Of a stretch of 64,000 nt of DNA, positions 1 to 64,000 are shown in pieces. This stretch comes from Octopus vulgaris (Eukaryota). Position numbers and translations under genes: made by a program. The number at the start of each line of letters is the position of its first letter. The first letter of the stretch is position 1. The notes beneath the pieces are model-generated. The model did no database searches. It saw only the letters and a program-made list of their open reading frames with translations, and had not been told where the DNA came from. The stretch lies in contig OX597815.1 in assembly GCA_951406725.2 (NCBI GenBank), positions 107,694,001 to 107,758,000 of the forward strand, in the 5' to 3' direction.

Positions 1-840
1 ATATTGAACTGTCTTACTCAGGATCTTATTTTTAGGAATTCCAATAAGTTATGAATACCCAAATTGTGAAGCCAGTTATGTAATAATATGAAATTAGTTA
101 CCCAATAGTAAGAATTCAAATAAAGTAGCCCCGCAAAAAGCATTAATGCATTTCCAGAGTGTATAGAACTTAGGAGGAAATACTAATAAGGTATGTATAC
201 TAAAATTATGAAGGATGTTACATAATAACAGGCTAATCAAATATGAGATAATAACAATTCAAAGTAAATAACTCTGAAAAGGGCTTTTGTGCATTCCCAG
301 AGAATACTACCCTCAGTGGCGCTAGTGTTGGTATATTCGTGAATAAGTCACTAACAGAAATAAGTGGATCTATTGTTTAGGAAAATACTATATACTTGTC
401 TAAGGGTTGTACTGGATAAATTGCAAAAATAACTCAAACAGTTCAAATACTAAGAAATAAGCATGCTCAATTTGATTTATACCAAATGATATTGGAAAAT
501 GAATGGGTTATTTCCCTTGACTGTTAAAATGAAATATATATAAGGATACCATCCAGGGGCCCTATTATGAGTATGTCATAAGGTTCCCAGACATGATTTC
601 TACTTATGTGTCAACTTTCATCAAAATCGATAAAACGATGTAGGAAGAGTTAGCTAACAACTCCACAAACACACCTACAGACAGAATTTCTCACATATGT
701 AGTATTTATACTATATATATATATTTTAATATTTTGCTTAGGCATAGTGTGACTAACAACCTGGTGTAGAACTCAATATATGTATGGACAGAACACAATG
801 TTAGATGAGTGTAGAGTGGTAACAGAAAACAAGGAGATGA

Positions 841-884
<44 letters not shown>

Positions 885-1749
885 ATGTATGCATGTGTGT
901 GTGTGTGTGTATGTGTACATTACTAAAATATTGAGACATCATCTTTGTGTACTGTGCTAGCAGTAATAGACCCATCGGTGAAGTTATATGTCTTCCTGTG
1001 GAGAAGGGAATGGAAAGAAAACAGAAAACAAAAGCAGTATGATTATTTAAGGCAGCGCTCCAGCATGGTCGCAGTCAAATGACTGAAACAAGTAAAAGAA
1101 TAAGAGAACAAAAGAATTTACTGCCATATTTATATGCCGCACTTCATTGTTTGCTTGGTATAAATCTGCGGAAAGAGATAGTACTTTGCAACTACTTTTC
1201 AAAAATATGATGAAGAACAAGCACTTCTTTTGCTTACTTGCATATCTCTACATTTGTTGGCATCAAATAATTTTACATGAAATAATGGAAAGAGTAAGAA
1301 ATTCTAAGACGCAATGGTGTGAAGTGCCAGCTGCATATATATATGTGTATAAATACAAGAAGCAATTATAGTGCACACTACCACACAAGACAACGCAGAA
1401 CTACGTAGGAAAATATAAGACAACACATCTTTACTCTAGAGAATACCTATAAAAATAGATGATTAAAAACAGAATCAACATTCATAAGACAGCACTGTTA
1501 AAATAAACAACCAAGTAATGCACAGTAATCACAAACGAAAAAAAACACCTGAATGATCACACACACACACACGCACGCATGCACATACACACAAACATGC
1601 ATGCATGTGGTAAAAAGCTTGCTTCCCAACCACATGGTTCTGGATCCAGTCCCACTGTGTGGCACCTTGGGCAGGTGTCTTCTACTATAGTCTCAGTCTG
1701 ACCAAACTCTTGTGAGTGGATTTGGTAGATGGAAACTGAAAGAAACCGG

Positions 1750-1791
<42 letters not shown>

Positions 1792-1804
1792 ATATATATA
1801 TATG

Positions 1805-1971
1805 AGCAGGAGTGGGTATGTAGTAAGTAGCTTGCTTACCAGCCACATGGTTATGGGTTCAGTCCCACTGCATGGCACCTTGGGCTACTATAGTCTACTA
1901 TAGTCTTGGGCCAACCAACGCCTTGTGAATGGATTTGATAGATGGAAACTGAAATAAGCCCATCATATATA

Positions 1972-2030
<59 letters not shown>

Positions 2031-2243
2031 ATGTTTGTGTGTCTGTGCTTGTCCCCCTAACATTGCTTGACAACCGATGCTGGTGTGTTTAAGTCCCCGT
2101 AACTTAGCGGTTTGGCAAAAGAGACAGATAGAATAAGTACTAGGCTTACAAAGCATAAGTCCTGGGGTCGATTTGTTTGACTAAAGGCAATGCTCCAGCA
2201 TGGCCACAGTCAAATGATTGAAACGAGTAAAAGAATAAGAGAA
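1805..2243 (+). mobile_element. tRNA-derived SINE, family A (octopus-type), near full length; a 5' partial copy lies at ~1603-1750 and a tail-only copy at ~1050-1115
   Basis: Head GCAGGAGTGG..TGTAGTAAG (A box) and GGGTTCAGTCCC (B-box-like), central (TA)/(TG) tract, tail CCAGCATGGCCACAGTCAAATGA.TGAAAC.AGTAAAAGA; many copies in the window. Confidence 0.85.
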
Positions 2244-2786
2244 TGTAAAAAATGCACTTGAAGAAAATCTATTTATTTTACTTAACTGGTTTCATAAGTT
2301 CCTGATTTTTCAAAAATAATGTGAGATAAAGAGTTTTATGCTATAATCATCCTGACTCTAAATTTCAGTGGGTGCTTAATATAGAACGGTTGTGTTGTAG
2401 TTCTTCGTATTTGACATTGCTAAATAAAGCTGAATGTCAAAATACACCTGACGTTACATTTGGTTGTGTTTTTTTTTTCTTTTTCTGTTCAGGAAGTTCT
2501 TGAATAGCTTTACATGATGGTTGAATAATCCTGGTTGGTTACTTCCCTCCACTATATTATTAAAAAATATCTGTGCAATTCCATTGCTTAATTTCTTTCT
2601 GCTGAAGTTTTTACCAAAGAACACTATTGGTCAGTTTCTTGATGACAACATTACTCAGTTTAAAAAGCCTGGTTGGTGTTTTCAAAGAATTCTCAACTGG
2701 AAAACATTGAATCATAGTTTCAAATTCTAGTTAGAGACCTATTACATATCTATTTGATACGCTGTTAATGCTGTATTTAGTTATGG

Positions 2787-3127
2787 TCTCTTTTACTCTT
2801 TTACTTGTTTCAGTCATTTGATTGTGGCCATGCTGGAGTACCACCTTTAGTCGAGCAAATCGACCCCAGGACTTATTCTTTGTAAGCCTAGTACTTATTC
2901 TATCAGTCTCTTTTGCTGAATCTCTAAGTTACGGGGGCGTAAACACACCAGCATCGGTTGTCAAGTGATGCTGGGAGTACAAACACAGACACACACATAT
3001 ACATATACAAGGCTTTGGTTTGCCCGAGGCTATAGTAGAAGACACTTGCTCAAGGTGCCATGCAGTGGGACTGAACCCGGAGCCATGTGGTTGGTAAGCA
3101 AGTTACTTACCACACAGCCACTCCTAC
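2787..3127 (-). mobile_element. tRNA-derived SINE, family A, internally deleted
   Basis: Reverse complement of the same head and tail as 1805-2243. Confidence 0.8.
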
Positions 3128-3254
3128 ATATAGGATATTTGTTGCCTATGGTTAATGAGCCTGTTTTACAAAGCCAGTTTTCATTACACCATGACAATTC
3201 ATGGCATAAATTAAAGTTTTTGATGAACAAGTGAAATACTTTATTACAGGGAAG

Positions 3255-3255
<1 letters not shown>

Positions 3256-3295
<40 letters not shown>

Positions 3296-3470
3296 TATCG
3301 TTTAACGTCTGTTTTCCTTGGGTTGGATGGTTCGACCGGGGATCTGGGAAGCCAGGAGATTGCACCAGGCTCCAGTCTGATCAGGCGGTGCTTCTACAGC
3401 TGGATGCCCTTCCTAATGCCAACCACTCCGTGTGTGTAGTGGGTGCTTTTTACGTGCCACCAGCACAGGT
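3256..3470 (-). mobile_element. RTE-associated 3' end with (GAT)n tail
   Basis: (CAT)n followed by CGTTTAACGTC...CTACAGCTGGATGCCCTTCCTAATGCCAACCACTCC; the same module follows RTE ORF ends at 22750-23465 and 53484-54540. Confidence 0.75.
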
Positions 3471-4089
3471 CATGTATATTTAAATTTATGTCTTCTATAA
3501 GGTTGATGCAGATTCTACATTTTGTGTTGTCAAACTTTTAGACAATTGGAGTTGTGTTTCTAATGAGGAATTTGGCACAATGTTTGAACGGGTTTATTTG
3601 CTATGGTTTTTGTTATTGCTTTCTGATATCACTGTTTGCACATCATTACACTCAATGCCTATGTTTCTGTAGGGGGTCACGAAACCTTTTTCGTAATGGG
3701 CCAGATAACCGAGAGAATGATGAGTGTGGGCTTCATAACTATTTTGTTTAATACAATACAGTGAATACACAAAAAATAAACACAACTAGCATATTCATTT
3801 ACCAAAAAGTTATCAAAGAAGGCAATGTTAGCAATCAAATAGTTATATCTCACCCAGTGTGCAAATATCTGAATCTCACAAACTAAGCAACAAAAAAGGT
3901 AAGTGAGATTTGTGTAACTGGCGTTTAGCTTTTAAGATATCAATATTTGGTTTGGGATTGCTGCATCCAACCAAGGGAATTGCTTTCAAATGTTCATCAG
4001 TCAACCTCGTTCGATGTGCTGACTTTACACTTGCTCACAGACATAAGTTGTTCCAAACACTGATGCCATACCAGAGGTAAATGAACTCT

Positions 4090-5580
4090 CATTGCAGGTA
4101 CTTACACAAAAGGTACAGTGTAGCAACAGACCAGATGAACTGACCTTGCAGGCTGGATCCACCCAAGCTACTGACCACGTTGGACTCTACCTACTTAGCA
4201 GTTTCCATGAACAATTTCCCAACATCTCCAGTGGTCTATACAGAGATGACGCTCTGTTCAGTATCCAAATTCTTGTAACCAGATAATTGAACAGACAAAA
4301 AAAAGATTGAGATGCTTCTTTAAAAATGCTGGCCTCAGCATTTCTTTCTGTAACAACATCAAAACTGCTAATTTCTTAGACGTTACCCTGGACTTACAAA
4401 CCAAACCCATACTACAAATTTGGGGAAAACTTCCTATATGAGAACTTCTCCTGAATCCTTCCTCACTCCATCCTAAAATCTATTGTAGAAAGCATGTCCT
4501 TCTGGATCTGCTCATTATCTGCTAATCAAGATTTATTCGATCAATATGCTGAATACTACAACTGTGCCCGACAATGTGCCGGATATAAACACTCACTTGA
4601 ATACATACCCATGTGGGACATTCCTCTCTCAACTAAACCAGTTCCCAATCCCCATATTATAAACGTAACCCCCACTTTCCCACCCCACCAATACTCATCC
4701 AAATATTGGAGTAGCAAAGACCTAACAAATGACTCCCCTACCTGATAACCTCTAATCCTATAAATACTACAATCCACCAAGACAGACACCAACATACACC
4801 TTTAAAATCCTATCTCCACCCAGGTAACCCCACTAATCAGATTAAACGAACTAGAATCCAAGACATCATCAGGTTCCACCCCCACTCGCCCTTAACATCC
4901 AGACTCGAGTACCCAAACTCTTCTTCACTCTACTTGAAAAACCCCATAAGAAAAATATTTAACCCCCAATCTATAAAATTGTCCTACTCCACCATCAATA
5001 TTGCCAGAGTTATCAGAAATCTTTACAACATGAAACTCTGAAATCCACCAATGGCTAACCCCAACTCTAGTAAAATTAATTCAACATAACGCCCAACTCC
5101 ATGCATATAAACCCAATGCACCAACTGAACCCCTTAACAATACTAACCTTCTTAACTACAACCATAATGCCAGTGCTAATACCTGACCCTTAGATGTACC
5201 ACAATGCCCAAATATATCTCCTGTCATAATAGGGAACATCCTAGAGGATTCCACCAGATACAATAATCATCATATCATACAAACCAACAACACCACTCTC
5301 AACTAATTATCAAATGATAATTTTAGCACCAACTATAATAACAAACTGAACATCGATTCCTCACTAAATAACAAACCCCTCACAAGCTTGTCCAGAATAC
5401 CCTCTACAAACATATGCAGCTGCAGACGCCCAACCTCCTGTCCTTTAGATAACTGCTGTCTCACTAAAAATATAGTTTAGAAGTGCACAGTATCAACTAA
5501 CAACTGCAACTAGATTTACATTGGCTCATGTGGAGTGAGCAATCACTACTCTAACTTCAAATCCCAAACAAAATCTGAAT
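4090..5580 (+). pseudogene. Decayed Penelope-like element (PLE) ORF, part 1: RT core, thumb, linker and start of GIY-YIG endonuclease
   Basis: Frame-shifted motifs in PLE order: TDHVGLYLL..GLYRDDALF (4150-4260), ANFLDVTLDL (~4368), SLSANQDLFDQYAEYYNCARQCAGY (~4512), KRTRIQDIIRFHP (~4845), IRKIFNPQSIKLSYS (~4947), CSCRRPTSCPLDNCCLTKNIV*KC...IYIGSC (5415-5532). Confidence 0.8.
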
Positions 5581-6808
5581 CTAGTCTTTTTCATTCACAA
5601 AATGAGCTCCCCTTTAATTTGGTTCAGATTGCTTTCAATTTTGGTGTATTGATGTAACTCTGAATTTTGATTACAATCAACCAATTACTTTATCTCGTAA
5701 ATTAAAGAATCTGATATTATTTGGAATTGAAGTTGGGAAATTTGGGCAATGTTAGCCAATCACCAGACAGCATGGAATTAGTAGCTTGTTACCATGACAT
5801 CTACATGCTGTGTTGTGATTCACTGTTGTCTGTGCTGCTGTTGTCTATGTTGATTTCACCCATATGTTTTAATTTATGTGTGTTAGTATACTACATATTT
5901 TTCTGTGCTTCTGTGTGTTAGTATTTTTACATATTTTTCATTTCATATATTTTTGGGACTCATTGACTCATAGCTGGATTTATGATTTCACTAGGTTAAT
6001 TCTATTCATAAAAAATTTAAATCAAGAGAATTTCTTAAACTGTTAGCTTCACATTTCAACAACTTAACTGAAATTTAGCCCACGTAACAGGAAGTGAGAG
6101 GGATATATTGTGGAATAGAGAAACTGTGGGTGATAAAGATAATTTGACATTATTTTTGAATTCTGCATGCAAAAACATATAAGGTACAGGTATTCTTTTC
6201 CTTGGGATAAATTCTTTGTTGACCAGTGGTATTCTTATCATAGTTTACAAATCCAAGCATGAAAACGTTACTCAACTTTGGAGTTTTGGAGACAGCGGGC
6301 CCCCTTTTTAAACACACACACACACAGAATTATATATTAATACTATACATAAACACATGGCAGTTATACATAATACTGAAGTACACATAAAGTAAACACA
6401 TGCAGACAAATATATTAATATAACAAATTTTTAAAAATGATAAAAACATACAATTAATGAAGAGACAAAAGAAAGAGTAAGATGATACATGTTGATTTTA
6501 TTAGGTATTTATGTTTATTTCGAAATCTACAATGAACAGGTCAGATGCTAAACTATAAATTTCACAGGGTACAGCCTTAAAGTTGACACCGCTCTGCTAA
6601 ACACAGAAAATTTCTGCCTTGCTATTGGCTAAAAATACCCAGTTTTTCCGATTTTTAAACCTCTGTAACTTTTTTCTCCAATTTTTTTTCTCTACAACAT
6701 CATACCTTCAAAGAAATGAGACTGAAAGGCTACATTATTAAAGCCAATTTACGGATCTTTTTTTATTTCCTTTTAAAAAATGAATATTTTGCGAATAAAA
6801 AAAACTAG
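5581..6808. mobile_element. Non-autonomous DNA transposon with terminal inverted repeats, splitting the PLE endonuclease
   Basis: Left end CTAGTCTTTTTCATTCACAAAAT; right end ATTTTGCGAATAAAAAAAACTAG (imperfect reverse complement); AT on both flanks; PLE coding sequence resumes directly after it. Confidence 0.6.
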
Positions 6809-7023
6809 ATCCCAAAATCTAACAGTACATCGTTTCAACCCCTTACACTCTCAAATGGTCCATAATCACCCATGCCAAACCTTACAGTGGATATAACAAG
6901 TGTAATCTCTGCATAGCTGAAGTCATGGCCATTTTGCAATCCATGGACCGCCTCAATGAACACAGCAGTACAATATTCATCTGCAAACACCAGCCACTAA
7001 ATCTATTTTCTAAATACAAATAA
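6809..7023 (+). pseudogene. Decayed PLE ORF, part 2: C-terminus of the GIY-YIG endonuclease
   Basis: From 6841 translates PYTLKWSIITHAKPYSGYNKCNLCIAEVMAILQSMDRLNEHSSTIFICKHQPLNLFSKYK*, matching the PLE pattern KWSI..A.PY....C.LC..E...I...LN......C.H. Confidence 0.75.
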
Positions 7024-7045
7024 TTACAACCCCACCCTGCTCTAA

Positions 7046-7350
<305 letters not shown>

Positions 7351-7708
7351 ATATATATATATATATATATATCTTTCCCACTCATCCACCCTCGCTACCG
7401 CCTTGTATTAAATCAATAATATTTTTATCCCTTTTTAATTCCTTGATCATCATTACAAAATTCTCTCCATATTTTTACTTACTATCTAAAATATTTGTCG
7501 TTCCCTTTATTTCAACCCCTTCCCCCTCCTACTCCCTCCATCCATAAGCTTAAAAATTTTACAGGGTTTTTTTTTTGTTTAACCACTCCTTTGATAGTTT
7601 CTGTCTTTCAGCCATAAAAGTCATTTGACTACCAACAACCATCTAGCCAGGCTTAAATTCCTTAACCTACTTTGCTTTATTCATACACACTTTCTTTCTC
7701 CCCAATGA

Positions 7709-9850
7709 CCCAATCTGGCTCTTGCGAGCAACAAAAACCTGAACCATCTCCAATCTGCTTCCTTCGATTGGAAGAGAGCAGATTGGAACCTGTACCACAC
7801 TGAACTACAGCACCCAAACTGGCGTGAATTCTACAACTCTGGAGATGTGAATACTATACTCCAGAGTATCCTGGACTCAATATGGGCAGCATGTGCAGCA
7901 TCAGTGCCACGTAAACAAAAAAAGAAGAACCGCCCCAAAAGGGCAATTTGGGAAACTTCAGCGGTCCGACTTGCCAGGAGGGAACGTCGGACTGCTGAAC
8001 GGGAATACAGGTTGCATAAATCAGACACCAACAGGAAGAAGCGGAATAAATCCTCCAACCATCTCAAGCAAGTGACAAAAAAAGCAGTGCTTGAATTTGA
8101 ACAGTGCATAGCAGCCAATCCTGACAGCAAGGTTTTCTGGAAATATGTGCACTCAAAGCAGAGACCTCACTCTCCAGTGGGCCCTCTTCGCAACCCTCAC
8201 ACAAACCAGATCACTGACGACCCCAAGGAATGCGCAGAACTTATTGCCGAGTGCTATGCAAACATATTCACTGTTGAAAGTCAAAATGTACCATCTTCAC
8301 CATCACTAACAGCAAACTCCATAACAACTATGGAATTTACACCTGCAATGCTGCGACGTCACCTTCAAAATAAGCGCAACTATGCCTCCCCTGGTCTCGA
8401 TGGAGTTACATACCTGCTTCTCAAACGTGGCAGGCACTTCCTTTTACACCAGCTTTCTATTTTCTTCCAGTACTGTCTCAACAATGGTGCTACTCCGGAG
8501 CAGTGGAAAACTGCCAGTGTCATTCCTCTGTTCAAAAAGGGCGACCGCACATCACCTGTCAACTATCGCCCAGTCAGTCTCACTAGCTGTATTGCAAAAC
8601 TGATGGAATCGTGTGTCAGAGAAACACTCTGGAACTTCTGGAGCTCTCACAGTCTCATCCGACCCTCACAATATGGATTTGTCCCTAACTCCAGCTGCAG
8701 TGACCAGCTTGTCGAGTTCCTTGAGGACATTACTCAGATTACTGACAGTGGCTCATGGGTGGATGTTGTCTACCTTGACTTTGCTAAGGCTTTCAACTCT
8801 GTGCCACACAAAAGGCTTATGGTGAAACTCTCTGCAATGGGTGTGGGGGATGACCTTTTTAACTGGTTGAAATCCTTCATCCTCAGCCGAAAGGAGGTAG
8901 TCACAGTTCTAGGACAGCACTCTACACCATATGAGATGTCATCGGGTGTACCACAGGGATCTGTCCTTGGCCCCCTCTTGTTTGTGGCATACATTAACGA
9001 CATAGATGCCAATTTGGAGAATGCCACAGTATTGAAATATGCAGACGACATCAAGCTGTACCTTGAAATCAAGAGGACAGATCCTGATGTCTACAACTCT
9101 TTCCTGCAATCAGACCTAGACACAATGCAGCAATGGATCACAGACTGGCAACTGAAACTGGCTGTGGACAAGTGTACCACCATGCATTTTGGGAGAAAAA
9201 ACCCTGCGTTCACATACTCCCTCCACAACACTGATATCAAGAAATCCTCTTGCGAGCGTGACCTAGGCATCACTGTCAGCAGTGATTTGCGTTGGTCAAA
9301 GCATATCTCTAAGATTGTCAGGAAGGCCGAGGGTGTCTTGGCATCACTCAGCAGGTCTTTTGTTAGCCGCTCTCCAGCCATCTATTTAAAACTGTATACA
9401 GCTATGGTACGACCACACTTGGAATTCGCATCATCAGTTTGGAACCCCTATCTTGCACAGAACATTGACCTCCTGGAATCTGTCCAGAGACGTGCAACCA
9501 AACGCATACCCTCCATCAGACACCTACCATATTCTGAGCGCCTTGTTTCCCTGGGCATGGATTCACTGAAGCTCCGGCGTTTGGCGACGGACTTGGTAAA
9601 CACCCACAAAGTTATCAACCACCTCACCAACAACAACACTGAACACCTTTTTGATCTCCATGTGTCTAACACACGTGGACATGCCTACAAAGTCAGAAAA
9701 CAATACAGCTCCCATGACTTTCGGAAACATTTTTTCACGCTCAGAGTTGCTGAAGCATGGAATAAACTGCCTGCGTCAGTTGTTGACTGCCATGACACTG
9801 CATCTTTTAAGGCCCTCATGCTTTCCGAAATCCGCCGAAACTTCACCTGA
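7709..9850 (+). CDS. LINE ORF2 fragment: reverse transcriptase (CR1-type), no start codon or endonuclease domain
   Basis: Frame is open from 7709 (after TGA at 7706-7708) and runs through track ORF 7847..9850; motifs FDWKRADW, SPGLDG, NYRPVSLTS, YLDFAKAFNSV, GVPQGSVLGPLLF, YADD, ERDLGI, TRGH, FFTLRV..WNKLP. Confidence 0.9.
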   Translation, partial: PNLALASNKNLNHLQSASFDWKRADWNLYHTELQHPNWREFYNSGDVNTILQSILDSIWAACAASVPRKQKKKNRPKRAIWETSAVRLARRERRTAEREYRLHKSDTNRKKRNKSSNHLKQVTKKAVLEFEQCIAANPDSKVFWKYVHSKQRPHSPVGPLRNPHTNQITDDPKECAELIAECYANIFTVESQNVPSSPSLTANSITTMEFTPAMLRRHLQNKRNYASPGLDGVTYLLLKRGRHFLLHQLSIFFQYCLNNGATPEQWKTASVIPLFKKGDRTSPVNYRPVSLTSCIAKLMESCVRETLWNFWSSHSLIRPSQYGFVPNSSCSDQLVEFLEDITQITDSGSWVDVVYLDFAKAFNSVPHKRLMVKLSAMGVGDDLFNWLKSFILSRKEVVTVLGQHSTPYEMSSGVPQGSVLGPLLFVAYINDIDANLENATVLKYADDIKLYLEIKRTDPDVYNSFLQSDLDTMQQWITDWQLKLAVDKCTTMHFGRKNPAFTYSLHNTDIKKSSCERDLGITVSSDLRWSKHISKIVRKAEGVLASLSRSFVSRSPAIYLKLYTAMVRPHLEFASSVWNPYLAQNIDLLESVQRRATKRIPSIRHLPYSERLVSLGMDSLKLRRLATDLVNTHKVINHLTNNNTEHLFDLHVSNTRGHAYKVRKQYSSHDFRKHFFTLRVAEAWNKLPASVVDCHDTASFKALMLSEIRRNFT

Positions 9851-9926
9851 TTATATATACACTTTAGATGAGTTGTAGTGCACCTGAGCACTGTACACAA
9901 TTATTATTATTATTATTATTATTATT
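7709..9926 (+). mobile_element. 5'-truncated CR1-clade LINE with short 3' UTR stem-loop and (TTA)n tail; 5' boundary approximate
   Basis: Uninterrupted RT frame; 3' UTR hairpin TGTAGTGC-ACCTGA-GCACTGTA; (TTA)n at ~9901-9926; no APE endonuclease upstream. Confidence 0.9.
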
Positions 9927-10229
9927 TCCTCACCCTCTCCACTCCAATTTATCTTTTCTTCAAGTAACAATCCCACTACTGAATTCTGTGATTCAACTAA
10001 AACTGCTATATTATCTACTACCAGTCAACTGACTTGCCCAATTCTTCCTTCCTCTCACTCCCTTATATATATATATATTTTTTTTTCTTCTTCCAATTCT
10101 TATTTCTCCCTACATCTAAATACTCCTCTCATATTGTACCCTCCACACATTCTGATTGAATCTTCTTTGCATCAACATGTACCTCCTTGCGATAGATAAT
10201 GTAACCTTTAAACTAATCAAGATATCATT

Positions 10230-10312
10230 GGCCTGAAGAGTAGCTGGTGGTATACACTTCACTTGGATTTTACCACCTCTCAGGTTCCACTTGCTACGAA
10301 ACGTATGTAGCC
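10230..10312 (+). ncRNA. Type I hammerhead ribozyme motif with extended stem II, at the 3' end of the PLE
   Basis: GGC-CUGAAGA-GUAGC...GCUAC-GAA-ACGUAUGU-A-GCC; GUA site at 10309; stem I only 3 bp. Confidence 0.7.
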
Positions 10313-10354
10313 TGGATTTTTCCTACCCCTATCCATAAATCTTGTACACACACA

Positions 10355-10445
<91 letters not shown>

Positions 10446-10659
10446 TCATATTTATATGTATGTAAATCTATCTGTCGATATATATACATATGCACATACA
10501 TATTTGTGTGTATGTATATATATATATATATATATACATATATAAATTGAATTTAGAATTAAAGAATCAAGGTTTAGAAAGGAGGCATTAAATGCAGTAT
10601 CCAAACCTTGTTTCAGGGTAAGTCCCAGGTAGTGTACCTGTTGATGCAATGCACAGTGC

Positions 10660-11259
10660 ATCGATCTGGTTATGGAGAAGAAGCAACAAGCAAATTTCAT
10701 ATCTGTGCAATTTCTGATTTTCATTCAAATTGTGTGGTGCCCATTTGTTGAACTTTTTTGATTTTCTGATCACATGCAAATGGTTGCAGGCTGTTTTGGT
10801 TAACTTGAAGTTCTTTTGCCAGTTCTTGAGTGGTTTTATGTGGATCTTTCTCAATGATGGTCTTTAATTGACTGACATCGATGACAGACAGGTGTCCTCT
10901 ATGCTCACAATCTTCAAGGTACAGGTCTCCACTGCAAAATTGTTTAAACCATTTTCTAGCTTACCACTCACTGGTCAATTTTTCACCAAACATTTTGTTG
11001 ATATCATGAGTGGTTTCAGCTGCTTTACATCCTTTTTGAAGTTGAATAGCAAAATTGCTTGAATATTGCACTTTGACAGTTAAATTTCAGATGATTGTAG
11101 CAAAAAATATCAATGTTAATTCATTGTTGCATTTGGACAAGTCTACATCTTTATTATCAGACAATTGCAAAAGACGTTTAAAAAATATTCAAAACTCTGC
11201 AAAAATCTGGTACAAATTCTTCATGGTTCAAAATGTTGCTTAGTTTTTACTCAACCTAG
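10660..11259 (-). mobile_element. mariner transposon remnant (5' TIR and N-terminal transposase)
   Basis: Minus strand begins TAGGTTGAG (mariner TIR-like); decayed IQAILLFNFKK..KAAETTHDINKMFG and KWAPHNLNENQK (WVPHEL motif). Confidence 0.75.
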
Positions 11260-11430
11260 GCGAAGGAGTGGCTGTGTGGTATGTAGCTTACTTACCAACC
11301 TCATGGTTCCGGGTTCAGTCCCACTGCGTGGGACCTTGGGCAAGTATCGTCTACTATGGCCTGAGGCTGACCAAAGACTTGTGAGTGGATTTGGGAGACG
11401 GAAACTGAAAGAAGCCCGTCGTATATATGT

Positions 11431-11466
<36 letters not shown>

Positions 11467-11706
11467 GTATTTATGCATGTGTGTGTGTACATGTTTCTGT
11501 GTCTGTGTTTGTCCCCCCCAACATCACTTGACAACCAATGCTGGTGTGTTTACGTCCCTGTAACTTAGTGGTTCAGCAAAAGAGGCCGATAGAAGAAATA
11601 CTAGGCTTACAAGGAATAAGTCATGGAGTCGATTTGCTCGACTAAAGGCGGTGCTCCAGCATGGCCACAGTCAAATGACTGAAACAAGTAAAAGAGTAAA
11701 GAGAGT
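11260..11706 (+). mobile_element. tRNA-derived SINE, family A, full length
   Basis: GGCGAAGGAGTGGCTGTGTGG...GGGTTCAGTCCC...GACTGAAACAAGTAAAAGAG. Confidence 0.85.
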
Positions 11707-11728
11707 AACCTGATAATTAAACACTAAA

Positions 11729-11920
11729 GTGGCAAGTGGGCAGAGTTGTTAGCGTGCTGGACAAAATGCCTAGCAGCATTTCATCTGTTTTTATATTCTG
11801 AGTGCAAAGTCTGCCAACATGTACTTTGCCTTTCATCCTTTTAGGGTTGATAAAATAAGTACCAGTTGGGCACTGGAGTCGATGTAATCAAAATAGCTGG
11901 CCTTGCACCAAAATGTGAAA
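11729..11920 (+). mobile_element. tRNA-derived SINE, family B, with Nin/Deu-like central domain
   Basis: GCAGAGTTGTTAGC head, CTGAGTGCAAAGTC B-box-like, core GCCTTTCATCCTTTT.GGGTTGATAAAATAAGTACCAG. Confidence 0.7.
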
Positions 11921-12165
11921 CCAATACTTTTAGGTGCTACATTTCTTGGCTTACATTTCTTTCTTTCATTTGTCCTACTTTACATGGCCTACATTTCTTT
12001 CTTTCACTTAAATTTTTTTCTGTCCAGAATTGCTTTGATGTTTCCATTCATAATTGACCACTTACTGTAAATTTTGTTATATTTCATTAAACAGCCATAC
12101 ATATACTACAAGATGACTGACTTTACACTGTGAAACAGGTTGCTACTTGTAAGGTCTGAATCAAA

Positions 12166-12236
<71 letters not shown>

Positions 12237-12427
12237 TTGTGTCTATGTGAATGGGTGCATCTGACTGTATTTTGGCCATTGTAAAAACTTGTGCTTTATG
12301 AAAAAGATAACTTAGCAATTCAATAATTATTGATTAACAAAAACAAAAATAAATATTGGTATCAATATTTGCAACTAAAACACTTAAAGCTGTGCTTACA
12401 ATCCAGTGACTGAATACAGTGAAACGA

Positions 12428-12502
<75 letters not shown>

Positions 12503-12574
12503 ATATATATATATCTATTATTATCTATATATATATATATCTATCTATCTAGAAGTGCACATATTACATATTAT

Positions 12575-12615
<41 letters not shown>

Positions 12616-12620
<5 letters not shown>

Positions 12621-12803
12621 GTTGGTGCATAATTATTGCAACTTTTTCAATTAATCTTATTCAACAAACATTTTAAACAAAATGGCAAGCAGAAATTGAA
12701 GTAGATAGTGAATATGCTCCGGAATAATCATTTAAAGATGTTTTTGTTGCATGTTATTGTTTTTGTTGAGTAAAATTTATTGCAGAAAAGCTGCAATAAA
12801 ATA
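12616..12803 (+). mobile_element. Internally deleted mariner (MITE-like) in (TA)n
   Basis: Left TIR TTAGGTTGGTGCATAATTATTGCAACTTTT, partial right TIR AAAAGCTGCAATAA, short C-terminal remnant KWQAEIEVDSEYAPE*. Confidence 0.55.
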
Positions 12804-12829
12804 TATTTATATATATGTATAGGTATATA

Positions 12830-12924
<95 letters not shown>

Positions 12925-13005
12925 ATGCATGTATATATATGTATGTATGTATGTATGCATGTATGAATAACATGTTATAATTTAGAATAAACAGTAACAA
13001 GTTTT

Positions 13006-13073
13006 CATTATAGTATTTGGAGTTTCAAATGTCGTAGTGAAAAGCTACAGTAAATTCTCCTCGGCTATTAATG
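13006..13073 (-). ncRNA. Degenerate hammerhead motif (U4C core) in a short repeat that is partly repeated at ~14838-14898
   Basis: Minus strand CAUUAAUAG-CCGAGGA-GAAU..GUAG..CUAC..AUUU-GAA-ACUCCAAAU-A-CUAUAAUG; good stem I, decayed stem III. Confidence 0.45.
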
Positions 13074-13366
13074 ACAACAGACGCTATGAAAATCCATTAA
13101 ATAAAAGGGAAGTAACTCTAATTGGTGGAAAAAGAAAAAAGATAAAAAATATATGCAAATATATTCTCCCAATACATAGACATAAACCTCCTGCTTTCAC
13201 AACATCTACATATGTACACACTCACACAAACATGTATATATACATGCACACACATACAAACATATATGTACGTATGTACTCATACATACACACATATCTA
13301 TACACACACATGTGTATTTTTATTCTCTAGTTTCAGCTCCGAGCTGTGGCCATGCTGATGCAACAC

Positions 13367-13436
<70 letters not shown>

Positions 13437-13610
13437 AACTTATAAATAAGGGCAAACGAAAAAAATTTTCTAATGCCAAATATGCCGAAATTAGACACAT
13501 AGTCTATAACCATATAATTTATCACAATATGCACTTAGTTGTGCTCATGACTTAGTATTTGCTTCTTCCATGGGTATGAGTAAGTATTTCATTTATTTCT
13601 TTGCCACATT

Positions 13611-13663
13611 TATCACTGACGAAGGGAGGGTTCTTATGAACTAACCCTGAAATCGGTCTGATA
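13611..13663 (+). ncRNA. Type I hammerhead ribozyme, copy 1
   Basis: UAUCA-CUGACGA-AGGG-agg-GUUC-uuau-GAAC-uaa-CCCU-GAA-AUCGGU-C-UGAUA; perfect 5-bp stem I; GUC site at 13658. Confidence 0.85.
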
Positions 13664-14087
13664 TGGTAATAATGGAATTTTTTAGAAATTTCTGTCGACC
13701 TTTTTCGAGTAGCGTGCGTATTGTTATAAATTATATGGTTATTGACTATGTGTCTAATTTCAGCATATTTGCCATTAGAAAATTTTTTTCGTTTGCCTTT
13801 ATATAAGTTGTTTATAAATTTAACCTTTAATGGTATTTTTTAATATGTTGGCCATTGATAAAATTTATTTTTCGAAAAAATTTTATCCTACATTAGATGT
13901 AAATTTAATAGTGTTCACTTCCAGATTCTCTCACTCTGTGAGAGTTTCAGTTCGAATCGCACGTGTCTCGAATGGGCTGGAGAATTTCTATTTTGGATAT
14001 ATTTGGGGTACTTAGTTATGCTCATGACTTAGTGTTTGCTTCTTCCATGGGTATGAGTAAGTATTTCATCAATTTCTTTGCCACATT

Positions 14088-14140
14088 TATCACTGACGAA
14101 GGGAGGGTTCTTATGAACTAACCCTGAAATCGGTCTGATA
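14088..14140 (+). ncRNA. Type I hammerhead ribozyme, copy 2 (identical to copy 1)
   Basis: Same sequence as 13611-13663; GUC site at 14135. Confidence 0.85.
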
Positions 14141-14377
14141 TGGTAATAATGGAATTTTTAAGAAATTTCTGTCGATCTTTTTCAAGTAGCATGCATATTG
14201 TGATAAATTATATGGTTATAGACTATGTGTCTAATTTTGGAATATTTGGCATTAGAAATTTTTTTTCATTTGCCCTTATTTATAAGTTGTTTATAAATTT
14301 AACCTTAAAGGTATTTTTTAATATGCTGGCCATTGATAAAATTTATTTTTCAAAAAAATTTTATCCTACATTAGATG

Positions 14378-14451
<74 letters not shown>

Positions 14452-14932
14452 GAAATGAGGTAATCAGAAGATCGGATGGTTCATATTTATAGATATTTAT
14501 TTATATATTACATTTTTTACATATATATATCATATTCAGATCATATCATTCAGGTTATTAGCGCTTTCTCCCATTCTAGTGGGGTTTTCAAATCAAATTA
14601 ATTCCTTTGTGGGGAATTTAATCATTTTATAGAGTTTCGTAGTAGTGGGGAGGAACAAGACAGTATAAGAGGGTGAGGTGGATGAGGAGGAAGTGAGAGA
14701 GAGAGCATGTGTGTATGTGTATGTGTGTGTGTGTGTGTATGTGCGTTTGTACGTATATATATGTGTATATATATGTGTATATATATGTGTATATATATAT
14801 GTGTATATATATGTGTATATATATAAGTATAATATATATGTTATAATTTAGAATAAACAGTAAAAAGTTGTCATTATAGTATTTGGAGTTTCAAATGTGA
14901 GTGTGTATATATACACACACACACACACACAC

Positions 14933-14976
<44 letters not shown>

Positions 14977-14983
14977 ATATATA

Positions 14984-15397
14984 GGTGCAGGAGTGGCTGT
15001 GTGGTAAGTAGCTTGCTAACCAACCACATGGTTCCGGGGGTTCAGTCCCACTGCGTGGCATCTTGGGCACGTGTCTTCTGCTATAGCCCTGGGCCGACCA
15101 ATGCCTTGTGAGTGGATTTGGTAGACGGAAACTGAAAGAAGCCTGTCGTATATATGTATATATATATATGTATGTGTGTGTGTGTTTGTGTATCTGTGTT
15201 TGTCCCCCTAGCATTGCTTGACAACTGATGCTGGTGTGTCTACATCCCCGTCACTCAGCAGTTCGGCAAAAGAGACCGATAGAATAAGTACTGGGCTTAC
15301 AAAAAATAAGTTCTGGGGTCGATTTGCTCGACTAAAGGTGGTGCTTCAGCATGGCCGCAGTCAAATGACTGAAACAAGTAAAAGAAAAGAAAAAGAA
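14984..15397 (+). mobile_element. tRNA-derived SINE, family A, full length
   Basis: Same head and tail as 11260-11706. Confidence 0.85.
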
Positions 15398-16206
15398 ATA
15401 TATATATATACATATACTGACATGCCTTTGCACTCCCGCATACACACACATATATATATGTATACATACAAACATATATACATAGCATGGAAAATGGACG
15501 TTAAACGATGATGATGATGATGATGATATATACACCCTCCCATAACACACCTAGAACCACACACATACAAATTCTGTGTACTATAATGACAATCTTTTAC
15601 TGTTTGTTCTAAATTATAACATGTATAAACAAGAGCACTCAGAGAGTGCCAGCCTCCGTCAAGGCAACACCAATGTCCTTTCAACAATTAGCCGGAGATG
15701 ATTTTTAAAATGAGAATATCTAAAATAAACTGGACTACTCTCACAAATGAGAATCCTAAAAATGAACCCAACCACTCTTAAATGGAAAAATAATCCAAAT
15801 ATATATATATATTGAATGAGAGGAGAAGGGAGAGGAGATGAAATACTAATACAGTGAAGGAGAAGTAGTGAGAGTAATAGCCATGACTGAGAGAGAGTGA
15901 CAGAAAGTAGTGACAATGAGAAAGTGGCAAACAGCATTGTAGGAATGAGAAAGGAAGGGGAGGTAGATGAATAATGAAGGAAAGAGTGAAAAAGCTGATA
16001 CATGGCATTTGAAGTATGAGTATATGTCTGTATAAAAGAGAAGTATGTTTGTGCACGCATTTATGTGTGTATGTGTGTGTGTGTGTACATTGAAAATGGG
16101 AGGTAATGCTTAACACTGAAAATGTGTGAGTATATGTGTGTGTGTGTATGCGTTTACAAGAGAACTATGTGAAACTGTACATATACATGTAAAGTAAAAA
16201 GAATCT

Positions 16207-16445
16207 GCAGGTGGCACATAAAAAACACTGTTTGAGTGTAGCCGTTGCCAGTACTGCCTGACTGGCCTCTGTAAAAGCACCCACTACACTCTTGGAGTGG
16301 TTGGCAATAGGAAGGGCATCCAGCTGTAGAAACTCTGCCAGATTAGATTGGAGTCTGGTGCAGCCATCTTGTTCACCAGATCTCAGTCAAATCATCCAAC
16401 CACATAGAAAGCGGACGTTAAACGATGATGATGATGATGATGATG
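16207..16445 (+). mobile_element. RTE-associated 3' end with (GAT)n tail
   Basis: AAAAGCACCCACTACACTCTTGGAGTGGTTGG..AGGAAGGGCATCCAGCTGTAGAAAC...GGACGTTAAACGATGATG. Confidence 0.75.
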
Positions 16446-16456
16446 TATGTATATGT

Positions 16457-16530
<74 letters not shown>

Positions 16531-16724
16531 GTATATATATATATATATATATGTATGTATATATAGGAATCAAACTCATGACCTCGCATTCATCAGTGCA
16601 ACACCCTTCCTACTAAACCACATACCTTCACCTTCACACACATGTAATATACACGCATACTTTTATATATATATATATATTTGTATTTTTATGCCTCTGT
16701 GTCTCTTTATGTGTATGCATGTAT

Positions 16725-17110
16725 GAGGGTCAGGTGTAAAGTTCATAGGCTGACCAAGACACCCTCATGGAAAGTGACCAAATGAGGTTTATTCTTCAAC
16801 ACAGGTCCTCTTCATGTTCACATATTTCTTCCATCATTGTTGTATTGTTTCAATCCCATTGGTGAAGAAGCTTTCATCCTGGTGGTCAAAAAAGTCATCA
16901 ACAGCAGATATGATGTCATCATCACTGTGATACTAATTCCTAGCCAACTGTTTTTTCATGCTGTGAAACATGTGGTGGTGACCAGGAGAATATGGAGGGT
17001 GATCAACCAGTTGAAAGCCACAGTCACACACAACAGCCATTGAAAGCAAGGACTTGTGAACTAGAGTATTGTCCTGATGGAACAAGACTCTTTTCCTCAG
17101 TTTTTCTGGA
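16725..17110 (-). mobile_element. mariner transposase C-terminal remnant
   Basis: Minus strand translates CGFQLVDHPPYSP (HPPYSPDL motif) and NGIETIQQ*WKKYVNMKRTCVEE*; GAGGG TIR-like end at ~16725. Confidence 0.7.
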
Positions 17111-17132
17111 TACTTAGTAATTCTATATATTT

Positions 17133-17221
17133 ATGCAGCTGAGGATAGGCCTGCATTTAAATTGAAAGTAATGATTGCATTGTTCAATTAAATGGAGCTG
17201 CTTGAAATGGTTGTACTGCAT
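17133..17221 (+). ncRNA. Type I hammerhead ribozyme motif with long stem II
   Basis: AUGCAG-CUGAGGA-U-AGGC..CAUUUAAAUUGAA...UUCAAUUAAAUG..GCUU-GAA-AUGGUUGU-A-CUGCAU; 6-bp stem I; GUA site at 17215. Confidence 0.7.
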
Positions 17222-17248
17222 CACCTCATGATATCCTGTTGCTTATTT

Positions 17249-17290
<42 letters not shown>

Positions 17291-18178
17291 ATCACGTGAC
17301 TGACCAGACCATCAGATGTTGTTACACATCGCTGGTCACAATGCGTTTGCATTGTTTTAGCCTTCGAATGACGCCACCCTGCCGTCATGGTCGACTTTGC
17401 TTTTAATCCTTTTGGGGTCAATAAATTAAGTACCAGGTATTGGTTGTGCACTGGGGCCGATCTAACCGACTGGCACCCTGTCCCCAGATTTCAGGCCTTG
17501 TACCTATTGGCTTAAAACATCAAAGTCTACTTTTTCTTGAGTGTCAAATACATCGTTTGTTGTTTTATCATCTGTCTTTGTTTTTAGTACATTCCTTTGT
17601 ATTTCTGTGAACTATATATGTACATACGTATGTATGTATGCCTCCTCATAGGTGTACTTGTCTGAGTTTGTGCATGTAGTGGATGGGTTTTCATCCTGTT
17701 GGGAAAAGATTATACAGTTTATACCTATCTCTGACACTGCACTGTATTATGTCATAAGCAAAAGCACTTCACTCAATGTTCTATGACCCTCTTCTATCTA
17801 ACTGTCAATAGATTCCATACAAAGATACTGTTTAATGTTATCAGCAGCTGAGGTGCTATATAATTAACAACTGATTCATTAAATTGCTGCATTGAGCACA
17901 AACTATAAGCTTCGAGAAGAGAACTTTATAGAAAGCTACTTCAATACATATATTAATACATATATTAAGGTATGTACATGTACACACACACATGCACACA
18001 TACACACATACATTGTGTGCTTGTGTATGTATGTGTGTGAGCATATGTATATATATATATATTTTAAATATACATATTTATATGTATATATTTTATATAT
18101 AATATATATATTATATATATATATATATATATAATTATACATATATATATGTATGTGTGTGTGGGTATACATATGTGT

Positions 18179-18239
<61 letters not shown>

Positions 18240-18310
18240 TATATATACATACATACATACATATATATATACACACATATACACACATATGTATACCCAC
18301 ACACACATAC

Positions 18311-18389
<79 letters not shown>

Positions 18390-18546
18390 TATATATATGT
18401 ATATTACTTATTATATATTTATCATTCATTTTTATACTATTTGAGATCTAGTTATGTTTTATAAAAATATATAATATTTATTTATGTTTTGGTTTATGTC
18501 TATCACTGTTTGAGTTGCATAATAGTGGTTTTATTTCTAATTTATG

Positions 18547-18587
<41 letters not shown>

Positions 18588-19028
18588 CCATCACACACAC
18601 ATACATATTTATATATATTCATGTGTAAATGTTTACATATCTATATGTGTATACATATAGATATGCACGCATAAACAATACACAAGATTTATATTTCTCA
18701 CCATTGCATACCACTTCATCATAAAGTCAATAGAACTAATCACCACATCATAGAGGTATCTCTCATTAGAAACGTTCTGAATTATTGACTATTTATTTTT
18801 TGTGCTGTTGATGTAAGAGAAGCAAAATATTGAAAAAACTAAATATTCATGTAAACACATACAAGGATATTTTACTTAGGGTGAAAATCGTTTTTGACTC
18901 GTGTAATTTTGTTTTGCATATTCTCATATATATCAACTAGTTGTGTATATACATGATCGCACATATGCACATGCTCACACACGTGCATATATTCATGTCT
19001 GCACACACGTGCATATATTCATGTCTGC

Positions 19029-19062
<34 letters not shown>

Positions 19063-19070
<8 letters not shown>

Positions 19071-19370
19071 ATGAGAATGTGTGTCTATCTGTCTGTGTGT
19101 GTCTGCGTCTGTGTGAATCCATAAAACTTGAGAACTACACGACCAATTTCATTCAAATTTTACACATGCCTTACTCAGGGTCCAAGCAGTATTATGGGCT
19201 AAAAAATTTTCAACTTCTCACAGAGTGCGAGCCCACAGCAAAATCATATCTTCTCTACTATCTCAGTATTACGTGTCAAAAGTGAAACAATAACATCTCT
19301 CTGTTGTAATGTCAGATGCTTTCACTTTAATAGTTTCACTTTAATACTGAAACTATTAAATTGAAACTAT
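19063..19370 (+). mobile_element. Probable non-autonomous Helitron-type repeat (5' part)
   Basis: ATATAAAGATGAGAATGTGTGTCT(GTCT/GT)n...ACCAATTTCATTCAAATTTTACAC, a layout typical of small invertebrate Helitron-like repeats; 3' end not recognised. Confidence 0.4.
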
Positions 19371-19371
19371 T

Positions 19372-19517
19372 ATATAAGAGGGATGAACTGTAAGTGCTCA
19401 TCCATTATGCTAGAAGAAGATCTGCCATGGTCTTACCACTAACAAAGGAATGGTAAGACCATAGCGGATCTTCTTCTAGCATAATGGATGTCCACTTACA
19501 GGTCATCCCTCTTATAT
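19372..19517. repeat. Fold-back (hairpin) MITE-like element
   Basis: ~67-bp arms ATATAAGAGGGATGA...GGTCTTACCA / TGGTAAGACC...TCATCCCTCTTATAT with a 12-nt loop and TA flanks. Confidence 0.8.
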
Positions 19518-19738
19518 GTATGTAATATGATTTTTTCTGAAACTTCAGATTTTTCAGTATGCTACACCACTGGTTTTAAAGTAATATTAATCAAATTAAT
19601 ATTCAATTTTTCACCCTCAATATTTTAAATTTAAATTTACATGTATATATATATATATTTTCTATTCCTGAGCGTTATACTTATACATCTGTTTGTTTTG
19701 TACACCACCTGTCTTCATTTGTTTTTTTTGTAAACTCT

Positions 19739-19815
<77 letters not shown>

Positions 19816-20182
19816 CATGTATACATGTATATGTATAGCTGTATACATATATAGTGATATAGATGTATATGTATACATGTATATGTGTAGATGTATATAT
19901 ATATATATAGATTTACATGTAATATGTACACATATATATATGCATACATGTATATATACACCCATACACACACATATATACATAGGTGCAGGTGTGGCTG
20001 TATGGTAACAAACTTGGTTCCAAAACACATGGTCCTTGGTTCAATCCCACTGTGTGGTGACTGGCATGTGTCTTCTGCTATAGCCTCAGACCACACCTCA
20101 ACAGAATACACATCAATCAACTACTTGTATATACATATATACATATTACATGTATATACATACATACATACATACATATATA

Positions 20183-20216
<34 letters not shown>

Positions 20217-20389
20217 ATTACATATATACATATATATATACATATATACATGTATATATACATATATACACATATATACATAAACGATGATGATGATGAT
20301 GATGATGATATACATGTATATACATATATACATATATATATACTTATATAAATGTATATACATATACTCAATATATACATACTGAGTCA

Positions 20390-20822
20390 AGTAAAATCAA
20401 AAATCAAAATCAAAATCACAATCAGAATCTGAATTAAATCGAAATCAAAAATGGAAATTGTAGTTGTGGCCAATGGCACTGCCACCTGACTGGCTCCCAT
20501 GCTGGTGTCATGCAATAAGCACCATTAATAAGCACCTACCTGCCCCGACTGGCTTCTGTGCTGGTAGCACGTAAAAAACATCATCCGAACATGGGTGATG
20601 CCAGTGCTGCCTGACTGGCTTCCATGACGGTGGCATGTAAAAAGCACCCACTACACTCTCAGAATGGTTGATGTTAGGAAGGGCATCCAGCTGTAGAAAT
20701 ATTGCCAGATCAGATTGGAGCCTGGTGTAGCCTCCTGGCTTGCCTGTCCCCAGTCAAACCGTCCAACCCATGTCAGCATGGAAAATGGACATTAAACAAT
20801 GATGATGATGATGATGATGACG
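20390..20822 (+). mobile_element. RTE-associated 3' UTR with internal ~60-bp repeats and (GAT)n tail
   Basis: (AAAATC)n, then repeated GCTGGTGGCA.GTAAAAAGCACC units, terminal module and GATGAT tail. Confidence 0.75.
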
Positions 20823-21938
20823 ATACATATATTGTATTTGTTTTGCAATGTTGTATTTGTTTTGCAAGATTCTCGATGTGAACTTGTGTGTTGAAACAAA
20901 CTTTGTTATATCTTGGGTGGGTCGTTATGCCAATAATAAACACTTGCACTAGTTCTATAATTGAGTATCTGATTAATAGACCAGTTAATTATTCAGTCAG
21001 TTAAGTTTTTCATTGATCAGGTTGCCATTCCCAACTACATCAATGACATGCCCTCTCTATTCCAGGTTTTCTGCAGCATCCAGTTATAGAAATCATGCTA
21101 AAGTTATCATTGGAACAAGATGCAATCCTCAGGACCATTGGATTTTGTCAAAGTGTCCAATCCATGCCAGCATGGAAGATGGATTTTAAAAGATTACCAT
21201 GACGATGATGATTGACAATAATACATACCAGCATGCATATAAGCAGATATCTATCTATCCGTCTGTTAATCTCTCTGCTTTCCTGCCTGCCTACTTGTTT
21301 GTCTATCTGTGTATGTGTGTGTGTAAGGATGGATACATGCAGTTAGATATAGCACCGTCAGTTATTGTTTGTTAATGAGAATGGAAAATGTATTATGCAT
21401 GGAGTAATTCTAGGAAATAGGCTATCACTCATGGTAACTATGAACTATAAAACAAAATAATTTTCTGATTTCAATATATACTGCTTTCTACATCTTCCAT
21501 ATTTTTACTCTCAATCCCAATATATACCTGCAATATAGCGTTCCATATTGCTTTTGTGTTATTCATTCTATATGTGAAGGTTTTGAACTTTTGTTTACTA
21601 TTTCAAATATTTGGATACAATTGAAGCCATTGAGTTTGCAGTTGGATGATTTTCTCAATAGTAAGAATTGAGATATGAATGTATCTGTATTACGTGTGTG
21701 TATACGTGTTCTGTGTGCGTGTGTATATGCATGTGTGTGTGCGCACACACACACACATACTAGGATATAGACACAAACTCAGACATCATATTCATATGCA
21801 TATATCCCAAACCTCATATGTATGTGAATAATATCTATATCTATCTATACACATATAAATATGTATATATATATATGTACACATAAACATACATATGAAT
21901 TTGTGCAATATGTGTATATATGTATGTATATGAGTGTA

Positions 21939-21971
<33 letters not shown>

Positions 21972-22749
21972 GTATATGTATATATATATACATACTTACA
22001 CATACATATGAATGTGTGCATGTATAAGTGTGTGTGTGTGTATCATATATAAACAATATTAATGCTCACAACAGCCATCCAAACAGCTTACCGCTTCCAG
22101 CTTGAAGGATCAAGAAAAATGTGAACAACAGTCGCAACAGTTGATATATATATATATATATATATATATCAATTTATGTACACAATAGTTCTGTAATTAA
22201 AAACGAACCAAAGGAATTTAGAAAGATAAATAAAATAAAAAGAACCAGAAAATTGGCATCATTTTATATCACCATAAAATTTCCAAAACCAACAGTAAAT
22301 GCCTATATAAGAGATTTGTGTATCAGTAAATTCTTTCATCTACTTTTTTTATTTATTTGTTTATAGTTTTCTTTTTATTGTCCAACTCGTATATAAGAAG
22401 ATAAATATAGAAAATAAAGATCAATATTAGACAAAAGCTGTCTCCAAATATTTCAGGATTCCAAACTTGTTTCATTTGTTTTTTATTTGTTTTGGTCATT
22501 GGAATGCACAGCCATGTTGATGCACTGTCTTGAAGTATTTTAGAGCTACAAATCAACCCTAGTATTTATTTTGAAGTGTGCTACTTATTCTAACAGTTTC
22601 TTTTGCCAAACTGCTAAGTTTCAGGGATGTAAGCAAGCCAACACTGGTTGTCTAGTGATGGTGGTGGTGGTGGACAAATGTAGCCACAAAGATACCACAT
22701 GTTTACATACATACTACATACATCCATCCATACAAAAATACCCTGTTGG

Positions 22750-23465
22750 TCATCGTCATCATCATCGTTGTTTAACGTCCACTTTCCATGCTGGCATGGG
22801 TTGGACGGTTTGACAGAGAGCTGGCAAGCTGAGAGGCTGCACCAGGCTCTAATCTGATTTGGCAAGGTTTCTACTGCTGGATGCCCTTCCTAACGCCAAC
22901 CATTCTGACAATGTAGTGGCTGCATTTTACATGCCACCAGCACAGGTGCCAGTCAGGTGGCACAGGCATTGGCCATACTTGAACGGTGCTTTTTACGTGC
23001 CAGTCAGGTGGCACTGGCATCAGCCATGACTATGATTTCACTTGGTTCAACAGGTCTTCACAAGCACGGTATATTGCCCGACGATTGAAGGATGCTTTAA
23101 ATCGGCCAGTTAGGTGACACTGGCACTGGCCATGGATATGACCTCACTTGGCTTGCCGGGTCTTTGCAAGCCAGCATATCCCCATAGGTCTATGCGACTT
23201 GTCGTTGCCTCTGTGAGGCCCGACGTTCGAAGGTCGTGCTTCACCACCTCATCCCATGTCTTTCTGGGTCTACGTCTTCCATAGGTTCCCTCCACTGTTA
23301 GGGTGTGACACTTCTTCACACAGCTGTCCTCATCCATACACAACACATGACTATACCAGTGCAGTTGTCTCTCTTGTGCACCACCTCTGCTGCTTCTTAT
23401 GTCCAACTTTTCTCTCTGAGCACTTACATTCTGTGATGTATGTGCACTGGTATTACACATCCAAC
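22750..23465 (-). mobile_element. RTE LINE 3' fragment (ORF end + 3' UTR + tail)
   Basis: ORF 23110..23472: QERQLHWYSHVLCMDEDSCVKK...GRRRPRKTWDEVVKHDL (RTE C-terminus), followed by the repeat-rich UTR and (GAT)n. Confidence 0.85.
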
Positions 23466-23629
23466 AGAACAAAATTTCAATGAAGGAGCTTTGGATCTAG
23501 GTTAGAAACTGGCTCTTTCTCTATTGGCAAGAAATGTTGAAATAAAACTAAATTGAGACATACATACATACATACATACATACATACATACATACATACA
23601 TACATACATACATACATACATACATACAT

Positions 23630-24630
23630 GCTTGACTTAAGCAGAGATAAAGGAGGTAGTGGCTTAAGATCAGTGCAGACAGCCTTTGAATATTCCACAG
23701 TCTCTCTGAGACAGCACTTGCTAAACAACAGCAGCAAAATTAAATACATTAACTTATTGCTGAAAAGTGAAGGAAACAATATCCTACATGTTGGAAGTGA
23801 ACTCCTCAGGAAGTACTATCTTCCTGATGACCTCCCATATAACCCTAAATCAGCCTGACTAGCATACCTCAAAAAGACCTGGAAGTGAAGTGTTCAGCAT
23901 TCCAACATGCATGAGTATGTTTCTTATAGAATTGAAGAAGATAGTAGCATTGAGATGAAGCGAAACCTCTCTTGGACTTATGACTACTACATCACATCAC
24001 ACTTTGAAGGCTGTGCAACTAAATACCTAATCAACAAAAAAGACAATGAAGCCCTTGGAATTTCAAGATGCAACTGTAAACGTAGATTATGTTATATTTA
24101 TGTTGAAGACATCACACATGGGATTAGCAGCTGCCCAAAAATGTCATCAAGGTACTACCTCCCTATGCGACATAACGTCACAAAAACAATATACAATGCT
24201 GTTTGGAGAAAAGGTTGTCCTAGTATAAATATTGAAAATCCCCCTTTTATTGAATACATACACAAATACCAGTACAAAGAATACTGGCAGAATATTCCCA
24301 TCAAAATATTGTCAAGTGTAAGCATAACAGGGTGTGGGGTATTGATGTTTGGAACAGACAAGAAAAAGTATGTGCCATCATAGAGGTCAGCTGTCCTGCT
24401 GATGTGAATATCTCTTTGAAAACCAAAGAGTAAGTAGATGACTATGGACGACTACTTCAAAACTCCAGCTGCTATATCTGGATTACAAATTTTGGCCCAT
24501 CTGGAGCTAAGTATGATTGAACTTGGGATCTTGGGGAGAGAACACAAATCCTTAATTCAACTGTTACAAGCAATCATGATATCTGGGTCTATAAAAATTT
24601 GCAAGACCAGTTAAAGATTTAAAGGAAGAT
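23630..24630 (+). pseudogene. R4/Dong-clade (RLE) LINE remnant: RT thumb, CCHC knuckle, restriction-like endonuclease
   Basis: [12 protein letters not shown] (LY.PR..GGRGL), RRLCYIYVEDITHGISSCPKMSSRYYLPMRHN, EYWQNIPIK, IEVSCPADVNISLK; several frameshifts. Confidence 0.8.
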
Positions 24631-24799
24631 GGTTAAAACAAAGCAGGTGGCCGGTCAAAATATATTCTAAACTAGGAAAGAGAAAGAGTACCAACATACA
24701 TTACCTAGGGGTAGATGAAAACATATCTTTTGATGGGACCTACAACAAGGCACATATCACTCAAGAATACTAGAATGGGATAAATTTAATAAAACAGTG

Positions 24800-25670
24800 G
24801 CTCACAATGTGTTTGAACTACAAGTATTCATGCTAACATTTTGACTACTTGATTGGACACTTGATTGGATCACATCAATAACAATGTAGACCACCACTAC
24901 CTAAAATGAAAACAAGGAGGCAGAGGCTTAACATTGATTCAGATTACCTTTGAATGTCATATCATATTCCTTTGGCAACATCTTTTAACCGCCAAGCATT
25001 GAAGTGCATCCCTTGACTAAGTTTGTATATATGAATCAGATAACATCATGAGGCTTGGTAAGCAGCTTCTTGAACCACATCCGTTGTCTGATAACCATGA
25101 ATACATGCCCAAAGAAGCTGTACAACTTTACTACAATGTGTTATGAGATCAAAAGATGAACGTATATCAGTAGATAACATGGATATGATAGCAGAAAGCT
25201 CCGAAATGATAGTAACAATTACTCTACCCAGATTACAAGTTCAGGTTTATACCTGTAATTATTGAATCACTGGGATATGTAACACACTGCCTAAGTACCA
25301 ATATTGAGAAATTAGGCTTCCCAAAACCAGAAAGAAGAAAGCTTATTCAAAGATTAGAGAAGGAAACTATCACTGAAACTGTAAAAATCTTTAAAATTTT
25401 CCAGAAGTTTAGCACTTAAGTATATATGCACATATCTAGATATGCAACAATATGTGCATAAGAATACATGCGACTATATGAATAAGTATACATACATAAA
25501 ACAATGCATACAAATCTTTACATGCACTGATTCCAAATACTGCACATTTACACACATACATGCAAAAATACCCTTTTGATGTTGAAATTCCAATGATGGA
25601 GCCTTGGATTTAGGTTAGAAACTGGCTTTTTTGCTACTGGCAAAAAATCTTGAAACAAAACTAAATAATT
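24800..25670 (+). mobile_element. Second, deleted R4/Dong-type copy with 3' UTR
   Basis: LPKMKTRRQRL..IQITFECHI (thumb), RFIPVIIESLGYV...RKLIQRL...TVKIFK (RLE end); 3' UTR 25582-25668 matches 23472-23553. Confidence 0.65.
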
Positions 25671-26791
25671 CCTTCCTTCCTTCCTTCCTTCCTTCCATCC
25701 ATCCATCCATCCATCCATCCATCCATCCATCCATCCATTCATCCACACACACACAAACACACACGCACACACACATACATACACACACACACATACATAC
25801 ATACATACATACATGCACACACATATACACATGCACATACACACATGACAGGCTTCCATAAAGTTTCCATCTACTAAATTCTCATAAGGCACTAATCAAC
25901 CCAGGGCTATAGTACAAGTAACACTTGGAATCAAAGGGCTTTAAAGTCAACTTGGCAATTACCAAAATGCTGGAAAGCAGGTAAATGGATAGGCCTCTTG
26001 TTCCTTCAGAAAATGGTCCTACTTGATATACAGGAAAGGTGTAGGTATACATTTTTGTATGATGTACTGAATGAAATCTATGGACACCCAAAGTTTGCTT
26101 TCTCTATTAATCTAAGATTGTACAACACCTCTTGGGATTCTTCCACTGTGGAAACTGTCTTGGGAGTAAAATTTTCCTTACAGACAATCTGCATGAAAAA
26201 ACTCATTTCTAGACTGTAATTGACATGTATTTCTGACAAAAAGTGCATGTGTAGCAAAGTTAATATTTACTGCTTAGAGAAATGTATATTTGAATTATGC
26301 AACAGGAGCAGCTTGTAGTAAAAACCTTTACCAATATAACATTCTTGTCTGCATACCAAGCATGGCTATGTAACCAAGAAGTGTACTTCCCATATATGCC
26401 TGTGTTTGTGTGTATACAGGCATGGGTATTTGGTTAAGAAGTTTGTGCTGGAGCCGTATGGTAAGAGTTAAATGATGACAATGATGAAAATCTTTATATT
26501 ACGCATTTGAAAGACATCCAAAAAGGAAACCGATAAATAAACAAAATATAGTCAATAATGAACCATGAATTTGGAAATTTCCTACATTTGTTTACTTTAG
26601 ACTACACTGAATCATTATAGAAAATAATTAGCAATACATAAATCTCTAATTATGGCTACATCATTGGATATTATTCATAGTGGTAAGTCTAGTAAATGTC
26701 ACATACATGTATGGTTTTAATTTATTTGTTTTTGCCTTGGTACAAGGCCATGAAATTGGTGGGAGGACGTGGGTGATGTCAACCTACAAAC

Positions 26792-26828
<37 letters not shown>

Positions 26829-26899
26829 CACTTCCTAAGATAGGGATCCACAAGGAATGGTTTGATGAGAATAGAAACAGCATTGTAAAACTACTTACC

Positions 26900-28400
26900 A
26901 AAACATGAAAATTGATTTAGTTACTAAACAGCTTAAAGTCCATTCTTATGAAAGTGACATTCAGATACCACCATGTTAAAACCCATCAAGAAAGAAGGCT
27001 GAGGAATCTGTTTTCATCCATATCTTAAGTAATTGGTTTCTTTAAAATTGTTGGATACAGAGTGAACTTGGTCATGAACAAGGCTGGACATATAAATTTA
27101 TTCTATTTGATGGAAAGAATAAATCTGCTTGGCTCTCTGCTTTATATCAGTAGTCAGTTCCTCCCCAATTGGGAAAATCTTAAGCAACCAGAATATAAAA
27201 TTTGATGACTTTCCTTTTCTACATGAAGTTAATAAAGTCAGATTAACTGTTGCAAGGGGCAAAACACAGTACGTGTTAAGCACAAGATATCCTCTAAAAG
27301 TTACAAAGCACTGAATGGCAGAACAATAAAAACACTCCATAATTTCTTGTCTACCATTCTGGAAGAGAAGGAAATAATCTTGACTTGTATAAATATATTT
27401 CACTCATGTCTCTATTAGGAAAATTCTCATTCAAACCATTAATGAAAGTCTCAGTATATAACCATCTGAGATCAGTCTACTAACTATAATCTGATCACAG
27501 ATTTAGAAATCTGAGATCACTAGTAAAACAGATCACAAGTTTTTATTATTCAGTGACCAGTTCAAAACTTTTGGTAGTGCCAATACAAGCACTCACTAAA
27601 CTTAAACAATCAAATCAAAATATCGACTCGAGATATTTTCAGCATAACTTTCAGGAAACATCCAGCATCTTATTTCACATGAGATAAGGACATATACTTC
27701 ACACAATTATTATTATTTTTTTTTTCATTTTCTTTCCATTGCAGGCAATCTGGAGAGCTGCACCAGACTCCAGTCTGATTTAGCCAAACCATGTCAAATC
27801 AGACTGGAGTCTGGTGCCGCTCCCCAGCTTGCCAGCTCTGGTCAAACCATGTAGCACATGTCAGCATGGACAACAGATGTTAAATGATGATTATGATGAT
27901 GATGATGATGATGATGATTATGATGATGCATACTACTAAGAATTTGAACCTCTGTATCTGGTATTAACTATTTAGGTGGATCTTTGTTTGACCTATTGTT
28001 TTTTGCTGTAAATACTAAAGCTCTATGGAGTATCATCTCCAAAGTGTTGTTTACTCATGCCTGTCAGCTTTGTGCTGTACTAAGAGAGCTTCACATGTGA
28101 AGTGTTACAGAAGAAGTCACAAGCTGTACATCACTTCAAATTCAACATTGTAAAAACAAGTCCACATGAAAATCTGTCTTTCTTTAACCAGGCTTCAAGT
28201 TTGGAGAGAAATATCTTAAGTCATTGATCCCTTAGCAATGTTCTTAGAAAACTTTCTACAAATGCTTTGCTGTTATTATTCCTCCTGGAATAATCATGGA
28301 CCCTGAATTGGGAACATACTAAACACTGAAACAACCCTATTTATCCCTTCTCTGGCACTCTGGCAATCAATTGAGTTAGCAAGATTTCAGAAACATACCA
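26900..28400 (+). mobile_element. Highly decayed RTE-like RT remnant (interrupted at ~27740-27930)
   Basis: DFPFLHEVNKVRLTVARGK (P...EV..A...L..GK) and GNNLDLYKYISLMSLLGK (NYR.ISL....GK); many stops. Confidence 0.4.
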
Positions 28401-30940
28401 AATAGACCCCATACCATAAATACTCAAGTAAACATTCTCAGTGTATAGATCTCTTGATAAAGAAATGCTGTTTACATCAAGAAAATCCTACAAAAATCTA
28501 ACATTCCCAAGTAGATATAAAGTAAATTAATACAGTCATGGACACTCACACACACACACAAAATGCTGTCACTTGCAAGTTGTAAGTGACAACAATTTTC
28601 TTTTTTTTTTTTTGGATGTGATTTAATAGGGAGAGGAAGAGAATTGCACTAGCATCATGTTGGTACTCATTTTCAGCTCTGTAGACAGAAGCAATATGGA
28701 ATAGTGTGCCTTTCTCAAAGACATAATGCATCATCAAGTCCAGAAATTGAACTCACTTATGAGGCCAACAAAGCCAATACCTTAGTCAGCAGGCCATGTA
28801 TCTTGACAAACATTGAGCCATCTTTGTATTATTATGTAAAAGAGTTGTCATGCTACTTTGTCTTGATATCTTATGAGGGAGGGGAAAATTCATCATCATC
28901 ATCATCAACATCATCATTTAACACCCATCTTCCATGCTGTCATGGATTGGATGGTTTGACAGGAGCTGGCAAGCCAGAGGGTTGCACCGAGCTCCACTGG
29001 CTGTTTTGGCATGCTTTTTAGGGCTGGATGCCCTTCCTAATGCCAATCACTTTAAAGAGTAGACTGGGTACTAATTAATTTTGATGAACTGTTAAATAAT
29101 AATTGTTTCTAATTTAGGCACAAGGCCAGCAATATTGTGCTAAAGGATTAATCTATATCATTGATCCCAATGCCTGCCTGGTATTTCATTTTATCAACCC
29201 TCAAAGATTGAAAGTTAACCTTGGCATGATTTGTGATCACAACTCTGTATGGAGATGGGAAAACAAGAGGAATCTTCCACTAGGGGTAGGCTAGCATATG
29301 GCAAGTATTCTTTTTTTTTCTGTATGAGAAACTATAAAAGAAAGAATAATATTTGCAATTTACTAGTTTCTAACTCTAGAGGAAGATTCATCTTTTTTCC
29401 CCCTAAAATGCTGCAGAATCTAGAGTGAAGTATGATTTTTATAAACACATGGGACTGGAAGAAGCATTTACATTTTCACACTATAATTTAATATATTTGC
29501 ATTACATTTATACATGACAATTCATATGTAAATGTACAAAATTTTCAGAATCATTCAATTGAATCTAGAATGGGGAAAAACAGCAGAAGAACCATTAACA
29601 TTACTCAAATGAATAAAAGAGTTTAATTCAAGCAACACCCCTACCCTACCAAACTTCTTTTTGTAAATGTTACTGCTGTTGGTGATATTGATGTTGTGGT
29701 ATATAATATGCTAAAAATGTTACACACTTGGCTGATACTCTTGGGTAATTAATTCCATATTCTTCAACTGTACTATTTATAAATAACTGCTTGATGACAT
29801 GAATTAACATTATATAAAAAGAAGAATTAGATTTGAATAGGATTTGAATATTAATAAGAAAATGAAAATAATGATGCTACTGCTGATGATGATGCTGACT
29901 ATGATGACGACCACTACAATGATATTTAGACATAGAATCAATGAAGCACTGGCTTCAACCAATCTTTTCTAAATCTAGCTACGTTCAGATTTCTAAAGAT
30001 TACTTTTTGTCTAAAATTACAATAAAGAGTGGTTTTACCTTTAAGAACTAGACAGAATTACACTAATAACTGCTATAAACTTACAGTATATTTGTAACGA
30101 AAAATGTTACATGTTGCTCAAAATCTTGTGTTTATGTATATTACATTTAAGAAAAGTTATCATAATATTCTTTTGTCACAATTTCCTATTGTTTTGTTAT
30201 CATCAAATGCTTCAGAACTATAATTCTTAGTTTTTAATAAATATAAGATTTATTATGTATTCATGCTAACAATTTGTTCACCTTTATATACCAGACTTTC
30301 AAACTTTGAAGATTCCTGATGCAAACTCATTAACAAATTTTTTACAATTACGCTGCTAGGTTTCTATACTAATTAGATTAAAAAGACTTCTTTGTTATAC
30401 GATAAGTTTCGTATCAGTTAAAAGAGTTATGTGTGGTGAGTTGGACAAAATGTTAGAGCTACAAGCTTGACTCTTTTCGAAGTTTTATTCCTCTGTTGTG
30501 CTCTAAGTTCAAATCTCGTAATGGTTGAATTGACTTTCCATTCTTCCTCAGTTTATGATATATGTACCAATAGAGTGCTAAATGATGGATTGGCAGAAGC
30601 AATAAAGTGTCTGGCAAAATGGGCACTTAACCCTTTTACTGCAGAAATCAGATATATCCATTCAAGGTGTCATTCCGTTTAATTGCAGAAAGCAGTTTAC
30701 TATACCAAACTATCTTTTGTTGAAGAATTTCATCTTTGAAATTATTAGATGTGCAGAAAATACCAATTCTAATTTTTTGGTAGATATTTAACACTATTAC
30801 TGCAATTACCATGAAATTTAATTTCACAGTCAAGGGTTAATGTTTTGATTTTTGATCCCACTGAGGTCTTTCTAGTTTTGTAGCGTTTTCATACTTGCAA
30901 ATCCTGTGTGAGTTTGATTCTTGATTTTAATAAATATAAG

Positions 30941-31233
30941 CAATTGCTGCAGGGAAGATGTTTGCCAGCCATTTAAAAATACACAAATACTGTTAGTTTC
31001 ACTTCAACATTTAAATTTAATTTGTGTCAAAATAGTTTTGTCACTTTGAAACCGAGGCCTGTTCACTGACAAAACTTCATGAAAATGATGCAGCACAAAG
31101 TTTTGTCAGTGAACAGGTCACGGTTTCAAAGTGATGAAAATATTTTGACATAAATTAAATTTAAATGTCGAGGTGAAACTAATGGTTTTTGTGAGCCCTT
31201 AAATGGCTTATAAACGTCTTCTATGCCGCGATT
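30941..31233. repeat. Fold-back MITE-like element with ~135-bp arms
   Basis: GAAGATGTTT...TTTAAATTTAATTTGTGTCAAAATA...GTTCACTGACAAAACTT / AAGTTTTGTCAGTGAAC...TATTTTGACATAAATTAAATTTAAA...AAACGTCTTC. Confidence 0.8.
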
Positions 31234-31516
31234 ATTTTTGTTTCAGCACACGATCTCAGATCAAGTCACTTGCTATGCAAGTACATCTCCGTAAAATAAA
31301 TATAAGCTTTTATATGAATTCATATTAGAAATTTATTTATTATTATACCATTAGGATTTCAAATCTAGGAGAATCCTGGTGTTACATTATTACTAGAATT
31401 TTACAATAAAGTTGTGGAATTGATAAAATACTTAGTAAATTATTAGGGCATGTAAAATCAGCTATACTCATTCTCTCAAAATATGTGGCTTTGTACTTGT
31501 GTTAGAAATCAATAAC

Positions 31517-31563
<47 letters not shown>

Positions 31564-31917
31564 CAGAAGAAGAAGAAGAAGAAGAACGAATAAGATGCTC
31601 ATACTTCATTCCTACATCAATTGGCTTTATATTTTATCAAAGAAATACTTTAGAAGGCAGAATATCCCCTTTACAGGATGAAAATTACTTTCATTTATTG
31701 GTTTCAATCGTTGGAATGTGGTTTTGTCAAGGCACCTCTTTCATGAGTTTAGTCACTCATATTGATCTCAGTATCTCATTCAAACTACCAAACTGTGGGA
31801 CATAAAGGATAACAATATAAACATAACACTGATTTTAACTAGTGTAAACATAAACACTGACATAGACACAGCCAAACACATGCACACATACACACACAAC
31901 ACACACACACACTCACA

Positions 31918-31956
<39 letters not shown>

Positions 31957-32859
31957 ATATATACATAAGAAAATCAAAGCCCTCCATGATCCATAGGCTC
32001 ATAAGGCTAGTTTCCTGGATTCTGTGGCATAAATATTTCCCCTGGATGGAACACTAGTCCATTGCAGAATTACTCTTTTTTATTTTTGCCAACTGGGTAG
32101 ACTGGAACAATGTAAAAGGAAGTGTTTTGCTCAAGAACACCAGGAATTGAAACCACAATTTTACAATCATGAATGCAACACCCTTATTACTGAGCTACGT
32201 GCCTCCACACATACATACATACATGCTCACATACACTCAAACATACATATGTTAATATCTTCATAAATACATAAATACATACACACACACACACACACAT
32301 TCAGCAAAGTTGTTTTCCAACCAAATTCCACTAGCAAGGTACTGGTTTGATTGCAACTGTAATAGAAGAAAACTATTGAAGATGCAACAGAGTGGAGTTG
32401 AACTCAGAATCATATGGTTGCAAAGCAAAAGGAAAGCAAACTTCTTAACCCACATGGATATACTGGTAACTACAACTGATTGAAATGGTTACTTTTCATT
32501 AATTACTTGGATTTATTATATTGATTCCAGAATGCACTGTTAGATTCCGACTGGTTTCAACTCTGCACAATGATGAATAACATATCAAACAATGACTTGC
32601 ATTTCTATTCTTAATATATTCTGGCAAATTTGAATGTGAATATGTTTATCACACTCGTGTTTTGTCATGGAAGAACAACTTCTCCCTTAAGATGAATGTG
32701 TGTTCAGGACTCTGGGACACATGACTGTTTTAATCTCATTATGTTTCATCAGCCATAGTCACCCTGGACTAATGTAGTTACAAAGAGTTTGTTGCTCTTG
32801 TTTACTATTTCATCAAACTAATTGTTTACTGGTGTATGCTGATGTCTGCCAATCAATAA

Positions 32860-33072
32860 TCCTTTCTACTGGAAGCACAAGGCCTCATATTTGTGGAGAG
32901 GAGACTAGTGGATTACATCATTTCCAGTGTTTCACTGGTACTTGATTAATTGACCCTGAAAGGATGAAAGACAAAGTTGACCTCAGTGGAATTTGAACTC
33001 AGAACTTAGTAATGGGTGAAATACCACTAAGCATTTTGTCCAGCATGCTAACGATTCTGCCAGCTCACTGCC
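32860..33072 (-). mobile_element. tRNA-derived SINE, family B
   Basis: CTGGTACTTG.TTAATTGACCCTGAAAGGATGAAAG...GAATTTGAACTCAG...GCTAACGATTCTGCCAGCTC. Confidence 0.75.
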
Positions 33073-33077
33073 TAAAA

Positions 33078-33480
33078 CATCATCATCATCGTTTAACATC
33101 TGCTTTCCATGCTAGCATGGGTTGGACTGTTCAATTGTGGTCTGGGAAGCCAGGAGGCTGCACCAGGCCCACTCTGATCTGGCAGTGTTTCTACAGCTGG
33201 ATGCCCTTCCTAACACCAACCACTCCGTGAGTGTAGTGGGTGCTTTTTACATGCCACCGGCACAGGTGCCAGATGAGGCTGGCAACAGCCACGATCGGTT
33301 GGTACTTTTTACGTGCCACCGGCACGGAGGCCAGTCAGGGTGGCACTGGCAACGGCCATGTTCGGATGGTTCTGTTAGGTGCCACCGGCACTGGTATCAC
33401 AACTACAATTTCCATTGATTTTGATCGATTTCGATTTCACTTGCCTCAACAGGTCTTTGCAAGTAGAGTTTTGTGTCCCA
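33078..33480 (-). mobile_element. RTE-associated 3' UTR and tail
   Basis: (CAT)n, terminal module and GTGCCACCGGCAC repeats. Confidence 0.75.
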
Positions 33481-34562
33481 AGTTTTGTGTCACCTCCACA
33501 GTAAACAGTGAGTATCAAAACAATTAATGTTCAAATCACCCTGACAATATTAAGAAAAAGCATGCAATTCATTGTTTTGATTCTCACAGTTCACTATGCA
33601 CATGATGAGTTAATACATCTGTAGCAGGAATATTCAGCAATCACCCTATGTTATAATTTGTTAGAATATTATCCACATGACAAAAAAAAAAATCTAACAA
33701 ATCATGACTTCGCCTAGAACTGGCTCAAGCAAAAGTTGCATCTTTTCATAACTTTCTCTCTGAGAGTCTGATAGAGAGCTTTGACAGACACCATAGGAGA
33801 TGGCCAACAAAGATGGCAGACAGGAGCTAACACAAAAGGCAATGGACATTAGAAGTCAGTAGCACAGCAAGCAGTTAACCACACTTTATCTGCTGCTACA
33901 ACAATACCAAGAACAGTAACATTCAAAACTCTCTTGATGTTTTTGAAATTCATAATAATGACAACATTTGCATTTTGCTTACTGGAAGAATAAAATTTCA
34001 TTTGTCAAACATCTCAACAAATTCAGTGTTCTTCTCTGTAATACATCAAACATTTTATTTAAAAAAAAACCCTTTGCTCTTCTAATGGGCACCTTTATTA
34101 ACAAATGTTAAGGAGGAAATGGTTAAAATATTCTTTAATTACTGAATGTTCATTTGCTCAGCATTTACATATTCAGATATTCATTCTGATAACTAAAGGT
34201 AAGAACATGCTCCATTGGGGAGGTCTAATAAAACTGAAACTGTCTTAGAATTGGCACCATCTTTGCTAAAGATCAGCCTCACTTCTGGATGCATGTCCTT
34301 ATTTAACTTTTAAAAAATTCAGATTTCAGAGTTAATTTCACTTGTCATTCTTAATGAGGGTTAATTATCATCAATGCTAGTAACATTTTTCTTGTAAATA
34401 TTTATTGATTAATGAATATTTTTCTCTCATGTCATTGAAATTGTAGGGAGCCCATTCAGCTGTTATTCATACTTACTTCACGGTCATGCTTTGCACGTTT
34501 CAATTCCTGACACAGTCAATTTTGGTTACATGCAGTTGATAAAATAAATATTGCATGCATAA

Positions 34563-34639
<77 letters not shown>

Positions 34640-35304
34640 GGTACAATTTATTTCCCTCTGTAAAGTTTCCCAATGTCACAGTGTTTTCAGAAGCTCTACA
34701 GGACAAACTAAATTTATTTTACTATTTATTCACTGGTACCGTGGTCTTGCTTGTTCTATCAATCAGTCACATTACCATCAACTTTATCGTCATCAATATC
34801 ATCACCACCAACACATCCACTGTCACTGCCAACGCTGACGCCGCTGTCAACACCACCACCCCTATCACCACTACCACCACTTTGTCCCTATCATCATCAC
34901 TGTCATCGTCATCATCAGTATCATCAGCACCATCACCATCATCCATTTATTTTCATGTTTTCTTTCTGTTCTTGCATGGCCTATGTAGGTTTTCTCCAAC
35001 ACAGCAGCTACACTAATGGTAAGGTATGTGTTTCAAGCAAACTGCTGATATTATGCATTAGTAATAATTAGCTCATATATTTACACATGGCTATGTTAAG
35101 AAATATATCTGGAAATGAGAGGATTTCAGGTTTTATCCCATTACCGTACAATACCAGTCTTGGGTCAACCAAAGTGTTGAGAGGGAAATATGATGCACAG
35201 GGGACTGCCCTTTTTAGTGGGTACTAGGCCTAATCCATCAGCAAGCTTAGCACAATCACCTGATTCTTAGGCACTTCTTTACCATATTATCGAAGCATTC
35301 AAAG

Positions 35305-35500
35305 CCAGTGAGTTGGTAGAATTGTTAGCATGCTGAGCAAAATTGTTAGCAACATTTCATCCATTCTGAGTTCAAATTCTGCTGAGGTTGATCTTATCTT
35401 TCATCCTTTTAGGATTGATAAATTAAGTACCAGTTAAGTATTGGGTTCCATGCAATCGACTATCTCCATTCCAGGCCTTGTGACTACAGTAGAAAGGATT
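35305..35500 (+). mobile_element. tRNA-derived SINE, family B
   Basis: GTGAGTTGGTAGAATTGTTAGC...GAGTTCAAATTC...TTTCATCCTTTT.GG.TTGATAAATTAAGTACCAG. Confidence 0.75.
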
Positions 35501-35619
35501 ATTCAAGCATTCAAATCAGGCCCCTAACTTGAGTGCATCTTCCTCCCTTCCTCCCACCTGTCACAAAAGCAATGTGAAAACCATGAGTTCTATTCTCTCC
35601 ATCATGGATGAACATGTTC

Positions 35620-35836
35620 TTTTCTTTTCTACTCTAGGCATCAGGCCCGAAATTTTTGGAAAGGGGCCATTGGATTAGATCGACCCCAGTACACAACTGG
35701 TACTTAATTTATCAACCCCGAAAGGATGAAAGGCAAAGTCAGCCTCGGTGGAATTTGAACTCAGAACATAAAAACAGATGAAATACTACTAAGCATTTCA
35801 CCCAGCATGCTAACGTTTCTGCCAGCTTGTCTCCTT
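35620..35836 (-). mobile_element. tRNA-derived SINE, family B
   Basis: CTGGTACTTAATTTATCAACCCCGAAAGGATGAAAGGC...GAATTTGAACTCAG. Confidence 0.8.
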
Positions 35837-36225
35837 ATGACGGATGAAGATATTAAAAGAAAAAGTATCCATAGAAGTATCCAATAAGTTCCCATAATTT
35901 GAGTTACCTTACTCTATTATGCACTTTCCTTTGTCCATATGCTACCTCATTTTCATCACATATTTAGGAAGTTATACATTCAACTAAAGCATCATAAGAA
36001 ATGCATGACATCATTTTACTGCCTTCAAAGGTAGATTCAGGTTGAATATTTATGATATATTTAACCAACCTTTGTAGTATTGGGATTTACATTAGATATA
36101 TTCTTCACAACTGTAAGTGCACTGCGTTGCTCTGGTAAAAAGACCAAAACTGATTATTTTTATTCAATCACGTTTATTGGAAAAAAGCAAATTTAATTGC
36201 AAGCCTTTTGCAGTACATTTTTACA

Positions 36226-36271
<46 letters not shown>

Positions 36272-36443
36272 CATGCACACACACACACACATGCATGCAC
36301 ACACACACATGCATGTGTACACACACACACACACATACACATTGGTAGATGTAGATACATAGATAAATATATATGCTTATATATATGTGTATGTATATAT
36401 ATATATATATATACAGACATATATGTGTGTGTATATATACATG

Positions 36444-36490
<47 letters not shown>

Positions 36491-36492
<2 letters not shown>

Positions 36493-37689
36493 AATCAAAT
36501 CAAACCAAATCAAAATAGATGAACATCAATGGAATTTGTATCTTTGTGGTACCAGCACCGGTGGCACACAAGAAAACCATCCGAACGTGGCCGTAGCCAG
36601 TACCGCATCGACTGGCCTCTGTGATGTGGGCACATAACAAACACCATCCGATCGTGGCCGTCCGCCAGCCTCATCTGGCACCTGTGTCGGTGGCACATAA
36701 AAACACCAACCGAAGACCCGGCAAGACTAGTCAGGCCATAACCCATGGCCCCTACTTGGGACGTAGTCAGTCCACCTGTGCATACCTTCCTTCCTTCTTG
36801 TGACACTTGTGAAGACCTGTGAAGACCTGTTGAGGCAAGTGAAAATCAAATCAAATCAAATCAAAATAGATGAACATCAATGGAATTTGTATCTTGTGGT
36901 ACCAGTGCCGGTGGCACACAAGAAAACCATCCGAACGTGGCCGTAGCCAGTACCGCATCGACTGGCCTCCGTGCTGTGGGCACGCAACAAACACCATCCG
37001 ATCGTGGCCGTTCGCCAGCCTCATCTGGCACCTGTGTCGGTGGCACATAAAAACACCATCCGAAGACCCGGCAAGACTAGTCAGGCCATAACCCGTGGCC
37101 CCTACCTGGGACGTAGTCAGTCCACCTGTGCATACCTTCCTTCTTGTGACACTTGTGAAGACCTGTTGAGGCAAGTGAAAATCAAATCAAATCAAAACAA
37201 ATCAAAATAGATGAACATCAATGGAATTTGTATCTTTGTGGTACCAGTGCCGGTGGCACACAAGAAAATCATCCGAACGTGGCCGTAGCCAGTACCGCAT
37301 AGACTGGCCTCCGTGCTTTGGGGACGTAACAAACACCATCCGATCATGGCCGTCCGCCAGCCTCATCTGGCACCTGTGTCGGTGGCACATAAAAACACCA
37401 TCCGAGCGTGGCCGTCTGCCAGCCTCGTCTGGCACCTGTGTCGGTGGCACATAAAAACACCATCCGAGCGTGGCCGTTCGCCAGCCTCGTCTGGCACCTG
37501 TGTCGGTGGCACATAAAATCACCCACTACACTCTCGGAGTGGTTGGCGTTAGGAAGGGCATCCAGCTGTAGAAACACTGCCAGATCTGACTGGCCTGGTG
37601 CAGCCTTCGGGCTCCCCAGACCCCAGTTGAACCGTCCAACCCATGCTAGCATGGAAAACGGACGCTAAATGATGATGATGATGATGATG
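36491..37689 (+). repeat. Tandem triplication (~350-bp period) of an RTE 3' UTR ending in the terminal module and (GAT)n
   Basis: Units start with (CAAAT)n at ~36491, ~36845 and ~37182; near-identical AAATAGATGAACATCAATGGAATTTG blocks. Confidence 0.85.
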
Positions 37690-40017
37690 TATGTATATAT
37701 ATTATATATAAATACTTATATAAATGCAACACGCATACATACATATATATGTACATATATATTCATATATATTTACTTATACAATGCACACATACTCACA
37801 CACCCTCATTAATAAACAAAAAAACAGGCAAAATTTCTTATTTTATTTTAAATTAAAAATATAAAATGGAAATAAAAATCAAGGTTTATTATAATTTAAT
37901 TATTATTGTCACAGGATTTTAATTTTTAAAATTTATTTTAAAAAAATGGTTTTGCTCTATTCATATTTCATTATTTCCATTATTTTTTCCTTTATGTGAA
38001 TTTTGTTATTTTCATTTCCATTTTTAAAAGTATTTGTGAGCAAATTTCTTTTTCCATTATGGGATCTTTTTAAAAATTGATTTTTGGTAATTAGATACTG
38101 CAATTTCTTTATCTATTTTAGGCCAAAAGGCTTCCACTTGAGGAAGTAAAAAAACACTTGTTACTTTCCAAGATGGCAAGGATTATTTTAATTCATGACG
38201 AAATTCATAACTGATTCTTCTTACTGTTGGGGTAATTTGAGAAATAACACAAAGAATATGTAAGATTGTATTGTAAAAAAAAAATTTTAAATGGTCAGAT
38301 TTGAAATAACTGCAAAATTATAAAAGAATATAGGAGTTTAAAAAAGAAAGAAGCATTCCATTAATTGAGAAAAAATGGTCAACTGATAGAAAGAAAAAGA
38401 ATTAAGAACTGTGTCTTGGATAACCAGAGACTGAATCTTGACTGTATTGAAGAGATAAGAGAAACTTCACAAAATTAACCTCTATATACTGGAAATGGCA
38501 TCATTACATTGTGGATCAATTTCAAAGCTGATGAGCCAATGCTAGAGCCTCTCGGTGGTCACTTTATATCTGAGAAATAGCAGCAAATTCTTTCTAAAAT
38601 TAAACTCTTCTATCTTAAAAAGAAAAAAAAAAATGGATTTACACACTAAAGAATGTAGGTTGAGATATAATACAGTGGTGGAAAAGAAAAAAATATGGAT
38701 GGCAGACATGCTGGGGCAATGCCTTGAAGGTTTAATCAGATAAATTGATTCCAGTACTTACTTTTTAAGTCTAATACTTATTCTGTTGGTGTCTTCTGTA
38801 GAACTGCTAAGTTATGGAGACATTAATAAACTAATACTGTTTATCAAGTGGTAGTTGGACACACACACACACACACACACAATGGGTTTCTACACAGTTT
38901 CCAACTCCCAAATTCACTCAAAAGGTAATGTGCCATACAGTGGGACTGAACCCCAAACCACATGTTCGCAAAGTGTCTGTGTTCATAACCATGCATATGG
39001 TCACAATTTGAACACATTTGATCATAGGTCTGATGGATCAAGGCAAGCCTTGGGTTAAACACAATATCTGTAAATGCTATTAGAAGCTTCTTGAAGAAGC
39101 TGAAGCACAGCAATTTCATGAACTTTACATAGGAGAATGTTTTACGCTTTGAAATAAGTGCCATTCTCACAGTTGAATCATTCACTGTAAGAAAGGCATG
39201 CAAAAGTAAAAAGAATTTTCTATAACTCTAATAGAAATACAGAGATTTGTATGTCCAAAGAACTGTTACTAACATGAAAAATATACTTTTTAAAATTTCT
39301 AAAATAAAATGTATAACATATAAGCTTTTTATCTTTGTTTTATTAATATATTTTAGTGAGTGCATGCAGGATAGCAAATAGAGAGATAGACAGATAAATA
39401 TATAGAAAGAGATAGAAGAAGTAAGATAGAGATTTTTATGAACAAATGTATAGATTTACAATATACATGCTTTACTGACTATGCCCATATTTAAATTCAC
39501 ATACACATATTCATACTTATAAATTTTACAATATGCACCCTCTCCACCCCACACATCTGGACATACAACTATGCAAATTCTAGTTATGTTATCTATAAGA
39601 AAGAATCAGTCAGACATTCAATACAAATATGTTATGTCCTACAAGCACAGATATAAAGTACATTGACCTTCTAACATATAACTATATACATTTGTACACA
39701 TAGACACATGCATAAACACACACATTTATATATGCAAACATAACCACACTCACACATGGACAGACATATATATCCAAATACTTACAAATACATGTATACA
39801 TGTACATTAACATGGATATACACATACACAAACACATATGCATGTGTGTGAGTATGTATATGTGTGCTTATATATATATAGGTATATGTACACACACACA
39901 CACATACATGTAATATATTAATGGGATACTTTTCTTTTTTAAATCTTTTATTCTTTTATCATTTTGCAGATGTTTCAAGTATTTCCATTTTTTTAATACA
40001 ATCTTATATATATATAT

Positions 40018-40429
40018 AGATGTAACTGTGTGGTAAGAAGCTTGCTTTCTAACCACATAGTTCCCGGTTCAGTCCCACTGCATGGTACATTGGGCAAGTG
40101 TCTTCTGTTACTGTTTTGGGCCTACTAAAGCCTTGTGAGTGGATTTGGTATATGAAAATTGAAAGAAGCCCATTGTATATATATATATATTTATATCTAT
40201 GTATGTGTGTCTTTGTGCATGTGTTTGTCCCTCATCACTGCCTGACAACTGGTGTTGGTGTGTTTATGTCCCCATAACTTAGCAGTTTAGCAGAAGAAAC
40301 AAATAGAATAAGTACTAGGCTTAAGAAATAAACCTTGGAGTTAATTTGTTTGATTAAACCCTTCAAGGTGGTGCTCCGATATGGCTGCATGGCTGCAGTC
40401 AAATGACTGAAACAAGTAAAAGAATGAAG

Positions 40430-40430
<1 letters not shown>
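40018..40430 (+). mobile_element. tRNA-derived SINE, family A
   Basis: CTGTGTGGTAAGAAGCTTGC...GGTTCAGTCCC...GACTGAAACAAGTAAAAGAA. Confidence 0.8.
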
Positions 40431-40478
<48 letters not shown>

Positions 40479-40575
40479 TAATCCAAACAAGAAAGCACAA
40501 AAAAAACACAACAACGCGAGGACGTGGAACAAATATAGTATTATTGGACGCTCAGGAAAGAAGGAAAGAAGGAGG

Positions 40576-40610
40576 GTTTAACGTTTCAAGCGGAGCTCTT
40601 CGTCAGAAAC
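40576..40610 (-). ncRNA. Minimal type I hammerhead motif, same family as 7245-7279, within repeat 40473-40680
   Basis: GUUU-CUGACGA-A-GAGC-UCC-GCUU-GAA-ACGU-U-AAAC; the closing G-C pair of stem II is G-U here. Confidence 0.7.
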
Positions 40611-41154
40611 ATAGGAGAAGGAAAGATCCAGAGAAAGGAAGACAGAGGAAAAAAAATTGCCAACGGTACACACACGATCGCTGAAGCTGTGGGAATGTGC
40701 ATTTGTACATGCAAGTACATCAGGAATGTGGTTTACAAGGCTGCGCTCCTCTAGCTTTTCCATATCCTTGAACATCTCATAAAGTAAGTTAGCTTAAAAT
40801 TAGTTACTTAGTTCCCTGGGTTGTTGCTTTCCATCAAAAATTGCCCCAAGTTGATTTCCTACATGTTTTATCGGATAAACTTATTATTGTCCCAGGTACG
40901 TTCTCATAAATTCATCATGCTTTTCCATTGAGATTTACCTCCAGCTAACCCATTTGCATGCATTGGTTTTGTCCTGCTTTTCTTCCATCAACCTGTACAT
41001 AACTGCCATTTACTTAAAGGCAGTTAAATCAGTGTTTCTCAAATCAGTGTTTCTCAAAGGAGAGGCCTATGGGATGGTCGGACAAGTTGTTTTGAGAAAA
41101 TTTGGTTTAAATGTTTGACAACTCAGCACCGTCAATTGGACAGGGGGCATTTTG

Positions 41155-41198
<44 letters not shown>

Positions 41199-41859
41199 CC
41201 ATAAATGGTGCTCCAGCATGGCTGCAATCAAATGACTGAAATATGTAAAATATATATAATGACATTGACAAACCAATTCTTTAAAACTATTAATGTATTT
41301 TACTCCCATCACATTTTACATGATACAATGAACCTTTCACTACTTCCAACAAAATGGAGAGATGTTCAGGCACAGTTGCAGTTCAGGCAACTGAAATACT
41401 GGACTCTCTTACAAGCCAATTAATAATTCTGAATAAAATCCCATCCATAGAAAATGTGGAGTACACAAACTGCAGGCATGGCTATGTGGTAAGAAGCAAG
41501 CTTTCCAACCACATGGCTCTGGGTTCAGTCACACTACTATAGAAATTGATGAAGCCAAACATCACCAGAAACTCTCCTTTTCCTTGTCTGGAGTAAAGCT
41601 TTAGGGTTGCAACTGTCAATGTGTAGATATGATGAAAGGTATATCTCACAGGCAAAGAATACATGTACAAATCTTTCTGGGTGTCTTGGAGTAGATGTGC
41701 ATAAGCATGGGAACAAAATTTGCTTAGGGGTGCAAACCCAGGTCCAATCCAAGATGTTCAATGCATTTCATTGCTCTCCTAAAATTTTAGGGAGTGCAAG
41801 TGCATCCCATGCATTCCTTATTCCTGAGTCTACGTAGACATGCTTAGATAGAGAAATGG

Positions 41860-43910
41860 ATAGAAAAAATAATTGAGATAGTCTGATGAAGTGACAGAAC
41901 AGTTAAGTTTAGACTATTCAAAGGCAAAAATGCTGTAACAGTAGTTTCTAAATATATACCACAAACAGGACAGACACTGGAGCAAAAGAACCATTTCTTT
42001 GAGGTCCACTTGCTGACTATCTTGATAACAAATGTCAGGACCTCATTATCATGGCTGGTTACTTTGATGGATATATTAGGCAACTCCATGATGTCTATTC
42101 CAATTTATATAGTTGCTATGGTCATGGTATACTGAATGAAGTAGGGTCAAAGTTCTTAGAGCTTTATGGTGAACTATTTGCAGCATTAACTTTAGGAAAT
42201 TGACAAATCAGATGATCACATACAGCTCTGGTAAACATATTAGCCATATTGTCTTCATACACATCAAGAAATGAAACAGACACATAGCTGTGAATACTAA
42301 GTCTTCATGTGCTGAAGAATGTGCCATTCAACTGGTCATTAGTGATGTCAAACTGAAAAGTAAATGAGCCAGAAATATAAGACAATCTGGAGAAGAAAAA
42401 GTATGGAATCCAAAACGTCTCTTGGCCAGGCATTGATTCAAAGACATGTTAGGTGATGCATATGTTGTAAAAGAATAAGTGGAAATCTATGAAGTATATT
42501 ATAAATATTTTATATCTTATATTATATATATATATTATGTTATATATATATATATTATATTATATACTATATAATATATATATTATATTATATATATTAT
42601 CAACAGAATATTTATCTCTCTGACCTTGACCATGCTGATAATCTTTTCCTTGCAGCTCATTCGATGTGCCAAACTTGTAAACTCCATTCAGAATGTTGCA
42701 ATCAAAATCAGTCTGTTTCTCAATGTAAAGAAGAATGAATGAACATGAAAAAGAAAACCACCTGCCAATTTTTTCCAGTGATGGCACACAACCCAAGTAC
42801 CTCATGTCCAATATTGCTGACAGCAAGAACATTTTCTAAAATTTAAAGGAGTGACTGGAGTACCTGTAACAAGTTGTAAAAGATTTAGCAATCAAGTATT
42901 TCAATGTTAACCAAGCTTGCCCTTTTCAGGGCATGTGTAGAAAGCATTCTTCACTGTGGAGCAGCAGCCTGGAATATGAAAGAGTTGTAAGATTGCCTTC
43001 ATGTTACATATGGTAAGCTTCCACTGGGGCTCAAAACATCTCATTATGTGAATACAAGATCTAAGAGAAGATTTCCCAACACATTCCACTCATTTCTACT
43101 GTAGCTGATCAATGGGGATAGGCTTTGCTGGCCCCAGCTATTGTGCCAAAAAACTTGACTATATTAGATATATTTTAGAGACTTCCCCACTCTAATAGAG
43201 ACAAAGACCACATAACTACACTGATGTTGTTATTCTCAAAGATACACAACTTAAAATCAAGGACCTACCAAAACTAGTGGAGATCCCCAGCATGGAATGG
43301 TGAATTCTTCTTGGTTATGACTGCTTGAAGAAGAGAAATAACTCTCCAGGTTATGATAAGAAAGTTTAGACTGTCTCTCAATGAAACTCTAGTTTGACAG
43401 TGACCTAGATTAATCTGGTACTCAACGGATTTAGAGAAGAAATACAAAACAAACTAGCAAAGCCTAGTATCTTTAGCTCACAAAATAAAACTAGTACAGA
43501 CAAAAGATTTAGGAGATAGAATTCTACTGGTATTTGGAAAGTGGCCACATTCAATATATGGAAAAAGGATAAGCTGCAATTCCATATGATGTACTCAATG
43601 CATTGGAATAGCAGGCAAGCTGACAGTGTAAGATGACTTCCTGAGTAACAGAAGTACAGGGCTAATGAGCAGAAAGAGTGCTCAGGAAGAAATTCTTCCA
43701 AACATTTTGAAGACTCCCCAGAAGTTGATAACTTTCAATGTTACCTAGGTGACACAATTAGTAGTGAAGGTGAATGCTCTGAAAGTATAGTAGTCAGAAT
43801 AAGAATGGTTGGGGAGTTCCTGAGTAGGGTAGAAGTTCCAGGGGTGAGCTGTTACTTTTGCTAGAAATAAAGGGATTCTATCTCAGATTGAAGAACAGAC
43901 TGTAATAGTA
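41860..43910 (+). mobile_element. Decayed RTE LINE remnants (APE endonuclease ~41860-42470, RT end ~43200-43910) around an RTE-X-like fragment (~42620-43180)
   Basis: TVVSKYIPQTGQTLEQKNHF (SAYAPQ.G...EK..F), YLGDTISSEGECSESIVVRI; nested KLALFRACVESILHCGAAAW (RTE-X-type LF.A.VESILLYG.E.W). Confidence 0.55.
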
Positions 43911-45944
43911 CCAAATGTACTGTTGGAATGTACCAAACAATCAGAATTGAATGAATAGAATGAACAGAAAGGCTAGAAATAAATTATACCAACATGCTTT
44001 TTTAGATGAGTAATGTTGGTGAGCTTGAAGACCCATCCAACCCATGCAGGCATGGAAAACTGGATGTAAAAATTCTGTTGCTGCTTTTGATGATGATGAT
44101 GATGATGTGTATGTACATATAACAGTGATGTAGATGATTTCATTTAAATTGACACAACTGGTATTGGTTTTATATGTGTGGTTGGCATTTAATGTATGTG
44201 TGTGTACACCCATGTGTTTACACATGTGCTTATGTGTGTATGTATGTGCGTGTGGGTGCATGTGTGTGTGTGTGTGTGTGTCTGTGTCTGTGTATGTGCG
44301 TAAAATAAATCTACTTAGTGTCTGCAAGTAACACATAATCTGCATGTTATTTGACATTTTATGTTCTGGAAACATTTTCAAGAAAAAAGAAAATTATAGC
44401 ATTGTTAAATGCGAAGAAGACACTTGTATGTATGGAAGCATAGAATGGAAAATATTTTCTATGAAAACACAGTAGGTAATTTTTACTTTGATTAAAATGT
44501 TTGAGGAGGAAATGAAAATTTGTAGAAGAAAGTGGAAAGAAAAAAGGTAAAAATTGACAAAAAGGGAGAGAATAAACTTTGATACAACAAATGCTGTAAC
44601 AAAAAAAAAAAAAATCTAGAAACTATCAAAGAGAGTCAACAATACCATTCTTACAATAAATACAGAAAAAAATGAGCAGTAAACAATAACAATAAGAAAA
44701 AGTAAAGTAAATGACTTTGAATTTAAAACTGTGATATAAATAATGACTCCATGTTCAAGCTAAGTCAGGATATATGTTTATACGTAGGAAGAAGTCACCT
44801 GAAGATGGCAAGAAGAGGAACTGATTGAAATAGAGTAAAACAATAAAACATATCATCCTTTGTTTCAGTTCGTTTTCGATGGTTGGCAATAGTTGTTTGT
44901 TTACTGTTAACTTTTATTTGTTAACTACAAGCTGAATGCAAGCAGTGGAAATACACAAATGACTAGACGGTAAGTAACTGTGAAAATAACTGTTATTCTT
45001 AGATGTTGATATAAATTTGTTTCAAGGCTATAAAATGGAGCTGAAGCATGAGTAAATGAGCAAAATGTGTTACCAAAATCAATCGAGCAAGTGCAACTAA
45101 AGTTATATTTCCTGCACAGAATTCAACAGTAAATATACAGAGGCAAATGTGCATAAAAAATGACAACAAAACACTGGTCATTGATTTTTCTCAAAATTTT
45201 CATAGTCGTGGCCAACAAGAGTAAAGCATCTTACATACATATGTAACATATGTATTTTGGTTGTGTCTTATAGACCAAGGAAAATATTATTGTATGAAAC
45301 CCTAGTCTGTGAAGATCAAACTGCAAATTACAACATAAATTTTGAGTGATGTTAGGAAAGTCAGTGTGCAAAGTTTGGGCAGATGTATTTTTGTTGTGAT
45401 TTTCACAGGCCATATTTGAAAATGAATGATTCACTTCTCAAAATTCATTTCTTTATTCCTAATCCCTGAATATAAAATATTCCTTTCAGTTTCAACTTCT
45501 TCAGCCTTCTGGGATTCAAGAGGTATTCGATATTATTTCTAATGTTGATCTTCTGTCTCTTCATTAGGTGATACTGTTTATGAAAGCCATCTACCAATTA
45601 GCAATAAAGAATCTATCTGGGAAATCTGATACTTTCATACATACAATGCACCCCTTTCTTTAGAATTCTTCTACATCAAGATCTTTACTTATTTACTAAT
45701 ACAGCCAACTATCTGTTGGACTTTCTGATTGGTGGTATCATCATACAGTTGCACCTATGTGGAATCACTACTGGTGATATGGTTACAGTTTATTGCCCCG
45801 AAGTTGTAGTTGTGATAGAAATAATACAGCCTCACAGATTTTAAGTTTTGTGTAGAGGTAGTGAAGTAGAACACTGATGTAGGATTTATAGATGGCCTGG
45901 CTGGTTGTCTGAATTGTTTCAATCACTGAAGCAAGGAAGCAAGG

Positions 45945-46633
45945 TCTAGAATTGAAGGGCCTTAGGGATGAAAGGTAGACTGTATGATGCATGTGTATGA
46001 ACTGCCATGCTACACGGCAGTGAAACATGGGCCATAATTGCTGAAGACATGCATAGGCTTGAAAGAAATGAAAGTAGTATGATCTGCTGGGTGTGTAATG
46101 TCAGTGTAAGTGCCCTGAGAGAAAAGTTGGGCATAAGAAGCATCAAATGTGGTGTGCAAGAGAGATGACTGTGATGGTATAGTCATGTGTTATGTATGGA
46201 TGAGGACAGTTGTGTGAGGAAGTGCCACTCCCTGACTGGCTCCTGTGCTGGTAGCATGTAAAAAGCACTATCTGAATGTGATCAACATCAGGACTGCCCC
46301 CACCCATGCCGGTGGCACATAAAAAGCATCATCTGAACGTGGCTGATGCCAGTACCTACTGCCTGGCTCCCATGCCAGTGACATGTAAAAAGCACTATCC
46401 AAACGTGATCGATGCCAGGCCTGCCTGAGTGACTCCTGTGCTTCTGGCATCATAAAAAGCACCCACTACACTCTTGGAGTGGTTGGTGTTAGGAAGGGAA
46501 TCCAGCTGTAGAAACATTGCCAGATCAGATTGGAGCCTGTTGCAGCCTCTGGCTCTCCAGACCTCAGTCAAACCGTCCAACCCATGCCAGCATTGAAAAC
46601 GGATGTTAAACAATGATGATGATGATGATGATG
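45945..46633 (+). mobile_element. RTE LINE 3' fragment with UTR repeats and (GAT)n tail
   Basis: KGRLYDACV*TAMLHGSETWAIIAEDMHRLERNE..., then UTR repeats and terminal module. Confidence 0.8.
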
Positions 46634-46943
46634 ACTGAGGTTAGAGGTCAACCACTTGGGAATGGTACTCCATGATTTCTAGATTGCTCACTAATCTCAG
46701 GAGCATGCTTTTAATGGTGCTACATAGCTATGGAAGAATACATTCTCATGATGATAGGACGATAGAAGAGCTAATGGCTATTAAGATTTGTCAAATTTGC
46801 TCAAAATAACACAGTGATTGATCTTTTGATTTGCTATACAAGCATAGTCCTCATTAAAAAGTAAATGAAGAATAAATTTCTGCAGCATCCTAGTCTCCAC
46901 TACATATCCTTGTAGACTGAACAGTAAATATCTCAGCAATGTT

Positions 46944-47038
<95 letters not shown>

Positions 47039-47122
47039 GCTAGCTAGCTAGCTGTCTGCCTGTCTGTCTGTTTGCCTGCCTGCCTGCCTGCCTGTCTGTC
47101 TGTCCATCCATCCGTCCATCCA

Positions 47123-47189
<67 letters not shown>

Positions 47190-49758
47190 GTCTATCTGTG
47201 TATGTGTATATGTATGTACATGTGTGTGTATGTGTGTATATGTATGCACGTATGGAGATGTGTATGTGTGTGCGCGTGTGTACATGTATGCGTGTGATCA
47301 TAAAATATTGTAAAATGATAGTAAAGATTTCTTGTTTAGCTGATTTATGTTGTATGAATAAGGAAATAGAACGTTTTAAAATACCTTACTTAGCTCAAGT
47401 TTTTTTAAAGTAAGCTGTCATCATCATTTAATGCCAGTCTTACTTGCTGTTATTGACTGGACAATTTCACAGGATCCAATGAACTGCTCAGCTGTCAGGC
47501 TCAGGTGTCAGCTTTGGCCTAATTTCTACAGGTGGATGTTTTTCCCAATGTCAGCCATTTTACAGTGTGTACTGGTGCTTTTTTTTTGTGACACTGGTAC
47601 ATGTGAAGTTGTCAAGTAATTTGCAAGACAATGGAAAGAAAAGAAAGGAAAAGGCCTCCTCAGCTGAGTGGGAGTGTATTTGAGAGAGAGGGGGTGGTGG
47701 CTGGGGTTGGTTTAGGTCTCTGCATTCATCATTATCTACACAAAGAGAACAGGTGAGAGCATGCATCCTTGTTGCATGCTACTGATGGATATAGAAGTCT
47801 TCAGTGAGTTCATACTAGGAGAGAATTTTTACTGCTATGTTATAATTGTATAGCTAGATCATTATTATGAAATTCTTGGGGGCAGTTTTGCTTTCTGGGG
47901 ATAATTCATTGCCTCTGAGAAACCAAAATCTTTGGAATGATCTATGTAGATAACATAAATATTTGTCTTTTATTCATTGCATCTTTCCTGCACCAGTCTA
48001 GCTGTGTCCATCCATGTTCATTATACTTTGATCAGGTTGAAACATAACATTGTAACTTAGAGTTATTTTTGTGAGATTATTGATGGTAAGAGTTAGGGAT
48101 TTTTTTAGTTATAGACAGTAATGAAACACATGCTACTTTATTCCAGCCAAACATGGCTATGTTAGTGCTTCAGATGTCTAATGATATCTCAGTTTCTTCC
48201 TTGATATTAGTTAAAGTGTGAAGTATTTCCAATGTTTTTATGTTAGTTTGGAATATATATTCCAGAAAACATTCTACCTTTAAAATATGTTTTGCTGCAG
48301 CTTATCTGTTTTATGGTTTTTGGAACTTCATCTATAGACAGAAATATGCTGAGTTTATATGTAAGTTGGAAACTTGGATACTTTTTCTATGTATATCCTG
48401 GTTTTAGAGAAGATACACTACATCACTGAGTGTCATAAGAAGTGACTAAAAGGGCTAGTAATCAGAAAGGTATCTGGCCATTAATGACTGCCTCAGTAAA
48501 ACCGTCCAACCCATGCCAACTTGGAAAAACAGATGTAAAAAAAACTGATAGGGATGATTGCCGAGAGATTTCTTCCAGTATCAACTATTTTCAATTGAAA
48601 ATCTAGCTGAAGTATTCATTCCACCTGTTGTTGGTCACTGTGACTCTTCCTGGCTGCCAGCAGAGTAAAATTTTGGGATCCAAATTGGATTTTATTCAGA
48701 AGAGGAATTTATGTAGTTTTCTTTAGGGAAGCTTTATGTTTTCCTTTTTTTCTTTATTTACCAATTGTTTTGCAACTTTTAGATTTCCTACTGGAGTGAG
48801 GTCTGAAAGAACACAAGTCCCTTTTTTCTCAGGGATGGGGCTTGAGTAAGTTTTACATTTCATAAATGCTTTAATTTATTATAGAGCCTCCAAGACTGGT
48901 GGTATGGAGGGAGAAAGCTATCCTCAGGCAGATACCCCAAACTGAAAATTGTTCTGAATTCTTGCAACAGAGTTGAACTGCTGAAGTCACTCAAAGTGCC
49001 TGGTGGTAATGTTAAACTAAGTGATAGGCAAAGTCTACCACTCAAGTATGCCATGGAAGGATCTGCATCCAGAAAGAAAGAGCTGGAAAAATACCACAAG
49101 GCTTCTGGTCGAATGTTCTTATAGTTTCACCAAGTCAAACATCTTAGATTTGTTACATTTTTATTAATCTCAAAAGAAGGAAAGGTAAATATGACCTTCA
49201 TGGAATTTGAACTCAGAGTGCTGAGTGTTGGAACAAATATCATGAAACATTCTGTCCGATGCTCTATTAACCAAAACAGCTTAGTTTTAGTCCCTTGTAA
49301 ACCATTCATAAACCATTCTTAAAACTTCTTCAGAATTCTTAGATATTGCAGTTTAAGATAAGCATACTGTAACCAGTTTTATTCAAAAATATTGCAGCTT
49401 CTAGATATAAATATTTGATTTTAAAATGCAGCCTTAGCATTCAACCATGTTAGTGCAGAGAAGTGAGAGAAAAACAAGTTCTTGCTGTGTGGAAGTTATG
49501 TCATAACATTTCTTTAGCAATAATCATATATCCCCCAATGAGAATTTGTTCCAAAACATTACTGACATGTGAAACCAGAAAAATACAACCTATATGATTA
49601 TGCTATCTGCTCTGCTTTAACTGTCATATAATGGGGTTCTTCTTGAGAAATTGTGGAGTTTGACTTTGAAACAGTTCTGCTACTAGAGATCAATAAATTC
49701 TTGTAAATCAGGGCTTGGTAAAGATTTTTGGTTGTCTTAGAGAATTTTGCATTATCTA

Positions 49759-49813
<55 letters not shown>

Positions 49814-49843
49814 ATATGTATATATATATATATATGTATAAAC

Positions 49844-49892
<49 letters not shown>

Positions 49893-50412
49893 GTGTGTGT
49901 ACATATATATATGTGTGTGTGTGCGAGTGTATATATAATTTCGATATTTTGGATGATTGTTACTATTGTATTATTATGTTTTCAATATTGAAGAAGCCAG
50001 TGGGTTGAGAAATCTGCATGTCCTCCATTGAGCAAATGAAAATGCTATTGTGCAAGTATTTTAGTATTTTCTATAGACTGTGTGTATCTGTGATGAGTGA
50101 ACAAATGCTTTTATACAATAGATTTTTTTAAAAAATGAACTGAAGCTGTCTTCTTTGCAGCGTACAATAAAAAAATAAAATAAAAAAAACTTCTAAATAA
50201 TTTTATGCTTTATATAGCCAAGCAGCCTTGGTTTATTTTAGTGCCTGTTCTTGTCAAGAACATATGTGGTGTAAATTTGATATCTGTGTTTGTTCGTTTG
50301 TATATGATTATATTTCAGAATATTTATGTTCATGTGAAGTCCATATATTTCATTCTGTTCAGTCATTTTCAGTCCTTAACTCAACACTGTCTCAATATGT
50401 CATTGCTCATAT

Positions 50413-50620
50413 GAGGTGGTGAGCTGACAGAATCGTTAACATGGTGGCATTTCTCCCAACCTTTTATGCTTTGAGTTTCAGTTCTTCTGAGGTTGACTTT
50501 ACTTTTCACCCTTTCGGGGGTTGATAAAATAAGTACCATTTGAAAACTGGGATCAATGTAATTGACATACCCACTCTCTGAAACTTGCTGGCCTTGTACC
50601 AAAATTCGAAACCAATATGT
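50413..50620 (+). mobile_element. tRNA-derived SINE, family B
   Basis: GGTGGTGAGCTGACAGAATCGTTAAC...TTTCACCCTTTCGGGGTTGATAAAATAAGTACC. Confidence 0.75.
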
Positions 50621-50703
50621 CATTCAGTTTTCTATTTAAAAGATGAGGAATTATATACATTATTTACATTTGATGGATATTTGTCCTCATCTTGTTTGTT
50701 GTT

Positions 50704-50749
50704 AACACAACGTTTCAGCTGATATACCCTCCAGCCTTCATTAGGTGTC
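50704..50749 (-). ncRNA. Hammerhead motif with a G5-to-A core change (probably inactive)
   Basis: GACAC-CUAAUGA-A-GGCUGG-aggguaua-UCAGCU-GAA-ACGU-U-GUGUU. Confidence 0.6.
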
Positions 50750-50857
50750 TTGGGGAAATTTCGAACCTGGGCTCTCATTCCTAAGGTATTTTTCGATCTT
50801 CTTTTTCTTCTTCTTCTTCTTCTTCTTATTATTATCATCTTTTTTTTCTTCTTCTTT

Positions 50858-51306
50858 CAAATTTGCTTCCATTTCTTGTCGAGTGTTTTCCTGACTCTTA
50901 GGGCAAAGAAACTCATAGTATATATTGGTAGGCCATTAAACTAAACTCACTAGTTCGTTCTTTTTTTTTTTGTTGTTAAAGTTAAATTAAAATACATGGG
51001 TAGTAATAGTTCTCACATCGACAATGCTCTTCTCAATACGTGTGATGTACCAGTTAAGACAATCTTTTGCACTTCTTGTAGGGATGGTAAGCCAGGGATC
51101 ATTCTCATATAATTTTCGGTTCCCTTCTTGATCATTCCTAGTGCTCCTATGATCACTGGTATTGTAACTGCCTTGAGATGCCACATTTTCTCAATTTCAA
51201 TGAGCAGGTCTTTATATTTTCTGAGCTTGTCAAACTCTTTCGCCGAGATATTATGATCACAGGAGATGCTCATGTCGATCAATAAGCAAACTTTATTGTT
51301 TTGGTC
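50858..51306 (-). mobile_element. 5'-truncated R4/Dong-clade LINE end (RLE C-terminus + 3' UTR) in an (AAT/AAG)n tract
   Basis: ORF 51013..51396 core DQNNKVCLLIDMSISCDHNISAKEFDKLRKYKDL...VTIPVIIGALGMI...QKIVLTGTSHVLRRAL; flanked by TTC/TTA repeats. Confidence 0.85.
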
Positions 51307-51400
51307 TTTCTTCTTCTTCATTTTTTTTCTTCTTCTTATTATTATTGGTATTATTATTATTATTGTTATTATTATTATTATCATCATCATCATCATTATT

Positions 51401-51475
51401 CAGGTCACTGCCTGGAATTGGACTCGGAATCTTGGGGTTAGTAGCCTGTGCTCTTAACCACTATGCTGTATGCCT
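51401..51475 (-). mobile_element. tRNA-derived (Pol III) head of a short element
   Basis: Minus strand GCATAGTGGTTAAGAGC (A box)...GAGTCCAATTCC (B-box-like); not a complete cloverleaf. Confidence 0.6.
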
Positions 51476-52378
51476 GTGGGCATAAATAATGATTTGTTGA
51501 CTGAGGAAATGACAACAATGTCCACAGCTTGTAGAAATGCAAATGTACACATGCACACATGCACACGCACACACACATACACACACACACACACAACACA
51601 CACATACAAAGCATACACACATGCACACACACACATACAAACACACACACACACACATGCACACACAGATATGCAACTTGCATAAACACATGCACACACA
51701 CACAATTACGACCAGCTATTTTTCATTTTCCATCTACCAGATCCACTCACAAAGCCTTGGTTGGCCCAGGGCTATAAGGAAAAACACTTACCCAAGGTGC
51801 AACTGAACCTGAAATCTCATGGCAGTGAAGCAAACATCCTAATCACGTGGCCATGCCTGTGAGCAAACATTTTAGTACAAAGATTTGCTACCTTCCATTT
51901 TAGAAAATCCTTCTTAATTTATAACACAAATCATTCCCATTAAACTTCTTTATACTGAACCATTAATTCACTTTTACTGCTGCTACTTTTATCCTTATTC
52001 CACAGACTAAAACCTGTCCAACTTCAACATCTCTCATCTTGTAGAAGTTATAATATTTCTGGGAAAATTTCCAATGTCATTATTTTGAATTGCCAAATCA
52101 ATTTATGTTCTATCTTCTCAAAGATATCCTCAAGTCTCATGACTATTTGTTGGACTATTCTTTGGTAAAATGGTCTTATATGAGCCACCAGTTGGTCAAT
52201 GCTGAGCATACAACTGTACAGACATATACAGGCTTGGGCAGGATTTTTTTTAGGAAGGCTTACAGTTATCTCTAGAAGTAGATCTCTGATCTTCACAATA
52301 CCAATTTGAATGTAGGAACTTTATTCTTCTAAATTAGCTGTATAACACTAAGAAGAAAATATAATTTAAAAATAAAAT

Positions 52379-52414
<36 letters not shown>

Positions 52415-52464
52415 AGATTAATTACTCTAATGAAACACACACATGTATCTATAGATTTCTCTCC

Positions 52465-52528
<64 letters not shown>

Positions 52529-52529
<1 letters not shown>

Positions 52530-52685
52530 GAGTGGTTGGCGTTAGGAAGGGCATCCAGCTGTAGAAACATTGCCAAATTAGACTGGAGCCTGGTGCAGCC
52601 TTCTGGCTTCCCAGAACCCCGGTCGAACCGTCCAACCCATGCTAGCATGGAGAACGGACGTTAAACGACGATGATGATGATGATG
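52529..52685 (+). mobile_element. RTE-associated terminal module with (GAT)n tail
   Basis: GAGTGGTTGGCGTTAGGAAGGGCATCCAGC...GGACGTTAAACGACGATGATG. Confidence 0.75.
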
Positions 52686-52728
52686 ATATATATATATATA
52701 CCTATCTATCTATCTCTCTATCTATCTA

Positions 52729-52774
<46 letters not shown>

Positions 52775-53248
52775 CCTCATTTCAAAAACACACACACATC
52801 TATATATACACACATGCATCTATATATATACACACACACAGATACACACAGAGACTCATAGAATGATAGATAGATGGAAAAAGTCACACAAATAATACGA
52901 GTAAGATTATGAGAAAAGACAAAACAAAGAAACATTACAGACAAAAGAAAACATGGCTGAAAAAGCATAGAAATATAAAGCAAAAAAATAACAATGGAAG
53001 AAGTGATGTATAATGAAAATAATATACTAATGGAAAAAAAAAACAGAAAAGAATCTAACCTTTTTGGTGATATCCTTTACTAAAGAGAAGAAAATGAAAT
53101 AAAGGAACCAAGAGAAAAATATAACAAATATATGTCTGTTTTTACATGGCACGTGAAATATATATATATCTATCTTTACATGCACACACAAACACACACA
53201 CACACACGTAATATATATATATATATGTGTGTGTGTGTGTATATGTGT

Positions 53249-54540
53249 ATCATCATCATCATCATCATTGTTTAATGTCCGCTTTACATGCTGGCATGGG
53301 TTGGACGGTTTGATTGAGGACTGGTGTATGAACAGCCATGCTACATGGCAGTGAAACATGTGTGGTGACTACTGAGGACATGCATAAGCTCACAAGGAAT
53401 GAAGCCTGTATGCTTTGCTGGATGTGTAATATCAGTATGCATACACAACAGAGTGTGCCTTAAGAGAAAAGTTGGACCTAAGAGTTTCTACAGTTGGATG
53501 CCCTTCCTAACGCCAACCACTCTGAAAGTGTAGTGGGTGCTTTTACGTGCCACCGGCACTAGGGCCAGTCAAGTGGTACTGGCGACAGCCACACTCAAAT
53601 GGTGTTTTTTATGTGCCACCTGCACAGGAGCCAGTCCAGTAACACTGGCAACGACCTTGCTTGAATGTTGCTTTTCACATGCCACTGGCACAAGTGCCAG
53701 TAACGTGATGCTAGTAACGATCATGCTTGAGTGGTGCACTTTATGTGCTACCGGCATGAGAGCCCTGGCAATGATCATGCTCGGATTGTGCTTTTAACAT
53801 TCCACTGGCATGGGTGCCAGTCAGGCAGTACTGTCATTGGCCACGCCAGTGAATTTGATTTTGATTGTGATTTCACTTGCCTCAGCAGGTCTTCGCAGGC
53901 AATGCATAAGTAGGCTGGTTACATCTCTGGCATAGATCATGGGTTATGGTCTCACTTGGCTTGCCGGGTCTTCTCAAGCACAACATATTTCCAACTGTCT
54001 CGGTCACTAGTCATTGCCTTGGTGAGGCCCGATTTTCAAAGGTCTTGCTTCATCACTCCATCCCAGGTCTTCCTGGGTCTTACTTCTTCCACAGATTCCC
54101 TCAACTGCTAGGGTGTGACACTTTTTCACACAGCTGTCCTCGTCCATTTGCACCACATGTCCATATCAGCACAGTCGTCTCTCTTGCACACCACATCTGA
54201 TGCTTCTTAGGGTCTAACTTTTCTCTCAAGGCACATTCTGTTGTGTATGCACACTGGCATTACACATCCATCGAAGCATACTGACTTCATTCCTTGCAAA
54301 CTTACGCATGTCCTCAGCAGTCACCACACATGTTTCACTGCCATGTAGCATGGCTGTTCGTAAACATGTGTCATACAGTCTATCTTTTACTCCAAGCGAG
54401 AGGCCTTTTGTCACCAGCAGAAGTAAGAGCTCACTGAACTTTGCCCAGGCTATTCTTATTCTAGCAGCTATACTTTCAGAGCATCCACTCCCGCTACTGA
54501 CTTGGTCACCTAGGTAATGTAAGCTGTCAACTACTTCTAG
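53249..54540 (-). mobile_element. RTE LINE 3' fragment (RT C-terminus, UTR, tail) with an internal inverted segment
   Basis: ORF 54226..54585 LEVVDSLHYLGDQVSSGSGCSESIAARIRIAWAKF...MLHGSET...NEVSMLRWMC; UTR repeats 53530-53850; (CAT)n at 53249-53268. Confidence 0.85.
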
Positions 54541-54757
54541 TGTGTATATATATAGAGAGAGAAAGACAGATATACACACACACACTTATATATACATTTA
54601 TACATACATGCAAAAATACATGCTAGCATGGAAGGCAGACATTAAACTATGATGAGGATGATTATGATCATGATGATATATATATATATATATATATGCA
54701 CTCATATTTATATTTGTATGTAAATGATTTTTGGGTATGTACTCATACTTATGTTAG

Positions 54758-54873
54758 AATCTCCGAAGAGGCCGTAAGATAATTTTGTTAATGTCTCATT
54801 TATACCTGCAATATATGGCTAATATAGGTTAAATAAGACATACCTATCTGCATGGCTGAAACAGCTGTCAGTT
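54758..54873 (+). ncRNA. Hammerhead motif (U4C core) with very long stem II
   Basis: CU-CCGAAGA-GGCCGU..AGAUA..AUGUCU...AGACAU..UAUCU..AUGGCU-GAA-ACAGCUGU-C-AG; palindromic stem III, GUC site; stem I weak. Confidence 0.55.
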
Positions 54874-55410
54874 ATAATGTATATGTATTTTTATATCTTG
54901 TTATATTTATTTAGTTATATCTCATTATATTGATTGTAATTATTGTACTGTATTAATGTCTAATATTAATGCTCTTGTATAGTGTTTTAATAAAGTATAT
55001 GATTCGGTAGTATCTGATAGTTGATGAATGATTTAGATATATTTCTCCATTTTCTCATTTTGTATTATTAATTTATGGTATATATATAGTATTTTTCAAC
55101 TCTTATTTCTTGCAACACTGGTACTTTGTGTACCCTCAGTTATAGTTAATAATTAATTATATATTTATGAATTTGCCTTTTGGCTTTAATGCTTGCTGGC
55201 CACTTATATTATTGTTGTTATCATTTATTAATAATAACTATAATATACTTATATACATATATATATATATATATATAAACGGTGGTGCATCAGCATATAT
55301 ATATATATATATATACATACATGTGTGTGTGTGTAAACGGCGGTGCATCAGCATGGCCGCAGCTCTGAGCTGAAACTAAAAAAGAAAAAATATATAAATA
55401 TATATATATA

Positions 55411-55797
55411 TAGGTGCAGGAGTGGCTGTGTGGTAAGTAGCTTGCTTAACACTCTCATGGTTCTGGGTTCAGTCCCATTGCGTGGCACCTTGGACAAGTG
55501 TCTTCTACTATAGCCTCGGGCTGACCAAAGCCTTGTGAGTGAATTTGGTAGACAGAAAACTGAAAGAAGCCCGTCGTATATATGTATATATATATGTATG
55601 TGTTTATATATGTTTGTGTCGATGGTGGTATGTTTACGTCCCCGTAACTTAGCAGTTTGGCAAAAGAGATCGATAGAATAAGTACTAGGCTTACAAAGAA
55701 TAAGTCCTGGGGTCGATTTGCTCAACTAAAGGCAGTGCTCCAGCATGGCCACAGTCAAATGACTGAAGCAAGTAAAAGAGTAAAGAGTAAAAGAGTA
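55411..55797 (+). mobile_element. tRNA-derived SINE, family A
   Basis: Same head and tail as the other family A copies. Confidence 0.85.
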
Positions 55798-56862
55798 CAC
55801 ACACACACACACGCACACACACACATAAATGTCATTATCATCATCATTGGTATGGGTTGGATACATACACCACACACACATATAGATACACACACACACA
55901 CATACACATATACTTATTTATTACTATAGTTTGGAGGAAGGGCTTATGCCTATGCCGTTTATGGCCAGTCAAGACCAGTGAGATTGACATGATTAATAAT
56001 ACTCCTTTTGAAGTATATTAGAGTTGACTCTAAACTCCCACCCATATGAATAGTGACATTGTGCATTGTAAAAGCACAATCTCTGCATAGTTAGATGTAA
56101 GCTGTGGAGTTAGAATAGAGGATAGATATCTAAAGTTGATGTTCTATATTGAATTAGTTCTGAATCTCATTTTTTAAATTCAAAAACTGTGTATTGTTGT
56201 CTTTTATTTTCATCTAGTTTTTATAGAAAGTGCAGACTCTAGTCCTTTCCAGTTTCAAAAAAAAGAAAAACCCACAAAATTCAACATTGATGTAATGAGA
56301 TTATCCTTGGGATAGAGGTATATCCCCAACAAACTGAGCTTAAAACCTCATTTAAATGCCATCAGTTGCTTTACATTTCACTTATAAAATCAATTAATTT
56401 CAGACAGGTGTCACAGCAAAACTTCCAATTCTACTCTCCCTGCAAATTGGGGCCTTTGTACGTAATTAATAAAAAGCAATATTAACTTATTTGAGTTCAA
56501 TAGAAACGAGGTAAGCTCCCAGTGAATTAAGTCAGCAATTGAGTTTCATTTGCTTGTTGTAGTCATTCTGTTGACACCAATATAGGCCTTTAGAGTTGTC
56601 TTGTGGGAAGTTGATTCTGCAAGTCACCTGAGGAACTGTATTGTATTGTAACCTTATGGTTAAAATATGCCTTGTATATGGAATTTGATAGATGGAAACT
56701 GTGCGGTAGAAACCCATCATCATCATCAGCAGCAGCATCACTTTTACATCCAATTTTTTCATGCTTGTATGGAAAAGATCTAATTTACTGATGCAGACTT
56801 CTGTCAATCAAATCCACTCCAAAGCTTTTGGTTGACCCAGACACTTGACCAAAGCACTATAC

Positions 56863-56863
<1 letters not shown>

Positions 56864-56893
<30 letters not shown>

Positions 56894-57490
56894 TTAGCAT
56901 TTGTTTTTCATGCTGGCATGGGTTAGACAGTTTGATAGGTGCTGGCCAGCTGGAGAGCTGCACCAGATCCCAGTCTATTTTGGTTTGGTTTCTATGGGTG
57001 AATGCCCTTTCTAATGCCAACCACTCCACAGAGTGTACTGGGTGTCTTTTACAAGTGTCACTGGCATGGATGCCTTTTATGTATCCCCAACATGGGTTCC
57101 TTTACCTGTCACTGGCATGGGTGCCTATATATATATGCCGTTGCCAGTGCCGCCCCAACAGGCCTCCGTGCTGGTGGCACGTAAGAAGCACCATCCGATC
57201 GTGGCCGTTGCCAGCCTCACCTGGCCCCTGTGCTGGTGGCATGTAAAAAGCAACATCCGACCGTGGCCGTTTGCCATCCCTGTCTGGCAACTGTGCCGGT
57301 GGCACATAAAAAGCACCCACTACACTCACGGAGTGGTTGGCGTTAGGAAGGGCATCCAGCTGTAGAAACACTGCCAGATCAGACTGGGCCTGGTGCAGCC
57401 TTCTGGCTTCCCAAACCCCAGTTGAACCGTCCAACCCATGCTAGCATGGAAAGCGGACGCTAAATGATGATGATGATGATGAGGATGATG
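56864..57490. mobile_element. Two RTE-associated 3' ends back to back (minus 56864-57125, plus 57137-57490)
   Basis: (CAT)n tail on the left, (GAT)n tail on the right, terminal module in both orientations. Confidence 0.75.
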
Positions 57491-59204
57491 ATATATAACA
57501 GAATCAATTATATAAACTAAGTATATAAAACTATAACAACATATTCTCTTATTGTTGCCTCACTTGAGCCCAGATCTATCAAGATCTAAGAACAAATGTA
57601 TTATTACTATGAGGCTGTACACGTGTCATCTTTTTTCTAACACTGCATATCCAACATTATTATATTATAATAACGTACTACTATATCATCCACTGTACTG
57701 CTTCGTTTTTTATGATGACTGCTTTTAATTTGGTGGAGATTTGGCTGTTATTTGTAGCAGACAAAATAATCATATAGAAACTCCATTGTACAGCCATGTG
57801 GGAAAAATGTTAGTTTGTAGTGAATATAATAGTTTATAGGTCTGCAGTGACTATGGAGCACAGACCTGAATGCTTGCAGTATTTAATTTCATCCTATTAT
57901 GTTTTCTAGATAAATTATTGGTAGTAGTGTTTGTTTTGCTTTACATCCCTCTGGAAATCATTATTAACATAACACTGTTAATAACTTAATACTCCGGCAA
58001 CTTCTACTTTTTTTATCATCAATATTTGATGTTTCATGGAAACTACAATAATAGCAATTATCATAATAATAATTATCATCATCAATAATTAATATTATCA
58101 ATAATAACAATCATTATAAAACAATTAAAACAATAAAACTCAATAATAATTGAAAATGCATAAAACTATACAATGGCATTATATTTAAGGTGCTGGGCTT
58201 TTGCAAACCTAGCACTTAGTTCAAACTTTATTAACCACATCAACTGTATTGGATCTATGCCCTGAGCAGGGTATGTAACCCTGTTTGATTCAGTTAGGCT
58301 AGACTATTGATATATTGTTCACTTTGTACTTTTTGTCCATTTTTAACACTTACTACCAAGGATTTGACGAATATATATTACTGAGGCAATGCTCCACAGC
58401 TGTTTGCCCTTCCTGTTTCTTATTCCAGACATCTTTACAAACACAGAGCCAGAAAACGATTTGTTAATAGGGAAATAATAACAAACTTCACCACTTGTAG
58501 GTGAGTGCTTTTGCATGCAAAATAGGCAAGAAGTGATCATTAGTAAAGACGCATGTGTATGAATGCACATAAATACACAGAGACAGACAAACAAAACATG
58601 CACACACACACACACACATACTCACACACACATGCACACACACACGTGGACACATATACACACACACACAAGCAAACACACTCTCTCTCTCACACACACA
58701 CACTCATATATGATGGGTATTTACAGTTTTCCAGCTTCCAAATTTTCTCACAAAGCATTAGTTAGCATAGGATACAGTAATAATAGACATCTATGTGTGT
58801 ATACATGTGTTAGTATTTGTTTGTATGTAAATATATATATGTATACATATTTGTGTGTGCATGCCTATGTGAGTATGTATGTATATTATAATTGCATCCT
58901 GCATCAGTGCAATGTAAAAGCACCTATGCCAGTGTCACACAAAAAGCACCCATGCTGGTGCCATGCAGAGAGATTCCATGCTGGTGTCACATATAAAGCA
59001 CTTGCACTGGTGCCACATATAAAGTAGCAATATTGGTGCCACATAATAAACGATCAGTACACTTTGTAAAGTGGTTGATATTAGGAAGTGCATTCAGATG
59101 TAGAAGCCATGCCAAAACAGACAATTGGAGCCTGGTGGAGGTCTCCGGCTGTCCAGTTTCTGTCACACTGTCCAACCCATGCCAGCATGGTAAATGAACT
59201 TTAA

Positions 59205-59273
59205 ATGATGATGGTAATGATGATGGTAATGATAATGATGATGCTGATGAGGATGATGATGAGGATGATGATG

Positions 59274-59304
<31 letters not shown>

Positions 59305-59503
59305 CAACCTTTGAAATTTTCCATACAAAAGGGTTTTTAATCCAATATTCTCTGCTGGTTGTCCACTCTGCTGGGTGGTTGGTGTTAGGAAGGGCATCCA
59401 GTTGTAAAAAACAGTGCCAAGACAGACACAGAAGTCTGGTGCTGGCTCCTGCCTGGCCGGCTCTTGTCAAATGATGATGATGATGCTGATGAGGATGCTG
59501 ATG

Positions 59504-59585
<82 letters not shown>

Positions 59586-59753
59586 CAACCTTTGAAATTT
59601 TCCATACAAAAGGGTTTTTAATCCAATATTCTCTGCTGGTTGTCCACTCTGCTGGGTGGTTGGTGTTAGGAAGGGCATCCAGTTGTAAAAAACAGTGCCA
59701 AGACAGACACAGAAGTCTGGTGCTGGCTCCTGCCTGACCGGCTCTTGTCAAAT
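59205..59753 (+). repeat. Near-perfect tandem duplication (period ~281 bp) of a (GAT)n tract plus RTE-type terminal fragment
   Basis: 59301-59472 and 59582-59753 differ at about one position. Confidence 0.85.
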
Positions 59754-60836
59754 TGTCCAACCCATGCTAGCATGGAAGGCAGGCATTAAATGATGATGAT
59801 GTTGATGATGACGATTCTACACTACATGTTATTATTTATAGCTTTATCTATTTTGAGTTCAACTGTAAAAAGCGATTTATTCAGATATATATACATACAT
59901 GTATGTATATCATCATGTATATACATGTATGTATACAGATCTGTATAAACTAATTATGGACAATTTTTAGAACATAAAACGTCTTGGGAGATGAATGGTG
60001 CCTTGAGGAACGAACATGCAAGTTGGAAACAATGGTTGGTGGCAAGGTGGGAGAATCAGCAGGAGAGCAATAGTTGCTATCTAGATTTCACTCAGAGAAT
60101 AATCCTGATTGAATTTGTTGTGTGACTTTGTTTGAATTTTCTCTGAGAAAAATAGTTTTGGTATACAAATATTTTCGATGGCAAAAGACCCTTAGAAACT
60201 AATTAAATTCATAAACCTAGGTTCCACTATATGCATATATATATATAACATAAACAGAGCCTGAAAAAATTGCTTTATGATACACAGCATATTTTATAAA
60301 TATATCTGTTCAAGTATCATAATAGCATGAAACTGTTAGTAGCACTTTCGGTTGTATATTTAAATTGATATGATGATGATGATACACACACACATAAACA
60401 AGCATATAAAGGCAAAACAAGGTGGAAAAAATAGTACTCGAATACCAAAGGTAGAGTAAAGTGCTTTGTATTAAAGCAAAACTGTTGCTCAGAGTTTCGT
60501 GTTATCATTCATTGGGCAGTTGTAAACAAATGGCATCATACAAGCATTGTTGTTGTTTGTTTCCAGTCTTGCAGGAAAACATGTCTAGCTTTCTGGCCAA
60601 TGGAAAATATTATTATGCTTGATGATAATTAGTGATAAAAAGTCTTTACATTATTTTCAATTGACCATGCATTATCTGGTAGTTTTCAGATTTTGTGGTG
60701 ATTGTTTACTTTTAGAATGACATTCTGAGATAGGTGTGAAAGGTCAGATTTGACCAGTTCAAGCATTAAATAAGGAAAATATTTGGGCTGGAAATGGCTG
60801 TTTTAAATTCTAAAGGGTTAAAGTAAAGCTATGATG

Positions 60837-60883
<47 letters not shown>

Positions 60884-61709
60884 TATATATATATATATAT
60901 ATACACATATATATACATACATATATATATATATACAAAAGAAGGTGATGACTAAGAGGGAAGGAAGCTGAGAGGATGAAAGGAAGGAAAATATGAGTAT
61001 AACTGGGGAAAGCCAAGTAACAAGAGTGAGGGGTTGTAGGAGAGGAAGAATGAAAAAGAGGCAGTGATAGACAGCTAGATGTCAGTTGTTGGTAAGGAGA
61101 CTGAATAGAAAGAAAATAGAGTGGTGTGATGGGGAGGTGGGAGTGATAGGAGGAGATAGAATAATGTAGGAGGGAATAATGGAAATGAGCAGTGATATAT
61201 CTCAACAAAAGTAATAAAGGTCGGAGTAATGGGAAGAAGTGAAAGACTGAAGAAAGAGAGAGGGGAGAGAAAGAAAGAGAGAGAGAGGAGAGAGGGAGAA
61301 AGAGTGAATGAGTGATAGATAGTCAGACAAAGGTGTGATGGTAATGAGCAGCAAAGAGAATGAATGATGGCTAGCAGTAAAGAAGGGTGATGGCTTGGTT
61401 ATTGGATACAGATTGAATGCCATCCTTCATAATACATCATTTGATCTACCCTTTACTTCTCAGATAGAAATCCTTTGCTATTAGTAAAAAAACACCCTGA
61501 GCATTCTCTACATCATTCTTATTCTGCTTGTGTATTCTGTATGTGTATCTTATACTGATATGTGTGTGTGTGTGTGTGTGTGTGTGTTTGTGTGTATATG
61601 TTTTTGAAAAAATCAATAGAGATAGCTTCTCTGATAATTTTTCCCCTAATAATTAGATGTTTATAATTTTACAATGTACATGTATATATGCATTCATATA
61701 TGCATTGTG

Positions 61710-63176
61710 TCATCACCATCATCATCATCATCATCGTTTAACATCTACCTTCAATACTGGCATGGGTGGGATGGTTTAACAGGAGCTGGCCAGGCAGAAG
61801 CCTGTACCAGACTTCTGTTACTGTCTAGGCAAAATTTTTACAGCTGGATGCCCTTCTTAACACCAGCCACCCAATAGAGTGGACTTAGTGCTTCTTATGT
61901 GGCATAATTACAGGTGAGGTCAGTTTTGGCAAAGTTTTTACAGCTGGTTGCCCTTCCAAATGCCAACCAATTTTCATTGTGGACTGGATACTTTTTAAGT
62001 GGCACCTGCACTGATAGGGTCACCAAGTAACCTTCAAGACAAAAGTCTTTGAAGAGGGGCGGGGGCATTGGAGAAGGTGATCTGGTGTCAGATGATGAAA
62101 GGTTATAGTGAGACAGAGAGACAGAAAGAGGTGTCTTGCTGTAGAGGAGGTACAAGGTTACCTGTCTGGAGAAAGAGAAAGAGAGAGAGAGAGAGAAAGA
62201 GAGTGAGAGAAAGAGAGAGAAAGAGGGAGAGAGAACAGGAATGAAGACAAGAACAAGCACGCTGCTGCAATGGAAATACATGGTTACCCATCCTGGGGGA
62301 TGTGCAGGAGGAGAGAGAAAGTGAGAGACAGCAGGATAGAGATAATGGCGAAGTGCTGGGCATACTCACAAGGAATGGGGATCAGAGTATAAATGGGATG
62401 GTTAAGTAAAGGCAGAGAGTGATATAGATAGTGAAAAGTGCCAGAGCTTAGCCTTGAGGTTCGAATGTCATAATTTAAAAGGCAGGATATTGGAGAGTGT
62501 GGAAGGGAAATGAATGGTGAAAACCTGGGTATATATAGTGTGGGTGGAGGTTACTGGATAGCAATAATACAGAGAAACAGGGCCATGAGGACAGGATTGG
62601 GGAGTAAGAGGTAGGTGTAGTGCATGAAGGAGGAAATGTGAGGAAGAGAAGAGATGTAGAGATGTAGATTGGTTTGTTGGGGTAGGGTGTGCAAAACGTT
62701 TTCTTGTTACATGTGGGTAGAGCACACAAGTTAGGGACTAGCAGATAGCAATGAGTCAGGGCCAAGAGGGCAGAATTGGGGAGTGGAAGGAAAGCATAGT
62801 GCATGAAGTGGAAATTTGAGGAAGAGATATAGAGATGTAGAGATGTAGTTTAGTTTGTTGTGGTAGGGCGTGTGAGAAGTTTTCTTGTTATGTGTGAGTG
62901 GGACACAGCACTTCTAGAACTCTTCGCTGACACAGGTGGATTTTCTCAAGAACCTCATATCACCAGATATTTTGGTCCATTGTCATTTCTTCTGTGAGAT
63001 CCAACATCCTGAGATTGGTCCGTACCACTTCATCCCATGTCTTCCTGGGTTTCCTTCTTCAACGGATAGCATCCACTTTCAGTGATCGACACTTCTTTAT
63101 GCAGCTGTTCTCATTCATATGCATCACATGTCCAAACCAACATAGTCTTCTCTTTTGCATGCTACATTTGATTCCT

Positions 63177-63180
<4 letters not shown>
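61710..63180 (-). mobile_element. RTE LINE 3' fragment with long pyrimidine-rich 3' region and (GAT)n tail; may be composite
   Basis: Minus strand RRKPRKTWDEVVRTNLRML at ~63000-63060; terminal modules at 61740-61990; (CAT)n at 61710-61735. Confidence 0.6.
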
Positions 63181-63238
<58 letters not shown>

Positions 63239-63537
63239 TTAGGTGTGTTACGAGCATTTATGGGACACGTATTCCAAAGTAAAGGATGAAATAGAACTCA
63301 ACCTTTTCTCATATTCATATATATATATATATATAAGAGTGAGTTTGGAGGGATATATACTCTGGGTGGATACCATATTAGCTCTCAGTTAAATTCCAGT
63401 TAACAACTAGCCACAATGATCAGTATCTAATGCCTGTGTCCACATTTAGCTGTTAGTCACTGTGTGAATTCTTCCGATGGATAATTCTGTGTACTCTTTG
63501 TTGGATGGTAAAAATTGCCTGGACTATATACTAATAT

Positions 63538-63725
63538 TCTTTTCTCCTCTAGGCACATGGCCCGAAATTTTGGGGGAGGGAGCCAGTAAATTAGCTCGAC
63601 CTCAGTATGCAACTGGTACTTAATTTATCGACCCTGAAAGGATGAAAGCAAAGTCAATCTTGTTGGAATTTAAACTCAAAACTTAAAGACAGATGAAATA
63701 CTGTTAAGCATTTCACCCAGTGTGC
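63538..63725 (-). mobile_element. tRNA-derived SINE, family B
   Basis: CTGGTACTTAATTTATCGACCCTGAAAGGATGAAAGC core. Confidence 0.75.
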
Positions 63726-63820
<95 letters not shown>

Positions 63821-63939
63821 GGCATTATTACACATAAATGCCTCACGCTAGGAGGTACTTTGAAAGTCATTACTACCAAAAATAAACGAATCGTACCAAA
63901 TGCAGCTCTCGAAGCAAGACATTTAAAAACAGAATTTAG

Positions 63940-64000
63940 TTCCAGATCACCTGTGATTTCGCAATTAACGTATTATCTACATCTCTTGTTCATCAGTGAA
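63940..64000 (-). ncRNA. Type I hammerhead motif at the window edge
   Basis: UUCA-CUGAUGA-ACAA-gag-AUGUA-gauaa-UACGU-uaa-UUGC-GAA-AUCAC-ag-GUGAU-C-UGGA; 5-bp stem III, AUC site; A-C mismatch at the base of stem II. Confidence 0.65.

What the first reader, a model, noticed from the sequence alone, without database searches (positions are those of the whole stretch)
13431..14378. Protein-free retrozyme-like unit: two identical hammerheads 477 nt apart with an inverted leader, inside (TA)n
Seen: direct repeats 13533-13900 and 14010-14378 each contain the same 53-nt type I hammerhead (stem I UAUCA/UGAUA, core CUGACGA...GAAA, GUC sites at 13658 and 14135). The ribozymes are identical while flanking parts of the repeats differ. 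Stem III (AUCGGU) is too short to close alone but is self-complementary with G-U pairs. 13431-13533 is an inverted copy of part of the unit. There is no meaningful ORF. Established: Penelope-like elements carry minimal hammerheads in tandem/inverted pLTRs that cleave as dimers, and metazoan non-LTR retrozymes produce small circular RNAs from tandem hammerhead units. Inference: a transcript could fold a double hammerhead and release a 477-nt monomer, possibly circularised and mobilised by a PLE RT. I do not know of such a family described from cephalopods.
Basis: partly seen in the sequence, partly recalled or inferred. Interest (0 to 1): 0.88.

Follow-up and report, generated by a model that had tools for sequence, protein, structure and literature searches.

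The report
Protein-free Penelope hitchhiker with twin ribozymes
This is a near-complete copy of an abundant protein-free repeat that carries two hammerhead-ribozyme motifs and is likely moved by Penelope-type retrotransposon enzymes; the ends of its many copies suggest it is copied from one linear, uncut RNA that is likely primed at two fixed sites, one for each end of a TA-repeat break, rather than from a circular RNA.

Summary
In detail: two 93%-identical repeats 477 nt apart, each with a minimal type I hammerhead, a 5' inverted copy, no ORF, inside (TA)n. It is one of at least 873 hammerhead-bearing places of a dispersed family and has the layout of a non-autonomous Penelope-like element (pLTR - 109-nt spacer - pLTR plus inverted arm), i.e. 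an animal 'non-LTR retrozyme'. Stem II covaries across subfamilies, but the identity of the two ribozymes here is not special. Copies end at two fixed sites (A, B; ~85 nt apart), not at the ribozyme cut. In 35 of 37 classifiable inverted insertions one end is A and the other B (17 of 18 in a sister family); the two arms share alleles, and 15 of 35 cannot be fold-backs of each other. Neptune-type autonomous PLEs with intact ORFs exist in the genome, but none sampled shares this pLTR. Cleavage and circRNA are untested. Known kind, new family, useful mechanistic signature.

The parts
13370..13433 (.). left (TA)32 target microsatellite
13432..13534 (-). inverted, 5'-truncated arm, unit positions ~182-284; its outer end is start site A; 2-nt overlap (AC) with the direct copy at the head-to-head junction
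13533..13900 (+). pseudo-LTR 1 (unit 1-368); begins at the family's hard 5' stop, so the direct arm is near full length
13570..13585 (+). ATG followed by a splice-donor-like GTAAGT (13580-13585), 92-100% conserved per position except one site at 83%; no conserved acceptor found
13611..13663 (+). minimal type I hammerhead 1: stem I UAUCA/UGAUA, core CUGACGA 13616, stem II with internal loop, GAAA, palindromic AUCGGU, predicted cut after C13658
13811..13900 (+). ~85-nt 'tail' between start site A (~13811-13816) and start site B (~13900); holds the motif at 13845 shared with sister families
13901..14009 (+). 109-nt non-coding spacer, standing where an autonomous PLE has its ORF
14010..14378 (+). 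pseudo-LTR 2, ends at start site B and runs into TA repeat; site A at ~14290-14295, tail motif at 14323
14088..14140 (+). minimal type I hammerhead 2, identical to hammerhead 1, predicted cut after C14135
14380..14446 (.). right (TA)33 target microsatellite; no target-site duplication can be told inside the repeat

Best explanation
The locus is a near-full-length copy of an ORF-less repeat family with Penelope-type layout (pLTR - spacer - pLTR plus an inverted 5' arm, in TA repeat) that is likely a non-autonomous Penelope-like element moved in trans by a Neptune-type RT/GIY-YIG protein. Shown: layout, copy number, two fixed 3' end sites A and B, one A and one B end per inverted insertion, shared alleles of the two arms, a hard 5' stop. 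Inferred: a linear, uncleaved RNA of ~1.8 units (~0.9 kb) starting near unit position -30..+12 is bound by the PLE protein (probably a dimer); both strands of a (TA)n tract are nicked; one 3'-OH starts reverse transcription at internal site B and the other at site A, helped by short TATA/AT matches to the target; the two cDNAs stop at random or at the RNA 5' end and are joined head to head. A complete B-primed copy regenerates pLTR-spacer-pLTR, so the element propagates as a partial tandem. The hammerheads are likely real but damped (core predicted to pair with its own stem-III strand; most copies have an A.C mismatch beside the cut) and would cut only as a dimer or with protein help, in a step not needed for insertion.
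For: 873 exact hammerhead-pattern matches, control 0; 4087 first-look candidates, 40 scored. Arm ends cluster at 273-294 and 350-378 and mostly run into TA repeat. 52 head-to-head junctions in 88 loci; of 37 with both ends at A or B, 35 are A+B, p=5e-9; sister family 17 of 18, p=7e-5. Inverted arms disagree at 5.6% of subfamily-diagnostic sites, tandem mates 6.4%, random pairs 39.6%. 15 of 35 A+B pairs are not contained in each other and only 3 of 35 have hairpin-like junctions. 10 of 13 arms reaching the upstream unit start stop within -30..+12, for A- and B-arms alike, p=1.6e-5; no pile-up at the cut site. Intact 781-aa RT+GIY-YIG ORFs with a CX2-5CXXC linker, whose copies also end in (TA)n with an optional tail (6 of 17), are in the genome. 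PMC11167929 (parts 1-2 of 4 read): a PLE protein nicks and extends both strands, starts RT at two internal sites that delimit the tail, is predicted dimeric, and uses uncleaved RNA. Stem II covariation G-C 62 / A-U 42 and U-A 69 / C-G 46.
Against: No autonomous element sharing this pLTR was found: a family profile hit none of the 3' ends in 44 PLE loci beyond unlinked insertions; these loci sample 150 listed of 6136 candidates. The 5'-stop window was chosen after seeing the data, 10 of the 13 arms come from the BLAST-picked set, and 3 of 13 run further (to -513, -560 and a trimer at -943). There is no matching stop at the start of the last unit (3 of 42), which a plain 'promoter in each pLTR' model would predict and which I cannot fully explain. 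Shared alleles show one source locus or subfamily, not strictly one RNA molecule; 1 of 40 inverted and 2 of 40 tandem pairs were discordant. 15 of 52 junctions had one unclassifiable end and were left out of the A/B count. No excess of B arms stopping at A was evident, so collision on one RNA is not shown. In vitro the two start sites showed no strand bias (PMC11167929).
Confidence: 0.75

Rival explanations
1. Classical retrozyme cycle: the dimeric hammerhead releases a 477-nt monomer, a host ligase circularises it, and a PLE RT copies the circle in rolling fashion to give tandem insertions.
For: Meets the operational retrozyme definition (two consecutive units with complete hammerheads, bioRxiv 10.64898/2026.07.22.740005); tandem mates are near identical at diagnostic sites; stem II covaries; double hammerhead is nested and beats two monomers by 5.9 kcal/mol; mussel retrozymes make abundant circRNA (PMC7229834, part 3 read); 3 of 13 long arms pass the cap.
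Against: A circle has no end, yet 10 of 13 long arms stop at one RNA coordinate regardless of start site, and only 1 of 88 loci is a trimer; no ends at the cut site; the active dimer fold lies 15.5 kcal/mol above the predicted minimum and the core pairs with its own stem-III strand at P~0.9; 109 of 121 hammerheads have A.C at the pair next to the cut; 8 of 9 Xenopus dimers did not cleave in vitro in the bioRxiv study. circRNA may still be made as a by-product.
Confidence: 0.15
2. The inverted arm is made by fold-back self-priming of the first cDNA (or of an antisense transcript) and trimmed by the endonuclease, so only one target-primed event occurs.
For: Proposed for rotifer Penelope elements with palindromic junctions (PMC3846280, passages); 20 of 35 A+B pairs are nested, including this window; would also give shared alleles and a one-sided tail.
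Against: 15 of 35 pairs are mutually non-nested (e.g. arm 37-289 with arm 285-351), so neither can template the other; only 3 of 35 junctions are hairpin-like.
Confidence: 0.06
3. These are only 5'-truncated ends of an ordinary autonomous PLE, or locally duplicated satellite-like DNA.
For: PLE insertions are mostly 5'-truncated; the genome has thousands of PLE endonuclease candidates; PLE protein fragments lie within 5.5 kb in 7 of 60 loci.
Against: Upstream of unit position 1 lies unit position 477 in 78 of 92 pieces; the other 14 are 5' ends or inversions with unrelated flanks; the nearest PLE fragment (L091) is separated by a TA run; copies are dispersed on many chromosomes with TPRT-like ends.
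Confidence: 0.04

Closest known systems
Animal non-LTR retrozymes (Cervera & de la Pena 2020, PMC7229834; Li, Clavereau & Pollet 2026, bioRxiv 10.64898/2026.07.22.740005)
   Same: Short ORF-less tandem units, one type I hammerhead each, low GC (32%), palindromic short stem III, co-occurring with PLEs; thought to be non-autonomous PLE derivatives.
   Different: Here mostly sub-dimer, dispersed, 5'-truncated and inverted copies in (TA)n rather than long arrays; hammerhead is of the minimal PLE type; copy ends point to a linear uncleaved template rather than a circle; circRNA not shown. No cephalopod family appeared in my searches.
EN+ Penelope-like elements, Neptune/Nematis type (Craig et al. 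2021, PMC8557442; Arkhipova et al. 2013, PMC3846280; Cervera & de la Pena 2014, PMC4209133)
   Same: Two direct pLTRs plus an inverted 5'-truncated pLTR, minimal hammerhead in the pLTR, tail often at one end only, (TA)n target.
   Different: No ORF (109-nt spacer); tail ~85 nt instead of 30-40 bp; no homology found to the pLTRs of sampled autonomous families.
Anolis Poseidon PAc in vitro TPRT (Frangieh et al. 2024, PMC11167929)
   Same: Two internal RT start sites delimiting the tail, downstream of the hammerhead; AT-rich target; uncleaved RNA is the template.
   Different: In vitro no strand bias between the sites; here the two ends of one insertion almost always use different sites. PAc starts without homology to the target, whereas sites A and B here show short TATA/AT matches.
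MRC1 and other non-autonomous Chlamys elements (PMC8557442, passages)
   Same: ORF-less PLE derivatives forming pLTRs and head-to-tail copies.
   Different: Those lack canonical hammerheads as a clade and resemble their autonomous partners at the 3' end; a partner was not found here.

Membership tests
Non-autonomous Penelope-like element | Partial tandem forming two direct pLTRs | tested here: met
Non-autonomous Penelope-like element | Inverted 5'-truncated copy adjacent to the upstream pLTR | tested here: met
   52 junctions in 88 loci
Non-autonomous Penelope-like element | Fixed 3' ends with an optional tail, variable 5' truncation | tested here: met
Non-autonomous Penelope-like element | Minimal type I hammerhead in the pLTR | tested here: met
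   core intact in 39 of 47 BLAST-picked copies, stem II covariation; Rfam models do not hit
Non-autonomous Penelope-like element | Microsatellite (TA)n target bias | tested here: met
   TA-type run after 54 of 58 A ends and 70 of 80 B ends, raw BLAST pieces with some hairpin self-hits included
Non-autonomous Penelope-like element | No RT/EN ORF | tested here: met
Non-autonomous Penelope-like element | 3'-end similarity to an autonomous PLE in the same genome | tested here: inconclusive
   no hit in 44 PLE loci or 20 tail-variant loci; only a small part of 6136 candidates sampled
Non-autonomous Penelope-like element | Mobilisation in trans by a PLE protein | not testable with these tools
   needs in vitro TPRT
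Non-LTR retrozyme | At least two consecutive units each with a complete type I hammerhead | tested here: met
   15 same-strand hammerhead pairs 462-498 nt apart in 88 loci
Non-LTR retrozyme | Short unit, low GC, no LTR/PBS/PPT, no ORF | tested here: met
   477 nt, 32% GC; above the 150-450 bp of PMC7229834, inside the 51-972 bp of the bioRxiv study; PBS/PPT not searched
Non-LTR retrozyme | Self-cleavage and abundant circular RNA | not testable with these tools
   only assembled contigs available
Non-LTR retrozyme | Spread through a circular RNA intermediate (proposed in the literature) | tested here: not met
   indirect: hard 5' stop, no ends at the cut, one trimer in 88 loci; so I file it as a retrozyme only in the operational sense
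Hammerhead ribozyme (type I, minimal) | Core CUGANGA / GAAA / UH with stems I and II | tested here: met
   10.1-11.1 pair is A-U, and most family copies have A.C at 2.1-1.1 (the window has A-U)
Hammerhead ribozyme (type I, minimal) | Palindromic stem III permitting a dimer | tested here: met
   6-bp duplex -3.1 kcal/mol; nested dimer fold possible but 15.5 kcal/mol above the minimum
Hammerhead ribozyme (type I, minimal) | Catalysis | not testable with these tools
   needs in vitro cleavage

The most novel reading that the evidence does not exclude
Penelope-type integration is an obligatorily asymmetric double priming: one RNP uses both ends of a (TA)n break to start reverse transcription at two different fixed sites on the same linear, uncleaved RNA, which explains the long-known head-to-head inversions and one-sided tails; and a whole clade of cephalopod 'retrozymes' sharing an ~85-nt tail spreads this way, without the circular RNA intermediate proposed for animal retrozymes.
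Probability: 0.5. Interest if true: 0.68.

Novelty: new member of a known kind. Interest (0 to 1): 0.47.

Why it matters
How PLEs make tandem and inverted insertions is named as an open question (PMC8557442, passages), and whether animal retrozymes move through circles is proposed but not shown. This family gives thousands of short natural products whose ends can be counted: the A+B rule, the non-nested arms and the 5' cap make sharp predictions for the existing in vitro PLE assay, and the element is a ~0.9-kb minimal substrate whose ~85-nt tail is a candidate RT-recruiting signal. As a repeat family alone it is ordinary: a likely undescribed member of a known class.

Tried and rejected
Rfam: no hammerhead hit. 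A PLE-specific Pfam accession recalled from memory is not in the library; GIY-YIG used instead. Sequencing runs: no RNA holder listed on record; contigs of four runs guessed to be RNA cover the family at mixed identity but cannot show ends, strand, level or origin, so nothing is concluded on expression; a second lay on DNA runs, meant to look for an empty site and other species, did not complete. Search for the autonomous partner failed: 44 PLE loci, 60 hammerhead loci, 30+28 sister-family loci, 20 tail variants, 100 of 307 read-through places. An intron from GTAAGT 13580 to TTCCAG ~13926 was considered and dropped: that AG is private to this copy and no such joint appeared. 'Selection on this locus keeps the ribozymes identical' rejected; the apparent excess conservation (4.0% vs 6.3%) is ascertainment, since 60 loci were picked by a hammerhead pattern. 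First sister-family count (11 A+B, 7 B+B) was wrong because TA-run hits were classed as B; recounted without them. Collision of the two RTs on one RNA was looked for as short B arms; 7 of 35 B arms are under 90 nt, no more than the truncation rate gives. The Lunse et al. paper on dimeric PLE hammerheads (recalled) is not held. No complex or structure prediction was run: not relevant.

Full report
Observation. Two direct repeats start 477 nt apart (13533 and 14010; 273 nt at 93%, continuing to 13900 and 14378) and an inverted copy of unit positions ~182-284 lies directly in front. The whole sits between (TA)32 and (TA)33. Each repeat holds the same 53-nt motif with CUGACGA at 13616/14093, GAAA, AUCGGU and C17 at 13658/14135. 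There is no meaningful ORF and no PLE protein hit in the window. Rfam has no hammerhead hit. Unit coordinates below count from 13533 = 1; the predicted cut is after 126.

Is the ribozyme real? A hammerhead pattern matches 873 places exactly, the reversed control 0; the window's exact 51-mer occurs 4 times. Across aligned copies stem II shows compensatory changes between subfamilies (pair 93-114: G-C 62, A-U 42, G-U 10; pair 99-108: U-A 69, C-G 46), the core is intact in 39 of 47 BLAST-picked copies, and stem III is palindromic. These counts are copies, not independent events; each change may have arisen once. This matches the minimal PLE hammerheads of PMC4209133 (parts 1-2 of 4 read), which cleave poorly and only as dimers. 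The ribozyme looks damped: 109 of 121 copies have A.C at the pair next to the cut (the window's A-U is a C-to-T change at a CpG), the core is predicted to pair with its own UCGGU (P~0.9), and the double hammerhead lies 15.5 kcal/mol above the minimum-energy fold, two monomers 21.4 (secondary-structure energies only). The identity of the two ribozymes here is not evidence of selection on this locus (P=0.012 post hoc; family test p=0.32).

The family. The unit has 4087 first-look candidates, of which 40 were scored. I examined 88 loci: 28 picked by BLAST score and 60 of the first 100 listed pattern matches, nearly all on one chromosome. Upstream of unit position 1 lies unit position 477 in 78 of 92 pieces, the rest being 5' ends or inversions; PLE protein fragments occur within 5.5 kb in 7 of 60 loci but none is joined to the unit; past site B, about nine in ten of 100 listed places (of 307) run into the same spacer and none shares another continuation (by eye). 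So the element is pLTR (1-~370) + 109-nt spacer + pLTR: a Penelope layout with the ORF missing. The window's pLTRs differ by 7% (JC 0.037 per copy), roughly 10 million years if the calibration in PMC13282606 (passages) applies; it is an old, passive copy.

How copies were made. (1) 3' ends fall at two sites, A (~273-294 as mapped, true junction ~279-284) and B (~350-378, true ~366-370), and run into TA repeat; 5' ends are scattered. (2) 52 head-to-head junctions occur in 88 loci. In 37 both outer ends are A or B, and 35 of these have one of each (expected half, p=5e-9); 15 had one unclassifiable end and were left out. (3) A sister family, found through a weak profile hit, has a different body, its own hammerhead, 480-518-nt units and a homologous tail; of 28 loci picked by an internal motif, 20 are inverted, 18 classifiable, 17 A+B (p=7e-5; the first count was spoiled by TA-run hits). 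The shared tail motif has 4881 exact matches, control 3. (4) The two arms disagree at 5.6% of 50 subfamily-diagnostic sites, tandem mates at 6.4%, random pairs at 39.6%: one source, though not provably one molecule. (5) In 15 of 35 A+B pairs neither arm contains the other and only 3 junctions are hairpin-like, so both arms were copied from a third molecule. (6) Of 13 arms reaching the start of the upstream unit, 10 stop within -30..+12, at the same coordinate for A and B arms (p=1.6e-5; window chosen afterwards; 10 of the 13 from the BLAST set, which should favour longer arrays, not capped ones); there is no pile-up at the cut (2 of 107, 1 of 20) or at the start of the last unit (3 of 42).

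Mechanism. These points fit target-primed reverse transcription by a PLE protein on a linear, uncleaved RNA of about 1.8 units, with the two ends of a TA break primed at B and at A and the two cDNAs joined head to head. PMC11167929 (parts 1-2 of 4 read) supplies the biochemical precedent: both strands nicked and extended, two internal start sites bounding the tail, predicted dimer, hammerhead cleavage not needed. Suitable enzymes exist: 6136 GIY-YIG candidates, many intact 781-aa RT+GIY-YIG frames with the Neptune/Nematis CX2-5CXXC linker, ending in (TA)n with a 36-nt tail in 6 of 17 ends and carrying a different (U3/A8) minimal hammerhead; one inverted autonomous copy (L064) has its tail on one end only. 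But no sampled autonomous family shares this pLTR, so the partner is unknown, rare, diverged or extinct. Unexplained: why priming uses the downstream pLTR almost exclusively; pairing of transcribed (UA)n just after B with the target is one guess.

Comparison and novelty. Non-LTR retrozymes as non-autonomous PLE derivatives are described (bioRxiv 10.64898/2026.07.22.740005, parts 1-3 of 5 read, no molluscs sampled; PMC7229834, passages and part 3, includes a mussel). Direct plus inverted pLTRs with a tail at one end are described qualitatively (PMC3846280 and PMC8557442, passages). I found no paper on a cephalopod hammerhead family or on a counted one-A-one-B rule in eight full-text searches, but the library lacks most subscription papers, I read no supplements or repeat libraries (the family may be listed there as Penelope or unknown; PMC13282606 does not mention ribozymes in its main text; PMC2377424 abstract only), and an earlier unchecked note of this scan reports similar inverted PLE stumps in a shark. 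Interest 0.47.

Noticed in passing
window 7275 (-) and 40606 (-): Two further minimal hammerhead-like motifs of another family (CUGACGA, short stem II, GAAACGUU with palindromic ACGU), near identical to each other; likely ends of another PLE family (the scan was crude and missed the main motif).
   Followed up: no
window 7709-9847 (+): 713-aa open frame with an RVT_1 domain, E=2.6e-37, LINE-like; unrelated to the finding.
   Followed up: partly
L063:1795-2080, L135-L194, L207-L212: Sister non-autonomous family (2454 candidates) with 480-518-nt tandem units, its own hammerhead (mismatch at 10.1-11.1, some U3 variants, longer palindromic stem III), a GTAAGT upstream and a homologous ~85-90-nt tail; further tail-bearing families exist.
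   Followed up: partly
L061:430-5672: Young autonomous Neptune-type PLE with 99%-identical 456-nt pLTRs, a 359-aa upstream frame, a 781-aa RT+GIY-YIG frame and a U3/A8-variant minimal hammerhead with ACAUGU stem III.
   Followed up: partly
L133:3974-4834: Tandem dimer whose two units belong to different subfamilies (10 of 31 diagnostic sites differ): template switch or recombination.
   Followed up: no
window 36489-37405 and 59218-59753: Tandem arrays with 350-nt (2.7 copies, 93%) and 281-nt (1.9 copies, 96%) periods; no hammerhead flagged by the crude scan.
   Followed up: no
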